In this document: positions 1 to 64,000 of the stretch, one piece after another
Layout: the number at the start of each line of letters is the position of its first letter
Position numbering within the stretch: position 1 is the first letter of the stretch
From: Deltaproteobacteria bacterium
Lineage (GTDB): Bacteria > Myxococcota_A > Polyangia > Polyangiales > Houyiibacteriaceae
Direction: 5' to 3'
Length of the DNA stretch: 64,000 nucleotides
NCBI GenBank assembly: GCA_034670305.1
Contig: JAXMNT010000025.1
Coordinates: 43,593 to 107,592, forward strand
Position numbers and translations under genes: made by a program
The notes under the pieces: model-generated
Told to the model about the DNA's origin: nothing
Databases searched by the model: none
Seen by the model: only the letters and a program-made list of their open reading frames with translations

Positions 1-1
1 G

Positions 2-466
2 GGCGGCGGCTACGCGCTCGACCGGAGCTACACCCTACCGCCGGTGAACTTCACAGCGCGGGAGGCCGCGGTGCTGATCGCCGCGGGCGAATGGCTGTCG
101 AGGATGCGGGTCCTGCCCTTCGCGAACACGCTCACGGGCGCCGTGCACAAACTGCGGGCGGCTCTCGGCGAGCGGGGGCAGCGCGAACTGGAACGACAGC
201 TGGACCGCATCGACTTCGTTGGTGTGCCGGCACGCGAGGTCGCACCGCGGGCACGCGAGGCGATCGAGCGGGCATTCTTCGAGCGCCGTCCGGTCGAGCT
301 GACCTACCGAGGCGCCCGCCGAACCGACGCGCTCCGAACCCGCTCGGTCCGCATCGAGTCCATCGTGATGGACCGTTCCGAGACCTTGCTCAACACCGTC
401 GACACGGACACCGGCGACGAACGTCAGCTCCGCTTGCACCGCATCGAACAAGCGATCGTGCAGTAG
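2..466 (+). CDS. HTH-WYL (YafY-like) transcriptional regulator, 5' truncated by window edge
   Basis: Frame 2 reads GGGYALDRSYTLPPVNFTAREA (typical end of the YafY HTH/linker), then AIERAFFERRPVELTY...RQLRLHRIE (WYL-domain pattern). Stops at TAG 464-466. Confidence 0.75.
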   Translation, partial: GGGYALDRSYTLPPVNFTAREAAVLIAAGEWLSRMRVLPFANTLTGAVHKLRAALGERGQRELERQLDRIDFVGVPAREVAPRAREAIERAFFERRPVELTYRGARRTDALRTRSVRIESIVMDRSETLLNTVDTDTGDERQLRLHRIEQAIVQ

Positions 467-478
467 ACGCCGAGACTT

Positions 479-2047
479 CTACTCGGCCGCGAGTTCGTAC
501 GGATAGGCCACCGAGAGCTCTTCCTGCGTGAAGCGCGGGAAGCGCAGGCTCTGCACCACGTTGGCCATGCAGATGCCGTCGTCCGGATTGCCGACCCCTT
601 CGGCCACTGCGCCGGTCACTTCGCCGGTCTCGCCCCGCACCGTGAAGCGCAGCACGACGTGTCCCGTGAACGAAGGCGCGCATCCTTCGAGCGCACCCCG
701 CAGCGGCTGCATCGTGGCGATGATCGCTTCGCGGGGCGGGGTCTCGGGAAGCGGAGGCGCGGGCGCTTCACCGCCGAGCGCGCGCAACCCTTCCCGCGCG
801 GTCATGTTGTTCCGGTCGAGACGCATGGCTTGCTGGAGCGCCGCGACGGCTGCTTCGCGCTGGTTGTTCTGCGCGAGCGCACGACCGAGCAGGACGAAGT
901 AGTTGGAGTTGGTGTCCTCCAGCTGGACCGCCTGCTGGAACGCGCGCACCGCGCCGCCCATGTCGCCCATGGCCGCGCGGGCGTTGCCGATGCCGACGAA
1001 GGTACCTGCATGGTTGGGCTCGATCTGCGCGGCGGCTTCGTACGCACCGGACGCCGCCGGGTAGTTGCGAAGTCGGAACTGCGCTCGGGCTTGCTGCCGC
1101 AGGGCCTCGGCGGCTGAGACTCCGGACACCTGCACATTGGTGTTGTGGTTCGGGTTCTGACGCATCGTGGGCGCCTGATGCATGGTGGGCGGCGCCTGGA
1201 CGGCGACCTGGGCCTGTGCCGACGCGCCACCCCATTCGACGAACGCGCGTGCGGCGCGCGGGGAGAGACCGAGCAACGACTCTGCGGCGTCGCTCCCACC
1301 GCGTCGCCCGACCGCCGAGGCAATGCACCGCGCGAGGCCCGGGGTGGGTCCGACGTGCCAGGCACGCATCTGGGATTCGCGATCGCTGGAGCCGCCGGGG
1401 CACGCTTCCATCAGGGCCAGCACGCCGCGGCCGCGGTCGTCGTTCCTGAGGCTGCGGGGCACACCGAGCATCGCCTCGCGGAGTCCCCGCGCGACCTCAC
1501 GAGCGACCCGGCGGTTCACGCGCGCGCTGCGCAACTCGCGCTCGAGCTCGGACCCATCGTCGGGCGGGATGTAGGGGAGGGCGGCGGGTGTGAGTGTCGC
1601 GGCGGCCACGAGCGCGTCGCACTCCCCCATGGTGACGCCGTAGGTGTTCGCGCACAGCACCGAACCGTTTCGCTGCCGGGGAAAGAGCGCCGCGAGTACT
1701 TGCACGTTCATGCCGCTCTGCATGCGCTCCAGGGTTGCCTGCAAGCGGGCTGCGTACTCGTTGCGGGGAGGCGCACCGGCGCCGAAGATGGCCGAGTGCA
1801 CCGCCCGGCGAAGGTCCGTGTCGAACGCGTTGCCCCCGTTGGCGGCATCGGCTTGCAGGTCGGCGTCGATCCGCGAGGCGAGTGCGCGCGCGGTGTCGCG
1901 CGGCATCTGTCCATTCTGCACGAGTCGTTGGACCACGCCCGGGTCCTGCGCGTGCGCCGAGGGCGCGACGCAGAAGAGGACCAAGGCTGTCGCCACCGGG
2001 AGGCCAAGGGCCAGGGTGGGTCGTGCGGAGAAAGATCGTGTCGTCAT
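479..2047 (-). CDS. Secreted TPR protein with C-terminal AgmX/PglI (TonB-C-like) domain
   Basis: Signal peptide ending AHA-Q after MTTRSF; three TPR-like repeats (AASGAYEAAAQIEP, GAVRAFQQAVQLED, AAVAALQQAMRLDR); C-terminal C...VVLRFTVRGETGEV...C...LRFPRF...VAYPY. Start chosen at ATG 2047 rather than at the long-ORF start. Confidence 0.7.
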   Translation of the reverse strand: MTTRSFSARPTLALGLPVATALVLFCVAPSAHAQDPGVVQRLVQNGQMPRDTARALASRIDADLQADAANGGNAFDTDLRRAVHSAIFGAGAPPRNEYAARLQATLERMQSGMNVQVLAALFPRQRNGSVLCANTYGVTMGECDALVAAATLTPAALPYIPPDDGSELERELRSARVNRRVAREVARGLREAMLGVPRSLRNDDRGRGVLALMEACPGGSSDRESQMRAWHVGPTPGLARCIASAVGRRGGSDAAESLLGLSPRAARAFVEWGGASAQAQVAVQAPPTMHQAPTMRQNPNHNTNVQVSGVSAAEALRQQARAQFRLRNYPAASGAYEAAAQIEPNHAGTFVGIGNARAAMGDMGGAVRAFQQAVQLEDTNSNYFVLLGRALAQNNQREAAVAALQQAMRLDRNNMTAREGLRALGGEAPAPPLPETPPREAIIATMQPLRGALEGCAPSFTGHVVLRFTVRGETGEVTGAVAEGVGNPDDGICMANVVQSLRFPRFTQEELSVAYPYELAAE

Positions 2048-2256
2048 GCGTTTGTTGGGTCGTTCGGTCGCCGGGAGAACCGGTGTGCCGGTAAGGACGG
2101 ACCGCCAGGGTGGCGTATTCTTCGGATCTACCGGGGGGATGGCAAGCGGCCTGGTCCCCGTCGTCGAAACACGGCAAATTGTTCGGGGATCCGCCCTTGT
2201 TGTCCAGGAAGTGGGGCGTGTGTGCCGAACAGGCGCACCGCGCAGGTGGCGGACGC

Positions 2257-3990
2257 TCAGGCCTTCGGGCGGATCGCGGAGGCCAGATCGGACGCGAGGC
2301 GCTCGAGGAGCGCGTCGCCGCGTGCGCGGGCGACGTCGATGGTCTCGTCTTCCGCAACTTCGACCCGGAGGTCGAAGTACTGCTTGAGTTTGGGTTCGGT
2401 GCCGCTCGGACGGAGCATCACTCGGTGTCCCCCGTCGAGTTCGAAGATGACGAGGTTGGCGGGGGGCAGATCCGCCGCGGTGGTGTCGCCGTTCGCGGTG
2501 CGGGTGCCCGCGCGCAGGTCCGTCGTGGCAACGACGGAGAGCCCAGCCAAGGTGGCGGGCGGTGCGGTGCGTGCGCGCTCCATCGCCGCCTGGATCTGGG
2601 CCGCGCCATCGGTTCCGGGCAGAACCCACGACACCTGCTTGTTCAGGTACATGCCGTAGGTGCGCCACGCGCTTTCGAGCTCGTCGACGATCGTTCGACC
2701 GCGTTCGGCGCACCATGCGGCCATCTCCGCAGCGAAGACGGCGGCACTGATTCCATCCTTGTCGCGGATGACCGGACCGACCGCGTAGCCGAGCGCTTCT
2801 TCGTACCCGAGCACGAGCTCGTAGCCTTCGGCGTCGAGCGCCTTCGCGCGGGCGTGGATCCACTTGTGGCCGGTGAGTGTTTGTTCGGCCCGCACGCCGG
2901 TGTGGGCGCCGATCGCACCGAGCATTGCAGTGCTCACGATGCTGCTGAGCACCAGCGGCTTGCGGTCGGTGCGGGACCACGGCCGCGCCGTGAGCGCGTA
3001 GTGCGCGAGCAAGCAGCCGATCTGATCTCCGGTGAGGTTCACGTACCGGCCGTCGTGCAGAATCGACATCGCGAGGCGGTCCGCGTCGGGGTCGTTCGCG
3101 AGCACCAAGTGCGCGCGCTTTTCGGCGGCTAGGGCCAGCACCAGATCCATCGCCCCGTCTTCTTCCGGGTTCGGAAACGCGACGGTCGGGAACGTACCAT
3201 CGGGCGCCTGCTGCGATGCCACCACGGAGACGTCTTCGAAGCCCGCCCGCGCGAGCGCGTCGACGACCACGTCGCCGCCGACGCCGTGCATGGCGGTGTA
3301 GGCGATTCGGAGTTCGACGGGTTTCGCGAGCACGTCGAGCCGGATGTCGGCCGCATACTGGGTGTACGCGTCCCGCAGGTCGGCGCCGATCGCCGTGTGG
3401 CGGGGCGAAGAGAGATCGGTGCGTGCGACGGAGCGGACACTCGGCACCGCGTCGATGGCGGCGGCGATCTTGGCGTCGACGGGCGGCACGATCTGCGACC
3501 CCATCCAGTAGACCTTGCACCCGTTGTACTCGGGCGGGTTGTGGCTGGCGGTCACCACCAGCGCGGCCGGCGCCTGCAGTTCGTTGCTGGCGAAGACGAC
3601 CATCGGCGTAGGCGCTGGCTGCTCGAAGAGCGCGACGCGGAATCCGGCACCGAGCAACACCTCCGCAGCGGCGGTCGCGAGCCCTCGACTCGTCCGGCGG
3701 GCGTCGAACCCGATCACCACCGGCGCCTCCGGCACGCCTCGACAGGCTTCGAGTGCGTACGCGACCAGCCCCGCGGTCATGCGCACGATGGTGGCCTGGT
3801 TCATCCGGTTCGGTCCGCCGCCCATCAGGCCGCGCAAGCCCGCGGTGCCGAACTGCAACCGGCCGCGGAAACGTTCGGCGAGGTCGGCTTCGTCGCCAGC
3901 CTCCAGCAACGCCTCGAGTTCGGCGCGCGTCTCCGCTTCAGGGTCGTCCTCAATCCACGCGCGAACGGTGGCGGCCAGGGTCTCGTCCAT
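2257..3990 (-). CDS. Phospho-sugar mutase (phosphomannomutase/phosphoglucomutase)
   Basis: FGTAGLRG, TASHNP phosphoserine loop, DPDADR metal loop, GYEEA sugar loop, RPSGTEPK. Confidence 0.95.
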   Translation of the reverse strand: MDETLAATVRAWIEDDPEAETRAELEALLEAGDEADLAERFRGRLQFGTAGLRGLMGGGPNRMNQATIVRMTAGLVAYALEACRGVPEAPVVIGFDARRTSRGLATAAAEVLLGAGFRVALFEQPAPTPMVVFASNELQAPAALVVTASHNPPEYNGCKVYWMGSQIVPPVDAKIAAAIDAVPSVRSVARTDLSSPRHTAIGADLRDAYTQYAADIRLDVLAKPVELRIAYTAMHGVGGDVVVDALARAGFEDVSVVASQQAPDGTFPTVAFPNPEEDGAMDLVLALAAEKRAHLVLANDPDADRLAMSILHDGRYVNLTGDQIGCLLAHYALTARPWSRTDRKPLVLSSIVSTAMLGAIGAHTGVRAEQTLTGHKWIHARAKALDAEGYELVLGYEEALGYAVGPVIRDKDGISAAVFAAEMAAWCAERGRTIVDELESAWRTYGMYLNKQVSWVLPGTDGAAQIQAAMERARTAPPATLAGLSVVATTDLRAGTRTANGDTTAADLPPANLVIFELDGGHRVMLRPSGTEPKLKQYFDLRVEVAEDETIDVARARGDALLERLASDLASAIRPKA

Positions 3991-4096
3991 AAGCGGAGAA
4001 GGGTAAACCAAGCCCCCCGAGCGCATCCCGAAAATCGAGGAGCGGTGGCCGGATCGATGGTCCAGCCGCCGGTTTTTTGACCGGTCGGGATCGGGT

Positions 4097-4732
4097 GTGC
4101 GAGTTGTCCTCACTGCGGAGGAATCGATGCTGGGAGCCCGAGTCACGGATGCGGTCGAGTACATGCAGCGACGCCAGGAGTCGAAGGGGGCGGTGCGCAT
4201 CGTGCGCCGTCGCCAGCCCGACAAGTTCCGGTGGCGCGACGCGGTCTCCAAACTGAGCGGAGCGGCGGGTCGCATGCGCGGCAAAGAACGCATGCGCATC
4301 GAAGAGCCGGTGCGCGAGGTCGTCTTGGACCTGAGCGACAACCTGCTTCGGCGCGAATGCGTCATCGACGCCCGCCGCTTCAACGTCGACCTCGACCGAG
4401 GAGAGGTTCTCCCATTCCATCGGATGGGCGACCTGCGCCGCTACGCGTTCCTTGTGGGGGCCGACGTGCAGATCATCGAGCGCTACGTGGAGCTGCCGGA
4501 CGACTTCTTCGCGCCGATCGACACCGCCGCATGCACCGTCGTCAGCCGCGCTATGGCCAACCACCATCGCAAACGCGCCCAGCGCGCGTGGCTCGAGATT
4601 CCGGATCCCGACGGCGGGCAGCGGCTTTCGCCCCACCAGCGGCTCATCGTCGCCAAGGCGGAAGAAGACGCCCAGACCGCCAAACGCTGGGCCGCCCTCG
4701 CCCGCACCCTGGTCGACGACAAGAAGCCCTAG
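4097..4732 (+). CDS. Hypothetical protein (basic, about 200 aa; start may be ATG 4127)
   Basis: Strong GC3-biased codons; GGAGGA lies just upstream of ATG 4127; no recognisable motif. Confidence 0.6.
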   Translation: MRVVLTAEESMLGARVTDAVEYMQRRQESKGAVRIVRRRQPDKFRWRDAVSKLSGAAGRMRGKERMRIEEPVREVVLDLSDNLLRRECVIDARRFNVDLDRGEVLPFHRMGDLRRYAFLVGADVQIIERYVELPDDFFAPIDTAACTVVSRAMANHHRKRAQRAWLEIPDPDGGQRLSPHQRLIVAKAEEDAQTAKRWAALARTLVDDKKP

Positions 4733-4788
4733 CTGCTGGCCGGCTGAGGATCATTGCTCGCGCGACGCGGTCCTGATACCGACGTGGC

Positions 4789-5868
4789 ATGAGTGAAGAG
4801 ATTCCGGTCGTCGACCTCTCGGACGCATCCAGCGCAGCCTCCGCCGAGGCGATCCTCAAGGGCTTCGGCGACTTCGGCTTGGTCTACGTGAAGGGCCATG
4901 GCGTCGACATCGACCGACTGCACCGGTTCTACGATCTGCTGATCGCGCTCTTCGCGAAGCCAGAGGCCGAGAAACAAACGTGGGCCCGTCCGGACATCTG
5001 GTACCAGCGCGGCTGGACCCCGCCGAACACGGAGCAGGCGGTGGTCGCGGGCGGACAGCCCGACTTCAAGGAGTGCTACTTCGCTGCGCCCATGGAGCTC
5101 GACGCGCGCCTCGGGTTGATGTTCCCTGAGATCTACTCCGAGAACTCCTGGCCGGAGGGCGCCGACGACTTCCGCGACGAGTACCTCGCGCTCGGCCGCA
5201 GTGTGCATCGGGTCGGCCTCGATCTGCTCCGGGTCTGTGCGACCGCGCTCGACCTGCCGGCGGAGATCTTCGCGGAGGGCACCCACGGTGGCCCGCACGT
5301 GACGCGCGCGCTCCGCTACCTCGCCCTCGACGAGAGTCAGGTCGGCGGAGACATCGTCTGGGGCGAAGAGCACACGGACTTCAACTTGGTGACCCTGCTG
5401 CCGGGTGGCCGCTTCTTCGACCCCTCCGGTCAGCCCTGCGGTCGCCCCGATCCGGACGCGGGCCTCTACCTGCGCACCCGCCCCACCGCCGCGCACCCCA
5501 AGGGCCGCATGGTCCATGGCCGGCCCCCGCCCGGCTGCATCGTCGCGCAGGTCGGGCAGCAGCTCGAGATCCTCACCGGCGGCACCATGCTCGCCACGCC
5601 CCACGTGATCACCGCACCCAAGGCGCCCGGCTACACGCGGACTGCGTTCGCCCACTTTGTCCATCTCCACAGCGAGCAGCGCCTCTTCCCCCACGACAAG
5701 TTCCTCACCGACGACGTCATGCGGGCGTACGGGCCGCCGGTGCTGGCCGGGACCTATGGGCTCAAGACCCTGGTCGACATCGGGCTGGCGCCCAAGAGCG
5801 CCCTCGACAAGCTCGGCTACCACCACTACGACCGCCTCGCCGACGCGAGAGCGCCCGACAAATCCTGA
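4789..5868 (+). CDS. Isopenicillin-N-synthase-like 2OG-Fe(II) oxygenase
   Basis: IPVVDLS N-terminus, HTD (HxD) iron motif, distal H in ATPHVI, R in YTRTAF. Confidence 0.85.
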   Translation: MSEEIPVVDLSDASSAASAEAILKGFGDFGLVYVKGHGVDIDRLHRFYDLLIALFAKPEAEKQTWARPDIWYQRGWTPPNTEQAVVAGGQPDFKECYFAAPMELDARLGLMFPEIYSENSWPEGADDFRDEYLALGRSVHRVGLDLLRVCATALDLPAEIFAEGTHGGPHVTRALRYLALDESQVGGDIVWGEEHTDFNLVTLLPGGRFFDPSGQPCGRPDPDAGLYLRTRPTAAHPKGRMVHGRPPPGCIVAQVGQQLEILTGGTMLATPHVITAPKAPGYTRTAFAHFVHLHSEQRLFPHDKFLTDDVMRAYGPPVLAGTYGLKTLVDIGLAPKSALDKLGYHHYDRLADARAPDKS

Positions 5869-5922
5869 CGCCCGCTCGGGAAAGTCAAACATCGGTTTCG
5901 GTTGCGGTATGCTTCGACACCG

Positions 5923-6684
5923 ATGATTCCGCCCCCTCCGATGAGTCGCCCGCGCGCCGCGATCCTCGCGCACCGCCGCGGTGAGGGCAGCGTTCAGGCG
6001 GTCCTTCGGGCCTGCATGGAGCACAGCGAGTGGCTCGTGCCGATCCACTTCTTCCCCCAGGGCGAGCTGCAGTCGGCGCACAAGGTCGCGTTCGGTCCAC
6101 GCCACCAGATCCCACCCGCGGAGCTGTGGGTGTTCTCGGAGCAGGGCACCGCCCAGCAAGCCTTCTCACAAGGCGCACTCCTCGGTGCGTACGTGGCGAG
6201 TGTGCCCGGTTGCCGCCTGTTCCGCGGGGTCCCTGAGGACATCACCCGGGTGAAGATCAACGGCGGCGGGTTCGATGAGGATTTGCTCGAGTTCGACCGG
6301 GCCGGTTTCGACCAGCTCTCGGAATGGGCGGCCACCATCGATCTCGAGGCGTCGTTCGCCGACCCGGACGGCAACGCCTGCCGCGAGCGCATTCGCAAAC
6401 ACGCCGCCTACCACGTGCCGCTGATGCCCGATGGGCGGATGATCGCGAAGCCGGGCCACGGCGGGTTCGCCCAGCCCGGCGTGATCTGCACGAGCGCCGA
6501 CAACTACGAAGCGTTCGTCGGCGCCCTGGAGCCCGAGCTGGCGGCGCAGCTGACCCACAGCATCGTCGACGGAGGCGGGTTGTGGCGGGAACTCGGCGGC
6601 CAGGAAGTGGATGCGCTCTACATCAATCCCTTCGGTCCCGGCCGCACCGTGACGCTGCCTCGAAACGCTGCGGCGCCCGACTGA
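5923..6684 (+). CDS. Hypothetical protein (possibly tandem SseB-like domains)
   Basis: Coding-like codon bias; two repeated segments with W/Y-x-VP and IN(G/P)xG patterns reminiscent of SseB-type domains (weak). Confidence 0.5.
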   Translation: MIPPPPMSRPRAAILAHRRGEGSVQAVLRACMEHSEWLVPIHFFPQGELQSAHKVAFGPRHQIPPAELWVFSEQGTAQQAFSQGALLGAYVASVPGCRLFRGVPEDITRVKINGGGFDEDLLEFDRAGFDQLSEWAATIDLEASFADPDGNACRERIRKHAAYHVPLMPDGRMIAKPGHGGFAQPGVICTSADNYEAFVGALEPELAAQLTHSIVDGGGLWRELGGQEVDALYINPFGPGRTVTLPRNAAAPD

Positions 6685-6793
6685 GCAGGGCCGCGTCCCG
6701 AGGATCGGCGCTCGACCCCATTTCCCCGCCTTCGAGGCAAGGGTGTGAGCGAGTCGGTTGTCCCGACCAGGCGCTTGTTGCACCCTCCGCCGC

Positions 6794-8356
6794 ATGATTC
6801 GTCTCGAGAGCTATCTGCAGGGCCAATGGACTTCGGGTGAGGGCGACGGTTCGACGTTGGTGGATCCGGCGTCGGAGCAAGGGGTCGCCACCGCCTCCAC
6901 CAAGGGGCTCGACTTCGACGGTGCGCTGCGGTTCGGCCGCGAGAAGGGCGGCCCCGCACTCCGGGCGATGAGCTACGCCGAGCGCGGCGCGCTGCTCATG
7001 GCGATGAGCAAAGCGCTCCATGCCGAACGCGAGCAGTTGATCGACGACTCGATCCTCAACGCGGGCACGACGCGAACCGACTCCAAGTTCGACATCGACG
7101 GAGCCACCGGCACGCTCGCGTACTACGCGGGCCTCGCGAAGACGCTCGGATCCGAGCGGACGCTCGGCGGGCTCGGCACCGTCGAAGGGGAGGGCGAACA
7201 GCTCACCCGATCCAAGCGGTTCTGGGGCACGCACATCCGCACGCCCGTGCGCGGCGTCGCGGTACACGTGAACGCGTTCAACTTCCCCGCGTGGGGCTTC
7301 GCCGAGAAGGCCGCCGTCGCATTGCTCGCGGGTGTGCCAGTCGTGACCAAACCGGCGACCGCCACCGCGCTGCCCACTTGGCGCTGCATCAAAATCCTGG
7401 TCGACGCGAAGATCCTCCCGGAGGGCGCGCTGCAGCTCGTGTGTGGCAGCCCCGGTGAGATGTTGACGCATCTGCGCACGGGCGACGTGCTCGCGTTCAC
7501 CGGCAGCGGCACCACCGGCGCGCACCTGCGGCGGCTCGAAGCGGTCACCGAACGTTCGGTTCGGATCAACGTCGAAGCGGATTCGCTCAACGCCACGGTG
7601 CTCGGACCCGACGTCGAGGTCGGAAGCGAGACGTGGTTTGCGTTCGTGCGCGACGCGGTCCGCGAGGTCACTCAGAAGACCGGGCAGAAGTGCACCGCGA
7701 CCCGCCGCATCTTCGTGCCGAAGCAGCACATGGACGCAGTGCTCGAAACGCTCGCCGAGGAGATGGGCCGCGTGCCCTTCGGTCATCCGGCCGCAGAGGG
7801 CGTGCGGGTCGGTCCGCTGGCGAGCGCGCAGCAGCACAAGGACGTGCGCGAGGGGCTCGACGCCCTGGTGGACGCGGGTGCCAAGATCGCATGGCAGGGC
7901 AGCGGCGCGTTCGAAGGCGCGACGGAGGGCAAAGGCTACTTCGTGCACCCGACGCTCCTGCGCGCGGACAGTCCCCGCGACGTGGGCCTCGTCCACGAAC
8001 GCGAAGTGTTCGGACCCGCGAGTACGGTCATGCCCTACGACACGCCCGAAGAAGCCGCCGAACTCGTCGCGCTCGGCGAAGGTGGACTGGTCGCCGCGAT
8101 CTACGGCAACGACAAAGACGCGCTGCGGACCTTGGTCGAAGGCATCGCGCCGTGGTCCGGGCGTGTCTTGATCGGCAGCAAGAAGGTGGCGGACCAGGCG
8201 ATCTCCCCTGGGCTCGTCCTGCCCAGCTGCGTGCACGGCGGTCCAGGCCGCGCGGGTGGCGGCGAGGAACTCGGCGGTCGCCGCGGCCTCGATCTCTACA
8301 CCCAGCGCACGGCGGTCCAGGGCGATCGCGCCCTGCTCGACAAACTCTTCGAATAA
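6794..8356 (+). CDS. Aldehyde dehydrogenase, PaaZ-N / 3,4-dehydroadipyl-CoA semialdehyde dehydrogenase-like
   Basis: LESYLQGQW start, NAFNFPAWG, FTGSG, VEADSLN, GQKCTA catalytic Cys, EVFGP, HGGPGRAGGGEELGG signature. No MaoC hydratase C-terminus. Confidence 0.9.
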   Translation: MIRLESYLQGQWTSGEGDGSTLVDPASEQGVATASTKGLDFDGALRFGREKGGPALRAMSYAERGALLMAMSKALHAEREQLIDDSILNAGTTRTDSKFDIDGATGTLAYYAGLAKTLGSERTLGGLGTVEGEGEQLTRSKRFWGTHIRTPVRGVAVHVNAFNFPAWGFAEKAAVALLAGVPVVTKPATATALPTWRCIKILVDAKILPEGALQLVCGSPGEMLTHLRTGDVLAFTGSGTTGAHLRRLEAVTERSVRINVEADSLNATVLGPDVEVGSETWFAFVRDAVREVTQKTGQKCTATRRIFVPKQHMDAVLETLAEEMGRVPFGHPAAEGVRVGPLASAQQHKDVREGLDALVDAGAKIAWQGSGAFEGATEGKGYFVHPTLLRADSPRDVGLVHEREVFGPASTVMPYDTPEEAAELVALGEGGLVAAIYGNDKDALRTLVEGIAPWSGRVLIGSKKVADQAISPGLVLPSCVHGGPGRAGGGEELGGRRGLDLYTQRTAVQGDRALLDKLFE

Positions 8357-8472
8357 CCCTCGCACCCGAACGGGTTGTATCGCCGTTGTCTCCTGCCCCT
8401 TCATTCGAACGCCACTCCGACGCCCGAAGGCTGCGCCGTGGCTCCATCCGCGCGCGGGCCTCGAGAACCGAA

Positions 8473-8566
8473 GTGTTGGCCCCAGGAATCGCAGTGTTGA
8501 CCCCAGGAATCGCAGTGCTGGCCCCAGGAATCGCAGTGCTGGCCCCAGGAATCGCAGTGCTGGCCC
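8473..8566 (+). repeat. 21-bp tandem repeat GTG(T/C)TG(G/A)CCCCAGGAATCGCA x4.5
   Basis: Units start at 8473, 8494, 8515 and 8536, with a partial unit at 8557; encodes VLAPGIA. Confidence 0.95.
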
Positions 8567-9870
8567 TGGTGTTCGGATGTGGCGAGGGGTGCGGCGAGGA
8601 CACGCCCATCGCCACCCGCGCCCGGGCCGCCGAACTCCCGCCGGAACCCGCCGAGCAGCCGCCCGCAGAGCCGCGTCCGCCGGGGTACCCACTGATCGAC
8701 GACTCGGTCCTCCTGCGCGCGCCCGCCCGCTACGACCACCTGGTGCCGCGGCTCGTGCCGCCGACCGGGCCCCGCTTTCGGAACCTCGTCTACGAAGCGA
8801 ACAACCTTGCGATGCGGGGGCCACGGGACGAAGAGAACGGCTTCTACGAGAGTACGGGCCACGCGATCGCGCAGCGCTGGCGCGATGCGGCCGCGGGCGT
8901 GAAGCAGGTGTTCGCGTTGCGAGACGCGCTCTTCAGCCAACAAGACCATCCGATCGACCACGACCCGGTCGCGATCATGATGCCGCCTGGCTGGGTGAGC
9001 ATCGCCGTGCACGAGGTGATGCAGGAGCGCACCGTCCAGCCGGTGCACGCGCCCCCGATCGACGCCGACGAGGAGTGGGCGGCGTTCGCGACCCCCGCGA
9101 CGCTGTTCGGAAGTTTTCCGCCGAGCGAGCGACTGCACGAAGTGGCGACGCGGCCCCGGACGGTGCTGGCACCCGAACGCCTCCGCGTCACCAACGCGCG
9201 CCGTGCGGTGCACATGCTCGCGGCGGATGCGCAGGCGATGTTGGATGTGGCGGCGGAAGGTGCGGACGCGGTGGCGAACGCGGGTGCCGACCGGATCTCT
9301 CGGAGCGACATCCTGTACTTCGGGGAGCGCCTGCGGCGGGAACACATCATTCCGATCTCGGTCGAGAACCCGAACGCGCACGAACAACGCGACGAAGACA
9401 AAGGCCTGCGCCCGTTCGGGTACGACGTCTCCGACGAAGCGGTCGGCATGGTCCGTCGGGCGATCTACCAACGCCGCCTCGACGACGGGGACATCGCGAT
9501 CGAGCGCTACCACATCGGCCGGCCGGAGGAACGCCAGCGCGCGATCGCGGTGTTGCGTGAGCTCGTCGGAACCGACCTGCCCGGCGAACACCGGGTGTGG
9601 TTGTGGGTGCACGGTGGCCTAGACGCGCGCGGCATCCGGGGCCGGGACGCGACGCCCTACATCGGCGGGTTTCGCGCCGAGGTCGCGTCGCACGGCGTGA
9701 ACATGGAGCGGGTGCGTTTTCTGTCGAAGCCGCATGTGCCGATCGGCGGACGCAACCTCGCCGCTCAGCTCGACGCGAACGCACGGCGTTTCCGCGGTAT
9801 CGAGCTTCCCCTCAGCCTCAACATCGGCTCCAACCTGCTGCACCGGCTCTTCACTGAGCTGGAGCGCTAG
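8473..9870 (+). CDS. Putative lipoprotein, hypothetical (start uncertain)
   Basis: Hydrophobic repeat-derived N-terminus ending LVFG-C lipobox, Pro-rich linker, coding-like bias to TAG 9870. Confidence 0.6.
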   Translation: MLAPGIAVLTPGIAVLAPGIAVLAPGIAVLALVFGCGEGCGEDTPIATRARAAELPPEPAEQPPAEPRPPGYPLIDDSVLLRAPARYDHLVPRLVPPTGPRFRNLVYEANNLAMRGPRDEENGFYESTGHAIAQRWRDAAAGVKQVFALRDALFSQQDHPIDHDPVAIMMPPGWVSIAVHEVMQERTVQPVHAPPIDADEEWAAFATPATLFGSFPPSERLHEVATRPRTVLAPERLRVTNARRAVHMLAADAQAMLDVAAEGADAVANAGADRISRSDILYFGERLRREHIIPISVENPNAHEQRDEDKGLRPFGYDVSDEAVGMVRRAIYQRRLDDGDIAIERYHIGRPEERQRAIAVLRELVGTDLPGEHRVWLWVHGGLDARGIRGRDATPYIGGFRAEVASHGVNMERVRFLSKPHVPIGGRNLAAQLDANARRFRGIELPLSLNIGSNLLHRLFTELER

Positions 9871-10990
9871 CCCGTCCGAGTCGCACTCTGGCCAGGAGCG
9901 CGTCCCGGGCGTAGACGCATCCCCAGCTGAACGCGACGAGCGCGACCACGAAGCCACTGGCTTCGGCCATCGAACAGTTGCCCACGAGTGACCCGCCCAT
10001 CCGGCCGTAGCAAAACGGAATGTGCACGATGTACGCGACCAGGCTTCCGCGGCCGAGGGTCACGAACGCGCTGCGGACCCGCGGGCCGAGCGCCACCGAG
10101 AGCAACCCACCCGCGCACAGGACTCCGAAGCCTCGGCAACCGAGGTCCAATACGTTGAACCACACCGCGGGGTGCCGGCGGGTGAGGACGTCGTCGGTGG
10201 CTGTCACCCACGCGTGGGTTCCGAACTCGAACACCCAGGCGCCAACGACCGAGACGACGAGCCCTGTTGCCAAGATCAAGAGGGGCGCACCGGCGATGGC
10301 GGTCGCGGTTCGGGCCTTGTGGCCAGCGGCTCGGAGCGGCTCGGACCGGAGCAGCCGGAGCAGGACCATGCCCATTCCGAACCATGCGTATAGCGGAACG
10401 AGGGGCATCGCCCCGTACGGAGGGCGGTCGGCGACGAGCGCGACCAAGGGCGCAATCACCTCTGGCGCGAACGGGCTGAAGGCTGAGATCCAGGGGCAGA
10501 GCATCGTCGCAAGGAACGTCAGCGCGATGACCCGGAAGTGCTGATGTTTGCGGGCGTCGCGGTCGACGACGCCGGTCTTCGGGAGGAACGCGCCGCTCAC
10601 GGCGATGCTCAGCCCGATCACATGAAGCACATCCGACCGCAGAAAGGTCTGCACGCCCTGCCACCCATCGATGAGTGCGTAGGCTCCGCTCACGAGGTAG
10701 CCGTAGAGCAGAATCTGCAGCCCGCGGCGGATGAGGGCGCGCCGCACCGTTGCAGCAGACTCCTGCTTTCGGACCGCCGCTTCCAGCCGCAACTCCACCG
10801 CGGCGCCGGCGAGCAAGAGAAACGCCGGCAGCGGAATGGTGCCGAGGACGCGCGTGAAGCGGTACGCGGCGTCGTGGTGTTCGGGCGCGACCCAGCCGTG
10901 GAAGGCGTGGCCCTGCACCATCAAGATGCTGGCGACGCCCCGCGCCACGTCGACGCCGGCGATCCGTTCAGCCACCCGCTGTGGCTCCAA
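9851..10990 (-). CDS. DUF1624/HGSNAT-like membrane acyltransferase-family protein
   Basis: RIAGVDVARGVASILMVQGH, FLLLAG, RRGLQIL, DVLHVIG, LGRGSLVAYIVH; multi-TM. Confidence 0.75.
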   Translation of the reverse strand: MEPQRVAERIAGVDVARGVASILMVQGHAFHGWVAPEHHDAAYRFTRVLGTIPLPAFLLLAGAAVELRLEAAVRKQESAATVRRALIRRGLQILLYGYLVSGAYALIDGWQGVQTFLRSDVLHVIGLSIAVSGAFLPKTGVVDRDARKHQHFRVIALTFLATMLCPWISAFSPFAPEVIAPLVALVADRPPYGAMPLVPLYAWFGMGMVLLRLLRSEPLRAAGHKARTATAIAGAPLLILATGLVVSVVGAWVFEFGTHAWVTATDDVLTRRHPAVWFNVLDLGCRGFGVLCAGGLLSVALGPRVRSAFVTLGRGSLVAYIVHIPFCYGRMGGSLVGNCSMAEASGFVVALVAFSWGCVYARDALLARVRLGRASAPAQ

Positions 10991-10999
10991 AGACCACGC

Positions 11000-12679
11000 C
11001 TAGAACGTCGACGGCTCGTCGGAACCCGCGGCCTTCGCGGCTTCTTGATCGGCGACCTCCTCGGCGGAGCTCGAGTCGAGATGCATCCACTTCTTGAGCA
11101 GCGGGGAGAGCACGAAACACAACACGGCCGCGCCGCAGGCGACGTAGCCGATCTGCTCGAACACAGTGACGTAGTTCGCCAAGTTGTCGTACGAGGTCAG
11201 GAGTTCCGGCGTCATGCCATCCGCGCTCGAGAGCAGCCCGGTCTCGAGGGCGAGGGAACCGGGGCCGTCGCCGCTGTCGGGCGGCGAGGTCAACAGCGCG
11301 ATGAGGCCGGCGAGGTGGTGCGCCAGCGCGGAGCTGAGGAACCAGGCGCCCATCACCATGGCGGTGATCTTCTTCGGCGAGAGTTTGGTGACCATCGAGA
11401 GCCCGATGGGCGAGAGGCAGAGTTCGCCGGTGGTGTGGAAGAAGTACCCACCCACCAGGAAGAGCAGCGGCACGACGGCAGCGGCCTGGCTGACCTCTTC
11501 GCCGTCGACCACGAGATTCACTTCACCACTCGAGACGAAACCGCCGGCCCAGCCGAGCACCAAGAATCCGAGCCCGAGCTGCGCGATGCCGAGCGCGAAC
11601 TTCACCGGGATGTTCGGCTCCTTCTTCACGCGGCCGAGGCCGGCCCAGATCATCGTGAAGACGGGCGCGAGGATCAGAATGAAGACCGGGTTGACGCTCT
11701 GGAAGATGGACGCAGGCAACGCGCCGCGGTCCACGTTGGTGTCGGTGAAGAGCGTGAGCGACGAACCCGCCTGCTCGAAGAACGCCCAAAAGAGCGTGGT
11801 GAAGAAGAGGAGGATCAGAACGACGAACAGCCGCTCGCGCACGATTTTCTCGGAGCGCATCGCCTCGAGAAAGATGATGCCGATGACGAGCAGGGCGAAG
11901 GGGGTGAGCACGTAGCTCATCACTTCGAAGTACCGGATGAGCACCGCGAACGCGCCGACCGAGAGGAAGGCGAGCATGTAGGTCAGGTACTCGGCGCTGA
12001 TCCCGCCGATCTTCTTCTTGAGCAGCTCGAGGTCGGGGGCGTCGCCGTTCGTGCCGAGGGAGGACTGGCCCCATCCGAAGACGGCGAGTCCCGCCAACAT
12101 GCCGAAGCCTGCGAGCGTGAAGCCGTAGAACCAGCCGTAGGTCTCGCCGAGGTACCCACAGAGCAGCGGTGCGGCGCCGGCGCCGAGGTTGATGCCCATG
12201 TAGAAGATGGTGAAGCCGCGGTCGCGCCGCGGGTCGTTCCGGTCGGTGTACAGACCGCCGACCATCGAGGAGATGTTCGGCTTGAAGAAGCCATTGCCCG
12301 CGATGAGGAACGCGAGCGCGATGTACAACATGAACTCGGTCTCGATCGCCATGGCGAAGTGACCGACGGCCATGAGGACCGCGCCCAGCATGACCGAACG
12401 TTTGTAGCCGAGCAGTTTGTCCGCGACGATGCCCCCGAGGAACGGGGTCGCGTAGACGAGCGCGCCGTAGGCGGCGTAGATGCCCTTGGCCTTGTGGTCG
12501 GACTCCGTGGCGTCGAGGTCCGAGAAGAGCTGCCGCACCAGGTACAGCGTGAGCAGCGCGCGCATCCCGTAGAACGAGAAGCGCTCCCACATCTCCGCGA
12601 AGAAGAGCAGCGCCAAGCCCGGCGGTTGCTTCTCGGGCGGGTTCTTGGGGGCGGGCTTCTTCTCGGTCGAATCGGTCAT
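11000..12679 (-). CDS. POT/PTR-family proton-dependent oligopeptide MFS transporter
   Basis: [12 protein letters not shown] (ExxERFxYY), [32 protein letters not shown]. Confidence 0.95.
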
Positions 12680-12828
12680 GGGCGGCGCAACGATTGAAGC
12701 GATGGGCCACAGAGTCAACCGGAGTCCTCACGGGACGGGCCCCGAGCCGGCACCCCTGCGCGGATCCCTGCGATCGCTCACGATCCGGAGCCAGCCTGCG
12801 CCCACAAACCACTATGGTTCGGCCCAAG

Positions 12829-14022
12829 ATGCACCAGCCGCTGCTCGACCACTTCGCCGCCGAAACCGCTGCCCTTCACGGACAAGGACTCTTCAAAGAA
12901 GAGCGCGTCATCACCACCCCACAGCAGGCGGCCATCGAGGTCACCGGCGGGGCGAGCGTGGTGAACTTCTGTGCGAACAACTACCTCGGCCTCGCCAACC
13001 ACCCGAAGCTCATCGAAGCGGCGCAAGCAGCGGTGGCGGAGCACGGCTTCGGCATGGCGTCGGTGCGGTTCATCTGCGGCACGCAGACCATCCACAAGAC
13101 GCTGGAAGCGCGCATCGCGCAGTTCCTGCAGACCGAAGACACCATCCTGTACTCGAGCTGCTTCGACGCGAACGGCGGCTTCTTCGAGACCTGCTTCGGC
13201 GCGGAAGATGCGATCATCAGCGACGCGCTCAACCACGCGTCGATCATCGACGGCATCCGTCTGTGCAAAGCGCAGCGCTACCGCTACGCGAACAGCGACA
13301 TGGACGAGCTGCGCGCGCGGCTGGAGGAATGCAAGGACGCGCGCTTCAAGGTCATCGCGACCGACGCGGTGTTCTCGATGGACGGCTACTACGCGAAGCT
13401 GCCGGAGATCTGCGACCTCGCGGACGAGTACGGCGCGATCGTGTTCGTGGACGATTGCCATGGCGTGGGCTTCACCGGCGACAGCGGCCGGGGCACCCAC
13501 GAGAAGCTCGGCTGTCTCGGCCGCATCGACGTGCTGACGGGCACGCTCGGCAAAGCGCTCGGGGGCGCGTCGGGCGGGTACACCTCGGGTCGAAAAGAGA
13601 TCATCGCGTGGCTTCGGCAGCGCAGCCGCCCCTACCTCTTCTCCAACACGCTCGCACCCGTGATCGCGGCGACCTCGATCGCGATGTTCGACCTGCTCGA
13701 GTCGGAAGGCGCGGCGCTTCGCGCCAAGCTCTGGGAGAACGCCGCCTACTTCCGCGAAAAGATGGAAGCCGCCGGGTTCAACCTCTTGCCCGGCGACCAC
13801 GCCATCGTGCCGGTCATGCTCGGCGACGCGCGGCTTGCGAGCGCGATGGCGGACAAGCTCCTCGAACACGGCATCTACGTCATCGGGTTCTCGTTCCCCG
13901 TGGTGCCGAAAGGGCAGGCGCGGATCCGCACCCAGATGTCGGCCGCGCACGACCGGGCGCACCTCGACCAGGCCATCGAGGCGTTCACTGTGGTGGGCAA
14001 AGAGCTCGGGGTGATCTCGTGA
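12829..14022 (+). CDS. kbl: Glycine C-acetyltransferase (2-amino-3-ketobutyrate CoA ligase)
   Basis: [63 protein letters not shown]. Confidence 0.95.
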
Positions 14023-14030
14023 CCGCGACG

Positions 14031-15059
14031 ATGCGCGCGCTCCGCAAGATGGAGAAGCGCGAAGGCATCTGGATGGACGAAGTGAAGGTCCCCGAGATCG
14101 GGCCGAACGACGTGCTGATCCGGATCCGGAAGACCGCGATCTGCGGGACCGACATTCACATCTACAACTGGGACGACTGGGCCCAGGCCACCATTCCGGT
14201 GCCGATGACCGTCGGCCACGAGTTCGTGGGGGTGGTCGAAGAGGTCGGTTCGCACGTGCGCGGGTTCGAGCCCGGCGACCGGGTCAGCGGGGAAGGGCAC
14301 GTGACCTGTGGCCACTGCCGCAACTGCCGCGCGGGCAAACGTCACTTGTGTCGGAACACGGTCGGCGTCGGCGTGAACCGCGAGGGCGCCTTCGCGGAGT
14401 TCCTCTCTTTGCCGGCCGTCAACGCGTTCAAACTCTCCGACAAGATCCCCGACGAGATCGCCTCGTACCTGGATCCACTCGGCAATGCGGCGCACACCGC
14501 GCTGAGCTTCGATCTCGTCGGTGAAGACGTGCTCATCACCGGCGCGGGTCCCATCGGCATCATGGCCGCGGCCATCGCGCGGCATGTCGGTGCCCGGCAC
14601 GTCGTGGTCACGGACGTGAACCCCTACCGCCTCGAGCTCGCCCGCAAGATGGGCGCGAGCTTGGCGATCGATGTGCGGGAGCGGAGCATTCGCAGCACCA
14701 TGCCGGAGCTCGGCATGACCGAGGGGTTCGATGTGGGGCTCGAGATGAGCGGCGTGGGCAGCGCGCTCGTGAGCATGCTCGATGCGATGAACCATGGCGG
14801 ACGCGTCGCGATGCTCGGCATTCCTCCGAAGGACGTCGTCATCGACTGGAACCACGTCATCTTCAAGGGGCTCGTCATCAAGGGCGTGTATGGCCGAGAG
14901 ATGTTCGAGACCTGGTACAAGATGAGCTCGATGCTCCAATCGGGGCTCGACGTCGGACCGTTGCTCACGCACCGCCTTGGGATCGACGACTTTCAAGAGG
15001 GCTTCGACATCATGCGCAGCGGCGAGTCCGGCAAGGTGGTCCTGGACTGGGCTTCGTGA
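14031..15059 (+). CDS. tdh: L-threonine 3-dehydrogenase (GTG 14019 is an alternative start overlapping the kbl stop)
   Basis: [25 protein letters not shown] Zn site, [15 protein letters not shown]; adjacent to kbl. Confidence 0.95.
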
Positions 15060-15379
15060 TCGTTCCGCGCGCGAAGGTTTGGTTCGGCGTGCTCGCGCTT
15101 TCGGCGCTCATTTGTCTTGCGGCCGGATGCGCCGAAGCGGACGGCTCGTGTCTCGGCGGAGACGAGTGCGTGCTCGAGTGCCCGGACGGGTTCTGCAACT
15201 TCTACTGCGCCGACGAAGCAAGTTGCACCGGCAGCTGCGCGGGCGGCGACTGCAGCATCAACTGCACCGGCAACTCGTCCTGCAACTTCACGTGTTCCGA
15301 CGGGTGCGCGTTTCACTGCTTCGACGAAGCGAGTTGTGCGTTCGCGTGCGAAGGCACCTGCCGCGAAGTGCGCGACTGA
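15056..15379 (+). CDS. Small Cys-rich lipoprotein
   Basis: Signal peptide with LAAG-C lipobox; regular CxxxC spacing throughout; GTGA overlap with tdh stop. Confidence 0.7.
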
Positions 15380-15448
15380 TGCGCCGCTCGGCCGCCGGCC
15401 GGCATGACGACGCCATTGCTTCGAGCACCTCGTGTTATCAATGAATCC

Positions 15449-15772
15449 ATGCAGTGGTTGCTCGCGCTCGCGGTGGTGTTGTTCGGTTCGGCATTCGACG
15501 TGACCGGTTGCGGTTCGGGCGGGGGCGGCCCCCCCATCCAAGAAGGGGCGACCCGGAGCTACACGGTGCAAGGAGAGATCCAGTCGATCTCCGATGCCAA
15601 GGACCGGGCCTCGATCGCCCACGAGGAAGTCGAGGGGTACATGCCGGCGATGACGATGACGTTCTTCACCCAGAACCCGACGCAGCTCGAAGGGCTCGCG
15701 GCCGGCGACCGGGTGGAGTTCACGTTCCAGTCCGACGGCCGCCACGTCATCACGGCGATCCGAAAGCTCTAG
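15449..15772 (+). CDS. CusF-like copper-binding periplasmic/lipoprotein
   Basis: IAHEEVEGYMPAMTMTF (H...M-x-M) and GDRVEFTF OB-fold pattern. Confidence 0.8.
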   Translation: MQWLLALAVVLFGSAFDVTGCGSGGGGPPIQEGATRSYTVQGEIQSISDAKDRASIAHEEVEGYMPAMTMTFFTQNPTQLEGLAAGDRVEFTFQSDGRHVITAIRKL

Positions 15773-15791
15773 TACCGCAGGTCGAGCGGTC

Positions 15792-17501
15792 TCAGTCCGG
15801 GATGCTCGACTGGCCCAACACGGATCGGCGAAGCGGTTCGTACTCGGGCAGGAACGACTTGAAGCGTTCTTTGCGCGACGGCTCGTCCGGTAGTTCGTAG
15901 GGCTTCGGCTCGATGTCGAGGATCGACTGTTCGTCGACCTCGTCGATGAGGCGCTTCGGGAGGTACTTCTCGGCGTACGCCTTGTAGATGCCGCTCGAGA
16001 TGAAGAGATCGAGCAGCTGCGGGTCGAGGTGGTTGTCCTTCTTCATGAAGCCCATGATCCGGATCGCCTCGCTGAGCTTCTTGCCCTTCTTGTAGGGCCG
16101 GTCCTGCGCGGTCAGCGCTTCGAACACGTCGGCGATCGCCATCATGCGCGCGGGCAGACTCATGTCGCCGGCGTAGATCCCCTTGGGGTAGCCGCCGCCA
16201 TCCATCTTCTCGTGGTGGCCTCCGGCGTATTCGGGAACGCGGGTGAGGTTTCGCGGGAACGGCAGCGCTTCGAGCATCTGAATCGTCTGCACCATGTGCC
16301 CGTTGATGATCAGCCGCTCGTCGTTCGTCAGCGTGCCTCGCGAGATGCAGAGGTTGTCGAGCTCCTCCGGGGTCAGGAGCGGCCGCTCGTCGCCGCCTTC
16401 GAGGTAGGTCTGGGCGCCGATGTTTCGGATCTCTTCTTTGGCTTCGTCGCTCAGGAACTCACCGCCGACATTCGCGCGTTCGAGGAACGCGAGCTGTCGG
16501 GTCAGGTCTGCGAGTTCCTTCTGGTAGCGTTCCTGGGCGTTGCTCTCACCCGCGGCCTGCGCCTCCAGCATTCGGATCCGCGCGTCCCGCATCAGCACTT
16601 CGAACCGGGTCCGGACCATCGCGATGCGGTCCCAGATCGTCTCGAGCTTGGTGGCCTTGTCCATCACGTGGACCGGCGTGGTCACCTTGCCGCAGTCGTG
16701 AAGCCACGCGGCGATCTTCAGCTCGTACCACTCCTCTTCGCTCATGCTGAACTCGTGGAATGGACCGGTCGTGATCTCGCACGCCGCTTCCGCCAGCATC
16801 AGCGTCAGGATGGGCACCCGCTCGCAGTGTTCGCCGGTGTAGGGCGACTTCGAGTCGATCGCGGAAGCGATCATCTGGATGAAGCTCTCGAGCAAATTGC
16901 GCTGACCCTCGAGCAACATCTGGTTGTCGAGGGCGATGGCCGCCTGGGACGCGAGCGATTCGACGATGCGCTGGTCGTCGGCCTGAAACTCGACGAGTTC
17001 GCCCGTGGTGGGGTCCTGTGCGTTGAGGAGCTGCAGCACCCCGATGACCCGGTGTTCGTTGTTGACGAGCGGGATGGTCAGGAACGACTTGGAACGGTAG
17101 CCGCTCTTGGCGTCGAACCGCTGCGTGCCGGAGAAGTCGAAGCCGGTCGCATCGTAGGCGTCCGGGATGTTGATCGACTGCTTGAGGTGCGCCGCGCAGC
17201 TCGCCACGTTGTTCTGGTTGGCGGTCCCGTGTTCATCGAACATCGGGATCGGCGTGAAATCGATCGGCTTGCCGGTGGTTCCGCCAAGCGCGATTCCGAG
17301 CGAGTCGGTGCGCATGATGGCGAAGCGGAGACAATCGTCGTCGGTGCGCAGATAGAGGGTGCCGCCGTCCGCGTTGCAGAGCTTCTTGGACTCCAGCAGG
17401 ATCGTCTCGATCAGACGATCTCGGTTCCTCTCGGCCGAGAGCGCCACCCCAATGCGGTTGAGCAAGGCGAGACGCTCCACCTCCTCGCGCAGCGTGACCA
17501 T
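15792..17501 (-). CDS. GAF + HD-GYP c-di-GMP phosphodiesterase
   Basis: GAF (ADGGTLYL, YRSKSFLTIPL, IGVLQLLN); YTGEHCERV, WLHDCGK, HHEKMDGGGYPKG, IADVFEALT...RPYK. Confidence 0.92.
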   Translation of the reverse strand: MVTLREEVERLALLNRIGVALSAERNRDRLIETILLESKKLCNADGGTLYLRTDDDCLRFAIMRTDSLGIALGGTTGKPIDFTPIPMFDEHGTANQNNVASCAAHLKQSINIPDAYDATGFDFSGTQRFDAKSGYRSKSFLTIPLVNNEHRVIGVLQLLNAQDPTTGELVEFQADDQRIVESLASQAAIALDNQMLLEGQRNLLESFIQMIASAIDSKSPYTGEHCERVPILTLMLAEAACEITTGPFHEFSMSEEEWYELKIAAWLHDCGKVTTPVHVMDKATKLETIWDRIAMVRTRFEVLMRDARIRMLEAQAAGESNAQERYQKELADLTRQLAFLERANVGGEFLSDEAKEEIRNIGAQTYLEGGDERPLLTPEELDNLCISRGTLTNDERLIINGHMVQTIQMLEALPFPRNLTRVPEYAGGHHEKMDGGGYPKGIYAGDMSLPARMMAIADVFEALTAQDRPYKKGKKLSEAIRIMGFMKKDNHLDPQLLDLFISSGIYKAYAEKYLPKRLIDEVDEQSILDIEPKPYELPDEPSRKERFKSFLPEYEPLRRSVLGQSSIPD

Positions 17502-17715
17502 GCGAGTGGAAATACCATTGTCTTAGGAGAAAGTCTTTGTTCGCACGCGGCCGAGCATGGCCTCAGCGGCGGATGCCCCCAGCTGGGGACTCGGTTCTGT
17601 CAGAGCCCATCCACCCACCCGAGGCCGTGTCGAACTAGTGTACATTTACTGCTGGCTTGTAACGTATCGTGGCAGTATCCCGTCGGGGTAGGATCGCGCC
17701 ATGAAGGGTCAATTG

Positions 17716-19590
17716 ATGAATCGAGTGTTCCAGGGTTTTGGGTTCGTGGTCGCGCTGGGGATGTTCGCGTCGCCAGCGCTGGGTCAGGGCAATCAGCCGT
17801 CGACCACGCTCAATCAGTTCCATCCCTCCCAAACCGTGGAGGATGGGTTCGCGCTCAGCCGGCCCGACGACCTGGGTCATCTCCGGTTCGGCGCCCAATT
17901 GCACCTCGACTACGCCAACGACCCACTCGTCTACGAGAGCGACCTCGGGGACTCGAGCTCCGAGTCCCAGCACATCGTGCGTCACCAGCTCACCGGCACC
18001 CTTGGGCTCTCGCTCGGGGTGCTCGATCGTCTGGTCATCTACGCCGGGTTGCCCATCAACCTCGTGATGTCCGGCGACGACACGATGCTGCCGATGGGTG
18101 TCGCGGCGACCGATGGCGCTGGCCTCGGTGACGCCTACCTGGGCGCCCGCATCCGCCTCTTCGGCGAATGGAACGAAGCCATCGCGCTCGCCCTGCAGAT
18201 CACCGCGACCTTCCCGAGCGGCGGTGGGGTGTACCGGGGCGACGAGACACTCACCCTTCATCCCCAGCTCCTCTTCGAGGCGCGCGCGGCGGACAAGGTG
18301 CGTCTGACGGTGAACGTCGGCGCCCGACTCGGCGAAGACCAGACCTTGCTCGGCGATGTTCGGGTCGGCGACGCGTTGACCTTCGGGCTCGGTGTGACGG
18401 CGTCCCTCGTCGGGACCTACACGCGCCCCGATGAGACCCGGCTCGACCTGCACGCGCAGGTGTTCGGCTCCTCCTTCTTCGGGGACTTCTTCGGCGGTGA
18501 AGAGACGCCGCTCGAAGCCCTCGCTGGCCTGAAGCTCCACCTCGGAAACGGGCTGGTCGTGGGCGCGGCCGGTGGCGCGGGCATTCACCGCAGCTACGGC
18601 ACCCCCGATGCGCGTGCGGTCTTGAACCTCGGCTGGGGCCAGGTCCGTGAGGTCGAAGAAGAGCCCGAGCCCGTGGCGGCCGACACGGACCGCGACGGCA
18701 TCCTCGACGACGTCGACGAGTGCCCGACCGAGGCCGAAGACCTCGACGGATTCGAAGACGAAGACGGCTGTCCGGACCCGGACAACGACCAGGATCAGGT
18801 CCCGGACACGACGGATGAGTGTCCGAACGAGCCCGAGGATCGCGACGGGTTCGAGGACGAGAACGGCTGCCCCGATCCCGACAACGACGGCGACGGCATC
18901 CCGGACACGACCGACCAGTGCAAGGACCAAGCAGAGGACATGGACGGCTTCGAAGACGAAGACGGCTGTCCCGAGGCGGACAACGACGAGGACGGACTCG
19001 TGGACGCGGCCGACCGCTGTCCCAACGAAGCCGGCCCGCCCGAGAACCAGGGCTGCCCCGACACCGACCGCGATGGCGACACCGTCGTCGACCGGCTCGA
19101 CAACTGCCCCGACGAACCAGGCACTGTGGAGAACCAGGGCTGCCGGGCACGGCAGCGGGTCCGCATCACGGAGGGCGCGCTCGAGATCTTGGACAAGGTC
19201 TACTTCGCGACCAACCGGGACGTGATCCAGCGCCGCTCGTTCCCGCTTCTGAACAACGTGGCCGCGGTGCTCAACAACCACCCGGAGATCCTGCACATCC
19301 GTGTCGAGGGCCACACCGACGATCGCGGCGACGACAACTACAACCTGGATCTCAGCCAGCGGCGGGCCGCCGCGGTCGTGACCTACCTCGTCGAGCGCGG
19401 CGAAGTCGACGCGTCTCGATTGGTGGCGCAGGGCTTCGGCGAGACCCGGCCCATCGAGCCGAACGAGAGCCGCACTGGACGGGCCGCCAACCGGCGGGTC
19501 GAGTTCAACATCATCCAGGATGGCGAGTCACAGGGCGCCACCGTGCCTGAAACCCCGGCGCAGCCCCCTGCGGAGACGCCCGCGGAGTAG
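17716..19590 (+). CDS. Outer-membrane beta-barrel + thrombospondin type-3 repeats + OmpA domain (TraB-like architecture)
   Basis: Signal peptide, beta-strand-rich N-half, repeated DxDxDGxxDxxDxCP..EDxDGFEDEDGCP, C-terminal IRVEGHTD...LSQRRA...NRRVEF. ATG 17701 is an alternative start. Confidence 0.9.
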   Translation: MNRVFQGFGFVVALGMFASPALGQGNQPSTTLNQFHPSQTVEDGFALSRPDDLGHLRFGAQLHLDYANDPLVYESDLGDSSSESQHIVRHQLTGTLGLSLGVLDRLVIYAGLPINLVMSGDDTMLPMGVAATDGAGLGDAYLGARIRLFGEWNEAIALALQITATFPSGGGVYRGDETLTLHPQLLFEARAADKVRLTVNVGARLGEDQTLLGDVRVGDALTFGLGVTASLVGTYTRPDETRLDLHAQVFGSSFFGDFFGGEETPLEALAGLKLHLGNGLVVGAAGGAGIHRSYGTPDARAVLNLGWGQVREVEEEPEPVAADTDRDGILDDVDECPTEAEDLDGFEDEDGCPDPDNDQDQVPDTTDECPNEPEDRDGFEDENGCPDPDNDGDGIPDTTDQCKDQAEDMDGFEDEDGCPEADNDEDGLVDAADRCPNEAGPPENQGCPDTDRDGDTVVDRLDNCPDEPGTVENQGCRARQRVRITEGALEILDKVYFATNRDVIQRRSFPLLNNVAAVLNNHPEILHIRVEGHTDDRGDDNYNLDLSQRRAAAVVTYLVERGEVDASRLVAQGFGETRPIEPNESRTGRAANRRVEFNIIQDGESQGATVPETPAQPPAETPAE

Positions 19591-19699
19591 TCGACACACA
19601 GACTCGAGAAGGGGAGCCGGGCGACATGGTCGTTCGGCTCTTTTTCTTGCTCTGCGGGTCCTCACGCGTGGCCTGCCTCACAAGGGGTACCACCGAGAT

Positions 19700-21319
19700 A
19701 TGAGCGACGGCATCTACCAGGTTCCCCTCCCCGACAACGCGCCCGTGACGGCGTTCGAACCAGATTCGAAAGAGCGGGCGAAGCTCGACGCGGCGCTGCA
19801 ATCGATGGCGGGGGAGCGCATCGAGATCCCAGCCGTGGTCGACGGCAAAGCCGTGACCGGTGGCAAGACGAGCGAGGTGGTCATGCCGCACGACCACGGG
19901 CATGTGCTCGCGACGTTGCACCACGCGAGCGCCGACACCGTGCGCGAGGCCATCGCGGGCGCGATGAAGGTCGCGCCGATGTGGGCCGCGATGCCGTTCG
20001 AAGAGCGCGCGGCGATCTTCCTGCGCGCCGCGCGTCTGCTCGAGACCACCTGGCGCATGCGCATCAACGCGTCGTGCATGCTCGGTCAGTCGAAGACCTG
20101 TCACCAGGCCGAGATCGACGCCGCGTGCGAGCTCATCGACTTCTTCAAGTTCAATGTGGCGTTTGCGCAGCAGATTCGATCGGTGCAGCCGATCTCGTCG
20201 CCGGGGATCTGGAACCGCTCCGACTACCGGCCGCTCGAAGGCTTCGTGCTCGCGATCACGCCGTTCAACTTCCTGTCGATCGCCGTGAACCTCGCCGCCG
20301 CGCCCGCGCTGATGGGCAACGTCGTGCTCTGGAAACCGAGCAGCACCTCGGCGCTCGGCTGTCACTACGGGCTCGAACTCCTGAAGGCGGCTGGGCTTCC
20401 GGATGGGGTGATTCAGCTCATCCCCGGCGACGGCCCCGAACAGGGCACCGCCGCGCTCGAGAGCGAACACCTCGCGGGCATTCACTTCACCGGATCGACG
20501 GGGACGTTCCGCCACCTCTACCGGGGTGTGGCCGAGCGGCTCGAGTCCTACCGGACGATTCCGCGCGTGATCGGCGAGACCGGCGGCAAAGACTTCATCG
20601 TCATGCACCCGAGCGCGGACGTGGCCACCTGCGCCACAGCCGTGGTGCGGGGCGGCTACGAGTACCAGGGACAGAAGTGTTCTGCTGCGTCGCGGCTCTA
20701 CGTGCCGAAGTCGATGTGGGCCGAGCTCTCCGAGCGGGTGGCCGCCGAGCTGAAGCACGTGAAGGTCGGCGACCCCTGCGACCCGAAGAACTTCCTCGGC
20801 GCGGTCATCGACGAGCGCGCGTTCGATCGCATCAGCGGCTACCAGAAGCTCGCGAAGGAGACCGCGTCCATCGTGGCCGGAGGCACGTCGGACAAGAGCC
20901 GGGGCTACTTCGTCGACCCGACGCTCGTGAAGGTGGACGACCCGCACCACCGGTTGATGGAAGAAGAGATCTTCGGACCGGTCGTCACCGCGTATGTGTA
21001 CGACGACGACCAGTGGGCCGAGACCCTGGATCTGGTGGACTCGACTTCGCCCTACGCGCTGACCGGCGCCGTGTTCGCACGCGATCGGTCCGCGGTGATC
21101 GACGCGATGGAGCGGCTCCGCAACGCCGCCGGCAACTTCTACGTGAACGACAAACCCACCGGCGCGGTCGTGGGCCAGCAGCCGTTCGGCGGCGCCCGCG
21201 CGAGCGGGACGAACGACAAGGCCGGCGCGATGTGGAACCTGCTTCGCTGGGTGAGCCCACGTTCGATCAAAGAGAACCTCGCGCCCCCGACGGACTGGCG
21301 TTACCCGTTTTTGGGGTAG
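19700..21319 (+). CDS. pruA: L-glutamate gamma-semialdehyde (P5C) dehydrogenase
   Basis: QAEIDAACELIDF, YRPLEGFV, FTGST, GETGGKDF, EYQGQKCSA, NDKPTGAVVGQQPFGG. Confidence 0.93.
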   Translation: MSDGIYQVPLPDNAPVTAFEPDSKERAKLDAALQSMAGERIEIPAVVDGKAVTGGKTSEVVMPHDHGHVLATLHHASADTVREAIAGAMKVAPMWAAMPFEERAAIFLRAARLLETTWRMRINASCMLGQSKTCHQAEIDAACELIDFFKFNVAFAQQIRSVQPISSPGIWNRSDYRPLEGFVLAITPFNFLSIAVNLAAAPALMGNVVLWKPSSTSALGCHYGLELLKAAGLPDGVIQLIPGDGPEQGTAALESEHLAGIHFTGSTGTFRHLYRGVAERLESYRTIPRVIGETGGKDFIVMHPSADVATCATAVVRGGYEYQGQKCSAASRLYVPKSMWAELSERVAAELKHVKVGDPCDPKNFLGAVIDERAFDRISGYQKLAKETASIVAGGTSDKSRGYFVDPTLVKVDDPHHRLMEEEIFGPVVTAYVYDDDQWAETLDLVDSTSPYALTGAVFARDRSAVIDAMERLRNAAGNFYVNDKPTGAVVGQQPFGGARASGTNDKAGAMWNLLRWVSPRSIKENLAPPTDWRYPFLG

Positions 21320-21335
21320 GGGCGCACGCGACGCG

Positions 21336-21569
21336 ATGACCGAAACCGACGACGAGTCGGCGTCAGAAGACGTCGCCGAGCCGGTGACCGACGGTGCGTC
21401 GTCCTTGGCGTCCGCGGAGCCAGAGCCGGCGACGCGCAACCCGATGCTGGTCCTCGCCATCGGGGTGCCGGTGGTGTTGCTCACGTGGTTGCTGTGGCGG
21501 TGGATGTACATGGGAGAGCCGTACATCCCGAAGCGGGTGGCGCCTCCCGACCATGCGGCGCCGCGCTGA
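21336..21569 (+). CDS. Small single-pass membrane protein
   Basis: Acidic N-terminus then one TM ([17 protein letters not shown]); directly follows pruA. Confidence 0.55.
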
Positions 21570-21580
21570 GGGCCTGCGGC

Positions 21581-21917
<337 letters not shown>

Positions 21918-21931
21918 CTGCCTCCAGCGGT

Positions 21932-22044
21932 GCGCCCCTTCTCGCGGAGGTTGGTGCTGGCCCGATGGATGATCCAGCGTAGCGGTCGGCGGGGCGGCGC
22001 CTCAAAGGAGGTCTTCGTGGCCGCTCCGCCGACGCCGCTCCGCT
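21932..22044. other. Conserved structured non-coding motif (copy 1; homolog at 34094)
   Basis: Shares blocks GCGCCCCTTCTCG, GAGGTTGG, GCCCG, CGTAGCGGTC, GGGCGGCGCC, AAAGGAGG, CTTCG in the same order with 34094-34200; GTCGGCGGGGCGGC can pair with GCCGCTCCGCCGAC. Confidence 0.75.
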
Positions 22045-22077
22045 GACGCCGAAGGCCGCGGCCCGTGCCGTTTGTGG

Positions 22078-23073
22078 TCAGGCGCGGACGGCGTCGGGGG
22101 CGTGGGTCAACGCGTCTGCGTATCGGCGCACGATGGTTTCTACGGACTCGATCTCTCGAACCCCGCTCACGCTCTGGCCGGCCTGGAAGTAGTCGCGGTA
22201 GCTGCCGCCTTTGGTCGAGGCCTGCTTGAGCTGCCAGATGCTCTTCGCGGTGTAGAACATGCGGGCGTAGTGCTTGAGCTTCGGGTGGCGGAGCATTCGT
22301 TTCATCACGAAGCCCGCTTTGGTGCCGACCTTCTTCACGTACTCGGTCTCGATCACCGCGACGGGCACGCCGGAGATCTTGTCGGTCAGCACGATGTCGT
22401 GCGCCTGCGCTTTGAGGATGGCGCGTTTGTAGTCGTCGTGCGCGTGGCACTCCTCGGTGGCGATGAACCGGGTGCCCATCTGCACTGCCGCGTAGCCGAG
22501 TCCGAGCATGCGCGCGAAGGTCTGTTCGTCGCCCACGCCGCCGGCGCACACGAGCGGCACGCCGAGGTCGCCGAGCTCTTCGATGAGCCGCTCCGGCGCT
22601 TGTTCGCCAGCGTGGCCGCCGGCCTGGCGGTTCACGCAGATGAGTCCGTCCACCCCCGCGTCGAGCGCCTTCTGGGCCCACTTGCGCTCGGTCACGTCGT
22701 GGTAGACGACGCCGCCCACCGAGTGCACCAGTTCCACCACCCAGTCCGGGTTGCCGAGCGCGGTGACGAAGAAACGCACGCCCTCGTCGAGCGCGATGTC
22801 CACCCAGCGCTTCATGCGGTCCAAGTACACCTGCGAGCTCTTCTCGACGATGGCGTTGAACCCGATCGGCTTGTCGGTGGTGCGGCGGATGAGCCGGATG
22901 CCTTCCCGCAGCTCGTGTTTGTGCACGAACGACATCGAGATCGGCTGGATGACCCCCATGCCGCCGGCTTTCGCGACCGCGGCGATGAGCTCGGGGTTGG
23001 AGCAGGGGTACATCGCGCCACAGATGAGCGGGACGTCGACGCCGGTGTGTTTCAGAAACGCGTTCTCGGACAT
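22078..23073 (-). CDS. Nitronate monooxygenase / FabK-like flavoprotein
   Basis: PLICGAM, ELIAAVAKAGGMG, QAGGHAG, VCAGGVGD, AVQMGTRFIATEEC. Confidence 0.9.
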   Translation of the reverse strand: MSENAFLKHTGVDVPLICGAMYPCSNPELIAAVAKAGGMGVIQPISMSFVHKHELREGIRLIRRTTDKPIGFNAIVEKSSQVYLDRMKRWVDIALDEGVRFFVTALGNPDWVVELVHSVGGVVYHDVTERKWAQKALDAGVDGLICVNRQAGGHAGEQAPERLIEELGDLGVPLVCAGGVGDEQTFARMLGLGYAAVQMGTRFIATEECHAHDDYKRAILKAQAHDIVLTDKISGVPVAVIETEYVKKVGTKAGFVMKRMLRHPKLKHYARMFYTAKSIWQLKQASTKGGSYRDYFQAGQSVSGVREIESVETIVRRYADALTHAPDAVRA

Positions 23074-23180
23074 GCGGCGGCATAGCAGGCCACATCCCGG
23101 CGCGCGACGCGCATCCGCGGCCAAGGAGGGGTGTGCCGTAGGGCGGCCGACTCGTGCACTTCCTGTTGAAGCCCGCGCCG

Positions 23181-23762
23181 TCAGCCGCGCTGCCGGTCCA
23201 AGCCGTCGACCCGCCGGTAGGGGACGTGTTTGTAGTACTTGGGCCGGGGGTCGAGCCGCACATGCAGCCAGAACACGCCGAGCCCCGCGGTGCTCAGCCA
23301 CATCGAGCGGGTGCTCAGCCGCTCCTTCACCGCGAGACCCACTGCGCTCCACAAGGCGTCCACTTGGTCGTCCGGTGCACCCCGCAGGAAGGCTGCCAGG
23401 TGCAGGTACACGGGCGGGTCCACCCGAGGGCAGGGCACGACCAGCACCGCGTCGCCCGCCAGGTTGGGGAAGGACACCACGGGTGCCGTCGAGAAGTGCG
23501 TGGAGAACGCATTTGGGTTGGGCGTGCGGCCCTGGAAACTCGGCGCGTCGACGAGCACACACTCGAAGGGCTGGTCGGTCGTATCGAGCCGAACCGGAGG
23601 CGTCTCGAAGAAGAACGCGTCCCATCGGCTCGCTCGGAGCGCCTCCGCGAACTCGGAACGAAAGGAGGCGTCGCCAATCCAGCGGTCGACAACTTCCGCG
23701 TAGGTCGCGTCGAACCGAAGCCGTTCGGTGCGTTCGGAAAGGAGCCCGCGTTCGATCTTCAT
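23181..23762 (-). CDS. Conserved hypothetical protein (resembles family recalled as DUF6940)
   Basis: FFFETPP, FPNLAGDAVLVVP, WLSTAGLGVFWLHVRLDPRPKYY motifs. Confidence 0.7.
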   Translation of the reverse strand: MKIERGLLSERTERLRFDATYAEVVDRWIGDASFRSEFAEALRASRWDAFFFETPPVRLDTTDQPFECVLVDAPSFQGRTPNPNAFSTHFSTAPVVSFPNLAGDAVLVVPCPRVDPPVYLHLAAFLRGAPDDQVDALWSAVGLAVKERLSTRSMWLSTAGLGVFWLHVRLDPRPKYYKHVPYRRVDGLDRQRG

Positions 23763-23772
23763 CGCTTCGACG

Positions 23773-24327
23773 TCAGTAGCGGGCGACGTGCGAGATGGGG
23801 GCGGGAGACTGGAGCAGGAAGAAGCTCGGCGTCGTGCGCGACGTGAAGCCGAGGTCGAGGTAGCTCCACCCGAAGAGCAGCGACGCGTCGCCCTCATGAA
23901 CGGAGACCAGTGGATCCCGCAGCCGCGACAGATGCGGCGGGTTCGGGCGGGCGCCGTAGTCCAGCATCAGCGCCTGGTCCGCGCGCACCTGACCGCCGCG
24001 CCGCTTCGGAAGCCGGTACGCGTCCATCGGGAAGACGCCGTAGGGACCGAAGGTGAAAGGCGCGCCCTTCTTCTCCATCGGCCGGTCTGGCTGTTCGAGT
24101 CCGTTTTGCCGCAGGCGGGTGTTCCAACCCATCAGGGCGCCGGTTTCGTCGCGGTGAAACGACTTGCGGAACTTTTTCCAGCTCAGTCGCTCCACCCACC
24201 CGGGCACGCCCAGACTCACGCCTCGGTACTCGTGCTCGGCGATCGCGTCCGGCGACACGCGGTGGCCTTCCGCGAGCAAGCGGTACAGGCCATCGGTCGT
24301 GAGGGCGTAGACGTCTTCGGGAGTCAT
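23773..24327 (-). CDS. Hypothetical protein
   Basis: Co-oriented in the minus-strand run; WKKFRKSF, GWNTRL, LDYG...N...LRDPLV motifs; no function assigned. Confidence 0.65.
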   Translation of the reverse strand: MTPEDVYALTTDGLYRLLAEGHRVSPDAIAEHEYRGVSLGVPGWVERLSWKKFRKSFHRDETGALMGWNTRLRQNGLEQPDRPMEKKGAPFTFGPYGVFPMDAYRLPKRRGGQVRADQALMLDYGARPNPPHLSRLRDPLVSVHEGDASLLFGWSYLDLGFTSRTTPSFFLLQSPAPISHVARY

Positions 24328-24348
24328 GCGCTGGATCTCAGAAACAGC

Positions 24349-25668
24349 TCAGATGAAGAGCGTGTCGCAGCCGAACTGCACCGCGACGCCGGCCGAGCCA
24401 GTGTCGCGAAGGACCTCTTGGGCCATCTCGCAGCTGGCTGGGCACAGGATGACCGTCGTCGGCTCGTCGTCGTTGTCGTAGTACCAGCCGCCGAAGGTGC
24501 CGCAGGCGGCTGCGTTCTCGACCTTGCGGAACGCGGTCGCGTCGCCTTCGGTCTGCAGCAGCACGTTGACCTTGTCCGCGTCGATCATCATGCCGTCGGG
24601 CGGGGTCGGGATCGGCACTTCGCAGTTGATGCGCGCGGTGTCTTCGACCCGGCTCGCGACGGCATCGAAGAAGGTGTCCCACGCGCTCGAGCTGGCCTGG
24701 TCACAGACCTGGGCGCGCACGCCGCCGGTGCGTTCGACGAGCGCGGTGTACGTCCAGCCCGGGTTCTCCGGGGTCGAGTCGTCCGGGTAGGTGCAGGTCA
24801 CATCCGGGTTGGATTCGGAGCCCCAGCCGTAGATCCCGTTGAACGTGTAGCCTTCGAAGAGCGTGCCGTAGGTGTCGGTGAGGATGCCCGGTCCGAGCAC
24901 GTTGCCGTTGAACGGGTTGCCGCCGCCCGGGAAGTCCTCGAGGGAGATCTCGGTCAAGCGCGGGTCGCTCGGCTGGCACATGCTGCCGCAGCCCTCGGTC
25001 GTGCAGGGGCGGGTGCAGGTGCGTGAGTTGTCGTCGCTCGCGATGACGATCGTCTTCGTCGAGTCGGCGCGAAGTTGGTCCAGCCACGGCACCGAGCCGC
25101 GGGCTTCGCCTTCGCGGTAGCCCTCGGTCTGTCCGAGCGTGCCGAGGAACGTCTCGACCAGCTGCGTGGATCGAATGTCGACGCTCGCATGGAAGAAACG
25201 GTCGTTGTTGCCGCAGCTGCCGTCACCGGCCAGGGGGGGCGGAATGCAGACGGGGAACCGGTCGCCGCCGCCGTCGGTGCCGCGGAGGGAGAGCATGATG
25301 ACGCGGTAGTCGAGTCCACTGTCGCCGATGCGGGCGGCGAAGTCGTTCAAGCCAGCGGTCACTTCGCGGACCGCGGGCTCCATGCTGGTCGAGTTGTCGA
25401 CCATCCAGATGATGTCGACCGGCCGGCGGGAGACTTCCGCTTCCGAAGTCGCGGTCGCGCACGCGGCGTCCGGATCGAAGGGGCTGTCGGGGATCATCAC
25501 GTCCCGCCCGGGTGCGTCGACCGCGCCATCGGCGCCGCCTCCGTCTCGGGACGGGCGCCGATCGTCGTCGCCGCACGCGGTGAGCATCGAAGACGCCACG
25601 ATCAGGCCGACCAGCGTGCGGCCAAAACGCGTCGACCACGACGCAAACTTCAGTTCAAGTCCAAGCAC
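24349..25668 (-). CDS. vWA-domain Cys-rich lipoprotein
   Basis: Lipobox LTA-C; VDIIWMVDNSTSM (MIDAS DxSxS), ASDD; C-terminal GWYYD...VILCPASC typical of myxobacterial vWA lipoproteins. Start uncertain. Confidence 0.8.
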   Translation of the reverse strand: MLGLELKFASWSTRFGRTLVGLIVASSMLTACGDDDRRPSRDGGGADGAVDAPGRDVMIPDSPFDPDAACATATSEAEVSRRPVDIIWMVDNSTSMEPAVREVTAGLNDFAARIGDSGLDYRVIMLSLRGTDGGGDRFPVCIPPPLAGDGSCGNNDRFFHASVDIRSTQLVETFLGTLGQTEGYREGEARGSVPWLDQLRADSTKTIVIASDDNSRTCTRPCTTEGCGSMCQPSDPRLTEISLEDFPGGGNPFNGNVLGPGILTDTYGTLFEGYTFNGIYGWGSESNPDVTCTYPDDSTPENPGWTYTALVERTGGVRAQVCDQASSSAWDTFFDAVASRVEDTARINCEVPIPTPPDGMMIDADKVNVLLQTEGDATAFRKVENAAACGTFGGWYYDNDDEPTTVILCPASCEMAQEVLRDTGSAGVAVQFGCDTLFI

Positions 25669-25779
25669 CCTAGGCTCATAGCCAACAATCCCGGCAACGT
25701 CGACGCGACCCCATCGGTTGGCTCAGAAACCCTACAAACTGAGTTTGCCGGCAGTTGCGGCCTCGGGCAGAGTCGCGCG

Positions 25780-26640
25780 GTGCACGTGCTGCAAGATGCG
25801 TCGATTGCTGGCGTCTGGCGGGTGGGCCCAACCGGGTCGGCGCCCGAAGCCTTTCCACGGCCCTGGATCGGGGTGCTCGCGGGTCTGCACGGAGACGAAC
25901 CGTGCGGCGTCGAAGCGCTTGCGGCGTTGCGGGACCGCTTCGCGACGACGGATCTGCTGCGCGGCTCGCTCGTGTTGATCCACGGCAACCTCGCCGCGAA
26001 GGGCACCCGCCACACCGACGGTGGCGTGGACTTGAACCGGGTCTTCGATCTCTCGTTCCGCGAGTCGCTCCCGGAAGCCGAGTGGTGCAGCGAACACCGC
26101 CGCGCACTCGAGCTCGCACCGGTCTTGGACGAGCTCGACGGGGCGCTGGATCTTCACTCGGCGAGCGCGCCGACCGAACCCTTCGCGATCGCGATGCGCG
26201 GCGGGGTGGACGTGGCGCGCGGGCTCGGGCTCGAGTTCGTCACCCACGGCTGGGAAGACTCCAGCGACATCGCCGAAGGCGTCGCGGTCTCGCGGGTGGC
26301 GCGGCGCGGCTTGCCGGCCATGGGTGTGGAGTGCGGCAGCCACGCCGATCCATCCGGGCTCGCGACCGCACTGCGCGTCGTCGATGGGTTCCTCGGAACG
26401 CTCGGACTGCTGCCGCCCGTCTCGACGCCGCATGCGGAACCCAAGGTCCTCGAGATCTTCGCCTCCATCCCGCGACCGGATGCGGACTGGCGCTTCGCAC
26501 AGCCGCTGCTCGGGTTCGCGAAGCTCAGCGAGGGCGACTTGATCGGTCCGGGCGTCGTCGCGCCGAAGGATTGCGTCGCGCTCTTGCCCAACGACCAGGT
26601 CGACGTCGGCAAACCCTGCCTCTACCTCGCGCACCCGTGA
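25780..26640 (+). CDS. Succinylglutamate desuccinylase/aspartoacylase (M14) family
   Basis: GLHGDEPCG, DLNRVF, LDLHS, GVECG. Confidence 0.85.
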   Translation: MHVLQDASIAGVWRVGPTGSAPEAFPRPWIGVLAGLHGDEPCGVEALAALRDRFATTDLLRGSLVLIHGNLAAKGTRHTDGGVDLNRVFDLSFRESLPEAEWCSEHRRALELAPVLDELDGALDLHSASAPTEPFAIAMRGGVDVARGLGLEFVTHGWEDSSDIAEGVAVSRVARRGLPAMGVECGSHADPSGLATALRVVDGFLGTLGLLPPVSTPHAEPKVLEIFASIPRPDADWRFAQPLLGFAKLSEGDLIGPGVVAPKDCVALLPNDQVDVGKPCLYLAHP

Positions 26641-27404
26641 AACTCGAACTCGATCCCATCGGCGTGGTGCGCAGTCCGTTCGCCGAACGACGGGATGCAC
26701 CGAGGCAACCTCGGGTGGCGGCCGACGCCAAGGGCACCATCGAGCTGCGCGCCGACATGGCGGACGCCGTGCTCGACCTCGACGGCTGGCCGTACCTCTG
26801 GGTGCTGTTCTGGTTTCACCTCAACGAGACCTGGCGGCCCCGCGTCACCCCGCCGCGCAGCTCCAAGAAACGTGGCGTGCTCGCCACCCGTTCCCCCTAC
26901 CGGCCGAATCCACTCGGCCTGAGCGTCGTGCGGCTCGAGCGCGTGGAGGGCCGCGTGCTGCACGTCGCCGAACTCGACATGCTCGACGGCACCCCCGTGT
27001 TCGACATCAAACCCTACCTGGCCTGGTCCGACGCGATCCCCGACGCCGGCGGCGGCTGGCTCGACGACGAGGAACACGCGGTGACCGGCGGCCCGCGGCC
27101 CCCCGACCCGAAACGCACGTGGACGGTGACCTTCAGCGACCGGGCGCGCGGGCAGCTCGCATGGCTCGCAGCCCGCGGCGTGGAGCTCGAGTCCGACCTC
27201 GCCGCCGCCCTCTCGCTCGGACCCGAGCCGCACGCCTACCGCCGCATCAAGAAGGACGGCGACGCGATGCGCATCGCGGTCAAAGAATGGCGCGCGCGGT
27301 TTCGCACCGAAGACCGGACCATCGAAGTCTTGGAACTTCAAAGCGGCTTCCGCCGCAAAGAACGCCCGCCGCTGCATCGAGACTTCGACACCGAAGTCGG
27401 CTGA
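26637..27404 (+). CDS. tsaA: tRNA m6t6A37 methyltransferase TrmO/TsaA
   Basis: PIGVVRSPF...APRQP, WVLFWFH, GVLATRSPYRPNPLGLS, LDMLDGTPVFDIKPY; GTGA overlap with the upstream gene. Confidence 0.92.
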   Translation: MKLELDPIGVVRSPFAERRDAPRQPRVAADAKGTIELRADMADAVLDLDGWPYLWVLFWFHLNETWRPRVTPPRSSKKRGVLATRSPYRPNPLGLSVVRLERVEGRVLHVAELDMLDGTPVFDIKPYLAWSDAIPDAGGGWLDDEEHAVTGGPRPPDPKRTWTVTFSDRARGQLAWLAARGVELESDLAAALSLGPEPHAYRRIKKDGDAMRIAVKEWRARFRTEDRTIEVLELQSGFRRKERPPLHRDFDTEVG

Positions 27405-27426
27405 CTACCGTCGATCGCAGGACGGA

Positions 27427-27972
27427 TCAACGAGTGGTCAGGAACGCCGCGACGAGGCCGGCGTGGGAGAGGGGCTTTGTGAGATTGGTGATGTCGGTGT
27501 TCGTCTCGTAGTCGAGGAGCACCACATCACCGCGCACGACGTGTTGGCGCAGCTGATCGAGTTCTTGGGTCAGTTTGTGTTCGAGGACCCACGTGTAGAT
27601 CGGCAGGTAGATCTCGCGGCGTGCCTCCAGGTAGCCAAGCAACCGCTTGCCCTCCAGCCCCTCTCGGTGACCGAGACACCTGCCGTTTTTGCGCACGGTT
27701 CGTTTGAGGCCCTTCATTGCGGTGACGTCGAGCTTCTTCGGATCGACATCCGCGGTCTCGAACACCTTCAGCGCCTGCCAGATGCCTTCCACACTCTGTG
27801 CGGTGCGGCCATCGGTGAACGGGATCGGGATGCCGCCGTGGGGGAAGAACGGGCTGAACCGGACCCAAGGTTCGGCCGCCTTCGACGTGACGTCGATGAT
27901 CGTCGCTTCGGGTAGATCGCGCTCGAGCTTTGGAAGCGAGCTGCGACGACTGCGCACGAGGACTTCACCCAT
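27427..27972 (-). CDS. Conserved hypothetical protein (resembles family recalled as DUF6939)
   Basis: IIDVTSK, FSPFFPHGGIPIP, SVEGIWQALKVF, YLEARREIYLPIY, LLDYETN, PLSHA. Confidence 0.75.
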   Translation of the reverse strand: MGEVLVRSRRSSLPKLERDLPEATIIDVTSKAAEPWVRFSPFFPHGGIPIPFTDGRTAQSVEGIWQALKVFETADVDPKKLDVTAMKGLKRTVRKNGRCLGHREGLEGKRLLGYLEARREIYLPIYTWVLEHKLTQELDQLRQHVVRGDVVLLDYETNTDITNLTKPLSHAGLVAAFLTTR

Positions 27973-28024
27973 CGCGGGACTGTAGCGAGCCCCTGTGACG
28001 CGTAACGCTGCGTCCGTTGTCGGC

Positions 28025-29176
28025 TCAGTCGGCCTCGCGTCTTCGACGGAGCACGAGGCCAAACGCGGCGAGTGCCGTGACGCAGAGCAGGAGCACACCA
28101 CCTTTCCACACCGCGGGGTTCTGGTGGGCTCGGCCGCAGACCGTGTACCAGGCCCGGTCGCCCGTGGGCGTCTCGGTGCAGGCGAAGGTGAAGTCTTCGT
28201 CGAAGTCGTGCGCGCAGAGAAACGCGTGGCGGGTGTGGCCGGTGATGTCGGTGGCTTCGACGTAGCAGGGGCCAGTCGGCTGGTGCAGGCCCGTGCTGAC
28301 GTGGGTGGTCGGATCGAAGAGGAGCGCGATCGAGGCGAGGGTGACGAAGTAGCCGGCGAGCATTCCGCGCAGGAGCGGTGGAGAACCGGCTGCGGTCGCA
28401 CCCACCTCCGGTCGAGCATCTGCCTTCGTCTTGGAGCCGCGCAGCACGAGGATCGCGTAGAGGGCGATGCCGACGCCGAGCGCCGCGTACCCAGGCGCGC
28501 CGCCGTCGAGCTGCTGCAGCGCGGTGATCTGGACCATCATCAGCAGCGTGGTCAGGCCGGCGACTTTGGCGAGGCCGACCCAGAAGGTTCGGCGCTCCGT
28601 GGCCTCTGGATCCTTGCGGAGGCTGGTGTCGAGGAGCCAGTTGAACGCGCCGACGAACGTGAGCACCCAGAGCGTGCTGCTGCACGGCGCCCCGAGGATG
28701 CGGGTGGCGATGGGCAGGTCGGTGTCGTGCCACGTCCACCAGAGAAACTTGGCGCCGACGATGTCGTACGGCGCGTAGAAGAGCAGGGCGAGCAAGCCGC
28801 CGAGCGCGGCGGTGGGCCATCGACCGAGCCCGAGGCTGCGGGCGGCGACGGTCGGGTAGTACATGAAACAGACGTAGACGCACGGGATGTAGAGCGGCAT
28901 GCGCGGCGTCAGCATCACGGTGGCCTGGGCCTGCCAGAAGTTGTCGACGAGCGGCAGCGCCATGAAGATGAAGTCATTGGCGGTGCCCGCAATGAGCGCG
29001 GCCCACCAGACCAACAAGTGGCTGCGGCCGCGGCTGCGCGCGTGCACGAACGCCGCCACCGCGCAGGCCACGAACAGGAGCTCGCCGATCATGAAACTCG
29101 GCAGCACGGACCACTGCTCGACCGGGTTCGCGAAGTGCTCGAACCGACTCCACCAGCCGTTGGCGTACGGGTCCAT
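28025..29176 (-). CDS. Multi-pass membrane protein of unknown function
   Basis: Several TM segments; DNFWQAQ, RMPLY, YDIVGAKFLWWTWHD motifs; start overlaps the desaturase stop. Confidence 0.75.
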   Translation of the reverse strand: MDPYANGWWSRFEHFANPVEQWSVLPSFMIGELLFVACAVAAFVHARSRGRSHLLVWWAALIAGTANDFIFMALPLVDNFWQAQATVMLTPRMPLYIPCVYVCFMYYPTVAARSLGLGRWPTAALGGLLALLFYAPYDIVGAKFLWWTWHDTDLPIATRILGAPCSSTLWVLTFVGAFNWLLDTSLRKDPEATERRTFWVGLAKVAGLTTLLMMVQITALQQLDGGAPGYAALGVGIALYAILVLRGSKTKADARPEVGATAAGSPPLLRGMLAGYFVTLASIALLFDPTTHVSTGLHQPTGPCYVEATDITGHTRHAFLCAHDFDEDFTFACTETPTGDRAWYTVCGRAHQNPAVWKGGVLLLCVTALAAFGLVLRRRREAD

Positions 29177-29994
29177 CAGTACGTCACGAAGGGCGGAAGC
29201 TCGGCCACCGTCTCATCTGCCTCATGGGCCGACACGCCGCGGCCGCCGAAGACGTCTTGGCCGTAGGTGCGCCGCACCCGGCGCAACGTGCCGTGCAGCC
29301 GGTCCCACAGCATCAGATGCTGACCGAAGTTGACGTGGAAGTGCACGTGGTGGTCGTCGTGGTAGCGGGGCGGCGCTTGCCAGGGAAGGCGCGAACGCAG
29401 GTCCACGCCGGAGTGGTCGATGATGTTGAAGACGAGGGTGTACACGAGGACGCCGGAGATCACGCCGACGTGCATCGGCACGTAGAAGATGGTCGAGATG
29501 GAGGCCGCCTGAAGCGCGAGCAACTCGACCGGATGCAGCGCGAGCGCAGCGTAGGGGGTGGGGGCAATGAACTTGTGGTGGAAGCGGTGCACCCGTTTGT
29601 AGATCCACCGGATGTGAAGCGCGCGGTGCACGTAGTACGCGAGCAGATCGATCAGCAGCCACACCCCGACGATCGACGCGAAGAAGTATGGGAGCCCGTA
29701 CTCGTCGACGTCTGTGTAGAGCAGGGTGGGCAACCCGTGTTCGAGGATCGCGTAGACGAGGACGCCGGAAAGCGCGCCGCCGAGGGTCAGGTTCAGCGTG
29801 CCGGAACGGGCGGCCGCTCGGGCGTGTTTGTCCGAGAGGAACCGCTTCGGCTGGATCTTCCAGGCAGCGGCTTCGTCCCGGCGGCGGCGGTAGTAGCGGA
29901 GGTGATAGAAGCCAGCCACCCCGTGGTAGATCAGCAAACCGCTGAACACGGCGCCCACCACACAGAGCCCTAGTTTCAGCCAATCGATCCCCAT
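29176..29994 (-). CDS. Sterol desaturase / fatty-acid hydroxylase superfamily protein
   Basis: His boxes YYVHRALH, VHRFHH, IIDH, YHDDHH followed by NFG...WDRLHGT. Confidence 0.9.
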   Translation of the reverse strand: MGIDWLKLGLCVVGAVFSGLLIYHGVAGFYHLRYYRRRRDEAAAWKIQPKRFLSDKHARAAARSGTLNLTLGGALSGVLVYAILEHGLPTLLYTDVDEYGLPYFFASIVGVWLLIDLLAYYVHRALHIRWIYKRVHRFHHKFIAPTPYAALALHPVELLALQAASISTIFYVPMHVGVISGVLVYTLVFNIIDHSGVDLRSRLPWQAPPRYHDDHHVHFHVNFGQHLMLWDRLHGTLRRVRRTYGQDVFGGRGVSAHEADETVAELPPFVTY

Positions 29995-30011
29995 TCCCCC
30001 TGTCTACTCGG

Positions 30012-30039
30012 ATCATACACATTACACAATGTGTATGAT
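30012..30039. promoter_or_regulatory. Perfect inverted repeat, probable TetR operator
   Basis: ATCATACACATT-ACAC-AATGTGTATGAT (12-bp arms) in the 70-bp gap between the divergent desaturase and tetR starts. Confidence 0.8.
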
Positions 30040-30064
30040 GTGTTGCCAGGGCCACGAGACCTGC

Positions 30065-30652
30065 ATGCCCAAACGCAAAGCCTGGAACGGATCCCCACCC
30101 TCGACGCCGGCCGAAGCCCGTCGGGTGTTGCTGGAAGCGGCGCGGGACTGCCTCGAGCGCCTTGGTCCGACCAAAGCGAACCTCTCGGACGTGGCCCAAA
30201 CGGCGGGGGTGACCCGTCAGACGGTCTACCGGTACTTCGAGGACGCCGACGACCTCTTCCACTCGGCCGCGGTCCTCGCGACGGGGGGCTTGCGGGAACG
30301 CATGCGGGCCCAGGCCCTCCGCCAGCCGACGCCAGCCACCCGCATCGTGGAGTGTCTGGTCTTTTGCGCGCGCGAGGTTCCGGCCGACCCGCACCTCGCG
30401 ATGCTCGGCGGCGCGAGCGACCGGCTCTCCGTCTCCACCGCGCTTCGGCTCTCGCTCGTTCAGGAAGAGATGACGTCGCTCAGTGGTGGCCAGCTCGGAC
30501 TGACCGATGTGGAACGCGACGAGCTCGCCGAGCTCCTGCTCCGGCTGATGCACTCGCTGTTGACCGAACCGGGCGAACCACGCAGCGAAGTCGAACTGCG
30601 CGCGTTTCTCACCAGCTGGCTCGTACCGATGATCGAAGCCCGCATGGGCTAG
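30065..30652 (+). CDS. TetR/AcrR family regulator
   Basis: LLEAARDCL...NLSDVAQTAGVTRQTVYRYF HTH. Confidence 0.92.
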   Translation: MPKRKAWNGSPPSTPAEARRVLLEAARDCLERLGPTKANLSDVAQTAGVTRQTVYRYFEDADDLFHSAAVLATGGLRERMRAQALRQPTPATRIVECLVFCAREVPADPHLAMLGGASDRLSVSTALRLSLVQEEMTSLSGGQLGLTDVERDELAELLLRLMHSLLTEPGEPRSEVELRAFLTSWLVPMIEARMG

Positions 30653-30663
30653 ACTCTCCCCCG

Positions 30664-32382
30664 ATGACGGCGAAGAAGAAGTGGGGGTTCTTGCAGCCCA
30701 CGCCGACGCCGTACGATCCGCTCGAGTGGGTGCAGATGCCGCTCGAGGAGCGCGGGCGGCTGGGGTGTCAGGCGTGGGCGCTCGATGGGTACGGCACGCC
30801 GCCCGCGGTGTTTCTCGTCTACCTCGCGAAGATCGCGCTGTACGTGTTCGGGTGGGCGGCCTGCTGCACCACCAGTCCCGCGCTCGGGCCGCTCTCTGAG
30901 ATCGGGACCTGGTGGCTGCACCCCCTCGCGTTCCAGAAAGCCATTCTGTTCAGCATGCTCTTCGAGGGGCTGGGTCTCGGTTGCGGCAGCGGTCCGCTGA
31001 CCGGCCGCTACATGCCGCCCATCGGTGGCCTGCTCTATTGGCTGCGCCCCGGCACCACCAAGCTCCCACTCTTCCGTTCGGCGCCACTCATCGGCGGCCA
31101 CCGGCGCACCTGGTTCGATGTGGCCGTCTACGCGGTGTTCGTCGGCGTGTGCGGGTGGGCGCTCGTGTCGCCCGAGATCGCGCCGGTGCAGCTGCTCGTC
31201 GTCGTGGTCGTCGTGCCCTTGCTCGGGGTGCTCGACAAGACGCTGTTCTTGGCGGCGCGCGCCGAACACTACTGGGTGACCGCGCTCGTCTTTCTCTGGG
31301 CGAGCTCCGGCGACGCAGTCGATTCGGTGACGCTGGTCGCCGGCAGCAAAGCGGTGATGCTCGCGCTCTGGTTCTTCGCGGGGTTCTCGAAACTCAACCA
31401 CCACTTCCCGAGCACCGTGTGCGTGATGACCAGCAACTCACCGCTCACGCGCGGCACGCCGCTTCGCCGCTGGGTGTACCGGAGCTACCCGGACGACCTG
31501 CGCCCTTCGCGGTTCGCCGTCGTACTCGCCCACGCCGGCACGTTGCTCGAACTCTCGATTCCCCTGGTGCTCGTGTTCGCCACGGACGGCCCCTGGCTGA
31601 CGGTGGGGATCGGGCTCGCGCTCCTGCTGCATTGCCACATCACGAGCAGCGTGCCGATGGCCGCGCCGCTCGAGTGGAACGTGCTCATGGTCTACGGGCT
31701 CTTCGCGCTGTTCGTGGCGCACCCGGAGATCCAAGTGTTCGATCTCGGCCTCAGCGGCCTGAGCGTGTTCCTGCTCGTCGCGCTGCTCGCCATTCCGCTC
31801 CTCGGCAACCTCTTCCCGAACCGGGTCTCGTTCCTGCTCGCGATGCGCTACTACGCGGGCAACTGGCCGTACGGCATCTGGCTCTTTCGCGGCGAGAGCT
31901 ACCGCAAGCTCGATCGGCTGACGAAGAGCGCCGCCTGGGTCCACGACCAGCTCGCCCGCTTCTACGATCACGCGACGGCGGTCGGACTGGTCGGCAAGGT
32001 GCTCGCGTTCCGGCTGATGCATCTGCAGGGCCGCTGTCTGCCCAACTTGATCCCGAAGGCCGTCGATCGGCTGCAGGACTTCGAATACGTCGACGGCGAG
32101 ATCATCGCGGGCCTCGCGCTCGGCTGGAACTTCGGCGACGGCCACCTGCACAACGAAACGTTGCTCGCCGCGATTCAAGCCCAGTGTCAGTTCGAACCCG
32201 GCGAGCTCCGTTGCATCTTCGTCGAAGCCCAGCCGCTCTTCGGCAAGACGCTCGAGTACCGAATCGTCGACGCGGCCACGGGACGGATCGAGAAGGGCAC
32301 CTGCGACGTCGCCGAACTCCGAACCCGCCAACCCTGGCAATGCACCCCGGCGGAGACGGCCGATCCGAGGACCGTGTCGTGA
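30664..32382 (+). CDS. DUF3556-like transmembrane protein
   Basis: GFLQP start, GYGTP, GSGPLTGR, DKTLFLAARAEHY, SKLNHHFP, SFLLAMRYYAGNW, GWNFGDGHLHNE. Confidence 0.8.
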   Translation: MTAKKKWGFLQPTPTPYDPLEWVQMPLEERGRLGCQAWALDGYGTPPAVFLVYLAKIALYVFGWAACCTTSPALGPLSEIGTWWLHPLAFQKAILFSMLFEGLGLGCGSGPLTGRYMPPIGGLLYWLRPGTTKLPLFRSAPLIGGHRRTWFDVAVYAVFVGVCGWALVSPEIAPVQLLVVVVVVPLLGVLDKTLFLAARAEHYWVTALVFLWASSGDAVDSVTLVAGSKAVMLALWFFAGFSKLNHHFPSTVCVMTSNSPLTRGTPLRRWVYRSYPDDLRPSRFAVVLAHAGTLLELSIPLVLVFATDGPWLTVGIGLALLLHCHITSSVPMAAPLEWNVLMVYGLFALFVAHPEIQVFDLGLSGLSVFLLVALLAIPLLGNLFPNRVSFLLAMRYYAGNWPYGIWLFRGESYRKLDRLTKSAAWVHDQLARFYDHATAVGLVGKVLAFRLMHLQGRCLPNLIPKAVDRLQDFEYVDGEIIAGLALGWNFGDGHLHNETLLAAIQAQCQFEPGELRCIFVEAQPLFGKTLEYRIVDAATGRIEKGTCDVAELRTRQPWQCTPAETADPRTVS

Positions 32383-32464
32383 TCGAGGTTGGTGAGCTGA
32401 CCAGATATGGTTGGTGTCGCGTGCGCCCTCTTCGCCACCGCGTGCATCGCAGCCAGACCGTGTC

Positions 32465-32776
32465 GTGACGCAGATCTGTGTCGTCGCTGCGTGTCCCGGT
32501 GATGCGGACGAGGTGATTCTCCTGGTGGACCGAGCGGGTCGACCCCACTTCTGGTGTCCCATGTGCGGCCTCTCTTGGACGACACCCCCATCGCGCGCTG
32601 GTGCCGAAGAGACACTCCTGTCGTTGCCCCGCGACAAGTTCCGCCTCCCGACAGCCGCGGAGTCTCGGCAGCTGTTGCACGAACTGAGCATTCTCGAAGC
32701 GAAGGAGCCGCTGTCCGAAGAGTTCGTGCTTCGTGTGGGCGCGAGACAAGGGCTCATCCTGGATAGGTGGCCATGA
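32465..32776 (+). CDS. Small hypothetical protein with CxxC (WCPMCG)
   Basis: Short ORF with less GC3-biased codons; start uncertain (32411 or 32465). Confidence 0.4.
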   Translation: MTQICVVAACPGDADEVILLVDRAGRPHFWCPMCGLSWTTPPSRAGAEETLLSLPRDKFRLPTAAESRQLLHELSILEAKEPLSEEFVLRVGARQGLILDRWP

Positions 32777-33159
32777 ACGCGGATTGAGCCCACGTCTTGA
32801 ATCTGCTCCATCGGTTCCGGTACGGAGACGAACCGCTCAGCCTGGTCGATGGCTGGCAACCCAAAGACCGAACGGTTCTGAAGTTCGTGTACGAGGTCTG
32901 GATGTTCCGAGACGGTGGCTCCTACGAAATCGATCCGACCTGGTCGGAACTCGTCGATGACGCGGCGTCCAGCGTGGCCTTGGTGTACCTCGATCGTTGG
33001 TCGCTCTTTATCGAGGCGGGACGTGTGTTCCGGAATCCACCGTTGCTCAATCGTCTGTTTCGGCGATCAGCGCTGCACCAGCATTGGCCGTTTCTCTCAC
33101 AGGCCGACCATCGGACGACGGAGGCGCAGACAGCGAGGCGGCTCCGGTTGGTTCCATAG
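32773..33159 (+). pseudogene. Possible pseudogene or hypothetical protein
   Basis: ATG 32773 overlaps the upstream stop (ATGA) and is in frame with ORF 32797-33159, but is interrupted by TGA at 32785-32787. Confidence 0.35.
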
Positions 33160-33436
33160 CTGCACGGTGAGAGCTGTCAGCCGCGTGAGCTGATGAAGTA
33201 CGTGGATGGTCGTGGTGAGCCGACGCGTGGGTTCACGGTCGAGTCGTTCTCGGCCAGCTCCGCCGAGGACCCAGACTCCTCGCCCGGCTTCACGGGGAAT
33301 GGCTGCCGCTCGAAACGTCAGTCGAGCGGGCGTTCGTCGAGTTGGCCGAAGAGGGTGTGGTGCGAGACGACGGCGGAACGTGGTTCTTCGTGGCCGGTCC
33401 TGTGCTGTATGGATGAAGGTCGGGGATGGGCTAGGC

Positions 33437-33628
33437 GCTGTTGCTGCTGACTGCTGGTGCTTCTGCAGCTGACCCGTTGCTGGAAGCGGATGCTGTTGCT
33501 GACTCTGCGTCGACGCTGCTGCTGACGCTGCAGCTGACGCTGCTGCTGACTCTGCGGCTGACGCTGCTGCTGACTCTGCAGCTGACGCTGCAGCTGACTC
33601 TGCAGCTGACCTGACTCTGCAGCTGACC
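33437..33628 (+). repeat. 12-mer tandem array GCTGAC(G/T)CTGCN, locus B
   Basis: Direct reading; degenerate at the left end, regular from about 33520. Confidence 0.9.
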
Positions 33629-33648
33629 ACTGCTCTGTTGTGTGGTGT

Positions 33649-33688
33649 GAACTCCCCCACACTCTCCCGAACTCCCCCGAACTCTCCC
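33649..33688 (+). repeat. Four 10-bp direct repeats (GAACTC[C/T]CCC-like)
   Basis: GAACTCCCCC ACACTCTCCC GAACTCCCCC GAACTCTCCC. Confidence 0.85.
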
Positions 33689-33770
33689 TGAACCAACGAA
33701 CCCGCGGTCGGTGGCTGCACCCTGGGCAGGAGTGAGTCGTCGACGAGAAGGTTGACGGCGGTTCTGCAAA

Positions 33771-34070
33771 TCCGACGCCGAAGCCGAAGCCGACGCCGAC
33801 GCCGATGCCGAAGCCGAAGCCGATGCCGATGCCGACGCCGAAGCCGAAGCCGACGCCGAAGCCGAATCCGAAGCCGAAGCCGAAGCCGACGCCGACGCCG
33901 AAGCCGACGCCGAAGCCGAAGCCGACGCCGACGCCGACGCCGAAGCCGACGCCGAACCCGACGCCGAACCCGAAGCCGACGCCGAAGCTGATGCCGACGA
34001 AGCCGAACCCGACGCCGACCCCGACCCCGACGCCGACGCCGACACCGAACCTGATGCCGACGACGCCGAT
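33771..34070 (+). repeat. Degenerate hexamer array GCCGA[A/C/T], locus B left
   Basis: Direct reading. Confidence 0.95.
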
Positions 34071-34093
34071 GGAACACCCAACGGAACACTGCC

Positions 34094-34271
34094 GCGCCCC
34101 TTCTCGTCAGAGGTTGGCTTGCCCGCGGGGTGTCCGACCGTAGCGGTCTGGGCGGCGCCGCGTAAAGGAGGCCTTCGGCCCGGCGGGATGCCCGCCGCTT
34201 CACTGCGCGCTTCGCGCTTGCTCGTCCTTGACCCGGCACCACCCAGACCGCTGAGGGCGCTTCGCGCCCCC
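34094..34271. other. Conserved structured non-coding motif (copy 2), branched stem-loop
   Basis: Arms 34142-34160 and 34234-34252 pair 17/19; internal hairpins GGCC-TTC-GGCC, CGGCGGG-ATG-CCCGCCG and GCGC-TTC-GCGC; a further GGGCGC-TTC-GCGCCC follows at about 34255-34269. Confidence 0.75.
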
Positions 34272-34312
34272 GGGCAGTTCGCTCGGAAGGCTGACGACCG
34301 GGAGGTCCTACG

Positions 34313-34624
34313 ATGCTGGTATTCGACAAGTCGCTTCTTCTTCTCTCTTTGCTGGTGCGCGAGGTTCTGCCTCGCATTCGCGAGGCGTCGTTGAAGTCGC
34401 AGCTGCGGCGCGCGGCGCAGGCGGTTCCTCTGCTCATTGCGGAGTCTCGGAGCGCGCGGGGTGGGCGGAACCCGGACGGGTTCTCGCGCGCCCTGGGCGA
34501 AGCGCGCGAGGTGAAGGCGGCTCTTCAGGTGGCGGCGGTGATGGGGTACGTCGAGGCGAGTGACGACGTGTACGACTTGGCGGACCACGTCTGCGCGATG
34601 TTGTTCAAGCTGAGTCGGACGTAG
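34313..34624 (+). CDS. Four helix bundle protein (23S rRNA IVS protein / Avd-like superfamily)
   Basis: GGAGG SD; LKSQLRRAAQAVPLLIAE (cf. family QLRRAAxSxxxNIAEG), F..ALGEAREVKAALQVA..MGY, terminal AMLFKL; 103 aa, all helical. Confidence 0.85.
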   Translation: MLVFDKSLLLLSLLVREVLPRIREASLKSQLRRAAQAVPLLIAESRSARGGRNPDGFSRALGEAREVKAALQVAAVMGYVEASDDVYDLADHVCAMLFKLSRT

Positions 34625-34670
34625 GTGGCTCCGGCGGAGCGTCCGTTGGGGGCGCTCCGCTCCGCTCCGC

Positions 34671-34804
34671 TCCGACTCCGAAGCCGAAGCCGAAGCCGAA
34701 GCCGAAGCCGAAGCCGAAGCCGAACGCGACGCCGAAACTGATGCCGAACCCGACGCCGAACGCGACGCCGAACCCGACGCGGACGCCGACCCCGACTTCC
34801 GACT
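34671..34804 (+). repeat. Hexamer array GCCGAA/GCCGAC, locus B right; preceded by (GCTCC)n and a hairpin
   Basis: Direct reading; GGAGCG...CGCTCC hairpin at about 34635-34658. Confidence 0.9.
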
Positions 34805-35741
34805 ACTGCACGCGGACCCGGAGCTGGTAGGTGCCGCAGAGGGCGGCGCCGGGGTGTTCGACGGAGCCGACGCGGATCCACATGAGGCCGTCGGCGTCGT
34901 CGCCGTCGTTGGGCAGGCAGTTGAGGTCGTGGAAGACGCTGACGGTGTTCTCGCCCGTGTCGGCTGTGTCCGAGCAGGTTCCGGCCCCGTCGTTGCGGTC
35001 GCCCGAGCCGCAGTTGTAGGAGAGCGTGCCGCTGTCGCAGGCGAAGCGGACGTCGAGGGTCGGGGTGATGCCGGCGGGGAGGTCGCTGACGGTGACGGTC
35101 ACGTTGGGTGGGCCGCCGCCGGGCACGATGCGCGGGCTGCGGTCGTTGATCTGGATCGAGTACCAGTCCTCGTCGGTCTCGTCGTGCAAGGTCGCGTAGC
35201 GGGTGACGGTGCTGTCGGGAATGTCGGACTCGGTGCCGAGGTGGTGGGGGTCGGACTCGGTGCTCGGTTCTGCGGCGTCCGCGCACGGGACGCACGCGTA
35301 CTCTCCGCTGCAACGCATCGAGGGATCGCAGACGCCACAGTCCAGGGTCTCGCCGCATCCGTCGGTGACGAGGCCGCACTCTGCCGCGAGGCTGTCGCAG
35401 GTCGCGCATGCTTCGTAGGCACACAGATGGGTGTCTTCGTCGCAGTACACCCGCATGCCTTCTTCCGGCTCTGCGCAGGGTGTGTTGGGTGGGCAGGCGT
35501 TCCGGCAGCCGTAGTCCGGCTGGTCGAACGTACTGTCCCTCGCGCACGTGCCATCGTCGCAGCGGTGCTCGAAACTACCGCACGGCGGCGGCCCCGAATC
35601 GAGGTTGGCGTCGACCGCCACCCTGCTGTCCACCCCCGCGTCCCCCGGTGCCGCGTCTCCGCCGCCCCCATCCTCGGGCGACTTCACGACCAGACATCCC
35701 ATCGTCACGACGAGACAACCCCACTTGATACTGCGCGACAT
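34803..35741 (-). CDS. Cys-rich lipoprotein with C-terminal PPC-like beta domain
   Basis: TMG-C lipobox, DAG-rich linker, ECGLVTDGCGETLDCGVC repeat typical of myxobacteria, DEDWY motif. Confidence 0.75.
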   Translation of the reverse strand: MSRSIKWGCLVVTMGCLVVKSPEDGGGGDAAPGDAGVDSRVAVDANLDSGPPPCGSFEHRCDDGTCARDSTFDQPDYGCRNACPPNTPCAEPEEGMRVYCDEDTHLCAYEACATCDSLAAECGLVTDGCGETLDCGVCDPSMRCSGEYACVPCADAAEPSTESDPHHLGTESDIPDSTVTRYATLHDETDEDWYSIQINDRSPRIVPGGGPPNVTVTVSDLPAGITPTLDVRFACDSGTLSYNCGSGDRNDGAGTCSDTADTGENTVSVFHDLNCLPNDGDDADGLMWIRVGSVEHPGAALCGTYQLRVRVQ

Positions 35742-36100
35742 GACGTTTCCTTCTGGACCCCACGAAAGCTTATGCAGAGATTGGACCGAGAGGAAAACAA
35801 CTGTGATTTCGGCGGAGAGCGACCTCGTCTTCAGGAGAGTGCGTTGCCCCAGTCACACCGCTGAGCCGCACCGGCACGTCCTCGAATGGCGATGGGAGGT
35901 TGGCCCGGCTCCGGGTGGCAGACCCGAACTCGACGCGGCCGCCAAGCCGCTGAGTCCAGTTGAAAACGAGCGGCCTCTCACCGCGACGGGGGTTCAGGCA
36001 CCGGTTCGGCGGCCGGACACGCCGGTTCGGTGCAGGTGCCGCCAGCAAAACCCCGCGTCGGGCGGCGCAACCATGGATGCGCGTGTAGGATGCCGGCGCC

Positions 36101-39100
36101 ATGCGTTTCTCGATACTTCTCACGCTCGTTCTGCTGGTTCCCCCGTCGTTTGTGGGGCCCGCGCACGCGCAACGATCGCGCAATCCGTTCGATGCGGAGA
36201 CGACGCGTCTCGCACGCGAGGTCGAGCGGAACGGGCGGCGGCCGGAGCGGGCGATGGTTCCGCTTCTGGACCTCATTCGGTACGGCGAAGAGACCTCGCC
36301 AGGCACGACCGACCGGGCGCTCTCGCGGCTGGCCGCGAGCCGCCGCATCGATCCCATGGTGCGCAGTTTCGCCGCGACCTACCACGCCTACGGCATGGTC
36401 GGCGCGGGCGATCCCGCCGGTGCGCAGAGCCGGCTCGACGAGCTCGGGTACGTGCGGCACTGGCAGGTGGTCGGGCCGTTCGACAACGAGGGCAAGAGCG
36501 GGTTCGACCGTGAGCTGCCTCCGGAAGCCGGACGTTCCGGGCCGGTCGATCGAGAAGCGCGGTTCCAAGGCAAAGAGCGCGAGGTCTCCTGGCGCGCGTA
36601 CCCGCCGGATCTCAACCGGTACAGCTACGTGGATCTCGACGCGGTGTTGCGTCCGAACGTCAACGTCTGTGCCTACGCGGAGACGTTCGTGTTCAGCGAA
36701 CGCGCGCAGCCGCTGACCTTGTGGCTCGGTTCGGGCGGGGCCAACAAGGTGTGGTTCAACGGCGAACTCGCCGGTACGGACACGGAGTACCGTTCACCAG
36801 AAATCGATCGTTCGGTGGCGCTCGTCGGCGCACGCGCGGGCTGGAACCGGGTGCTGGTCAAAGACTGCGTGGCGGACGGCAAGTGGGGGTTCTTCCTCCG
36901 CATCGGCGACGTGCGCGGCGGGCAGGCGACTGGCCTACGAATCGATCCGGGCGGCGCGACGGCGGCGGCGGCGGCACCCGAGCGCGCCGCGACGTTGCCC
37001 ACGGCGCCGACCGCGGTGCTCGCACGCCTCGAAGCGGCGGTGGCCGACGACGACGAGGACGCTGCGGCCCGAGAGGCGCTGGCGCGGTTTCTCGCGGCGA
37101 CCGGGGCCGACGATGGCGACGCCAACCGGGTGCGGCAGTTGGCCGAGCGCTCGGTGGAGCTGCAGCCGAACGTCGATCGCATCCTCTTCGCAGTGCGCCA
37201 GGTGGAGTCGCGGGCGGAGCGCATGCGGCTGGCCCAGCAAGCGGAAGAACTCGCGCCGCGCGACCCGCGGGTGCGGCTCTTGCGCGCCGAACTGGTCGCG
37301 GGTGGACCGGACGCCGGTCGCGCGCTCCGCATGCTCGACTTCCCGACGAACACCATCACGGGGATGAAGGCCGCCTGGCTGCGCGCGTCGATGCTGGAGG
37401 AGGACGGGCTCCCGCTCTCGGGTCTCGCGCTCATCGAAGAGATGAGCGAGACGAGCGGCGGCGCGCTCTCGTGGGTGTCGCGCCTGCGCCGCGCCTACGC
37501 GAACCTTGGCCGGCGCGAAGCGAGTCTGCGGCTCACCGAACAGGTCCTGTCGATGGCGTACGACAACGCGGAGGCTCGGCGCATCTTGATCGCCGACGCG
37601 CTCGAGCGCGACGAACGCGACCGGTTGCGGGCGGAAGTTCAGCACCTGCGCGCGGCGTTCCCCGGTTCGTCTCGGGTGCTGGCGGAAGCCGCAGGGCTGC
37701 ACGAAGGGCTCGGTGAGATCGACGAAGCGCTCGAGCTGTACCGGACCATCATCGCGACGTGTCCCGACGAGTCCAGCCACCACGTACAGTACGGACGCGC
37801 GCTGCTGCGCCTCGGGCAGCCGGGGCCGGCGGCGGATGCGTTCCGCGCCGCACTGGTGCTGCGGCCGCAGGACGGTCAGACCCGGCGCATGCTCGAACGC
37901 ATCCGTCCCGCTGCGCGCGAAGACGAAGCGTTCGCGGTCGACATCGAGGAGATCCTCGCCCGGCGGCTCGAGTCGAGCGACTGGCCCGCGACCATGCTCC
38001 AGGATCTGACGGTCAACACCGTGTACGAGAACGGGCTCAGCGCCTCGTTCCGGCAGATCAGCTACCAGGTGCACTCGGTGGAAGGCGCACGGCAGATGCA
38101 GAGCTACCCGATCTTCCATGAGCCCGGCGCCGAGTGGGTCGAGGTGCGTTCGGCCCGCGTGCACCGTGCCGATGGCCGAGTGGACGAGTCGATCCGCACC
38201 GGGACCCGGAGTCTCGGTGACCCGCGCTACCGCATCTACTACAACACCGCCGCGCTGGTCGTGCAGTTCCCGGATCTCGAGCCAGGCGACACGGTGGAGC
38301 TTCGCTACCGGGTGGAGAACAACAGCCGCCGCAACGAGTTCAACGACTACTACGGGGACCTGCGACCGTTGCGCGGCCGGGTGCCGGTCCAGAACTTCGA
38401 CTACGTGCTCCGCACGCCGACTTCGCGCGAGTTCTACTTTAACGAGCCGAACCTTCCCCGGCTGACGCACGAACGGACCCAGTCGGGCGACCGTCGCATC
38501 GACCGGTTCCGCGCGACCAACATCGCGCCGGTGCGCTCCGAGCCGCGCATGCCCGGCCTCACCGAAGTCGCGCCCTACCTGCACGTCTCCACGTACGACA
38601 GCTGGGAGCGACTCGGTCGCTGGTGGTGGGGGCTCGCGCAGGATCAGCTGCGGCCCGACGAAGCGCTCGAGCGCACGGTGCGCGAGCTCGTGGACGGCGC
38701 GACCGACACGCGCGAGAAGGTGGCGCGCATCTACGGATGGGTGCTGCGCAACACGCGCTACGTCGGCCTCGAGTTCGGCATCCACGGGTTCAAGCCGTAT
38801 CGGATCACCCAGGTGGTCGAGCGGGGCTTCGGCGACTGCAAAGACAAGGCGTCGCTGCTCTACGCGATGTTCCGGATCGCGGGCATCGACGCGCGGATCG
38901 CGCTGGTGCGCACCCGGAGCAACGGCGACATCTCGGACACGCCAGCGTCGCTCGCCGCGTTCAACCACGCCATCGCGTACGTGCCGGAGCTCGACCTGTT
39001 CCTGGATGGAACGACCGAGACCAACGGCACGAGCGAGCTGCCTCCGCAGGACCAGGGGGTCATGACACTCCTCGTCGGTCCAGAGACGGTGGAGCTGCGC

Positions 39101-39757
39101 CGCACGCCGGTGCTGCCGGCCGCACGACAGCTGCAAGAGCGCACCTTCGATGTGCAGCTCGCGCGCGACGGCTCCGGCACCGTGCGTGGCCAGGAGCTCA
39201 TCGTCGGGGCCATGGCCGGCGGCTACCGCAGCAACTACGAAGCCGAAGGGACCCGCGTCGAGCGGTTGCAGCGCGAACTCTCCGGCATCTTCCCTGGCGT
39301 CGAAGTGCAGGAGCCCGTGTTCGAGAACCTGGACGACTTCGAGTCGCCGGTGCGCTTTCGGTACGAGGCCACCGTGCCGCAGTTCGCCGAGCGCACGGGG
39401 ACCCAGCTGCAGGTCGCCACGTGGCCACTCGGTCGGCTCGTGTCCGCGTTTGCCACCGCGCCCACCCGGCGCCTTCCGATGGATCTCGGCGGCCGCTACG
39501 CGTACCGCGAGCGGCGGATCGTTCGCCCGGCGGCGGGACTCACCATCGCGCGTCTGCCCGACGGCGGGGAGGTGGAGTCGCCCTTTGGCTCCTTGAAGGT
39601 CGAGTTCAGCCGAGACGGCAGCGCGATCGTGATCCAGACCGAACTGATGATGAACCGCGACCGCATACCGGTTGCTGACTACCCCGCGTTCCGTGCGTGG
39701 GCCGAACAAGCCGACGCGATCTTGCGGCAGCGACTGATCTTGGAGGGGGCACAATGA
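36101..39757 (+). CDS. Secreted TPR + DUF3857 + transglutaminase-like protein (catalytic triad intact)
   Basis: Signal peptide AHA-Q, WQVVGPFDN domain, TPRs, FPDLEPGDTVE (DUF3857), RYVGLEFG, GDCKDK, FNHAI, LFLDGT. Confidence 0.9.
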   Translation: MRFSILLTLVLLVPPSFVGPAHAQRSRNPFDAETTRLAREVERNGRRPERAMVPLLDLIRYGEETSPGTTDRALSRLAASRRIDPMVRSFAATYHAYGMVGAGDPAGAQSRLDELGYVRHWQVVGPFDNEGKSGFDRELPPEAGRSGPVDREARFQGKEREVSWRAYPPDLNRYSYVDLDAVLRPNVNVCAYAETFVFSERAQPLTLWLGSGGANKVWFNGELAGTDTEYRSPEIDRSVALVGARAGWNRVLVKDCVADGKWGFFLRIGDVRGGQATGLRIDPGGATAAAAAPERAATLPTAPTAVLARLEAAVADDDEDAAAREALARFLAATGADDGDANRVRQLAERSVELQPNVDRILFAVRQVESRAERMRLAQQAEELAPRDPRVRLLRAELVAGGPDAGRALRMLDFPTNTITGMKAAWLRASMLEEDGLPLSGLALIEEMSETSGGALSWVSRLRRAYANLGRREASLRLTEQVLSMAYDNAEARRILIADALERDERDRLRAEVQHLRAAFPGSSRVLAEAAGLHEGLGEIDEALELYRTIIATCPDESSHHVQYGRALLRLGQPGPAADAFRAALVLRPQDGQTRRMLERIRPAAREDEAFAVDIEEILARRLESSDWPATMLQDLTVNTVYENGLSASFRQISYQVHSVEGARQMQSYPIFHEPGAEWVEVRSARVHRADGRVDESIRTGTRSLGDPRYRIYYNTAALVVQFPDLEPGDTVELRYRVENNSRRNEFNDYYGDLRPLRGRVPVQNFDYVLRTPTSREFYFNEPNLPRLTHERTQSGDRRIDRFRATNIAPVRSEPRMPGLTEVAPYLHVSTYDSWERLGRWWWGLAQDQLRPDEALERTVRELVDGATDTREKVARIYGWVLRNTRYVGLEFGIHGFKPYRITQVVERGFGDCKDKASLLYAMFRIAGIDARIALVRTRSNGDISDTPASLAAFNHAIAYVPELDLFLDGTTETNGTSELPPQDQGVMTLLVGPETVELRRTPVLPAARQLQERTFDVQLARDGSGTVRGQELIVGAMAGGYRSNYEAEGTRVERLQRELSGIFPGVEVQEPVFENLDDFESPVRFRYEATVPQFAERTGTQLQVATWPLGRLVSAFATAPTRRLPMDLGGRYAYRERRIVRPAAGLTIARLPDGGEVESPFGSLKVEFSRDGSAIVIQTELMMNRDRIPVADYPAFRAWAEQADAILRQRLILEGAQ

Positions 39758-42700
39758 ATCGCCCGACGGGTGGAGTGGGTTGGGGGTTCTCGACGGCCGC
39801 CGCGTTGCTGATGGGCGTGCTCTGCGTCGCCTGTGGACCACGCGGTTCGGGATCCACGTCGTCCACACCGACGGCGCTGGAGCAGCTCCGTGCCCGTGCG
39901 GAGGCGGCGCCCCAGGATGCGCAGATCTGGGCCCAGCTCGCCGAAGCCGAGATGCTCCACGACGGGGGCGATGCGTCGCGCGCCCGTGCGGCGATCGACC
40001 ACGCGCTCCAGCTTCGACAGGCCCCGTCGACGCTCTTCTTGTCTGGGCTCGAGTATGAGAACCACGGACAGCCGGACGAGTCGCTCGCGGCCTACATCGC
40101 GGCCATCGACGCCGCGCGTGCGTCCGACGATCCGCTCGCGGGCGTGGTCGCGGAGGTCTCTCTCGACGCGGTCCGACATCTGCGGGGTTCGGCACGCGGA
40201 TACGACGCGGCTCTCAATCCGCTGCTGCGCCGGGTCCTGACCGAACCGGGCAAGCTCGGCTTCGTCGCGGTGGAAGCGGCGAGTGGCCTACTCCGCCGGA
40301 GCGCGGCGCGGCGCGGCGACACACCCATGCGCGAAGAAGCGACGGCGGCCCTTGGTTGCCTCACCGAATGGCGCGCCGCCGGGCCCTTCGGTCCGTGGGC
40401 GATGCTCGACTTCGACCGGGCCTTTCCAGCAGAGGCGGTCGGTGCGCTCGGCGCGGAGTACGACCTCGGACCGGGCGCGGGCAGTCACCCGTCGTTCGAA
40501 CCCAAACACCACGACTGCCGGCTCGACCTCGCGGGTCCCGACCACCGCGGCTCCGGCACGACGGTGGCGGAGTCGTTCTTCGAGGTCGAACACGCCGGGC
40601 CACACCTCTTGACCATCGACAGCGCGGCGGGTCTGCGGGTGCGGGTGGACGGCGCCGAAGTGGCGCGGGTCGATCGCCGCGACCGCATGTTGCCGAGCTT
40701 CACGTACGTGTCGCTGCCGCTGACCGCGGGTCGGCACGAGCTCGAGATCTCGTTCGTCTCCAACTCGGGTGCGGTCTCGGCAACGGTGATGCTGGACCGC
40801 AACGACCGGGTGCAGCCGGGGTACGACCCACAGCGTGGCGTCGAACTGCCGACCACCGAGACCCACCTCGGTCACATCCTGCGGGCGCTGGCGCTTCGGG
40901 GTCGGGGCGACGGGCTCGGTGCCCGAGAGGCGTTCCGTCCCATCGCGGAGGCGAACTCGGCCGCGACCAAGTTGTTCGCCGCGGAGATGCTCGGCGCCGA
41001 CCCATTCATGCCACAGCGGCGCGCACAGGATCTGCGGCGCCGGCTCTACGAAGAAGCCGCGGCGCTCGACCCGCAGTCCGTGGTGGCGGCGCTCGCGCTG
41101 GTGCAGGCGCAACAAGGGGAGCAGGAGCAGTTCGCGGCGCTTCGAGCGGTGGTGGAACGGTTCCCGAACCTCGCGCCGGTTCAGCTCGCCTGGGCCGGAG
41201 CGTTGCGGCAGCGCGGGCAACAGTCCGAAGCGGAAGTCGTCATCCGCCACGTCGCCGAGCTGCTGCCGGCCGAGTGCGGTCCGGTGCGCGCGCTGCGGGG
41301 GTTGATCCGCTCCAATGACCGCGTCGCGGAAGCCAACTCGCTCGTGGAGCGGCTGATGCAGTGCAACGCGTCCTCGTCGGAGCGACTCGAGCTCCTGATG
41401 CGTCGCCGGCAGTGGGACGAAGCGCGCGCAGAGATCGAACGTCTGGAAGCCTTCGCGTCACCCGAAGCGACCCGAGCCCAGCAGCTCGTGCTGGCGGTGG
41501 CCACCGGCGACACCGCCACCGAGACGCGGATCCGCGCGGAGCTCGAAGAGGAGTCTCCGGACAGTCGGGACTCCACGCTTGGCCAGGTCGACCGGTTGCT
41601 TGCGGCGGGCGACCGCGCGGCGGCGATTCGTTTGCTCGACGAGGCGGCGGAACGCGACCCAGCTCGGATGAGCGGGCTGCGTTCGGTCCGACGGGACCTG
41701 ACGGGCCGGGACGAGCTGGAGCCGCTGCGACTCGACGGGCTCGCGCTCATTCGTGCCTACGAGGACGAACACACCGGCGACCACGCGGCGGCCGGACAGG
41801 TGCTGGTGCTCGACTACATGGTCGTCCGGTACTTCGACGATGGGTCGTCTCGCACGCTCATTCACCAGGTGACGAAGATCCAAGACGAGCAATCGCTCGA
41901 GCGCCTCGGCCAGATCTCCATTCGGGGCAACCTGCTCACGCTGCGTTCGGTGAAGCCGGACGGCCGGGTGCTCGAACCCGAAGCCATCGCGGGGCTCGAC
42001 AGCATCCCGATGAGCGACCTCGAGATCGGCGACTACGTCGAGTACGAGTACGTCACGACGAGCGGTCCGATGGTCAACGGCGCCATCTCGAACTCCGGAT
42101 GGTCCTTTCAGAACTACACCGAGCCGTTCGTCTTCAGTCAGATCATTGCGCTGCTTCCCGAAGGCCTGGACCTGGTGGTGGATCGCAGCGGTGGTGCACC
42201 TGAGGCGGTGGAGACCCGCCGCGGTGAACTGCGGCAGCTGACGTGGACGATGGAGAACGTGCCTGCGCTTCCGCAGGAACCGAGCAGTGTTCCGCTTCCG
42301 CCGTTCCGTCCGTACATGGCGTATGGGCAATGGACGTTCGTGAACCAGTTCCAAGCGCAGCTCGAAGGGCTGCGCGACAAGGATCCGTTCGACCCGGCGG
42401 TCGAGCGACTGGTGGCGCAGGTGCTCGGCGATCTGCGCGATGCACCGGCGCCGCAGAAGCTCGCACGGCTGCACCGCTGGGTGCTGGAAGAGATCGATCC
42501 TGCGGGCGGGTGGGGCGGCTACGCGCCGGTGATGGTCCATGCGCGGCGCGGCGACCGCACGCGGGTGCTGCGTTACATGCTGCAGATGGCTGGCTTGCCA
42601 ACCGACATCGTGATCGTCCGCGGCCTCGGCACGCCCGACCCGCGCACGCTCGCGAACGACGACGTGTACGAGACCGCGGTGCTTCGGGTCCGAGCGCCGG

Positions 42701-43476
42701 GCGCGCAGCCGCTCTTCGCCTTCGCGGAGATTCGAGGCACCACGTGGGATGTGCTCCCGGTCCAGGTGCGGGGCCAAGAAGGCGTCGTGCTCGCCGTTCC
42801 GAGCGAAGGAGACGCACTCGAACGGGTGACCCTCCCGGACCCCGGCCCGCAGATGGACCGCCACGTGGCGCACCTCGACGTGCAGCTCGAGCGCACGGGC
42901 GACGCCCGCGTGCGGGTGCGTGAGACTTTCTACGGCACCACCGCCGCGATGTGGCGTCAGCAACTCAAAGAAGTGCCGCCGGCAGAGCTCCCGCGTCTGA
43001 TGGCGGAGCAGTACGTGCCGCGTCTTCTGGTCGGTGCGGAGGTCGAGTCCGTGCAGGTGGGCGGCGTCGAGTCTTGGGACGCGCCGATCACGTTCGACTA
43101 CGCCGCGCGCGTCCGGGGTTACGCCCGTGTCCGTGGCGGTGCGCTGATGTTGCCGCCCATGCACCCGAGCAACCTCACCCGAAGCCACGCGCCGCTCCCG
43201 GCGCGCACGACGACGCAACTCGTTGGCGGCCACGTGCGTGAAGTGACGACGGTGGTCCGCGGCGTGTCTGCACAGACGCCGATTCCGCAAGCGGTCCAGT
43301 GGAGCGAACGCGGCATCCAGTACGCCCGGACGAGTCGTCGCGAAGGCAACGACCTGGTCGTCGAGCGCCATGTGCACGTCCCCTGGGGCACGGTGACGGC
43401 CGCGGACTACCCCGCGTTCGCGGTGCTCATCCGGCGACTCGCCGCAGTGGAGAGCGCGGAGATCGAGGTGCGGTAG
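39754..43476 (+). CDS. Lipoprotein paralog with TPR + DUF3857 and degenerate transglutaminase-like domain
   Basis: CVA-C lipobox, WRAAGPFG, DLEIGDYVEYEY; RRGDRTR at the position of GDCKDK; ATGA overlap with the upstream gene. Confidence 0.8.
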   Translation: MNRPTGGVGWGFSTAAALLMGVLCVACGPRGSGSTSSTPTALEQLRARAEAAPQDAQIWAQLAEAEMLHDGGDASRARAAIDHALQLRQAPSTLFLSGLEYENHGQPDESLAAYIAAIDAARASDDPLAGVVAEVSLDAVRHLRGSARGYDAALNPLLRRVLTEPGKLGFVAVEAASGLLRRSAARRGDTPMREEATAALGCLTEWRAAGPFGPWAMLDFDRAFPAEAVGALGAEYDLGPGAGSHPSFEPKHHDCRLDLAGPDHRGSGTTVAESFFEVEHAGPHLLTIDSAAGLRVRVDGAEVARVDRRDRMLPSFTYVSLPLTAGRHELEISFVSNSGAVSATVMLDRNDRVQPGYDPQRGVELPTTETHLGHILRALALRGRGDGLGAREAFRPIAEANSAATKLFAAEMLGADPFMPQRRAQDLRRRLYEEAAALDPQSVVAALALVQAQQGEQEQFAALRAVVERFPNLAPVQLAWAGALRQRGQQSEAEVVIRHVAELLPAECGPVRALRGLIRSNDRVAEANSLVERLMQCNASSSERLELLMRRRQWDEARAEIERLEAFASPEATRAQQLVLAVATGDTATETRIRAELEEESPDSRDSTLGQVDRLLAAGDRAAAIRLLDEAAERDPARMSGLRSVRRDLTGRDELEPLRLDGLALIRAYEDEHTGDHAAAGQVLVLDYMVVRYFDDGSSRTLIHQVTKIQDEQSLERLGQISIRGNLLTLRSVKPDGRVLEPEAIAGLDSIPMSDLEIGDYVEYEYVTTSGPMVNGAISNSGWSFQNYTEPFVFSQIIALLPEGLDLVVDRSGGAPEAVETRRGELRQLTWTMENVPALPQEPSSVPLPPFRPYMAYGQWTFVNQFQAQLEGLRDKDPFDPAVERLVAQVLGDLRDAPAPQKLARLHRWVLEEIDPAGGWGGYAPVMVHARRGDRTRVLRYMLQMAGLPTDIVIVRGLGTPDPRTLANDDVYETAVLRVRAPGAQPLFAFAEIRGTTWDVLPVQVRGQEGVVLAVPSEGDALERVTLPDPGPQMDRHVAHLDVQLERTGDARVRVRETFYGTTAAMWRQQLKEVPPAELPRLMAEQYVPRLLVGAEVESVQVGGVESWDAPITFDYAARVRGYARVRGGALMLPPMHPSNLTRSHAPLPARTTTQLVGGHVREVTTVVRGVSAQTPIPQAVQWSERGIQYARTSRREGNDLVVERHVHVPWGTVTAADYPAFAVLIRRLAAVESAEIEVR

Positions 43477-43595
43477 GAACGGGGGCCAAGGTGTTCCCCG
43501 TGCCCGTGCCCGAGGGCGTCGTTCCTTGCCCTTGCCCCTGCCCTTGGGGTCCTAAGGGGCTGCGTTGGAGTTCGAAGCCGACGCCGAAGCCGCAT

Positions 43596-43826
43596 GCTGA
43601 TTGCCGCTGATTCTGCCGCTGATTCTGCCGCTGATTCTGCCGCTGATGCTGCCGCTGATGCTGCCGCTGATGCTGCCGCTGATTCTGCCGCTGATGCTGC
43701 CGCTGATGCTGCCGCTGATGCTGCCGCTGATGCTGCCGCTGATGCTGCCGCTGATGCTGCCGCTGATGCTGCCGCTGATGCTGTCGCTGATGCTGCCGCT
43801 GATGCTGCCGCTGATGCTGCCGCTGA
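43596..43826 (+). repeat. 12-mer tandem array GCTGAT(G/T)CTGCC x18, locus C
   Basis: 18 full units from 43606 to 43821 plus partial flanks. Confidence 0.97.
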
Positions 43827-44090
43827 CGGTGCCCGGGGATGGGCGCATGCCCCGCCGCTGCTGCGTCCCTCCAACTCCCCCCTCTCCCGAAACCAAACCA
43901 AGAGCCGACGAGAACCGGCCACCAAGCAGGAGAGCCCCGCCCACGAGAAACAATCCAGCGGTTGGCTCTGGGGCTCAACCGGAATGACTGGTGACTTGCC
44001 AAGCGTGCACGTGGTCATGCCTGCGGGCGTTGCGTGACTTGTCGGCGCCCCTCCGTTTTGGGGGGAGTTCCGTCGCAGAAACCCCAGGGT

Positions 44091-44231
44091 GCCGAAGCCG
44101 GACGCCGACGCCGAAGCCGATGCCGATGCCGAAGCCGATGCCGACGCCGAAGCCGAAGCCGACGCCGAAGCCGATGCCGATGCCGATGCCGAAGCCGAAG
44201 CCGATGCCGATGCCGATGCCGATGCCGACCC
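44091..44231 (+). repeat. Degenerate hexamer array GCCGA[A/C/T], locus C
   Basis: Direct reading. Confidence 0.95.
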
Positions 44232-44246
44232 GGTCACCCTCCAGTT

Positions 44247-45623
44247 TCAGTACGCGGGGGCGGGGCGGAGTTCGTGCATGGGGGCGTACTCGGGTTCGTA
44301 GTCGGCGAGCGCGTCCGCGCAGCGATCGGACCACTCGCCGTAACCGAGCGTGTCGCGCGCGGCCTGCATGCAGGCGCGCCAGTGGGCGAGGGCGGGCTCG
44401 ACGAGGTGGCGGCGCAGCGACTCGCGCTCCTGGGGGATCGCGCCGATGGTCTCGTCGACGCTCTCCACCGCACCCGGCACATCGAGCTGCATCAGGTCTT
44501 GCGCGAGGTCGTGCTGAAGTTCTCCGCGGAGCGCCGCCGCGGCAACGCTCTGGCGGGAGAGGCCGAGGCCGTCCACCCGGTTCAACGCAGCTTCGGCCCG
44601 GCGCATCTGCGCCATGCGCCGCTGCATCCAAGGACGCAGCCGACGCTCGACCCAGCGGGTCGCGTTCCGCTCGGTGGCGGGGCCGGTGTAGGCGGGCGGC
44701 CGGTTGTGGCGGGCTCGGCGGAAGAGGGTGTTGGCGCGCTCGAACCGAGCTTCGGCCACCGCTTCGCGGGTGCGCCCAAGCTCCGCTGCCCACTCGGTGG
44801 GGGACAAGCCGGGGGAGGTGGCCATGAGTCGACCGCCGTGCCGCTCCCACAGCCGTTCGGCCCGTCGGTAGGCCTGCATCCGTTCCTGCCCACGAGCGCT
44901 CTGCGCAAAACGAACCTCGGCCTGGATCGCCTCGGCCGGTGGAAGGCGGCGGCGGCGCAGACGTCGAAGCGCTTCGGTGCGCGCTTCGGGCCCGAGCAGT
45001 TCGCTGGCCGCGAGCGCGATGCGGGTGCTCGCGCGTGGATGGGTGCGGGCGAACCGTTGTTCGAACAGCGACGCGTCCTCGAGCGCGACGTCGTGTGCGC
45101 CGAGCGCGCGTCGGAAGATGAACGCGTTCTCGAGCGACGCGGCGATCGCATCGCAGCGCGCGACGTCCTCTCCGCACACCGCCGCATCTCCCGTGACCGC
45201 GGATTCGAAGAACTCGGCGGCGCCGCCGAAGTCGCCGAGGGCCTGGTGCTCGGCGCCGAGCAGCATGAGCACATCCCGGCCCGCTTCCAGATCGCCATAA
45301 CTCTCGAGCAGCGTCAGCCGCTCTTCGATTTGAGTTCCCAGGCCAAGGGGGCTGGTGCTGACCGCGTGCAGCCGCGCGTCGGCGGGTTCGGGCGTGCGCC
45401 AGAGCATCGGCACTTCCGTTCGATCGTCGGCGTGTGCACGGGCGGCCGGCGTCGTGACGAACGGGATCTCGGACCACGCGGCGACCCAAGTCTCCGCGTT
45501 GGTGGAGGTCTCGAGGCCACCCGCGCCTGTCTGGCGCGGCCCTGGGGCATCGTCGAAGGGCGCACGAAGGAAGGCCAAGAGTGCGACTACGAGCGCGAAC
45601 CCGCGCGTGAAACGTTGTCGCAT
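44247..45623 (-). CDS. Secreted/membrane-anchored helical (TPR-like) hypothetical protein
   Basis: N-terminal hydrophobic segment, helical repeats, C-terminal C...EWSDRC...L...P pattern seen in myxobacterial TPR proteins. Confidence 0.6.
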   Translation of the reverse strand: MRQRFTRGFALVVALLAFLRAPFDDAPGPRQTGAGGLETSTNAETWVAAWSEIPFVTTPAARAHADDRTEVPMLWRTPEPADARLHAVSTSPLGLGTQIEERLTLLESYGDLEAGRDVLMLLGAEHQALGDFGGAAEFFESAVTGDAAVCGEDVARCDAIAASLENAFIFRRALGAHDVALEDASLFEQRFARTHPRASTRIALAASELLGPEARTEALRRLRRRRLPPAEAIQAEVRFAQSARGQERMQAYRRAERLWERHGGRLMATSPGLSPTEWAAELGRTREAVAEARFERANTLFRRARHNRPPAYTGPATERNATRWVERRLRPWMQRRMAQMRRAEAALNRVDGLGLSRQSVAAAALRGELQHDLAQDLMQLDVPGAVESVDETIGAIPQERESLRRHLVEPALAHWRACMQAARDTLGYGEWSDRCADALADYEPEYAPMHELRPAPAY

Positions 45624-45695
45624 GGTCGACCTCAGCACCCGTTCAGAATGCCTTATGGGGGGACGGGCCACAACGGCACCCCCAGCCGTTGAGGA

Positions 45696-48410
45696 TCACT
45701 CGGCGGCTTCGGGTTCGCCCGCGCCCGTTTGGGTCCGCGCTTTCTGGGCGCGCGGGCTGATGCCGGCCACCTGCAGCAGCGCCGGCTGCACGATCAACGT
45801 GGCGAAGAGACACCCTGCGACCGTCACGGCGATGAGTTCTCCGAATCGGCGGACCGGCACGAAGTTGGACATCAGGAGCACCGCGAAGCCAGCCATCAAG
45901 GTGATGGAGCTGACGACGATGGCGCGGCCGGTGCCGCGCGCCGCGCGGATGAGGGCAGGGTGGGCGCGCATGCCGCGTTCGCGGGTCTCTTCGCGGAAGC
46001 GGGCCAACACGTGGATCGTTCCGTCCACCGCCAAGCCGAGACTGATGGAGAAGATGATCACCGTCGCCACGTTCAGCGGAATACCGCGCGCGACCATGTA
46101 GGCCATCGTGAACACGAGCGGAATGACGTTCGGCGGGATGCTCAGCAGCCCGAGGCGAATGCTCCGGAAGAGCAGCGAGAGCAGCAGGAAGATGATGACG
46201 ACGGCGGTGAACAAGCTGCCAAGGAGATCGCCGACGACCGCATCCGTTCCGACCGAGCCGTCGTACGCCTCGCCAGTGAACGTCACCGTCACGTCGTCTG
46301 GCAGCGCGCCTCGAAGCTCTCCTTCGAGGTCGGTGATGAACCGCATCGTCGCTTGCGCGCCGACGTCGCGGACCTTGATCTGCAAGCGCAGGTGGTCGCG
46401 TGCGGGGGTCACCCACGCACCGAGCGGGTTCGCCTCTGCAGCCCGCGCCTCGAGAAGTCGCGAGAGCGCTTGGACTTGCGCCGGGTTCACGAACGGAGCG
46501 GTGCGCGCGGTCTCGTCCTCGCTCAGCAAGAACAGGGTCTGCCGCAGGATCTCGTTCTGGCTCATCGTGGCGAGCACTTCGTCCCGCCCCGACGCATAGG
46601 TCGCCACGGTGTCGACCGCCGCCAGCAGATCGGGATCGTAGAACCGGCCGGGCTCGGTGGTCGTCAGACTGACCTCGAGTGGACGCACGCCATCGAGTTC
46701 GTCTTCGAGGAGCCGGGTCGTCTGCGAGACAGGGTCGTTCGCGTCGAACTGGTCGAGCAGCTTGTGGTCGACGCGCAGCAAGGTCGCGGCGTAGGTCGCG
46801 CCAGCGAGCAAGACCCCGGTGAAGGCGAGGATCTGCCAGGGCCGCGCGAGCACCCACGCGGTCATGCGCATGATGCCGACTTCGAGGTTGCCGCCAGAGT
46901 TCACTCGGCGCTTCGCGGGCTTCTTCACCCACGTCAAAATCGCCGGCAAGAATGTGATCGTGACCACGTACGCGGCCATGACACCGAGCGCGGCGGTGAG
47001 GCCGAAGTGCCGCAGCATGACGGTGCGCGAGACGATGAGACTCGCCAGGCCGACTGCGGTCGTGACCGAGGTCAGCAGACACGCGATGGCCATGGCACGC
47101 ACGGTGCGCTGGCCCGCGATCAACTTGTCGTCCGTGCGGTGCAGCTCTTCTCGGTAGCGGCCGATCAGATGGATCGAGTCGCTGATGCCGATGATGATTA
47201 ACAGCGTCGGTATGATGTTGTTCAGGACGTTGAACGGCTCACCGACGAGCGCCATCGCACCGACGACCATCAGCGCGGTGATGCCGACGGCCGCGATCGG
47301 AAGGATGACGCCGGGCATCCAGCGCAGGGCGATCGCCAGAAGCAGGAGGCAGACCAGAAGGGTGAGCGGCACCAGGATGACTTGGTCGCTGCGGATGTTC
47401 TCCACGATCGCGCTGCGGAGGTAGGGCAGCCCGCCGAGATGGACTTCCACGCCATCGGGCGGCGGGTGTTCCGCCAAGTACGCGCGCAGGTCTTCCACGT
47501 GCAGACGCATCTCGCGGCCGCCGAGGTTCTCGAGGAACAGGGCCGTCACCGCGACGGTGTGATCTTCGCTGACCAGCCGGCCTTCGATCAGACTGGACTG
47601 GGAGAGCGCGAGTTTGAGCTCTTCGATGTCCTCTTCGGTGACCTCGTCGCCGTCGACGATGGGGTCGGCGCGCAGCTCGACCTGGAGCCTCGGTCCAAGC
47701 TCACGGTACCCACCGGGAAAACGGTCGGCGTCCGCTTCGACGAGCGAGATCAGCGCATCGACGATGTCCGCCTGCAGTTCGCCGGCCGCGTCTTCGTCCT
47801 CTTCTTCGCCGAAGAGTTCGCTCTCGAGGTCGGAGAGGCTGCCGCCGTTCGCGTCCTCGTCCGGGTCTTCGTCGTCGAACTCGTCCGGTTCGTCGTCGAG
47901 GGGTGCATCGTCCGGGAGGTCTTCATCCGGGGCGTCTTCATCCGGGGCGGGTGCGTCCTCGGGTGCCTCTTCGGGTGCGTCTTCGTCTTCCAGCGGTTCG
48001 TCGTCGTCGAACAGCTCTTGCTCCAGATCGTCGAACGACTGGCTCGTGTGGCTCGGCTCGATGCGCCGGGGCATCGGCGTGCGTGTCAGGCTGACGACCT
48101 GCTCGATCCAACCTTCCTCTTCGACGTGGCGCGTCACTTCGTTGAGGTACTGAAGCGGGGCCGGGCGGAGCACGTCGTCCGCCTTGATGAGCAACACCAT
48201 CACGCGATCGGTGTCGCCGAAGTCGTTCACGAAGCGGTTGGCCGCCGCTCGTTCGTCCTCGTCCCCTTCGAACGAGGAGATCAAACTCTCGACGGAGGGA
48301 TCGACTTCGATCTTTGGGATCTGCGATGCCAACGCCGCGGTGACGACGAGCAGACACCCGAGCACAAGCCCGCGTCGCGTAGTCACCACTGTCGCGAGCC
48401 AAGTCAGCAA
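45696..48410 (-). CDS. MMPL/RND-family lipid transporter
   Basis: Two TM bundles with IGISDSIH and GLAVDGTIH, LTSVTTAVG, GRAIVVSSITLMAGF, FVPVRRFG; TTG start. Confidence 0.9.
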   Translation of the reverse strand: MLTWLATVVTTRRGLVLGCLLVVTAALASQIPKIEVDPSVESLISSFEGDEDERAAANRFVNDFGDTDRVMVLLIKADDVLRPAPLQYLNEVTRHVEEEGWIEQVVSLTRTPMPRRIEPSHTSQSFDDLEQELFDDDEPLEDEDAPEEAPEDAPAPDEDAPDEDLPDDAPLDDEPDEFDDEDPDEDANGGSLSDLESELFGEEEDEDAAGELQADIVDALISLVEADADRFPGGYRELGPRLQVELRADPIVDGDEVTEEDIEELKLALSQSSLIEGRLVSEDHTVAVTALFLENLGGREMRLHVEDLRAYLAEHPPPDGVEVHLGGLPYLRSAIVENIRSDQVILVPLTLLVCLLLLAIALRWMPGVILPIAAVGITALMVVGAMALVGEPFNVLNNIIPTLLIIIGISDSIHLIGRYREELHRTDDKLIAGQRTVRAMAIACLLTSVTTAVGLASLIVSRTVMLRHFGLTAALGVMAAYVVTITFLPAILTWVKKPAKRRVNSGGNLEVGIMRMTAWVLARPWQILAFTGVLLAGATYAATLLRVDHKLLDQFDANDPVSQTTRLLEDELDGVRPLEVSLTTTEPGRFYDPDLLAAVDTVATYASGRDEVLATMSQNEILRQTLFLLSEDETARTAPFVNPAQVQALSRLLEARAAEANPLGAWVTPARDHLRLQIKVRDVGAQATMRFITDLEGELRGALPDDVTVTFTGEAYDGSVGTDAVVGDLLGSLFTAVVIIFLLLSLLFRSIRLGLLSIPPNVIPLVFTMAYMVARGIPLNVATVIIFSISLGLAVDGTIHVLARFREETRERGMRAHPALIRAARGTGRAIVVSSITLMAGFAVLLMSNFVPVRRFGELIAVTVAGCLFATLIVQPALLQVAGISPRAQKARTQTGAGEPEAAE

Positions 48411-48812
48411 ACGTCACTCCGTGCGGGCCAGTTCGGATGCCGACCTCGAAACTTCGTCTGGGAAGCCTCCAGAATCATTGCACCAGTCGTCATGCCGTCC
48501 GCGTCCGCGAGAGTCCGCGGAGGCCAGTGTCTACCCGCGTCTTTGGGGTTCCTGCAAGCGCTCGCGCGAGGTTTCCGAACCGAGTGCGCCTCCGCTGAGG
48601 CCCCATCGCCGACCGCTGGCTGCGTTGCCACGTCATTCCACGGCGTGAACATGTTCTACCGGGGCACGGGACCCGCACGTCTTCGGTGGATCGGATTCGC
48701 GGCCGTGGGCACAGCGTTGGGGGGCCAAAGAGCAACCAGGCATCGTCCCATGTTCCGGGATGGGATGTTGGGTGAACCGTCGTCGCTTGCACACAGACGC
48801 CAAAGGGGTCAA

Positions 48813-48840
48813 GTTAGTGACTCATCTATGGGTTACTAAC
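48813..48840. promoter_or_regulatory. AT-rich imperfect palindrome upstream of glgP
   Basis: GTTAGTGACTCAT-CT-ATGGGTTACTAAC (11/13 match), immediately before the GGAG SD. Confidence 0.5.
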
Positions 48841-48849
48841 GGAGATCCC

Positions 48850-50946
48850 ATGAACTCGAATCCTTCCCTCACCGTGCGTGAACGTTTCGCGCGGATCCAA
48901 CCCAACCTTCTGTGGACCTGGGGTCCCGGCGCGCGGCTCCTCGGAACGCTGGCGGCCGATCTGTCCGAGACAACCGACGGGGTCGATCCCGGGACGATCC
49001 TGGCGCGGGCCTCGGATGCGTCGCTGGCGCGGGCTGCGTTGGCCCACGCCGACGATCTGCGCGCCGTGGAGCAAGCCGTCGAAGGGCACCGGTCTCCGGA
49101 GTGGAGCCTCCTGAACCGCACCCCCGTCGCGTACTTCTCGATGGAGTTCGGCATTCACGAGTCGTTGGCGATCTACTCGGGTGGGCTCGGTGTGTTGGCC
49201 GGCGACCACCTCAAGAGTGCTTCGGACCTGGGGTTGCCACTCGTCGCGGTCGGGTTCTTCTACCGCGAAGGGTACTTCACCCAGACGCTCGACAAAGACG
49301 GGTGGCAGCAGGCGGCCTACCCGAAGGTCGAGCCGAGCGCGCAGCTCGCCCGCGCGATCGCGCCGGGCGGAGAACCGCTGGCGGTCGAGGTCGAGACCCG
49401 CGGCGGCGTCATCCACGCGGACGTCTGGGAGATCGGCGTCGGCGGCGTGCGGCTCTTCTTGCTCGACGCGGACGTCGAGCGGAACGACCCGGACGACCGC
49501 GCGCTCACCCATCGCCTGTACGGCGGCGACGAGCGCACCCGCATTCGACAGGAACTCTTGCTGGGCGTCGGCGGGTTGCGGGCGCTGCGTGCGATGGGCA
49601 TCGAACCGGGCGTGCTGCACTTGAACGAGGGGCACTGCGCGTTCGCGGCGCTCGAAGAGGTCGCCGCCCGCATGGACCGCGGCGCCACCTACGACGACGC
49701 GGTGGACGCGGTGCGCGGACGCTGCGTGTTCACGACGCACACCCCGGTGCCCGCCGGCCACGACCGGTTCGTGCCCGAGCTCTTGCTCGAGCACCTGGCG
49801 CCTTACGGTCAGCGGCTCGGTCTGACGCCGGAAGCGCTGCTCGGACTCGGCCGGATCGATCCGCGGTCCGAAGACGAGACGTTCTGCATGACGGTGCTCG
49901 CGCTCAAGCTCGCCGATCGGGTCAACGGGGTGTCGTTCCTTCACGGGCGCGTCAGCCGCGCGATGTGGGAACGACTCTGGCCGAAACGATCCCGCAACGA
50001 GGTTCCGATCGGACACATCACCAACGGTGTGCACGTGCCCACGTTCATGGCACCGCAGATGTCGGAACTGCTCGACCGGCATCTTGGTGCGGGGTGGCAA
50101 ACCACCCAGCACGAGCGGTCGACCTGGGCCCCTGCGTTCGAGTTGCCCACCGAGGCACTCACGACGATTCGGCGCACGCTCAAGGACGAGCTCATCGCCA
50201 AAGTGCGGACCCGGGCAAGCGAAGAAGCCCGCGCCCGCGGCGAGTCGGACGAGGTGGTCGCGGCGCTTGGCCAAGCGATCGACCCGAACGCACTGCTGAT
50301 CGGGTTCGCCCGCCGCTTCGCCACCTACAAACGCGCCGCGCTCATCCTCCGGGATCGCGAGCAGCTGGTGAAGCTCGTGAACGATCCGGACCACCCGGTG
50401 TGTCTGGTGTTCGCGGGCAAAGCGCACCCGAAAGACGAAGGCGGCAAGAAGCTGCTCAAGCTGGTCTTCGAGGCGTCGCGGGACCCGCAGCTCCTCGGCA
50501 AAGTCATCCTGCTCAGCGGCTACGATCTGGGCCTCGGACGCGCGCTCACCCGCGGGGTCGATCTCTGGCTCAACAACCCCCGCCGCCCGAAAGAAGCGTC
50601 CGGCACGAGCGGCCAGAAGGTCGTGTTCAACGGCGGACTCAACCTCTCGGTGCTCGATGGCTGGTGGGCGGAGGCCTACGACGGCAGCAACGGGTTCGCG
50701 ATCGGCGAAGGCGACGTGCATCAGGACGCGGGTCTTCAGGACCGACTGGACCGCGAAGCGCTCTGGATGGCGCTCGAGGAAGAAGTGCTGCCCTGTTGGC
50801 GCGACCAAGAAGCCTGGACGACCCGGGTCCGCCGGAGCATGGCGACCCTCGGCTGGCGCTTCAACGCCCAGCGCATGGTGCGCGACTACGCGGTGGGGGC
50901 GTACCTGCCGGCGGCCGGCGACATGCTCCGCGATCCGCGGGCCTGA
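48850..50946 (+). CDS. glgP: Alpha-glucan (glycogen/maltodextrin) phosphorylase
   Basis: AYFSMEFG, YSGGLGVLAGD, HLNEGH, FTTHTPVPAGHD, ARRFATYKR, EASGTSGQK, SVLDGWW. Confidence 0.95.
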   Translation: MNSNPSLTVRERFARIQPNLLWTWGPGARLLGTLAADLSETTDGVDPGTILARASDASLARAALAHADDLRAVEQAVEGHRSPEWSLLNRTPVAYFSMEFGIHESLAIYSGGLGVLAGDHLKSASDLGLPLVAVGFFYREGYFTQTLDKDGWQQAAYPKVEPSAQLARAIAPGGEPLAVEVETRGGVIHADVWEIGVGGVRLFLLDADVERNDPDDRALTHRLYGGDERTRIRQELLLGVGGLRALRAMGIEPGVLHLNEGHCAFAALEEVAARMDRGATYDDAVDAVRGRCVFTTHTPVPAGHDRFVPELLLEHLAPYGQRLGLTPEALLGLGRIDPRSEDETFCMTVLALKLADRVNGVSFLHGRVSRAMWERLWPKRSRNEVPIGHITNGVHVPTFMAPQMSELLDRHLGAGWQTTQHERSTWAPAFELPTEALTTIRRTLKDELIAKVRTRASEEARARGESDEVVAALGQAIDPNALLIGFARRFATYKRAALILRDREQLVKLVNDPDHPVCLVFAGKAHPKDEGGKKLLKLVFEASRDPQLLGKVILLSGYDLGLGRALTRGVDLWLNNPRRPKEASGTSGQKVVFNGGLNLSVLDGWWAEAYDGSNGFAIGEGDVHQDAGLQDRLDREALWMALEEEVLPCWRDQEAWTTRVRRSMATLGWRFNAQRMVRDYAVGAYLPAAGDMLRDPRA

Positions 50947-50971
50947 TCGTTCGAGCGTGAGGGCGTAGGGA

Positions 50972-52381
50972 TCAGTCGGCGACGGGTTCGAAGCGGAGGG
51001 TCTGGATGATGGTCACGGGGCCACCGCCCGGCACCTCGGGAAACCTCAGCCTTTGACTTGCCGCGCCGACGCACGTCGCGGTCTGTTGGAGTGCATCGGT
51101 CGCGGTGCGGGCGGTGGCGCTCTCCACGCTACCGCTTGGCTGCACACGAATGACCACGCTCACATCTCCAGTGGCGGTTGGGTCGCGGCGCAGGAGCCGC
51201 TCGTAACACATCCGGTACCGGCGGGCGGAGCTTCGGATGACGCGTCGCACGGTCGGTTCCGTGAGCTCACCGGTGATCACCGTGGGTGCGAACGTCATGC
51301 GCGGTGCGATGGTTCGGACCGGTGGACGGCCCTCCTGAGCGCCGTCGCCACGCGCTTGGAGTCCGCCCAGCCCGTACATGGCTGTACCGCCACCTCCACG
51401 AGCGAGGCCGCCCAGGTCGTCCACGCCAGCAGGACCGATGAGGCCTCTGGCGCCCACTTGAATGTCGGCCGCGTGACCGACCAGCGACTCATCGAAGGCA
51501 TTCGTCTCTCCCAGCAGTGCGTCCAGGCCCATCGGTCGGTTCTCTGCAAGCGGCGAGATTCTTGTCTGAAAACGAAGGGACCCCATCTGCGCAAGCACTC
51601 CGAGCAGCCCCCGCTCGCTGTTGTTCCGGGCATGTTCATCGAGTCGGTTGCAAGCCGCGCTGAAGCGCTGTTCCAGTGCCGTGTCGCCTGGATCCGCTCC
51701 TTCGTCGGTCCCGAGAACTCCAAAGCTTGTGGTGAGGCTGCGGCGGTCTGCGCCGAGCGCCATCATCAGCGAAATGTTCGGCGCTGGTGATTCTTCGTCT
51801 TCGTCTGCTTCGTCGTTCTCAGTCTGTGGGCCCAGCGCTTCCAAGACCTTCGCTTCGAACACAGGCAAGCGGAGGGAGATCAAGCGGCGATGGGCGAGGG
51901 CAGGCTCCACGCCCTCCGCGGCGCCTCGCTCGTAGGCCTCGATCGCGCCGTCCGTATCTCCCGCGCTGTCCAATGCCGCCCCGACCTCCAGCCACAGCTC
52001 GGGATGGGTCGCATCCAGTTCAGCCGCACCCCGCAGCTGCAGGGCAGCGTTCGCAGCATCGCCGAGCTCTGCGCTGGAACGGCCCTCGATGAGCAAGAGA
52101 TCGAACTCGGCCTCCGCTCCGCTGTTCATGGCCGCTCGAGCCGCCGTCCGAGCCTCCTCGAACGCGCCTCGCCGGAACTGAAGCAACGCCACCGTGGGGA
52201 GGACATCGTTCCGGGCAGGGTCGAGCGCGATCGCCTGCTCCATCAACCCGATCGCTTCAGCCGGTGCACTGTCCATGACGGCCAAGCCCTGGTCGATCTT
52301 CTCCTGGGCCTGTTCCTCGGGGGTCGCGCAGGCAAAGAGCAGCAAGGCCAGAGAGCACCCGAACCAATGAGAAGGACGCAT
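50972..52381 (-). CDS. TPR lipoprotein with C-terminal AgmX/PglI (TonB-C-like) domain
   Basis: LFA-C lipobox, TPRs, Gly-rich linker, VRRVIR...RMCYERLLRRDP...G.V.V...G.V...C...LRFP. Confidence 0.75.
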   Translation of the reverse strand: MRPSHWFGCSLALLLFACATPEEQAQEKIDQGLAVMDSAPAEAIGLMEQAIALDPARNDVLPTVALLQFRRGAFEEARTAARAAMNSGAEAEFDLLLIEGRSSAELGDAANAALQLRGAAELDATHPELWLEVGAALDSAGDTDGAIEAYERGAAEGVEPALAHRRLISLRLPVFEAKVLEALGPQTENDEADEDEESPAPNISLMMALGADRRSLTTSFGVLGTDEGADPGDTALEQRFSAACNRLDEHARNNSERGLLGVLAQMGSLRFQTRISPLAENRPMGLDALLGETNAFDESLVGHAADIQVGARGLIGPAGVDDLGGLARGGGGTAMYGLGGLQARGDGAQEGRPPVRTIAPRMTFAPTVITGELTEPTVRRVIRSSARRYRMCYERLLRRDPTATGDVSVVIRVQPSGSVESATARTATDALQQTATCVGAASQRLRFPEVPGGGPVTIIQTLRFEPVAD

Positions 52382-52503
52382 GGGGGATGGTACGTGCGGA
52401 AGCCCAGCGATGCCCCTGTTGCCTGTCCCTCGTCAGATCCACGTCTGGGCTTCCGGCTCCAACCATTTTCGCCGAAGTGCGTCGTACTTTCAGCGGTCGG
52501 CGC

Positions 52504-52532
52504 TTGACGCGCCTCTGGCCGCCCGCTAAACG
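52504..52532 (+). promoter_or_regulatory. Putative sigma70 promoter of the atp Fo operon
   Basis: TTGACG-17 nt-TAAACG about 50 bp upstream of the first atp gene. Confidence 0.5.
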
Positions 52533-52584
52533 CCGCGCGACGTGGCCTCCGGGCTGCATTCTTTGACTACCGAAGGTTCGTTGT

Positions 52585-52893
52585 GTGCCTCGTCTCGGTC
52601 CCGAGTGGAAAGCGCTGGGTCGAGTCGGTGGACTCGGCATGGAGATGGCTCTTTACCTCGTGATCGGGGTGAAGGGTGGCCAGTGGCTGGATGGCCGCTG
52701 GGGGACCGAGCCACTGATGGAGAGAATCGGTGTCGGCTTTGGCTTCTTCGCCGGGTTCTACCTCCTCTGGAAACTCACCCGACAGCACGGGGGCTCTTCC
52801 CAGAAGGGTGAAAAGACCCTAGCCCCGGGGCAGGAATCGAAAGACTCCGACACCACGACGACCGACGAACCCAAGACCCCTCCTCGACCATGA
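52585..52893 (+). CDS. AtpZ/AtpI-family ATP synthase accessory protein
   Basis: GLGMEMA...GGQWLDGRWGTEP...G..FG..AG two-TM pattern; first gene of the atp cluster. Confidence 0.8.
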   Translation: MPRLGPEWKALGRVGGLGMEMALYLVIGVKGGQWLDGRWGTEPLMERIGVGFGFFAGFYLLWKLTRQHGGSSQKGEKTLAPGQESKDSDTTTTDEPKTPPRP

Positions 52894-53282
52894 ACCCCCA
52901 ACTGACCCAACGAATCCTCATCAGCACCGCCGCCTGTGGCGCGGTCTTGGTGCTCGTTGCGTACGCCCTGTGGGGCGCACCGGCGGCCGTGGGCGCGCTC
53001 GTGGGCGGGGCGGTCGCGACGATGAACGCGCTCGCGATGAAGTTCCTCGTGACCATGGGCACCACCCCGGCCGAAGGCGCCGCGGACCCGAAGTTCATGA
53101 AGGGTCGTCTGTCGATTCTCGTGGGCGGCAAGGTCGTCGCCCTGATGTTGATCTGCTGGCTCTGCATCACCCGGTGGGGGGTCAGCTTCGATGGCTTCAC
53201 CCTCGGCATCGGCGCGATGGTGCTCGGCATCCTGATCGGTTCCAAACTCACACCGCCGGCTCCGGCCGTGGCGGAGGTCTGA
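52890..53282 (+). CDS. atpI: ATP synthase protein I-like
   Basis: Four TM segments, GGAVATMN...K pattern, located immediately before atpB. Confidence 0.65.
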   Translation: MNPQLTQRILISTAACGAVLVLVAYALWGAPAAVGALVGGAVATMNALAMKFLVTMGTTPAEGAADPKFMKGRLSILVGGKVVALMLICWLCITRWGVSFDGFTLGIGAMVLGILIGSKLTPPAPAVAEV

Positions 53283-53283
53283 G

Positions 53284-54138
53284 ATGGGCTTCTTCGACGA
53301 ACACGCGCATGAAGCGGCGCTCCCCGAACACTGGAGCTGGTTCAGCCTCCTTCCCGAGTCCTGGCAAGAGGGACTGCGCGGCGTCGGCGAGTCGGCGGGC
53401 GGACCGGTCTCCAACGCGCTTGGCAACGAGGACGCGGGCGAGAAGTGGTTCTTCGGCGGTCACTTCGACGTGCTGCACGTCTGGGGCCTGCTCTTCGTGC
53501 TCTTGCTCCTGACCTACGTCGGCGTGCGCACCAAGTCGCGGCTCAGCAACACCAAAGAAGCGATCATCCCGGAAGACCGGCTGACGACCGCGACCTTCGC
53601 CGAGCTCTTCACGGGCGGCGTGCTGAACCTCATGGGCGGCATGATGACGAAGGAAGCCGCGAAGTACTTCCTGCCGCTCATCGGCACCTGCGCGTTCGTC
53701 ATCTTCTTCTCGAACGTGCTCGGACTCATCCCGGGCTTTCTCCCGCCGACCGACAACCTCAACACGACCGCCGTCATGGCGATCATCATCTTCCTCGCGA
53801 CCCACATCTACGGCGTGAAGAAGCAGGGGTTCGTCAACTACTTCAAACACTTCATGGGACCGATTCCGGTGCTCGCGCCGCTCATCTTTCCCATCGAGAT
53901 CGTGAGCCATTGCGTGCGTCCCGTGACGCTCGCCATTCGTCTCACCGCCAACATGTTCGCGGACCACGCGGTCCTCGGCGCGTTCCTCGGGCTCAGCGTG
54001 GCGGCTTCGTTCATTCCGTTCCCCGTCGCCATCTACGTGCTCGGCATCATCGTCGTCACGGTCCAAACCCTCGTGTTCTGTCTGCTCTCGATGGTCTACA
54101 TCGGCGCCGCCATCGAAGAGCACGAAGAACACCACTGA
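53284..54138 (+). CDS. atpB: F0F1 ATP synthase subunit a
   Basis: NVLGLIPG..PPT, PIEIVS...RPVTLAIRLTANM, Q..VF..L..VYI. Confidence 0.95.
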   Translation: MGFFDEHAHEAALPEHWSWFSLLPESWQEGLRGVGESAGGPVSNALGNEDAGEKWFFGGHFDVLHVWGLLFVLLLLTYVGVRTKSRLSNTKEAIIPEDRLTTATFAELFTGGVLNLMGGMMTKEAAKYFLPLIGTCAFVIFFSNVLGLIPGFLPPTDNLNTTAVMAIIIFLATHIYGVKKQGFVNYFKHFMGPIPVLAPLIFPIEIVSHCVRPVTLAIRLTANMFADHAVLGAFLGLSVAASFIPFPVAIYVLGIIVVTVQTLVFCLLSMVYIGAAIEEHEEHH

Positions 54139-54207
54139 CCTCAGACCTCAACCCCCTCGATTTCGGCGGACCACCCGTCGCGCAACCACGGATTCTCAGG
54201 AGTCACC

Positions 54208-54534
54208 ATGAAAAAGCTGTTTCTTCGTTCGGTAGGATTTCTCACCACGCTCTGCATCGCGGTCCCGGCATTCGCCCAGGACGGTGAGGGCGCCAACTCC
54301 AACGACGTCGTGATGTTCAAGGCCATTGCGGCCGGCCTCGCGATCGGCATCGCAGCCTTCGGCGGCGCGCTTGGCCAGGGCAAGGCGGCTTCCGCTGCGC
54401 TCGAGGGCATCGCGCGCAACCCGAACGCCGCCGGCGCGCTCTTCACGCCGCTCATGATCAGCCTCGCGCTCATCGAGTCGCTGGTCATCTACGCCCTGCT
54501 CATCGCAGCTGGCTGGGTCGGCCCGCTCGGCTGA
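54208..54534 (+). CDS. atpE: F0F1 ATP synthase subunit c (with N-terminal signal-like extension)
   Basis: GLAIGIAAFGGALGQG, IARNP loop, ALIESLVIY carboxylate. Confidence 0.95.
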   Translation: MKKLFLRSVGFLTTLCIAVPAFAQDGEGANSNDVVMFKAIAAGLAIGIAAFGGALGQGKAASAALEGIARNPNAAGALFTPLMISLALIESLVIYALLIAAGWVGPLG

Positions 54535-54559
54535 ACCTTCCGTCTGCGCGACGGAATCG

Positions 54560-54595
54560 ACGGTGTCTCCGCTTGCGGGGGCACCGTTTTTCTTT
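54560..54595 (+). terminator. Rho-independent terminator after atpE
   Basis: ACGGTGTCTCCG-CTTG-CGGGGGCACCGT stem (with G-U pairs) followed by TTTTCTTT. Confidence 0.8.
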
Positions 54596-54699
54596 GGGGT
54601 CTGCCCTTCGGCGGGTTTGGGGGGAGGCGGCCCTTCGACGGAATGGGGCTCGGCCGATAGGTCTGGTCAGGGTCGCCAGGTGGCGCTATCACTGAGGGG

Positions 54700-55194
54700 A
54701 TGACTGCAGCCGAAGAGAAGCGGAAGGGGATGCCCGTCGAAGCGAAGATCGGAATCGCCCTCCTGATCTTCTTCGGGGGCCCGATCGCGCTCGTGCTCCT
54801 GACCGGGGCCGGCGACTCCTTCAGCTACTCCGAACCGGTCGGCGCCGTGGCCGGCGATCCTGCGGCGTTCGAAGGCCGGCAGCTGCGCGTCGAAGGCATG
54901 CTGCGCGAGGGCTCGGTGCAGTTCCGCGAAGACCCCTGCGAGTGGCGCTTCACGATCGAGGAGCAGGATCCCTCCCAGGAGATCCAGAGCGCGATCAACG
55001 TGTCGTTCCCGCAGTGCGTGGTCCCGGACACCTTCCGGGACGGCTTCGGGATCTCGGTGACGGTGCAGGGCGAAGTGCAGGGCGACGGAACGTTCCTCGC
55101 GAACGAAGTCGTGCCCCGCTGCCCGTCGAAGTACGAGATGCAGGAGCGGCTCGAAGCGGGCGAAGAGATGCCCCACGAGCGCCCGACCACCTGA
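54700..55194 (+). CDS. ccmE: Cytochrome c maturation heme chaperone CcmE (CxxxY type)
   Basis: N-terminal TM, LRVEGML..GSV, VPDTFRDG..V.V.G, F.A.EV...CPSKY. Confidence 0.85.
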   Translation: MTAAEEKRKGMPVEAKIGIALLIFFGGPIALVLLTGAGDSFSYSEPVGAVAGDPAAFEGRQLRVEGMLREGSVQFREDPCEWRFTIEEQDPSQEIQSAINVSFPQCVVPDTFRDGFGISVTVQGEVQGDGTFLANEVVPRCPSKYEMQERLEAGEEMPHERPTT

Positions 55195-55203
55195 GCGCTA
55201 GCG

Positions 55204-55428
55204 GTGAAGTACTTCGTACCCGTCCTCTGCGGCGTCCTCGCGCTCTTGTCGACGGTGCGCGGCATCCATCAACTCGTCTGGAACGCCGACCACACCGGCC
55301 GGCTGCTCGGGTACCACCCAGTGGAGACGCTGTGGCCGCTCGTCATGGCGGTGCTCTTCACCTTGGCGGGCGTGGCCTCGTTCCGAGGCATCCGCGCCAA
55401 GTCCGCGGATGCCTCGGCCGAAGAGTGA
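55204..55428 (+). CDS. Small two-TM membrane protein
   Basis: Two hydrophobic segments; fills the gap after ccmE. Confidence 0.5.
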   Translation: MKYFVPVLCGVLALLSTVRGIHQLVWNADHTGRLLGYHPVETLWPLVMAVLFTLAGVASFRGIRAKSADASAEE

Positions 55429-55431
55429 CGG

Positions 55432-56745
55432 TCAGCCGACGTCGATTCCGTCCGCGCTCAGTTCGCTGGCGGTGGCCACCCGCGCCTGGGTGCCGGGAGG
55501 CGCTTGGTACCAGCCGGGATCTTCGTCGTAGGTCCGCAGTTCGTCGCGCACTTTGAGGATGGTGAACATGCCGCCCATGTCGATCGTGCCGTGCGCACCC
55601 GGACCGCCGCGCATCGGGATGCTGTTCGGCGGAATGGGCATGTCCATGTCGCCCATGCCGGCCATGCCGCCGCGACCCATCGGCATGTAGCCGGGGATCA
55701 ACCGACGCACCCGCCGGTCGGCGGGGTTGCCACGCACGCCGAGCACGTTCGGAATGCCGTGCCCCATCTGGTTCATCACGTGGTGGGTCATGTGGCAGTG
55801 CATCGCCCAGTCGCCCGGGTTGTCCGCCACGAACTCGATCACCCGGCAGCTTCCGGTCGGCACGAGCACCGTGGTGTGCGGCTCCTGGGCCGCGCGGGGG
55901 ATCTCGCCGCCGTCGGTTCCGGCGATGCGGAACGAGTAGCCGTGCAGATGCACCGGGTGGTTGTCGATGCCGCTGAGGTTGCCGAACCGCATGCGCACTT
56001 TGTCGCCGCGTTTCACCACGAGTGGATCGGTGCCCGGGAAACACTTCGAGTTCATCGTCAGCACGTTGAAGTCGTTCATCTCGAGTGGGTTCGGTCGGCC
56101 CGCGCCGATCGGGATGTTCCACTCGTTGAGCATGATGGCGAAGTCGCGGTCCGGAACGAATCCGGTCGGTCGCCTCGGGTGCACGACGATCATGCCCATC
56201 ATGCCCATCGCCATCTGGGTCATCTCGTCCCAGTGCGGGTGGTACATGAAGGTGCCCGCGTCCCGGAACGTGAACTCGTAACGGAAGGTTTCGCCCGGCT
56301 CGATCGGTCGCTGGCTCAGGCCACCCACCCCGTCCATGGCGCTCGGCAGGATGATGCCGTGCCAGTGCACGGTGGTCGGCTCGGGCAGTTTGTTCGTCAC
56401 GTAGATGCGCACCCGGTCGCCTTCGACGACTTCGAGCGTCGGTCCACCGACCACGCCGTTGTAGCCCCAGCAGGACGCGACGAGCCCCGGGCAGAACTCG
56501 TGGTCCGCGATCGCCTCCGCGGTCAGATGGAAGACCTTCACGCCGCCGACGATCCGGTACTCGAGCGCGTGCCCGTTGGGGGTCACGACCGGCCGGTAGC
56601 CGCCAGTGCGCGCGGCGTCGCGTCCGGATCGGGTGCGCTGCGCATGCGTCTTCGCCGCCAGGGCGGTCGCCGCAAGCGCAGCCCCCGCTCCGAGCAAGAG
56701 TTCCCGGCGTTTGAGTTCGCTGCCCGTCTTCTTCTTGTCTTCCAT
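55432..56745 (-). CDS. Two-domain multicopper oxidase, Tat-exported
   Basis: KRRELL Tat motif, VHWHG, MYHPH, HPVHLHG, MHCHMTHH, Met-rich C-terminus. Confidence 0.93.
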   Translation of the reverse strand: MEDKKKTGSELKRRELLLGAGAALAATALAAKTHAQRTRSGRDAARTGGYRPVVTPNGHALEYRIVGGVKVFHLTAEAIADHEFCPGLVASCWGYNGVVGGPTLEVVEGDRVRIYVTNKLPEPTTVHWHGIILPSAMDGVGGLSQRPIEPGETFRYEFTFRDAGTFMYHPHWDEMTQMAMGMMGMIVVHPRRPTGFVPDRDFAIMLNEWNIPIGAGRPNPLEMNDFNVLTMNSKCFPGTDPLVVKRGDKVRMRFGNLSGIDNHPVHLHGYSFRIAGTDGGEIPRAAQEPHTTVLVPTGSCRVIEFVADNPGDWAMHCHMTHHVMNQMGHGIPNVLGVRGNPADRRVRRLIPGYMPMGRGGMAGMGDMDMPIPPNSIPMRGGPGAHGTIDMGGMFTILKVRDELRTYDEDPGWYQAPPGTQARVATASELSADGIDVG

Positions 56746-58154
56746 CAGTGACCTCCTCCTTCGTTTCCACCCATGGGCATCGCGCCACTCAGCTCCGGTG
56801 CATCCACCAGCCGACCGGCGAGAATCTGTTCGAGCGCGATGCGGGCGACCCAGTAGTCCCGTTCCGCCATCACCCGCGCTTGCAGGGCTTCCACGTGGCT
56901 GCGTTTGGCGCGCAGCAACTGGAAGACCCCCATGTTCATCGCGTTGTATTGAAAGAGCGCTTGGCGCAGCACTTCTTCGCGCGCAGGCACCAGCGTCTCC
57001 CGAATGAAGTTCGCGCGTTCGCGCGCGACGACGTAGCGGTTGCGTGCCCGCCGCACCCCGGACCGCACCCGAATGGCGAGATCTTCGTAGCGGTGCAGCG
57101 CCATCGCGAGCTCTGCCTGCACGCGACCGATCGCGCCTTGGCCTTGGTCGAAGAGCGGCAGCTCGACCTCGAGCACAGGACCGATCTCCCACTCGCCGGC
57201 GGCCCGCTCCGCGAGCACTCCGGCGTGGAGCGCCGGCAGCGCGCCGCGAGTGCGTTCGAGTCCGACCCGGCGGGTGAGTGCGCGGAGCCGGTGCTGTCCG
57301 GCGGCGAGCTCGAGGCTTCGATCCATCGCGATGCGTTCGACCGTCTCCAACTCTGGGTCCGACGTGGCCGGCGGGGCCAACGTCGCCACCGTCGTCCAGT
57401 CGACCTGGGCGCCGGTCAGACCGAGCAGCACGTTGAGGTCTTCGCGCCGATCGAGCACTTCGAGTTCGGCCGTCGCGAGCTGCAGACGCGACTCTTCGTA
57501 GAGCGCGTGCTCCTGCGCGACATCGAGCTGCGGCACGTTGCCGGCTTCGCGCATGGCTTCGGCGCTCTCCCAGGCCGCGCGAAAGGTGACGACCACTTCG
57601 TTCCAAAGCGTCACGTTCTGCTGGGCGGCGAGCAGCCCGGCGAACGCGATGCGCGTCTCGTAGGCGAGGTCGAGCGCGGCGGCCGCGGCCATCACCCGCG
57701 CGCGTTCGTACTCCGCGTCGGCGACACCGGCGCGAAGTCCGACGCGCGCCAGGTCCGAGAGATCGACCAGTAGGCTGAACTCCAGCGCAGCCGATTCGTT
57801 GCCCTCCGTGGGGAAGAGCGCGCTGATCTCCGCGTCGGGGTTGCGGACCCGGCGGGCGCCGCGAAGATCCGCGAGCGCGACGTCGAGCTCGGTCATCGAG
57901 GCCCGCAACCCACGGTTGTTGAGGAGTGCGATCTGCACGGCAGCGTCGGCGTCGATCGGCCCACCGAGCAGCCCGTTCAAGTCCGACGCGAGTTCGTCGT
58001 CGTCGGAGTCGCGGCGCTGCAAATGCGCTGGATCGAGGTGCGCGGACTGAAGCCGGTCGTCCAGAAGATCCCGGACGCCCTCGAGTGAAGCGGTGGGTCC
58101 CGCGCACGCAGCCAGCAAGCCGAGTGCGGCGAGGAGCGGTGCCCTAGTGTCCAT
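56745..58154 (-). CDS. TolC-family outer-membrane lipoprotein (copper cluster)
   Basis: LAA-C lipobox, AVQIALLNN, ELPLFDQGQG, YNAMNMGVFQLL; coupled to the oxidase. Confidence 0.9.
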   Translation of the reverse strand: MDTRAPLLAALGLLAACAGPTASLEGVRDLLDDRLQSAHLDPAHLQRRDSDDDELASDLNGLLGGPIDADAAVQIALLNNRGLRASMTELDVALADLRGARRVRNPDAEISALFPTEGNESAALEFSLLVDLSDLARVGLRAGVADAEYERARVMAAAAALDLAYETRIAFAGLLAAQQNVTLWNEVVVTFRAAWESAEAMREAGNVPQLDVAQEHALYEESRLQLATAELEVLDRREDLNVLLGLTGAQVDWTTVATLAPPATSDPELETVERIAMDRSLELAAGQHRLRALTRRVGLERTRGALPALHAGVLAERAAGEWEIGPVLEVELPLFDQGQGAIGRVQAELAMALHRYEDLAIRVRSGVRRARNRYVVARERANFIRETLVPAREEVLRQALFQYNAMNMGVFQLLRAKRSHVEALQARVMAERDYWVARIALEQILAGRLVDAPELSGAMPMGGNEGGGH

Positions 58155-58590
58155 CGTGACCGTTCTCCTGCGCCGCGTCGCCGCGGCCTGTCGCTGAGTC
58201 TGTGGCTGCCGCTGAGTCTGATGCTGACTCTGTCGCTGTTGCTGAGTCTGTCGCTGCCGCTGAGTCTGTCGCAGCCGCCGAGTCTGCTGCCGCTGAGGCC
58301 GCGGACTCTGTGGCTCCCGCTGAATCTGAGTCCGCCCCGGTGTCGCCGTGCGACCCGTGCGACCCATGTCCGTGATGCATCCCGCCCATGCCGTCGTCGG
58401 GCAGCGGCGGGGCGGGATCGGCGACGAGCGCCCGGGCCAGAGGCGGGGTCTGCGCCACCTCGCTGGCCGGGTTGGCAACGCTGTGTTCTCCCCATCGCGG
58501 CGCAGCGGCGCAGCCGGCCACCAGGGAGAGCAGGACCACCTTCCCAGAAAACGAAAGGCGGTTCTTGACGAGAGCGGAAGAACTTGGCAT
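58144..58590 (-). CDS. His-rich small lipoprotein with DSAAAT repeats
   Basis: VAG-C lipobox, MGGMHHGHGSHGSH, repeat linker, C-terminal GHDGH overlapping the tolC start. Confidence 0.65.
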   Translation of the reverse strand: MPSSSALVKNRLSFSGKVVLLSLVAGCAAAPRWGEHSVANPASEVAQTPPLARALVADPAPPLPDDGMGGMHHGHGSHGSHGDTGADSDSAGATESAASAAADSAAATDSAAATDSATATESASDSAAATDSATGRGDAAQENGHDGH

Positions 58591-58596
58591 CTTGAG

Positions 58597-58615
58597 TATA
58601 CCCATACCGGGTATA
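58597..58615. promoter_or_regulatory. CsoR-type operator
   Basis: TATACCC-ATACC-GGGTATA palindrome between the divergent copper operons, matching the known TACCC...GGGTA CsoR pattern. Confidence 0.8.
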
Positions 58616-58634
58616 GGTATCACCGAGGAAGACC

Positions 58635-58916
58635 ATGATCAAGCCGGACGCCAAAAAGAACATCGACACCCGTCTCAAGCGCGTGTCGGGCCAGGTCGCA
58701 GGGATCCAGCGCATGGTCGACGACGAGCGCTACTGCGTGGACATCCTCATGCAGATCGCGGCGGTGCGTTCCGCCCTCGGCAAGGTCGGCCAGCTCCTGC
58801 TCGCTTCTCATGTCGACACCTGCGTGGCCGGCGCGCTGAAGGGCGACGACGCCAAGCAGCGTCAGGCCAAGATCGACGAGTTGCTCACGGTGTTCGAGAA
58901 GTACGGACTGCGGTGA
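58635..58916 (+). CDS. csoR: CsoR/RcnR-family metal-sensing repressor
   Basis: RLKRVSGQVAGIQRMVDDERYCVDILMQIAA...HVDTCV (C-H-C ligands). Confidence 0.93.
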   Translation: MIKPDAKKNIDTRLKRVSGQVAGIQRMVDDERYCVDILMQIAAVRSALGKVGQLLLASHVDTCVAGALKGDDAKQRQAKIDELLTVFEKYGLR

Positions 58917-58964
58917 CCGCACCGCTTCCATCCCCCGAGTTCGCACCGGTTCGCCAAGACCCGG

Positions 58965-59004
58965 CCTGTTCTCCGTTCCAAGACCCTGTTCTCCGTTCCA
59001 AGAC
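58965..59004 (+). repeat. Perfect 20-bp tandem duplication
   Basis: CCTGTTCTCCGTTCCAAGAC x2 in the csoR-copA gap. Confidence 0.9.
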
Positions 59005-59176
59005 CGGCCTCGACCGGAACCGTCGACTCCACCCACGCTGCGCCCAAGGCGCCCGTCGCGACGCACTGTGCACGTGCCCCGCCACGACCGCCGAACCCCA
59101 CTCCGCGTGACGACGTCCCTTCCGCCCGACGCCCCCACACCCCAACCAGGAGATGCACACACAACGAGGCAAGACC

Positions 59177-61734
<2,558 letters not shown>

Positions 61735-61735
<1 letters not shown>

Positions 61736-63723
61736 TGGAGCTGCATCCCGAAGTGCCGGCAGACCTGTCGCCCGAGCAGTGGTCAGGTTTGGGCATCCAC
61801 GCGTTCCGTTCGCTGATGCTCACCGTGCTCGTTGGGTTGCTCGCTGCGTGTGGCAGCTGCGAGGTCGAGGACATCGAGGCCCCCGTGGATCTCGAGCCCC
61901 AAGAAGAACCCCTCGGGGCGGCGGACTGGGAGGACCTGGATTCGCCCGCACCGCCGGACGCGCTGGGCGCCAACCTGCACGCGGCCGGCGACACCCTCTG
62001 GTTGAGCTGGATCGAGCCGATCGACGCCGAGGTCGAGACCCACGCGGTTCGAGTGAGCGCGTTGCGGCAAGGCACCTGGACCGAGCCGAGCGACGTCACC
62101 AGAGGCGAAGGAATGATCGCCAGCTGGGCGGACTTTCCGAGAACGCAGGTCGCGGGCGGTCACCTCTACGTGAACACCATGCACCGGGCGGGCGACTCGC
62201 CTTGGGCGTACGAGACCCGGCTCTGGCGTGCGTCACTTGCAGGACGGGGGAGTACGGTGGTGCGCGCGGTGCAGGGAGAAGGCGCCGGTGGGGCAGGGGC
62301 CCAGGCGCCGAGCGGCGTGGGATCGGGAAACCGGCTGCTCTCGTTCGACGCATTGGGTGTCGTGCACTCCGACGGCACCCCGACCGAACACGGGTTCGTC
62401 TCGATGGTGCCGGAGGGAGCGGGGATCCGCCTCTTCTGGCTCGACGGCCGCGCCGGTCCGACCGGCGGCTCAACCGCGGTCTACTCGACGACCGCGGACG
62501 CCGCGACGGCGGCGGGCGGCGTGCCCGAAGCCGAGCAGGTCGACCCGCGGGTGTGCGACTGCTGTCAGACGGCCGCGGCGGTCTCGGGCGACGGAGCACT
62601 GGTCGTCTACCGAGACCGAGACGACGCAGAGGTCCGCGACATCTCGATCGCGCGGCGGACCGAAGCTGGATTCCAAGCGCCGCACGCGGTGCATGAAGAC
62701 GCCTGGACCATCGCGGGATGTCCGGTGAACGGTCCCTCGATCGCGGCGGACGGAGACGACGTGTGGGTGACTTGGTTCACCGGCGCGGACGGAGGTTCGG
62801 TGCGGCTCGCGCGCAGCCGAGATGGAGGCGCCACGTTCACGGACCCCGTGACCATCGACGAGGCGCAGCCGCCGGGCCGCGTCTCGCTGACAGCGATTCA
62901 TGCGGACGGCGATACGACGGGGGTGCTCGTGGTGTGGATGGCGCGCGCGAACGGCGGAGAGATCCGTGCGCGTTTCGTCGGCAACGACGGCGTGCCCGCG
63001 GCGCCGACCCGGGTCGCTTCGAGCGGCACGGATCGCGACCATGGCTTCCCAGTCGTCGCGGAACACGAGGGACACGTCTACGTCGCGTACCGCACCGTGG
63101 AAGACGGGCTCGGCCGGATTCGGATCCGTCGCGTCTCGACCTCCGATCTCGGCGCGCTCGAACCGGCGGAGGACGGCGCACCTGTCGTCGCGCTCGAGGT
63201 GGGGGCCGACATCCCGGATGTGTCCCTTCGCGGGGCAGACGATGCATCCGCGAGCGTGCGGACGATGGCGTCGGAGAAGCCGACGGTCATGGCGTTCTAT
63301 GCCAGCTGGTGTCAGCCGTGCCGCGCCGAGCTCGGCGTGTTGGAGACGCTGCGTGCGGCGCATCCGGAGCTGCACGTCGTCGCGGTCAGTCTCGACGAAG
63401 GGCCCCACGCGCGGGCCGAAGCTGTGGCGCGCCGCTGGGGCTTCCTCGGCGACGTCTACCGCGACGAGGACGCGTCGTCGGCCTTCGGAGTGCCGCCGCT
63501 CCCGGGCACGTTCGTCTTCGCGGACGGCAAGGTGACCTACGCGGCGACCGGCGGGTTCGAACGCGACGCGCTCTGGCGCGCGGTGGGGGTCGATCCCCCG
63601 GCTGGGGTCGAGTCCTCCATACGGGCTTCGCCCATGCGCGCTTCTTCCATGCGAGCCGCCCCGCCGGAGTCCGAAGGGATGGCTGCCGGCCACGGCCACG
63701 ATCACGCCGGCCACAGTCACTGA
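61735..63723 (+). CDS. Lipoprotein: BNR/sialidase-like propeller fused to TlpA/thioredoxin domain and His-rich tail
   Basis: LAA-C lipobox, SWADFP, TEHGFVS, VCDCCQT, GCPVNGP, SRDGGATF Asp-box, FYASWCQPC, GHGHDHAGHSH; start overlaps the copA stop. Confidence 0.8.
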
Positions 63724-63736
63724 GTCGCCCCGAGGG

Positions 63737-63874
63737 GCGGAACCGGTCGCGGAGGCGGTCGCGGTCGCGGAAGCGGAAGCGGAGGCGGTCGCGGTCGCGG
63801 AAGCGGAAGCGGAAGCGGAAGCGGAAGCGGAAGCGGAAGCGGAAGCGGAAGCGGAAGCGGAAGCGGAAGCGGAG
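63737..63874 (+). repeat. Hexamer array GCGGAA/GCGGTC/GCGGAG, locus D
   Basis: Direct reading, immediately after stop 63723. Confidence 0.95.
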
Positions 63875-63943
63875 TACGTCCTCTCCCCATCCCGTGGTGA
63901 CGCGAGCGCCTAGCGATGGCCATCTCGGCGGCCGGAGGCCGAT

Positions 63944-64000
63944 ATGGACACTCAAGATCTACGTGACGAGGTGGCGCGTGCAGGGACCGACGAAGGACGG
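63944..64000 (+). CDS. Possible gene start, truncated by window edge (MDTQDLRDEVARAG...)
   Basis: GGAGG then ATG; only 19 codons visible. Confidence 0.3.
   Translation, partial: MDTQDLRDEVARAGTDEGR

Follow-up and report, generated by a model that had tools for sequence, protein, structure and literature searches.

What a small gene of the four-helix-bundle type stands for when it is embedded in tandem repeats and structured DNA is the question raised by one intergenic block of a marine myxobacterium with a 7.9-Mb genome. In the window, i.e., the whole stretch of 64,000 nucleotides analysed here, this block lies between two convergent genes (30664-32382, + strand; 34803-35741, - strand) and follows the order tandem array, structured leader, open reading frame (ORF) of 103 aa, hairpin and second array. 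This order had been noted from the sequence in a preliminary description and is confirmed here, with Tandem Repeats Finder (TRF) and direct reading placing the modules, including the branched stem-loop and the hairpin, at or near where they had first been located (Table 1). To our knowledge, the family to which the gene belongs (PF05635/TIGR02436), widespread and with solved structures, is without known function outside DGRs, and the origin of ORF-bearing rRNA intervening sequences (IVS), as well as that of bacterial short-period repeat arrays, is unexplained.

Table 1. Positions in the window of the modules of the block and of the two related sites.
Feature	Position	Strand	Basis
12/24-nt tandem array, CTGCAGCTGACG-type	33437..33628	+	TRF rows 33485-33610, 33512-33610, 33594-33628
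C-rich 10-nt repeats, GAACTCCCCC	33649..33693	+	TRF period 10, 4.4 copies
Upstream GCCGAH hexamer array, class cognate to subfamily A	33772..34060	+	TRF, 48.7 copies
Variable spacer, array to leader	34061..34094	+	Unconserved among 12 aligned copies
Leader 5' part, hairpin P0 (CCUUC/GGAGG type)	34095..34135	+	nhmmer leader match; stem is CCACC/GGUGG in copy C16
Structured leader core	34136..34291	+	Model R1 match, covariation, MFE
Shine-Dalgarno-like GGGAGG	34300..34305	+	Direct reading; AGG-rich motifs at same place in paralogs
103-aa four-helix-bundle protein gene, subfamily A	34313..34624	+	TIGR02436, PF05635, AF2, Foldseek, dN/dS
3' hairpin, terminator-like, without U tract	34633..34661	+	Direct reading; stem covaries among paralogs
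Downstream GCCGAH array, direct orientation relative to upstream array	34678..34796	+	TRF
Gene-less remnant: GCCGAH array and initial ~115 nt of an A-type leader, fused to a terminator remnant	21600..22049	+	TRF, nhmmer, reading
Arrays without cassette: 12-mer array, ~215-bp dispersed repeat, GCCGAH array	43602..44228	+	TRF, reading, BLAST copies

Considering the protein, the ORF scores 43.5 bits with TIGR02436 (cut-off 24) and 42.6 bits with PF05635 (cut-off 33.8), i.e., above both curated cut-offs, and thus belongs, as had been proposed, to the family of the 23S rRNA intervening-sequence protein (23S_rRNA_IVP), also called the "S23 ribosomal protein family." The predicted fold (AF2 pLDDT 92.9) comprises four helices (residues 3-21, 25-47, 54-76, and 84-102) and is aligned by Foldseek with the family members 2GSC and 2RLD, five chains each, at a TM of 0.82-0.85, the former being also retrieved by phmmer (E = 3.5e-6). 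The relatedness to Avd first suspected from the sequence is borne out as a fold match, at a TM of 0.68-0.79 to Avd chains with a sequence identity of only 10-13%. Because 2GSC, 2RLD and Avd all have five chains, the protein is probably a pentameric basic barrel, as are Avd and the crystallised relatives; the pI is 8.4-9.4. PADLOC left the four-helix-bundle protein unmatched. While profile scores, length (103 aa) and four-helix fold are those of the family at large, the present case differs by some 40 paralogs associated with a conserved structured leader and with class-specific tandem arrays, a combination for which no description was found in the searched literature, as far as the accessible portions of these sources extend.

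Respective to the block itself, the modules had been taken as parts of a single element, which stands for the leader, the gene and the hexamer array but not for the 12-mer array and the C-rich module; these two belong to other repeat families and accompany only three cassettes. The 12-mer, present in 8.2 copies at 33485-33628 by TRF and direct reading, is part of a 12/24-nt array that is not cassette-specific, with an array at the same position in another copy (C46:27000-27160). The C-rich 10-nt repeats form the left portion of a dispersed repeat distinct from the cassette, with 17 further BLAST matches on ~10 other contigs; two of these matches lie upstream of other cassettes (C46:27210 and C1:195233). 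A second complete copy of identical module order was found at C46:27000-28250, which, with the genome-wide association of arrays and cassettes, takes the arrangement well beyond chance. The nhmmer leader match of the window copy (C25:77687-77901) corresponds to 34095-34309, and the stem of the 3' hairpin reads GGAGCG/CGCUCC, GGUGCG/CGCACC or GGGGCG/CGCCCC depending on the copy. Consensus scans of 33300-34900 gave 0 sites for sigma-70 promoters and 0 for intrinsic terminators, and a by-eye look for a sigma-54 motif gave nothing convincing. As for the recurrence of the non-coding modules without the gene, which the preliminary description had placed at 21.6-22.0 kb and 43.5-44.2 kb, both array sites exist, and only the former carries a partial leader. 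There, a GCCGAH array (21600-21910) precedes a leader piece and terminator remnant (21933-22049; nhmmer leader positions 2-115 at C25:65525-65641). The latter site is composed of a 12-mer array (43602-43826), a C-rich module and a GCCGAH array (44090-44228), its middle (43866-44075) belonging to a separate dispersed repeat according to the BLAST copies, and no leader was matched there by nhmmer or covariance-model searches.

The leader, of about 220 nt, is multi-branched, with a long closing helix around three hairpins, then two more hairpins, and a conserved UAAAGG...CCUUGA helix in its core, for which the minimum free energy is -128 kcal/mol (z = -2.7). Covariation supports this fold, which is sense-strand specific. 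Over 31 distinct leaders, 92.2% of the cells are paired against 41-44% with slid partners, and both-sided (compensatory) changes occur at 30 of the 54 pairs, these counts being taken from an alignment fitted to the model and as such favouring the structure; the covariation score of 0.357, against 0.109 in shuffled alignments, was reached by none of 500 shuffles. With model R1, the window leader scores 138.8 bits in sense versus 34.9 bits in antisense, and the A-type copies 104-177 bits versus at most 35 bits; moreover, conserved G-U pairs are compatible with the sense strand only. Among the A copies, leader columns are 92% identical, which exceeds what synonymous divergence would allow. The hairpin loops are mostly UUC or UGC triloops, not canonical UNCG tetraloops. 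In Rfam 15, no match at gathering score was obtained over the whole window, and an E-value scan of 33300-34900 returned only chance-level matches over the leader. Of note, RNAalifold applied to an ordinary MAFFT alignment covering the three subfamilies missed the long-range helix, since this alignment is not structure-aware, and the covariance-model alignment was used instead. The leader was also considered as a template complementary to the array unit, for which the eye finds only partial hexamer matches, within chance at 68% GC.

At the scale of the genome, TIGR02436 has 49 matches and covariance model R2 detects 40 leaders, 36 of which sit at most 400 nt upstream of a TIGR02436 match. The remaining four full leaders are gene-less and are joined by three shorter remnants, some gene-less copies being internally deleted; the idea of a dispersed family with gene-bearing and gene-less members, put forward from the window alone, is thereby upheld. 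By their leaders, the copies fall into subfamilies A (15), B1 (9), and B2 (16). Purifying selection acts on these old paralogs, dN/dS being 0.056 (subfamily A, 12 copies), 0.095 and 0.14 in the three subfamilies for dS of 0.61, 0.55 and 0.40, respectively. Only two pairs of cassettes from different sites reach at least 93% identity over at least 250 bp, and the tract shared is restricted to leader, gene and hairpin. Recent mobility of the element, first envisaged as a mobile candidate, is not supported by such divergence under selection and such scarcity of near-identical copies. About ten contigs end inside or beside cassettes.

The tandem arrays are associated with these cassettes in both position and class. 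An array lies within 150 nt upstream of the leader in 36 of the 40 copies, versus 8.3% for non-coding positions drawn at random and 9.4% for the 5' ends of genes, and within 100 nt downstream of the gene in 20 of 36 copies, versus 15% of gene 3' ends, all these controls resting on crude gene calls. The distances are themselves confined, i.e., 33-131 nt between array and leader core (36/40 copies) and 30-73 nt downstream of the gene (20/36). The class of the array follows the subfamily, namely GCCGAN with A (13/15), CCGCTN with B1 (7/9) and CAGNNN with B2 (15/16), with 0 cross-assignments, and the GCCGAN arrays of these 13 A-type copies are upstream and on the strand of the leader. The genome-wide link of arrays and leader motif to four-helix-bundle genes, which the preliminary description had named as a check, is strong. 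Downstream, 5 of 14 A-type copies and most B1 copies have an array that agrees with the upstream one in class and orientation, the B1 ends being sharp with 0-8 nt between cassette and array; in B2 cassettes, upstream and downstream arrays are of different, unrelated classes. The dominant unit variant differs from the array of one copy to that of the next, a sign of local expansion, and in B-type leaders TTCGGN-like units adjoin the array. Arrays are nonetheless common in the genome at large, where they account for 14.7% of non-coding DNA and 34-55% of the spacers above 200 bp contain them. Within each class, a leader adjoins only 2-12% of the arrays, and 391-582 GCCGAN arrays are counted versus 15 A-type leaders, so most arrays need no adjacent gene; those of GCCGAN type without cassette are mainly found at gene 3' ends and in convergent spacers.

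The layout recurs in other myxobacterial genera. Genome G005 exhibits an array, an R2 leader match, an ORF, a hairpin and a further array in succession. In the complete genome G012, 24 of the 27 genes are preceded by an array whose end lies 161-357 nt upstream, versus 9.3% of control 1.9-kb windows, a per-window null that is not based on gene calls, and arrays cover only 0.43% of the control DNA; the G012 leaders keep a GUAAAsss...sssUUGAC helix, in which 5-9 of 20 sequences show CG/GC swaps. Beyond these, an alignment-based scan gave 6 distant loci, from other Myxococcota MAGs, and 6 of 6 have arrays of 6-7 nt within 170 nt of the gene. Leaders themselves are less easily followed: at whole-genome scale, R2 matched only G005 among 30 relatives and R3 only G012 among 61 genomes including G000; with filters off, searches of the loci gave weak matches at the expected places in G030, G012, G013 and G008 and nothing convincing at the 6 MAG loci. 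No close relative of the A-type protein was found in a scan of 185,579 species genomes. The genes flanking the block were sought in 30 relatives, where the closest are in G013 (65 and 52% identity), on different contigs. In public reads, the locus is present in four runs of one plastic-metagenome study; short-read contigs from three of these runs and from one marine run with a small share of the words of the locus break in every repeat, and none spans the block.

Taken as a description, the block is very probably one copy of an old, selected, multi-copy cassette made of an array, a structured 5' leader of ~220 nt, a 103-aa Avd-like ORF, a hairpin and, often, a second direct array. We prefer to see in the leader, and probably in the arrays as well, nucleic-acid partners of the protein, and description and mechanism taken together have, in our view, slightly better than even prospects of being right. 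Respective to the mechanism only, namely binding of the protein to its own leader stem-loops and to cognate repeats, we grant this tentative proposal somewhat less than even prospects. The array-leader-gene unit would be transcribed as one RNA, and the protein would bind loop-capped stem-loops of its own leader, as Avd grips a tetraloop-capped stem in the DGR ribonucleoprotein. The same protein would bind the cognate hexamer repeats, as RNA or DNA. As such, the cassette could be a self-contained protein-plus-ligand unit, autoregulatory or RNP-forming, and the solo arrays, present by the hundreds in the rest of the genome, might provide further sites for the same proteins. Counting against this reading are the large excess of solo arrays over cassettes, the differing array classes on the two sides of B2 copies, the triloops in place of UNCG tetraloops, the empty promoter scan and the poor transfer of the leader models between genera.

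The closest model is Avd of the DGRs (bAvd, 4DWL; bRT-Avd-RNA, 8UB7, 8UBB, and 8UBE), which resembles the present protein by its fold. Avd is described as a basic pentamer that grips an RNA stem with a tetraloop cap, located beside its own gene; the contact is with an 11-bp stem under a UNCG loop, and 207 of 278 DGRs are predicted to have stem-loops of this kind (preprint 10.1101/2023.10.23.563531). The difference is the lack of a DGR reverse transcriptase (RT) here: no RT of the DGR clade was found in the genome, where the three PF00078 matches are retron type XIII and lie off the contig of the window. The cassette is not a DGR and can do without a reverse transcriptase. With the ORF-bearing IVS of 23S rRNA (S23p IVS of Coxiella burnetii; Leptospira), suspected of being selfish or mobile in the part of the source available (PMC4990558), the cassette shares a small ORF of the same family in a compact, highly structured non-coding frame. 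The IVS differ in being inserted in helix 25/45, whereas the window copy lies between protein genes, and the only 23S gene (on C85), 3013 nt long versus 2925 positions in the model, contains no ORF-sized insert. They further have terminal inverted repeats forming an RNase III stem, in place of which direct arrays (A, B1) or arrays of unrelated classes (B2) are found here, and their structure encloses the ORF instead of standing 5' of it. A small oligomeric protein reading short tandem repeats upstream of a regulated gene is exemplified by TRAP with the triplet repeats of the trp leader and by the omega protein with its heptads; the likeness is one of mechanism only, with no homology, and the binding is in our case a proposal.

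These comparisons bear on the alternatives, of which mobility is the live rival, although we consider it rather unlikely. An IVS-type cassette of ~620 bp (leader, ORF and hairpin), selfish or domesticated, would integrate into arrays of a preferred class or at their ends, the protein serving its own mobility and gene-less copies having decayed. Same-class direct arrays on both sides, as in most B1 and 5 of 14 A-type copies, do make the cassette look like an insert splitting an array, and the sharp B1 ends abutting arrays, the seven gene-less remnants, the contigs ending at cassettes, the confinement of recent identity to leader, gene and hairpin, and the long-standing suspicion about ORF-bearing IVS all point the same way. 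Against it stand the age of the paralogs, each under purifying selection, the near-identity of only two different-site pairs, and the lack of any linked transposase, integrase, RT or HUH gene; alignments of the ends exhibit no terminal inverted repeats such as a transposon or MITE would have, and duplication of a repeat unit at the target would go unseen within an array. Conversely, the arrays could be by-products of the cassettes, i.e., slippage or recombination seeded at repeat-like ends (e.g., CUUCGG-type hairpins) and later scattered, which we judge improbable. That class follows subfamily, that each copy has its own dominant unit variant, that TTCGGN-like units of B-type leaders adjoin the array and that arrays are rare in G012 yet stand beside 24 of its 27 genes all speak for such seeding; the small fraction of arrays adjoining a leader, and the preference of GCCGAN arrays for cassette-free gene 3' ends and convergent spacers, speak against it.

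Less probable still, and about equally so, are two further readings. Cassettes and microsatellites might both gather in the permissive long spacers of a repeat-rich genome without any functional link, and the abundance of arrays in non-coding DNA and in long spacers gives some ground for it; this reading is already disfavoured by the fixed distances on either side, by the perfect class matching and by the same pattern in G012, where arrays are rare. The preliminary description had proposed, as speculation, an enzyme acting in trans with the folded ssDNA or RNA and the arrays as its substrates or products; a DGR-, retron- or telomerase-like RT, or an HUH/Y1 enzyme, would be candidates. The Avd-like fold, the adjacency of hexamer arrays and structured RNA, and the presence in the genome of 3 RTs and 11 Y1-transposase-like ORFs are in keeping with this, but the search for co-occurring RT or HUH genes yielded no DGR RT and no linked HUH. 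All three RTs are assigned to retron type XIII (PADLOC, 504-517 bits), none is adjacent and the nearest is ~5 kb from one copy; as for the 11 Y1/HUH matches (PF01797), none adjoins a cassette or lies on the contig of the window; the shortest distance to a four-helix-bundle match is ~2.6 kb, on C15, and all others are at least 12 kb away. The cassette hence lacks the adjacent Y1/HUH transposase of IS200/IS605 or REP-RAYT ssDNA elements. The repeat tables of the window show no TR/VR-type pair, and the sense-strand bias together with the link to an ORF fits an mRNA leader.

Returning to the preferred reading, in which leader and arrays would be partners of the protein, the genome offers a clean natural experiment, with some 40 paralogs under selection that fall into three subfamilies of distinct repeat class and share a covarying, non-Rfam leader. 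The pairs open to testing are A with GCCGAH, B1 with CCGCUU and B2 with CAGCGG, to which the leader hairpins of each protein are added. Should binding prove specific, these would be programmable repeat- or stem-loop-binding proteins and would give a function to dense bacterial microsatellites. By a doubtful extension, Avd-like four-helix-bundle proteins might in general read or organise short tandem repeats in a sequence-specific manner, with a 6-7-nt repeat and a structured leader RNA proper to each subfamily; a ~40-member family would have its working sites in the arrays, ~15% of the non-coding DNA, and such a partnership would also lie behind repeat-flanked genes of the family in other phyla, including the ORF-bearing rRNA IVS. 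In this respect, "23S rRNA IVP" is listed among the domains linked to CRISPR-like repeats in PMC10910872.

The cassette, i.e., a short-period tandem array followed by a structured leader of ~220 nt, an ORF for a four-helix-bundle protein, a 3′ hairpin and often a second array, is represented in the window (C25:43593-107592 of a myxobacterial source genome of 7.93 Mb, 68% GC and 105 contigs) by a copy sitting between convergent genes, as the preliminary description had it, where direct reading and the repeat table recovered every module listed. The locus is also contained in public reads from plastic metagenome runs. The ORF matches the profiles TIGR02436 (43.5 bits, cut-off 24) and PF05635 (42.6 bits, cut-off 33.8), and its AlphaFold model, obtained with a four-sequence alignment as input, is confident (pLDDT 92.9) and comprises four helices. 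The nearest structures are 2GSC and 2RLD (TM 0.82-0.85), followed by chains of Avd, the accessory protein of diversity-generating retroelements (DGR) (TM 0.68-0.79), so that the kinship with Avd claimed at the outset holds at the level of the fold.

Modules of the cassette copy in the window, in 5′ to 3′ order
Feature	Window position	Detail
12/24-nt array	33485-33628	
C-rich 10-mers	33649-33693	
Upstream GCCGAH hexamer array	33772-34060	48.7 units
Folded region (leader)	between upstream GCCGAH array and ORF	
GGGAGG motif	before ORF	
ORF	34313-34624	103 aa
3′ hairpin	34633-34661	
Second GCCGAH array	34678-34796	

A six-frame search of the source genome returned 49 TIGR02436 matches, among which 12 copies are of near-identical design to that of the window (subfamily A); their similarity begins ~40 nt past the GCCGAH array, spans the leader and the ORF, and stops just past the 3′ hairpin. 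The leaders of the two other subfamilies, B1 and B2, have the same architecture with very different helix sequences. Two covariance models were built, namely R1 for the A-type core and R2 from 33 leaders, the latter locating 40 leaders genome-wide, which is a lower bound since ~10 contigs end in or beside cassettes. Of these, 36 precede a family match by ≤400 nt, with visible damage in three of the genes, and four are full leaders devoid of a gene, to which nhmmer added three shorter remnants; the dispersed family with gene-bearing and gene-less members proposed earlier is thus borne out. Among the gene-less sites, that at 21.9 kb in the window is one of the leader remnants. The 12-mer array and the C-rich module upstream of the window copy are found again, in the same order, at contig C46; they accompany only three cassettes and are parts of other dispersed repeats. 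No R2 leader match was obtained for a fourth clade of the family (C15:131712, C1:298705 and C14:16492), and the two copies read, i.e., the first two, carry a short (GGGCAA)n array directly 3′ of the stop codon.

The leader is a real structure, formed on the sense strand. Across 31 distinct sequences, standard pairs make up 92.2% of pair cells against 41-44% with the 3′ partners slid by 1-3 columns, a margin that is large even though the alignment was fitted to the model and hence biased toward structure. Both-sided changes occur in 30 of 54 pairs (225 cells), the covariation score reaches 0.357 against 0.109 upon shuffling (0/500 shuffles attaining it) and 0.04-0.10 in slid controls, and compensatory changes are also seen in plain alignments. 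Respective to the strand, A-type leaders match at 104-177 bits in sense and ≤35 bits in antisense, and conserved G-U pairs are compatible with the sense strand only. The fold consists of (i) a long outer helix, wholly different in sequence between subfamilies, (ii) a conserved UCAAGG...CCUUGA helix, (iii) two or three internal hairpins, and (iv) two 3′ hairpins ahead of the ribosome-binding site; a search of Rfam 15 gave no match. Extra hairpin-forming insertions of ~80 nt interrupt otherwise conserved leaders at C10:57105-57384 and C19:96427-96725 of the source genome and at L069, L094 and L104, loci of a related genome, their positions differing between the two genomes.

The source genome holds 1,409 tandem arrays of ≥60 bp and 582 GCCGAN arrays of ≥8 units; relative to crude gene calls of our own (5,948 genes, 87.7% coding), arrays represent 14.7% of non-coding DNA and are present in 18.8% of spacers. 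Against this background, the association with the family extends genome-wide: an array lies ≤150 nt upstream of 36/40 leaders, the corresponding figures being 8.3% for non-coding positions drawn at random and 9.4% for the 5′ ends of genes, and ≤100 nt downstream of 20/36 genes, where the 3′ ends of genes in general give 15%. Gene subfamily and array class go together with no cross-assignment, two of the cases scored as "none" being arrays missed by the regular expression. Flanking arrays are in direct, not inverted, orientation; the same class occupies both sides in most B1 copies and 5/14 A copies, and in B2 copies the upstream class is CAGCNN and the downstream one (C/T)TCGGC. Only 2-12% of arrays, depending on the class, adjoin a leader. 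GCCGAN arrays (e.g., window 21600-21910, 44090-44228 and 63737-63873) generally favour gene 3′ ends (nearest end 3′ for 324, 5′ for 80) and convergent spacers (183 of 445 placed, against 16.5% of all spacers), reading NTCGGC on the sense strand of the upstream gene in 203 cases and GCCGAN in 121.

Divergence among paralogs (medians) and upstream array class per gene subfamily
Subfamily	nt identity	aa identity	dS	dN/dS	Upstream array	Leaders
A (12 copies)	87%	95%	0.61	0.056	GCCGAN	13/15
B1	87%	92%	0.55	0.095	CCGCTN	7/9
B2	88%	91%	0.40	0.14	CAGNNN	15/16

Judging from these identities and substitution rates, the paralogs are old and each kept by selection. Leader columns in A are 92% identical, a level too high to be expected from synonymous sites. 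In one pair of copies the coding sequences are identical, but the tract they have in common extends only from mid-leader to ~100 nt past the stop codon, which resembles gene conversion.

Several identities could be discarded. The three reverse transcriptases of the genome are of retron type XIII and unlinked to the cassettes, which rejects a DGR, and none of the Y1/HUH genes sought genome-wide adjoins a cassette; the enzyme acting in trans postulated in the preliminary description is not supported. An rRNA intervening sequence (IVS) was likewise rejected, the single 23S gene having no ORF-sized insert and the cassette flanks forming no stem. Eleven PF01797 (Y1 transposase-like) ORFs of ~235-249 aa, on eleven contigs and none in the window, could be REP-associated transposases.

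A self-contained protein-plus-ligand unit is the most likely reading, as it best fits a selected protein, a selected sense-strand 5′ structure and a class-matched array at fixed distance. In DGRs, the Avd pentamer is described as holding a stem of 11 bp with a UNCG cap that lies beside its own gene, all five protomers being in contact with it; such stem-loops are predicted in 207/278 DGRs (10.1101/2023.10.23.563531). By analogy, the four-helix-bundle protein would bind its own leader and probably its cognate repeats as well, which would yield autoregulation or an RNP, solo arrays then being further sites for these proteins. Its chief competitor is a mobile cassette of IVS type that would target arrays, as suggested by sharp ends set within arrays, gene-less remnants and a reported long-standing suspicion of mobility for IVS ORFs (PMC4990558); the age of the copies, the selection acting on them and the absence of a linked enzyme argue against it.

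Beyond the source genome, the TIGR02436 family is present in 22 of the 31 genomes searched (source genome counted), with up to 32 matches in one relative, and the relatives of the gene with named records are Myxococcota MAGs. The leader sequence itself is lineage-specific: R2 searched against 30 whole genomes of relatives matched only G005, of another genus, where the match immediately precedes a family gene and the whole unit has hexamer arrays of other units on either side. For a further leader model, R3, searched in 61 genomes of the family (source genome included), the only match was in G012. With filters off, weak leader matches were obtained at the expected places in G030, G012, G013 and G008. 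In the complete genome G012 (9.07 Mb, 61% GC), an array ends 161-357 nt upstream of 24/27 family genes; evenly spaced control DNA totalling 400 kb has arrays over only 0.43% of its length and in 9.3% of its 1.9-kb windows. A GUAAAsss...sssUUGAC helix is common to the leaders of G012, and 5-9 of 20 sequences show CG/GC swaps in it. Four-helix-bundle genes of G012 often form convergent pairs 55-65 bp apart (e.g., L093, L094 and L096, on C1 around 7.848, 6.939 and 8.530 Mb), each gene having a leader to itself and, upstream, an array whose class differs from that of its partner. In other Myxococcota MAGs, arrays of 6-7-nt units lie ≤170 nt from the gene at 6/6 distant loci.

Neither the protein family nor IVSs with an ORF are new, and "23S rRNA IVP" is listed among domains linked to CRISPR-like repeats (PMC10910872, Fig. 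6 legend). As far as the available text of the literature searched extends, no paper was found that describes the TIGR02436/PF05635 family as accompanied by repeat arrays or by a leader RNA. New here are the family size, the covariation of the leader, the hexamer arrays in direct orientation and the one-to-one correspondence between repeat classes and gene subfamilies.

Two other repeats occur in the window. At 43866-44075, a dispersed repeat of ~215 bp looks MITE-like, as the C-rich sequence at its left end, AACTCCCCCC, can pair with the complementary G-rich sequence at its right end, GGGGGGAGTT; it is present in about ten copies, complete or partial (C44:49758, C28:1385, C4:117486, C75:8143, C9:22054 and others), usually beside arrays. 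At 18714-18993, a repeat of 99-nt period (2.8 copies) has many GAC/GAG codons and probably encodes a protein repeat of the acidic calcium-binding type.
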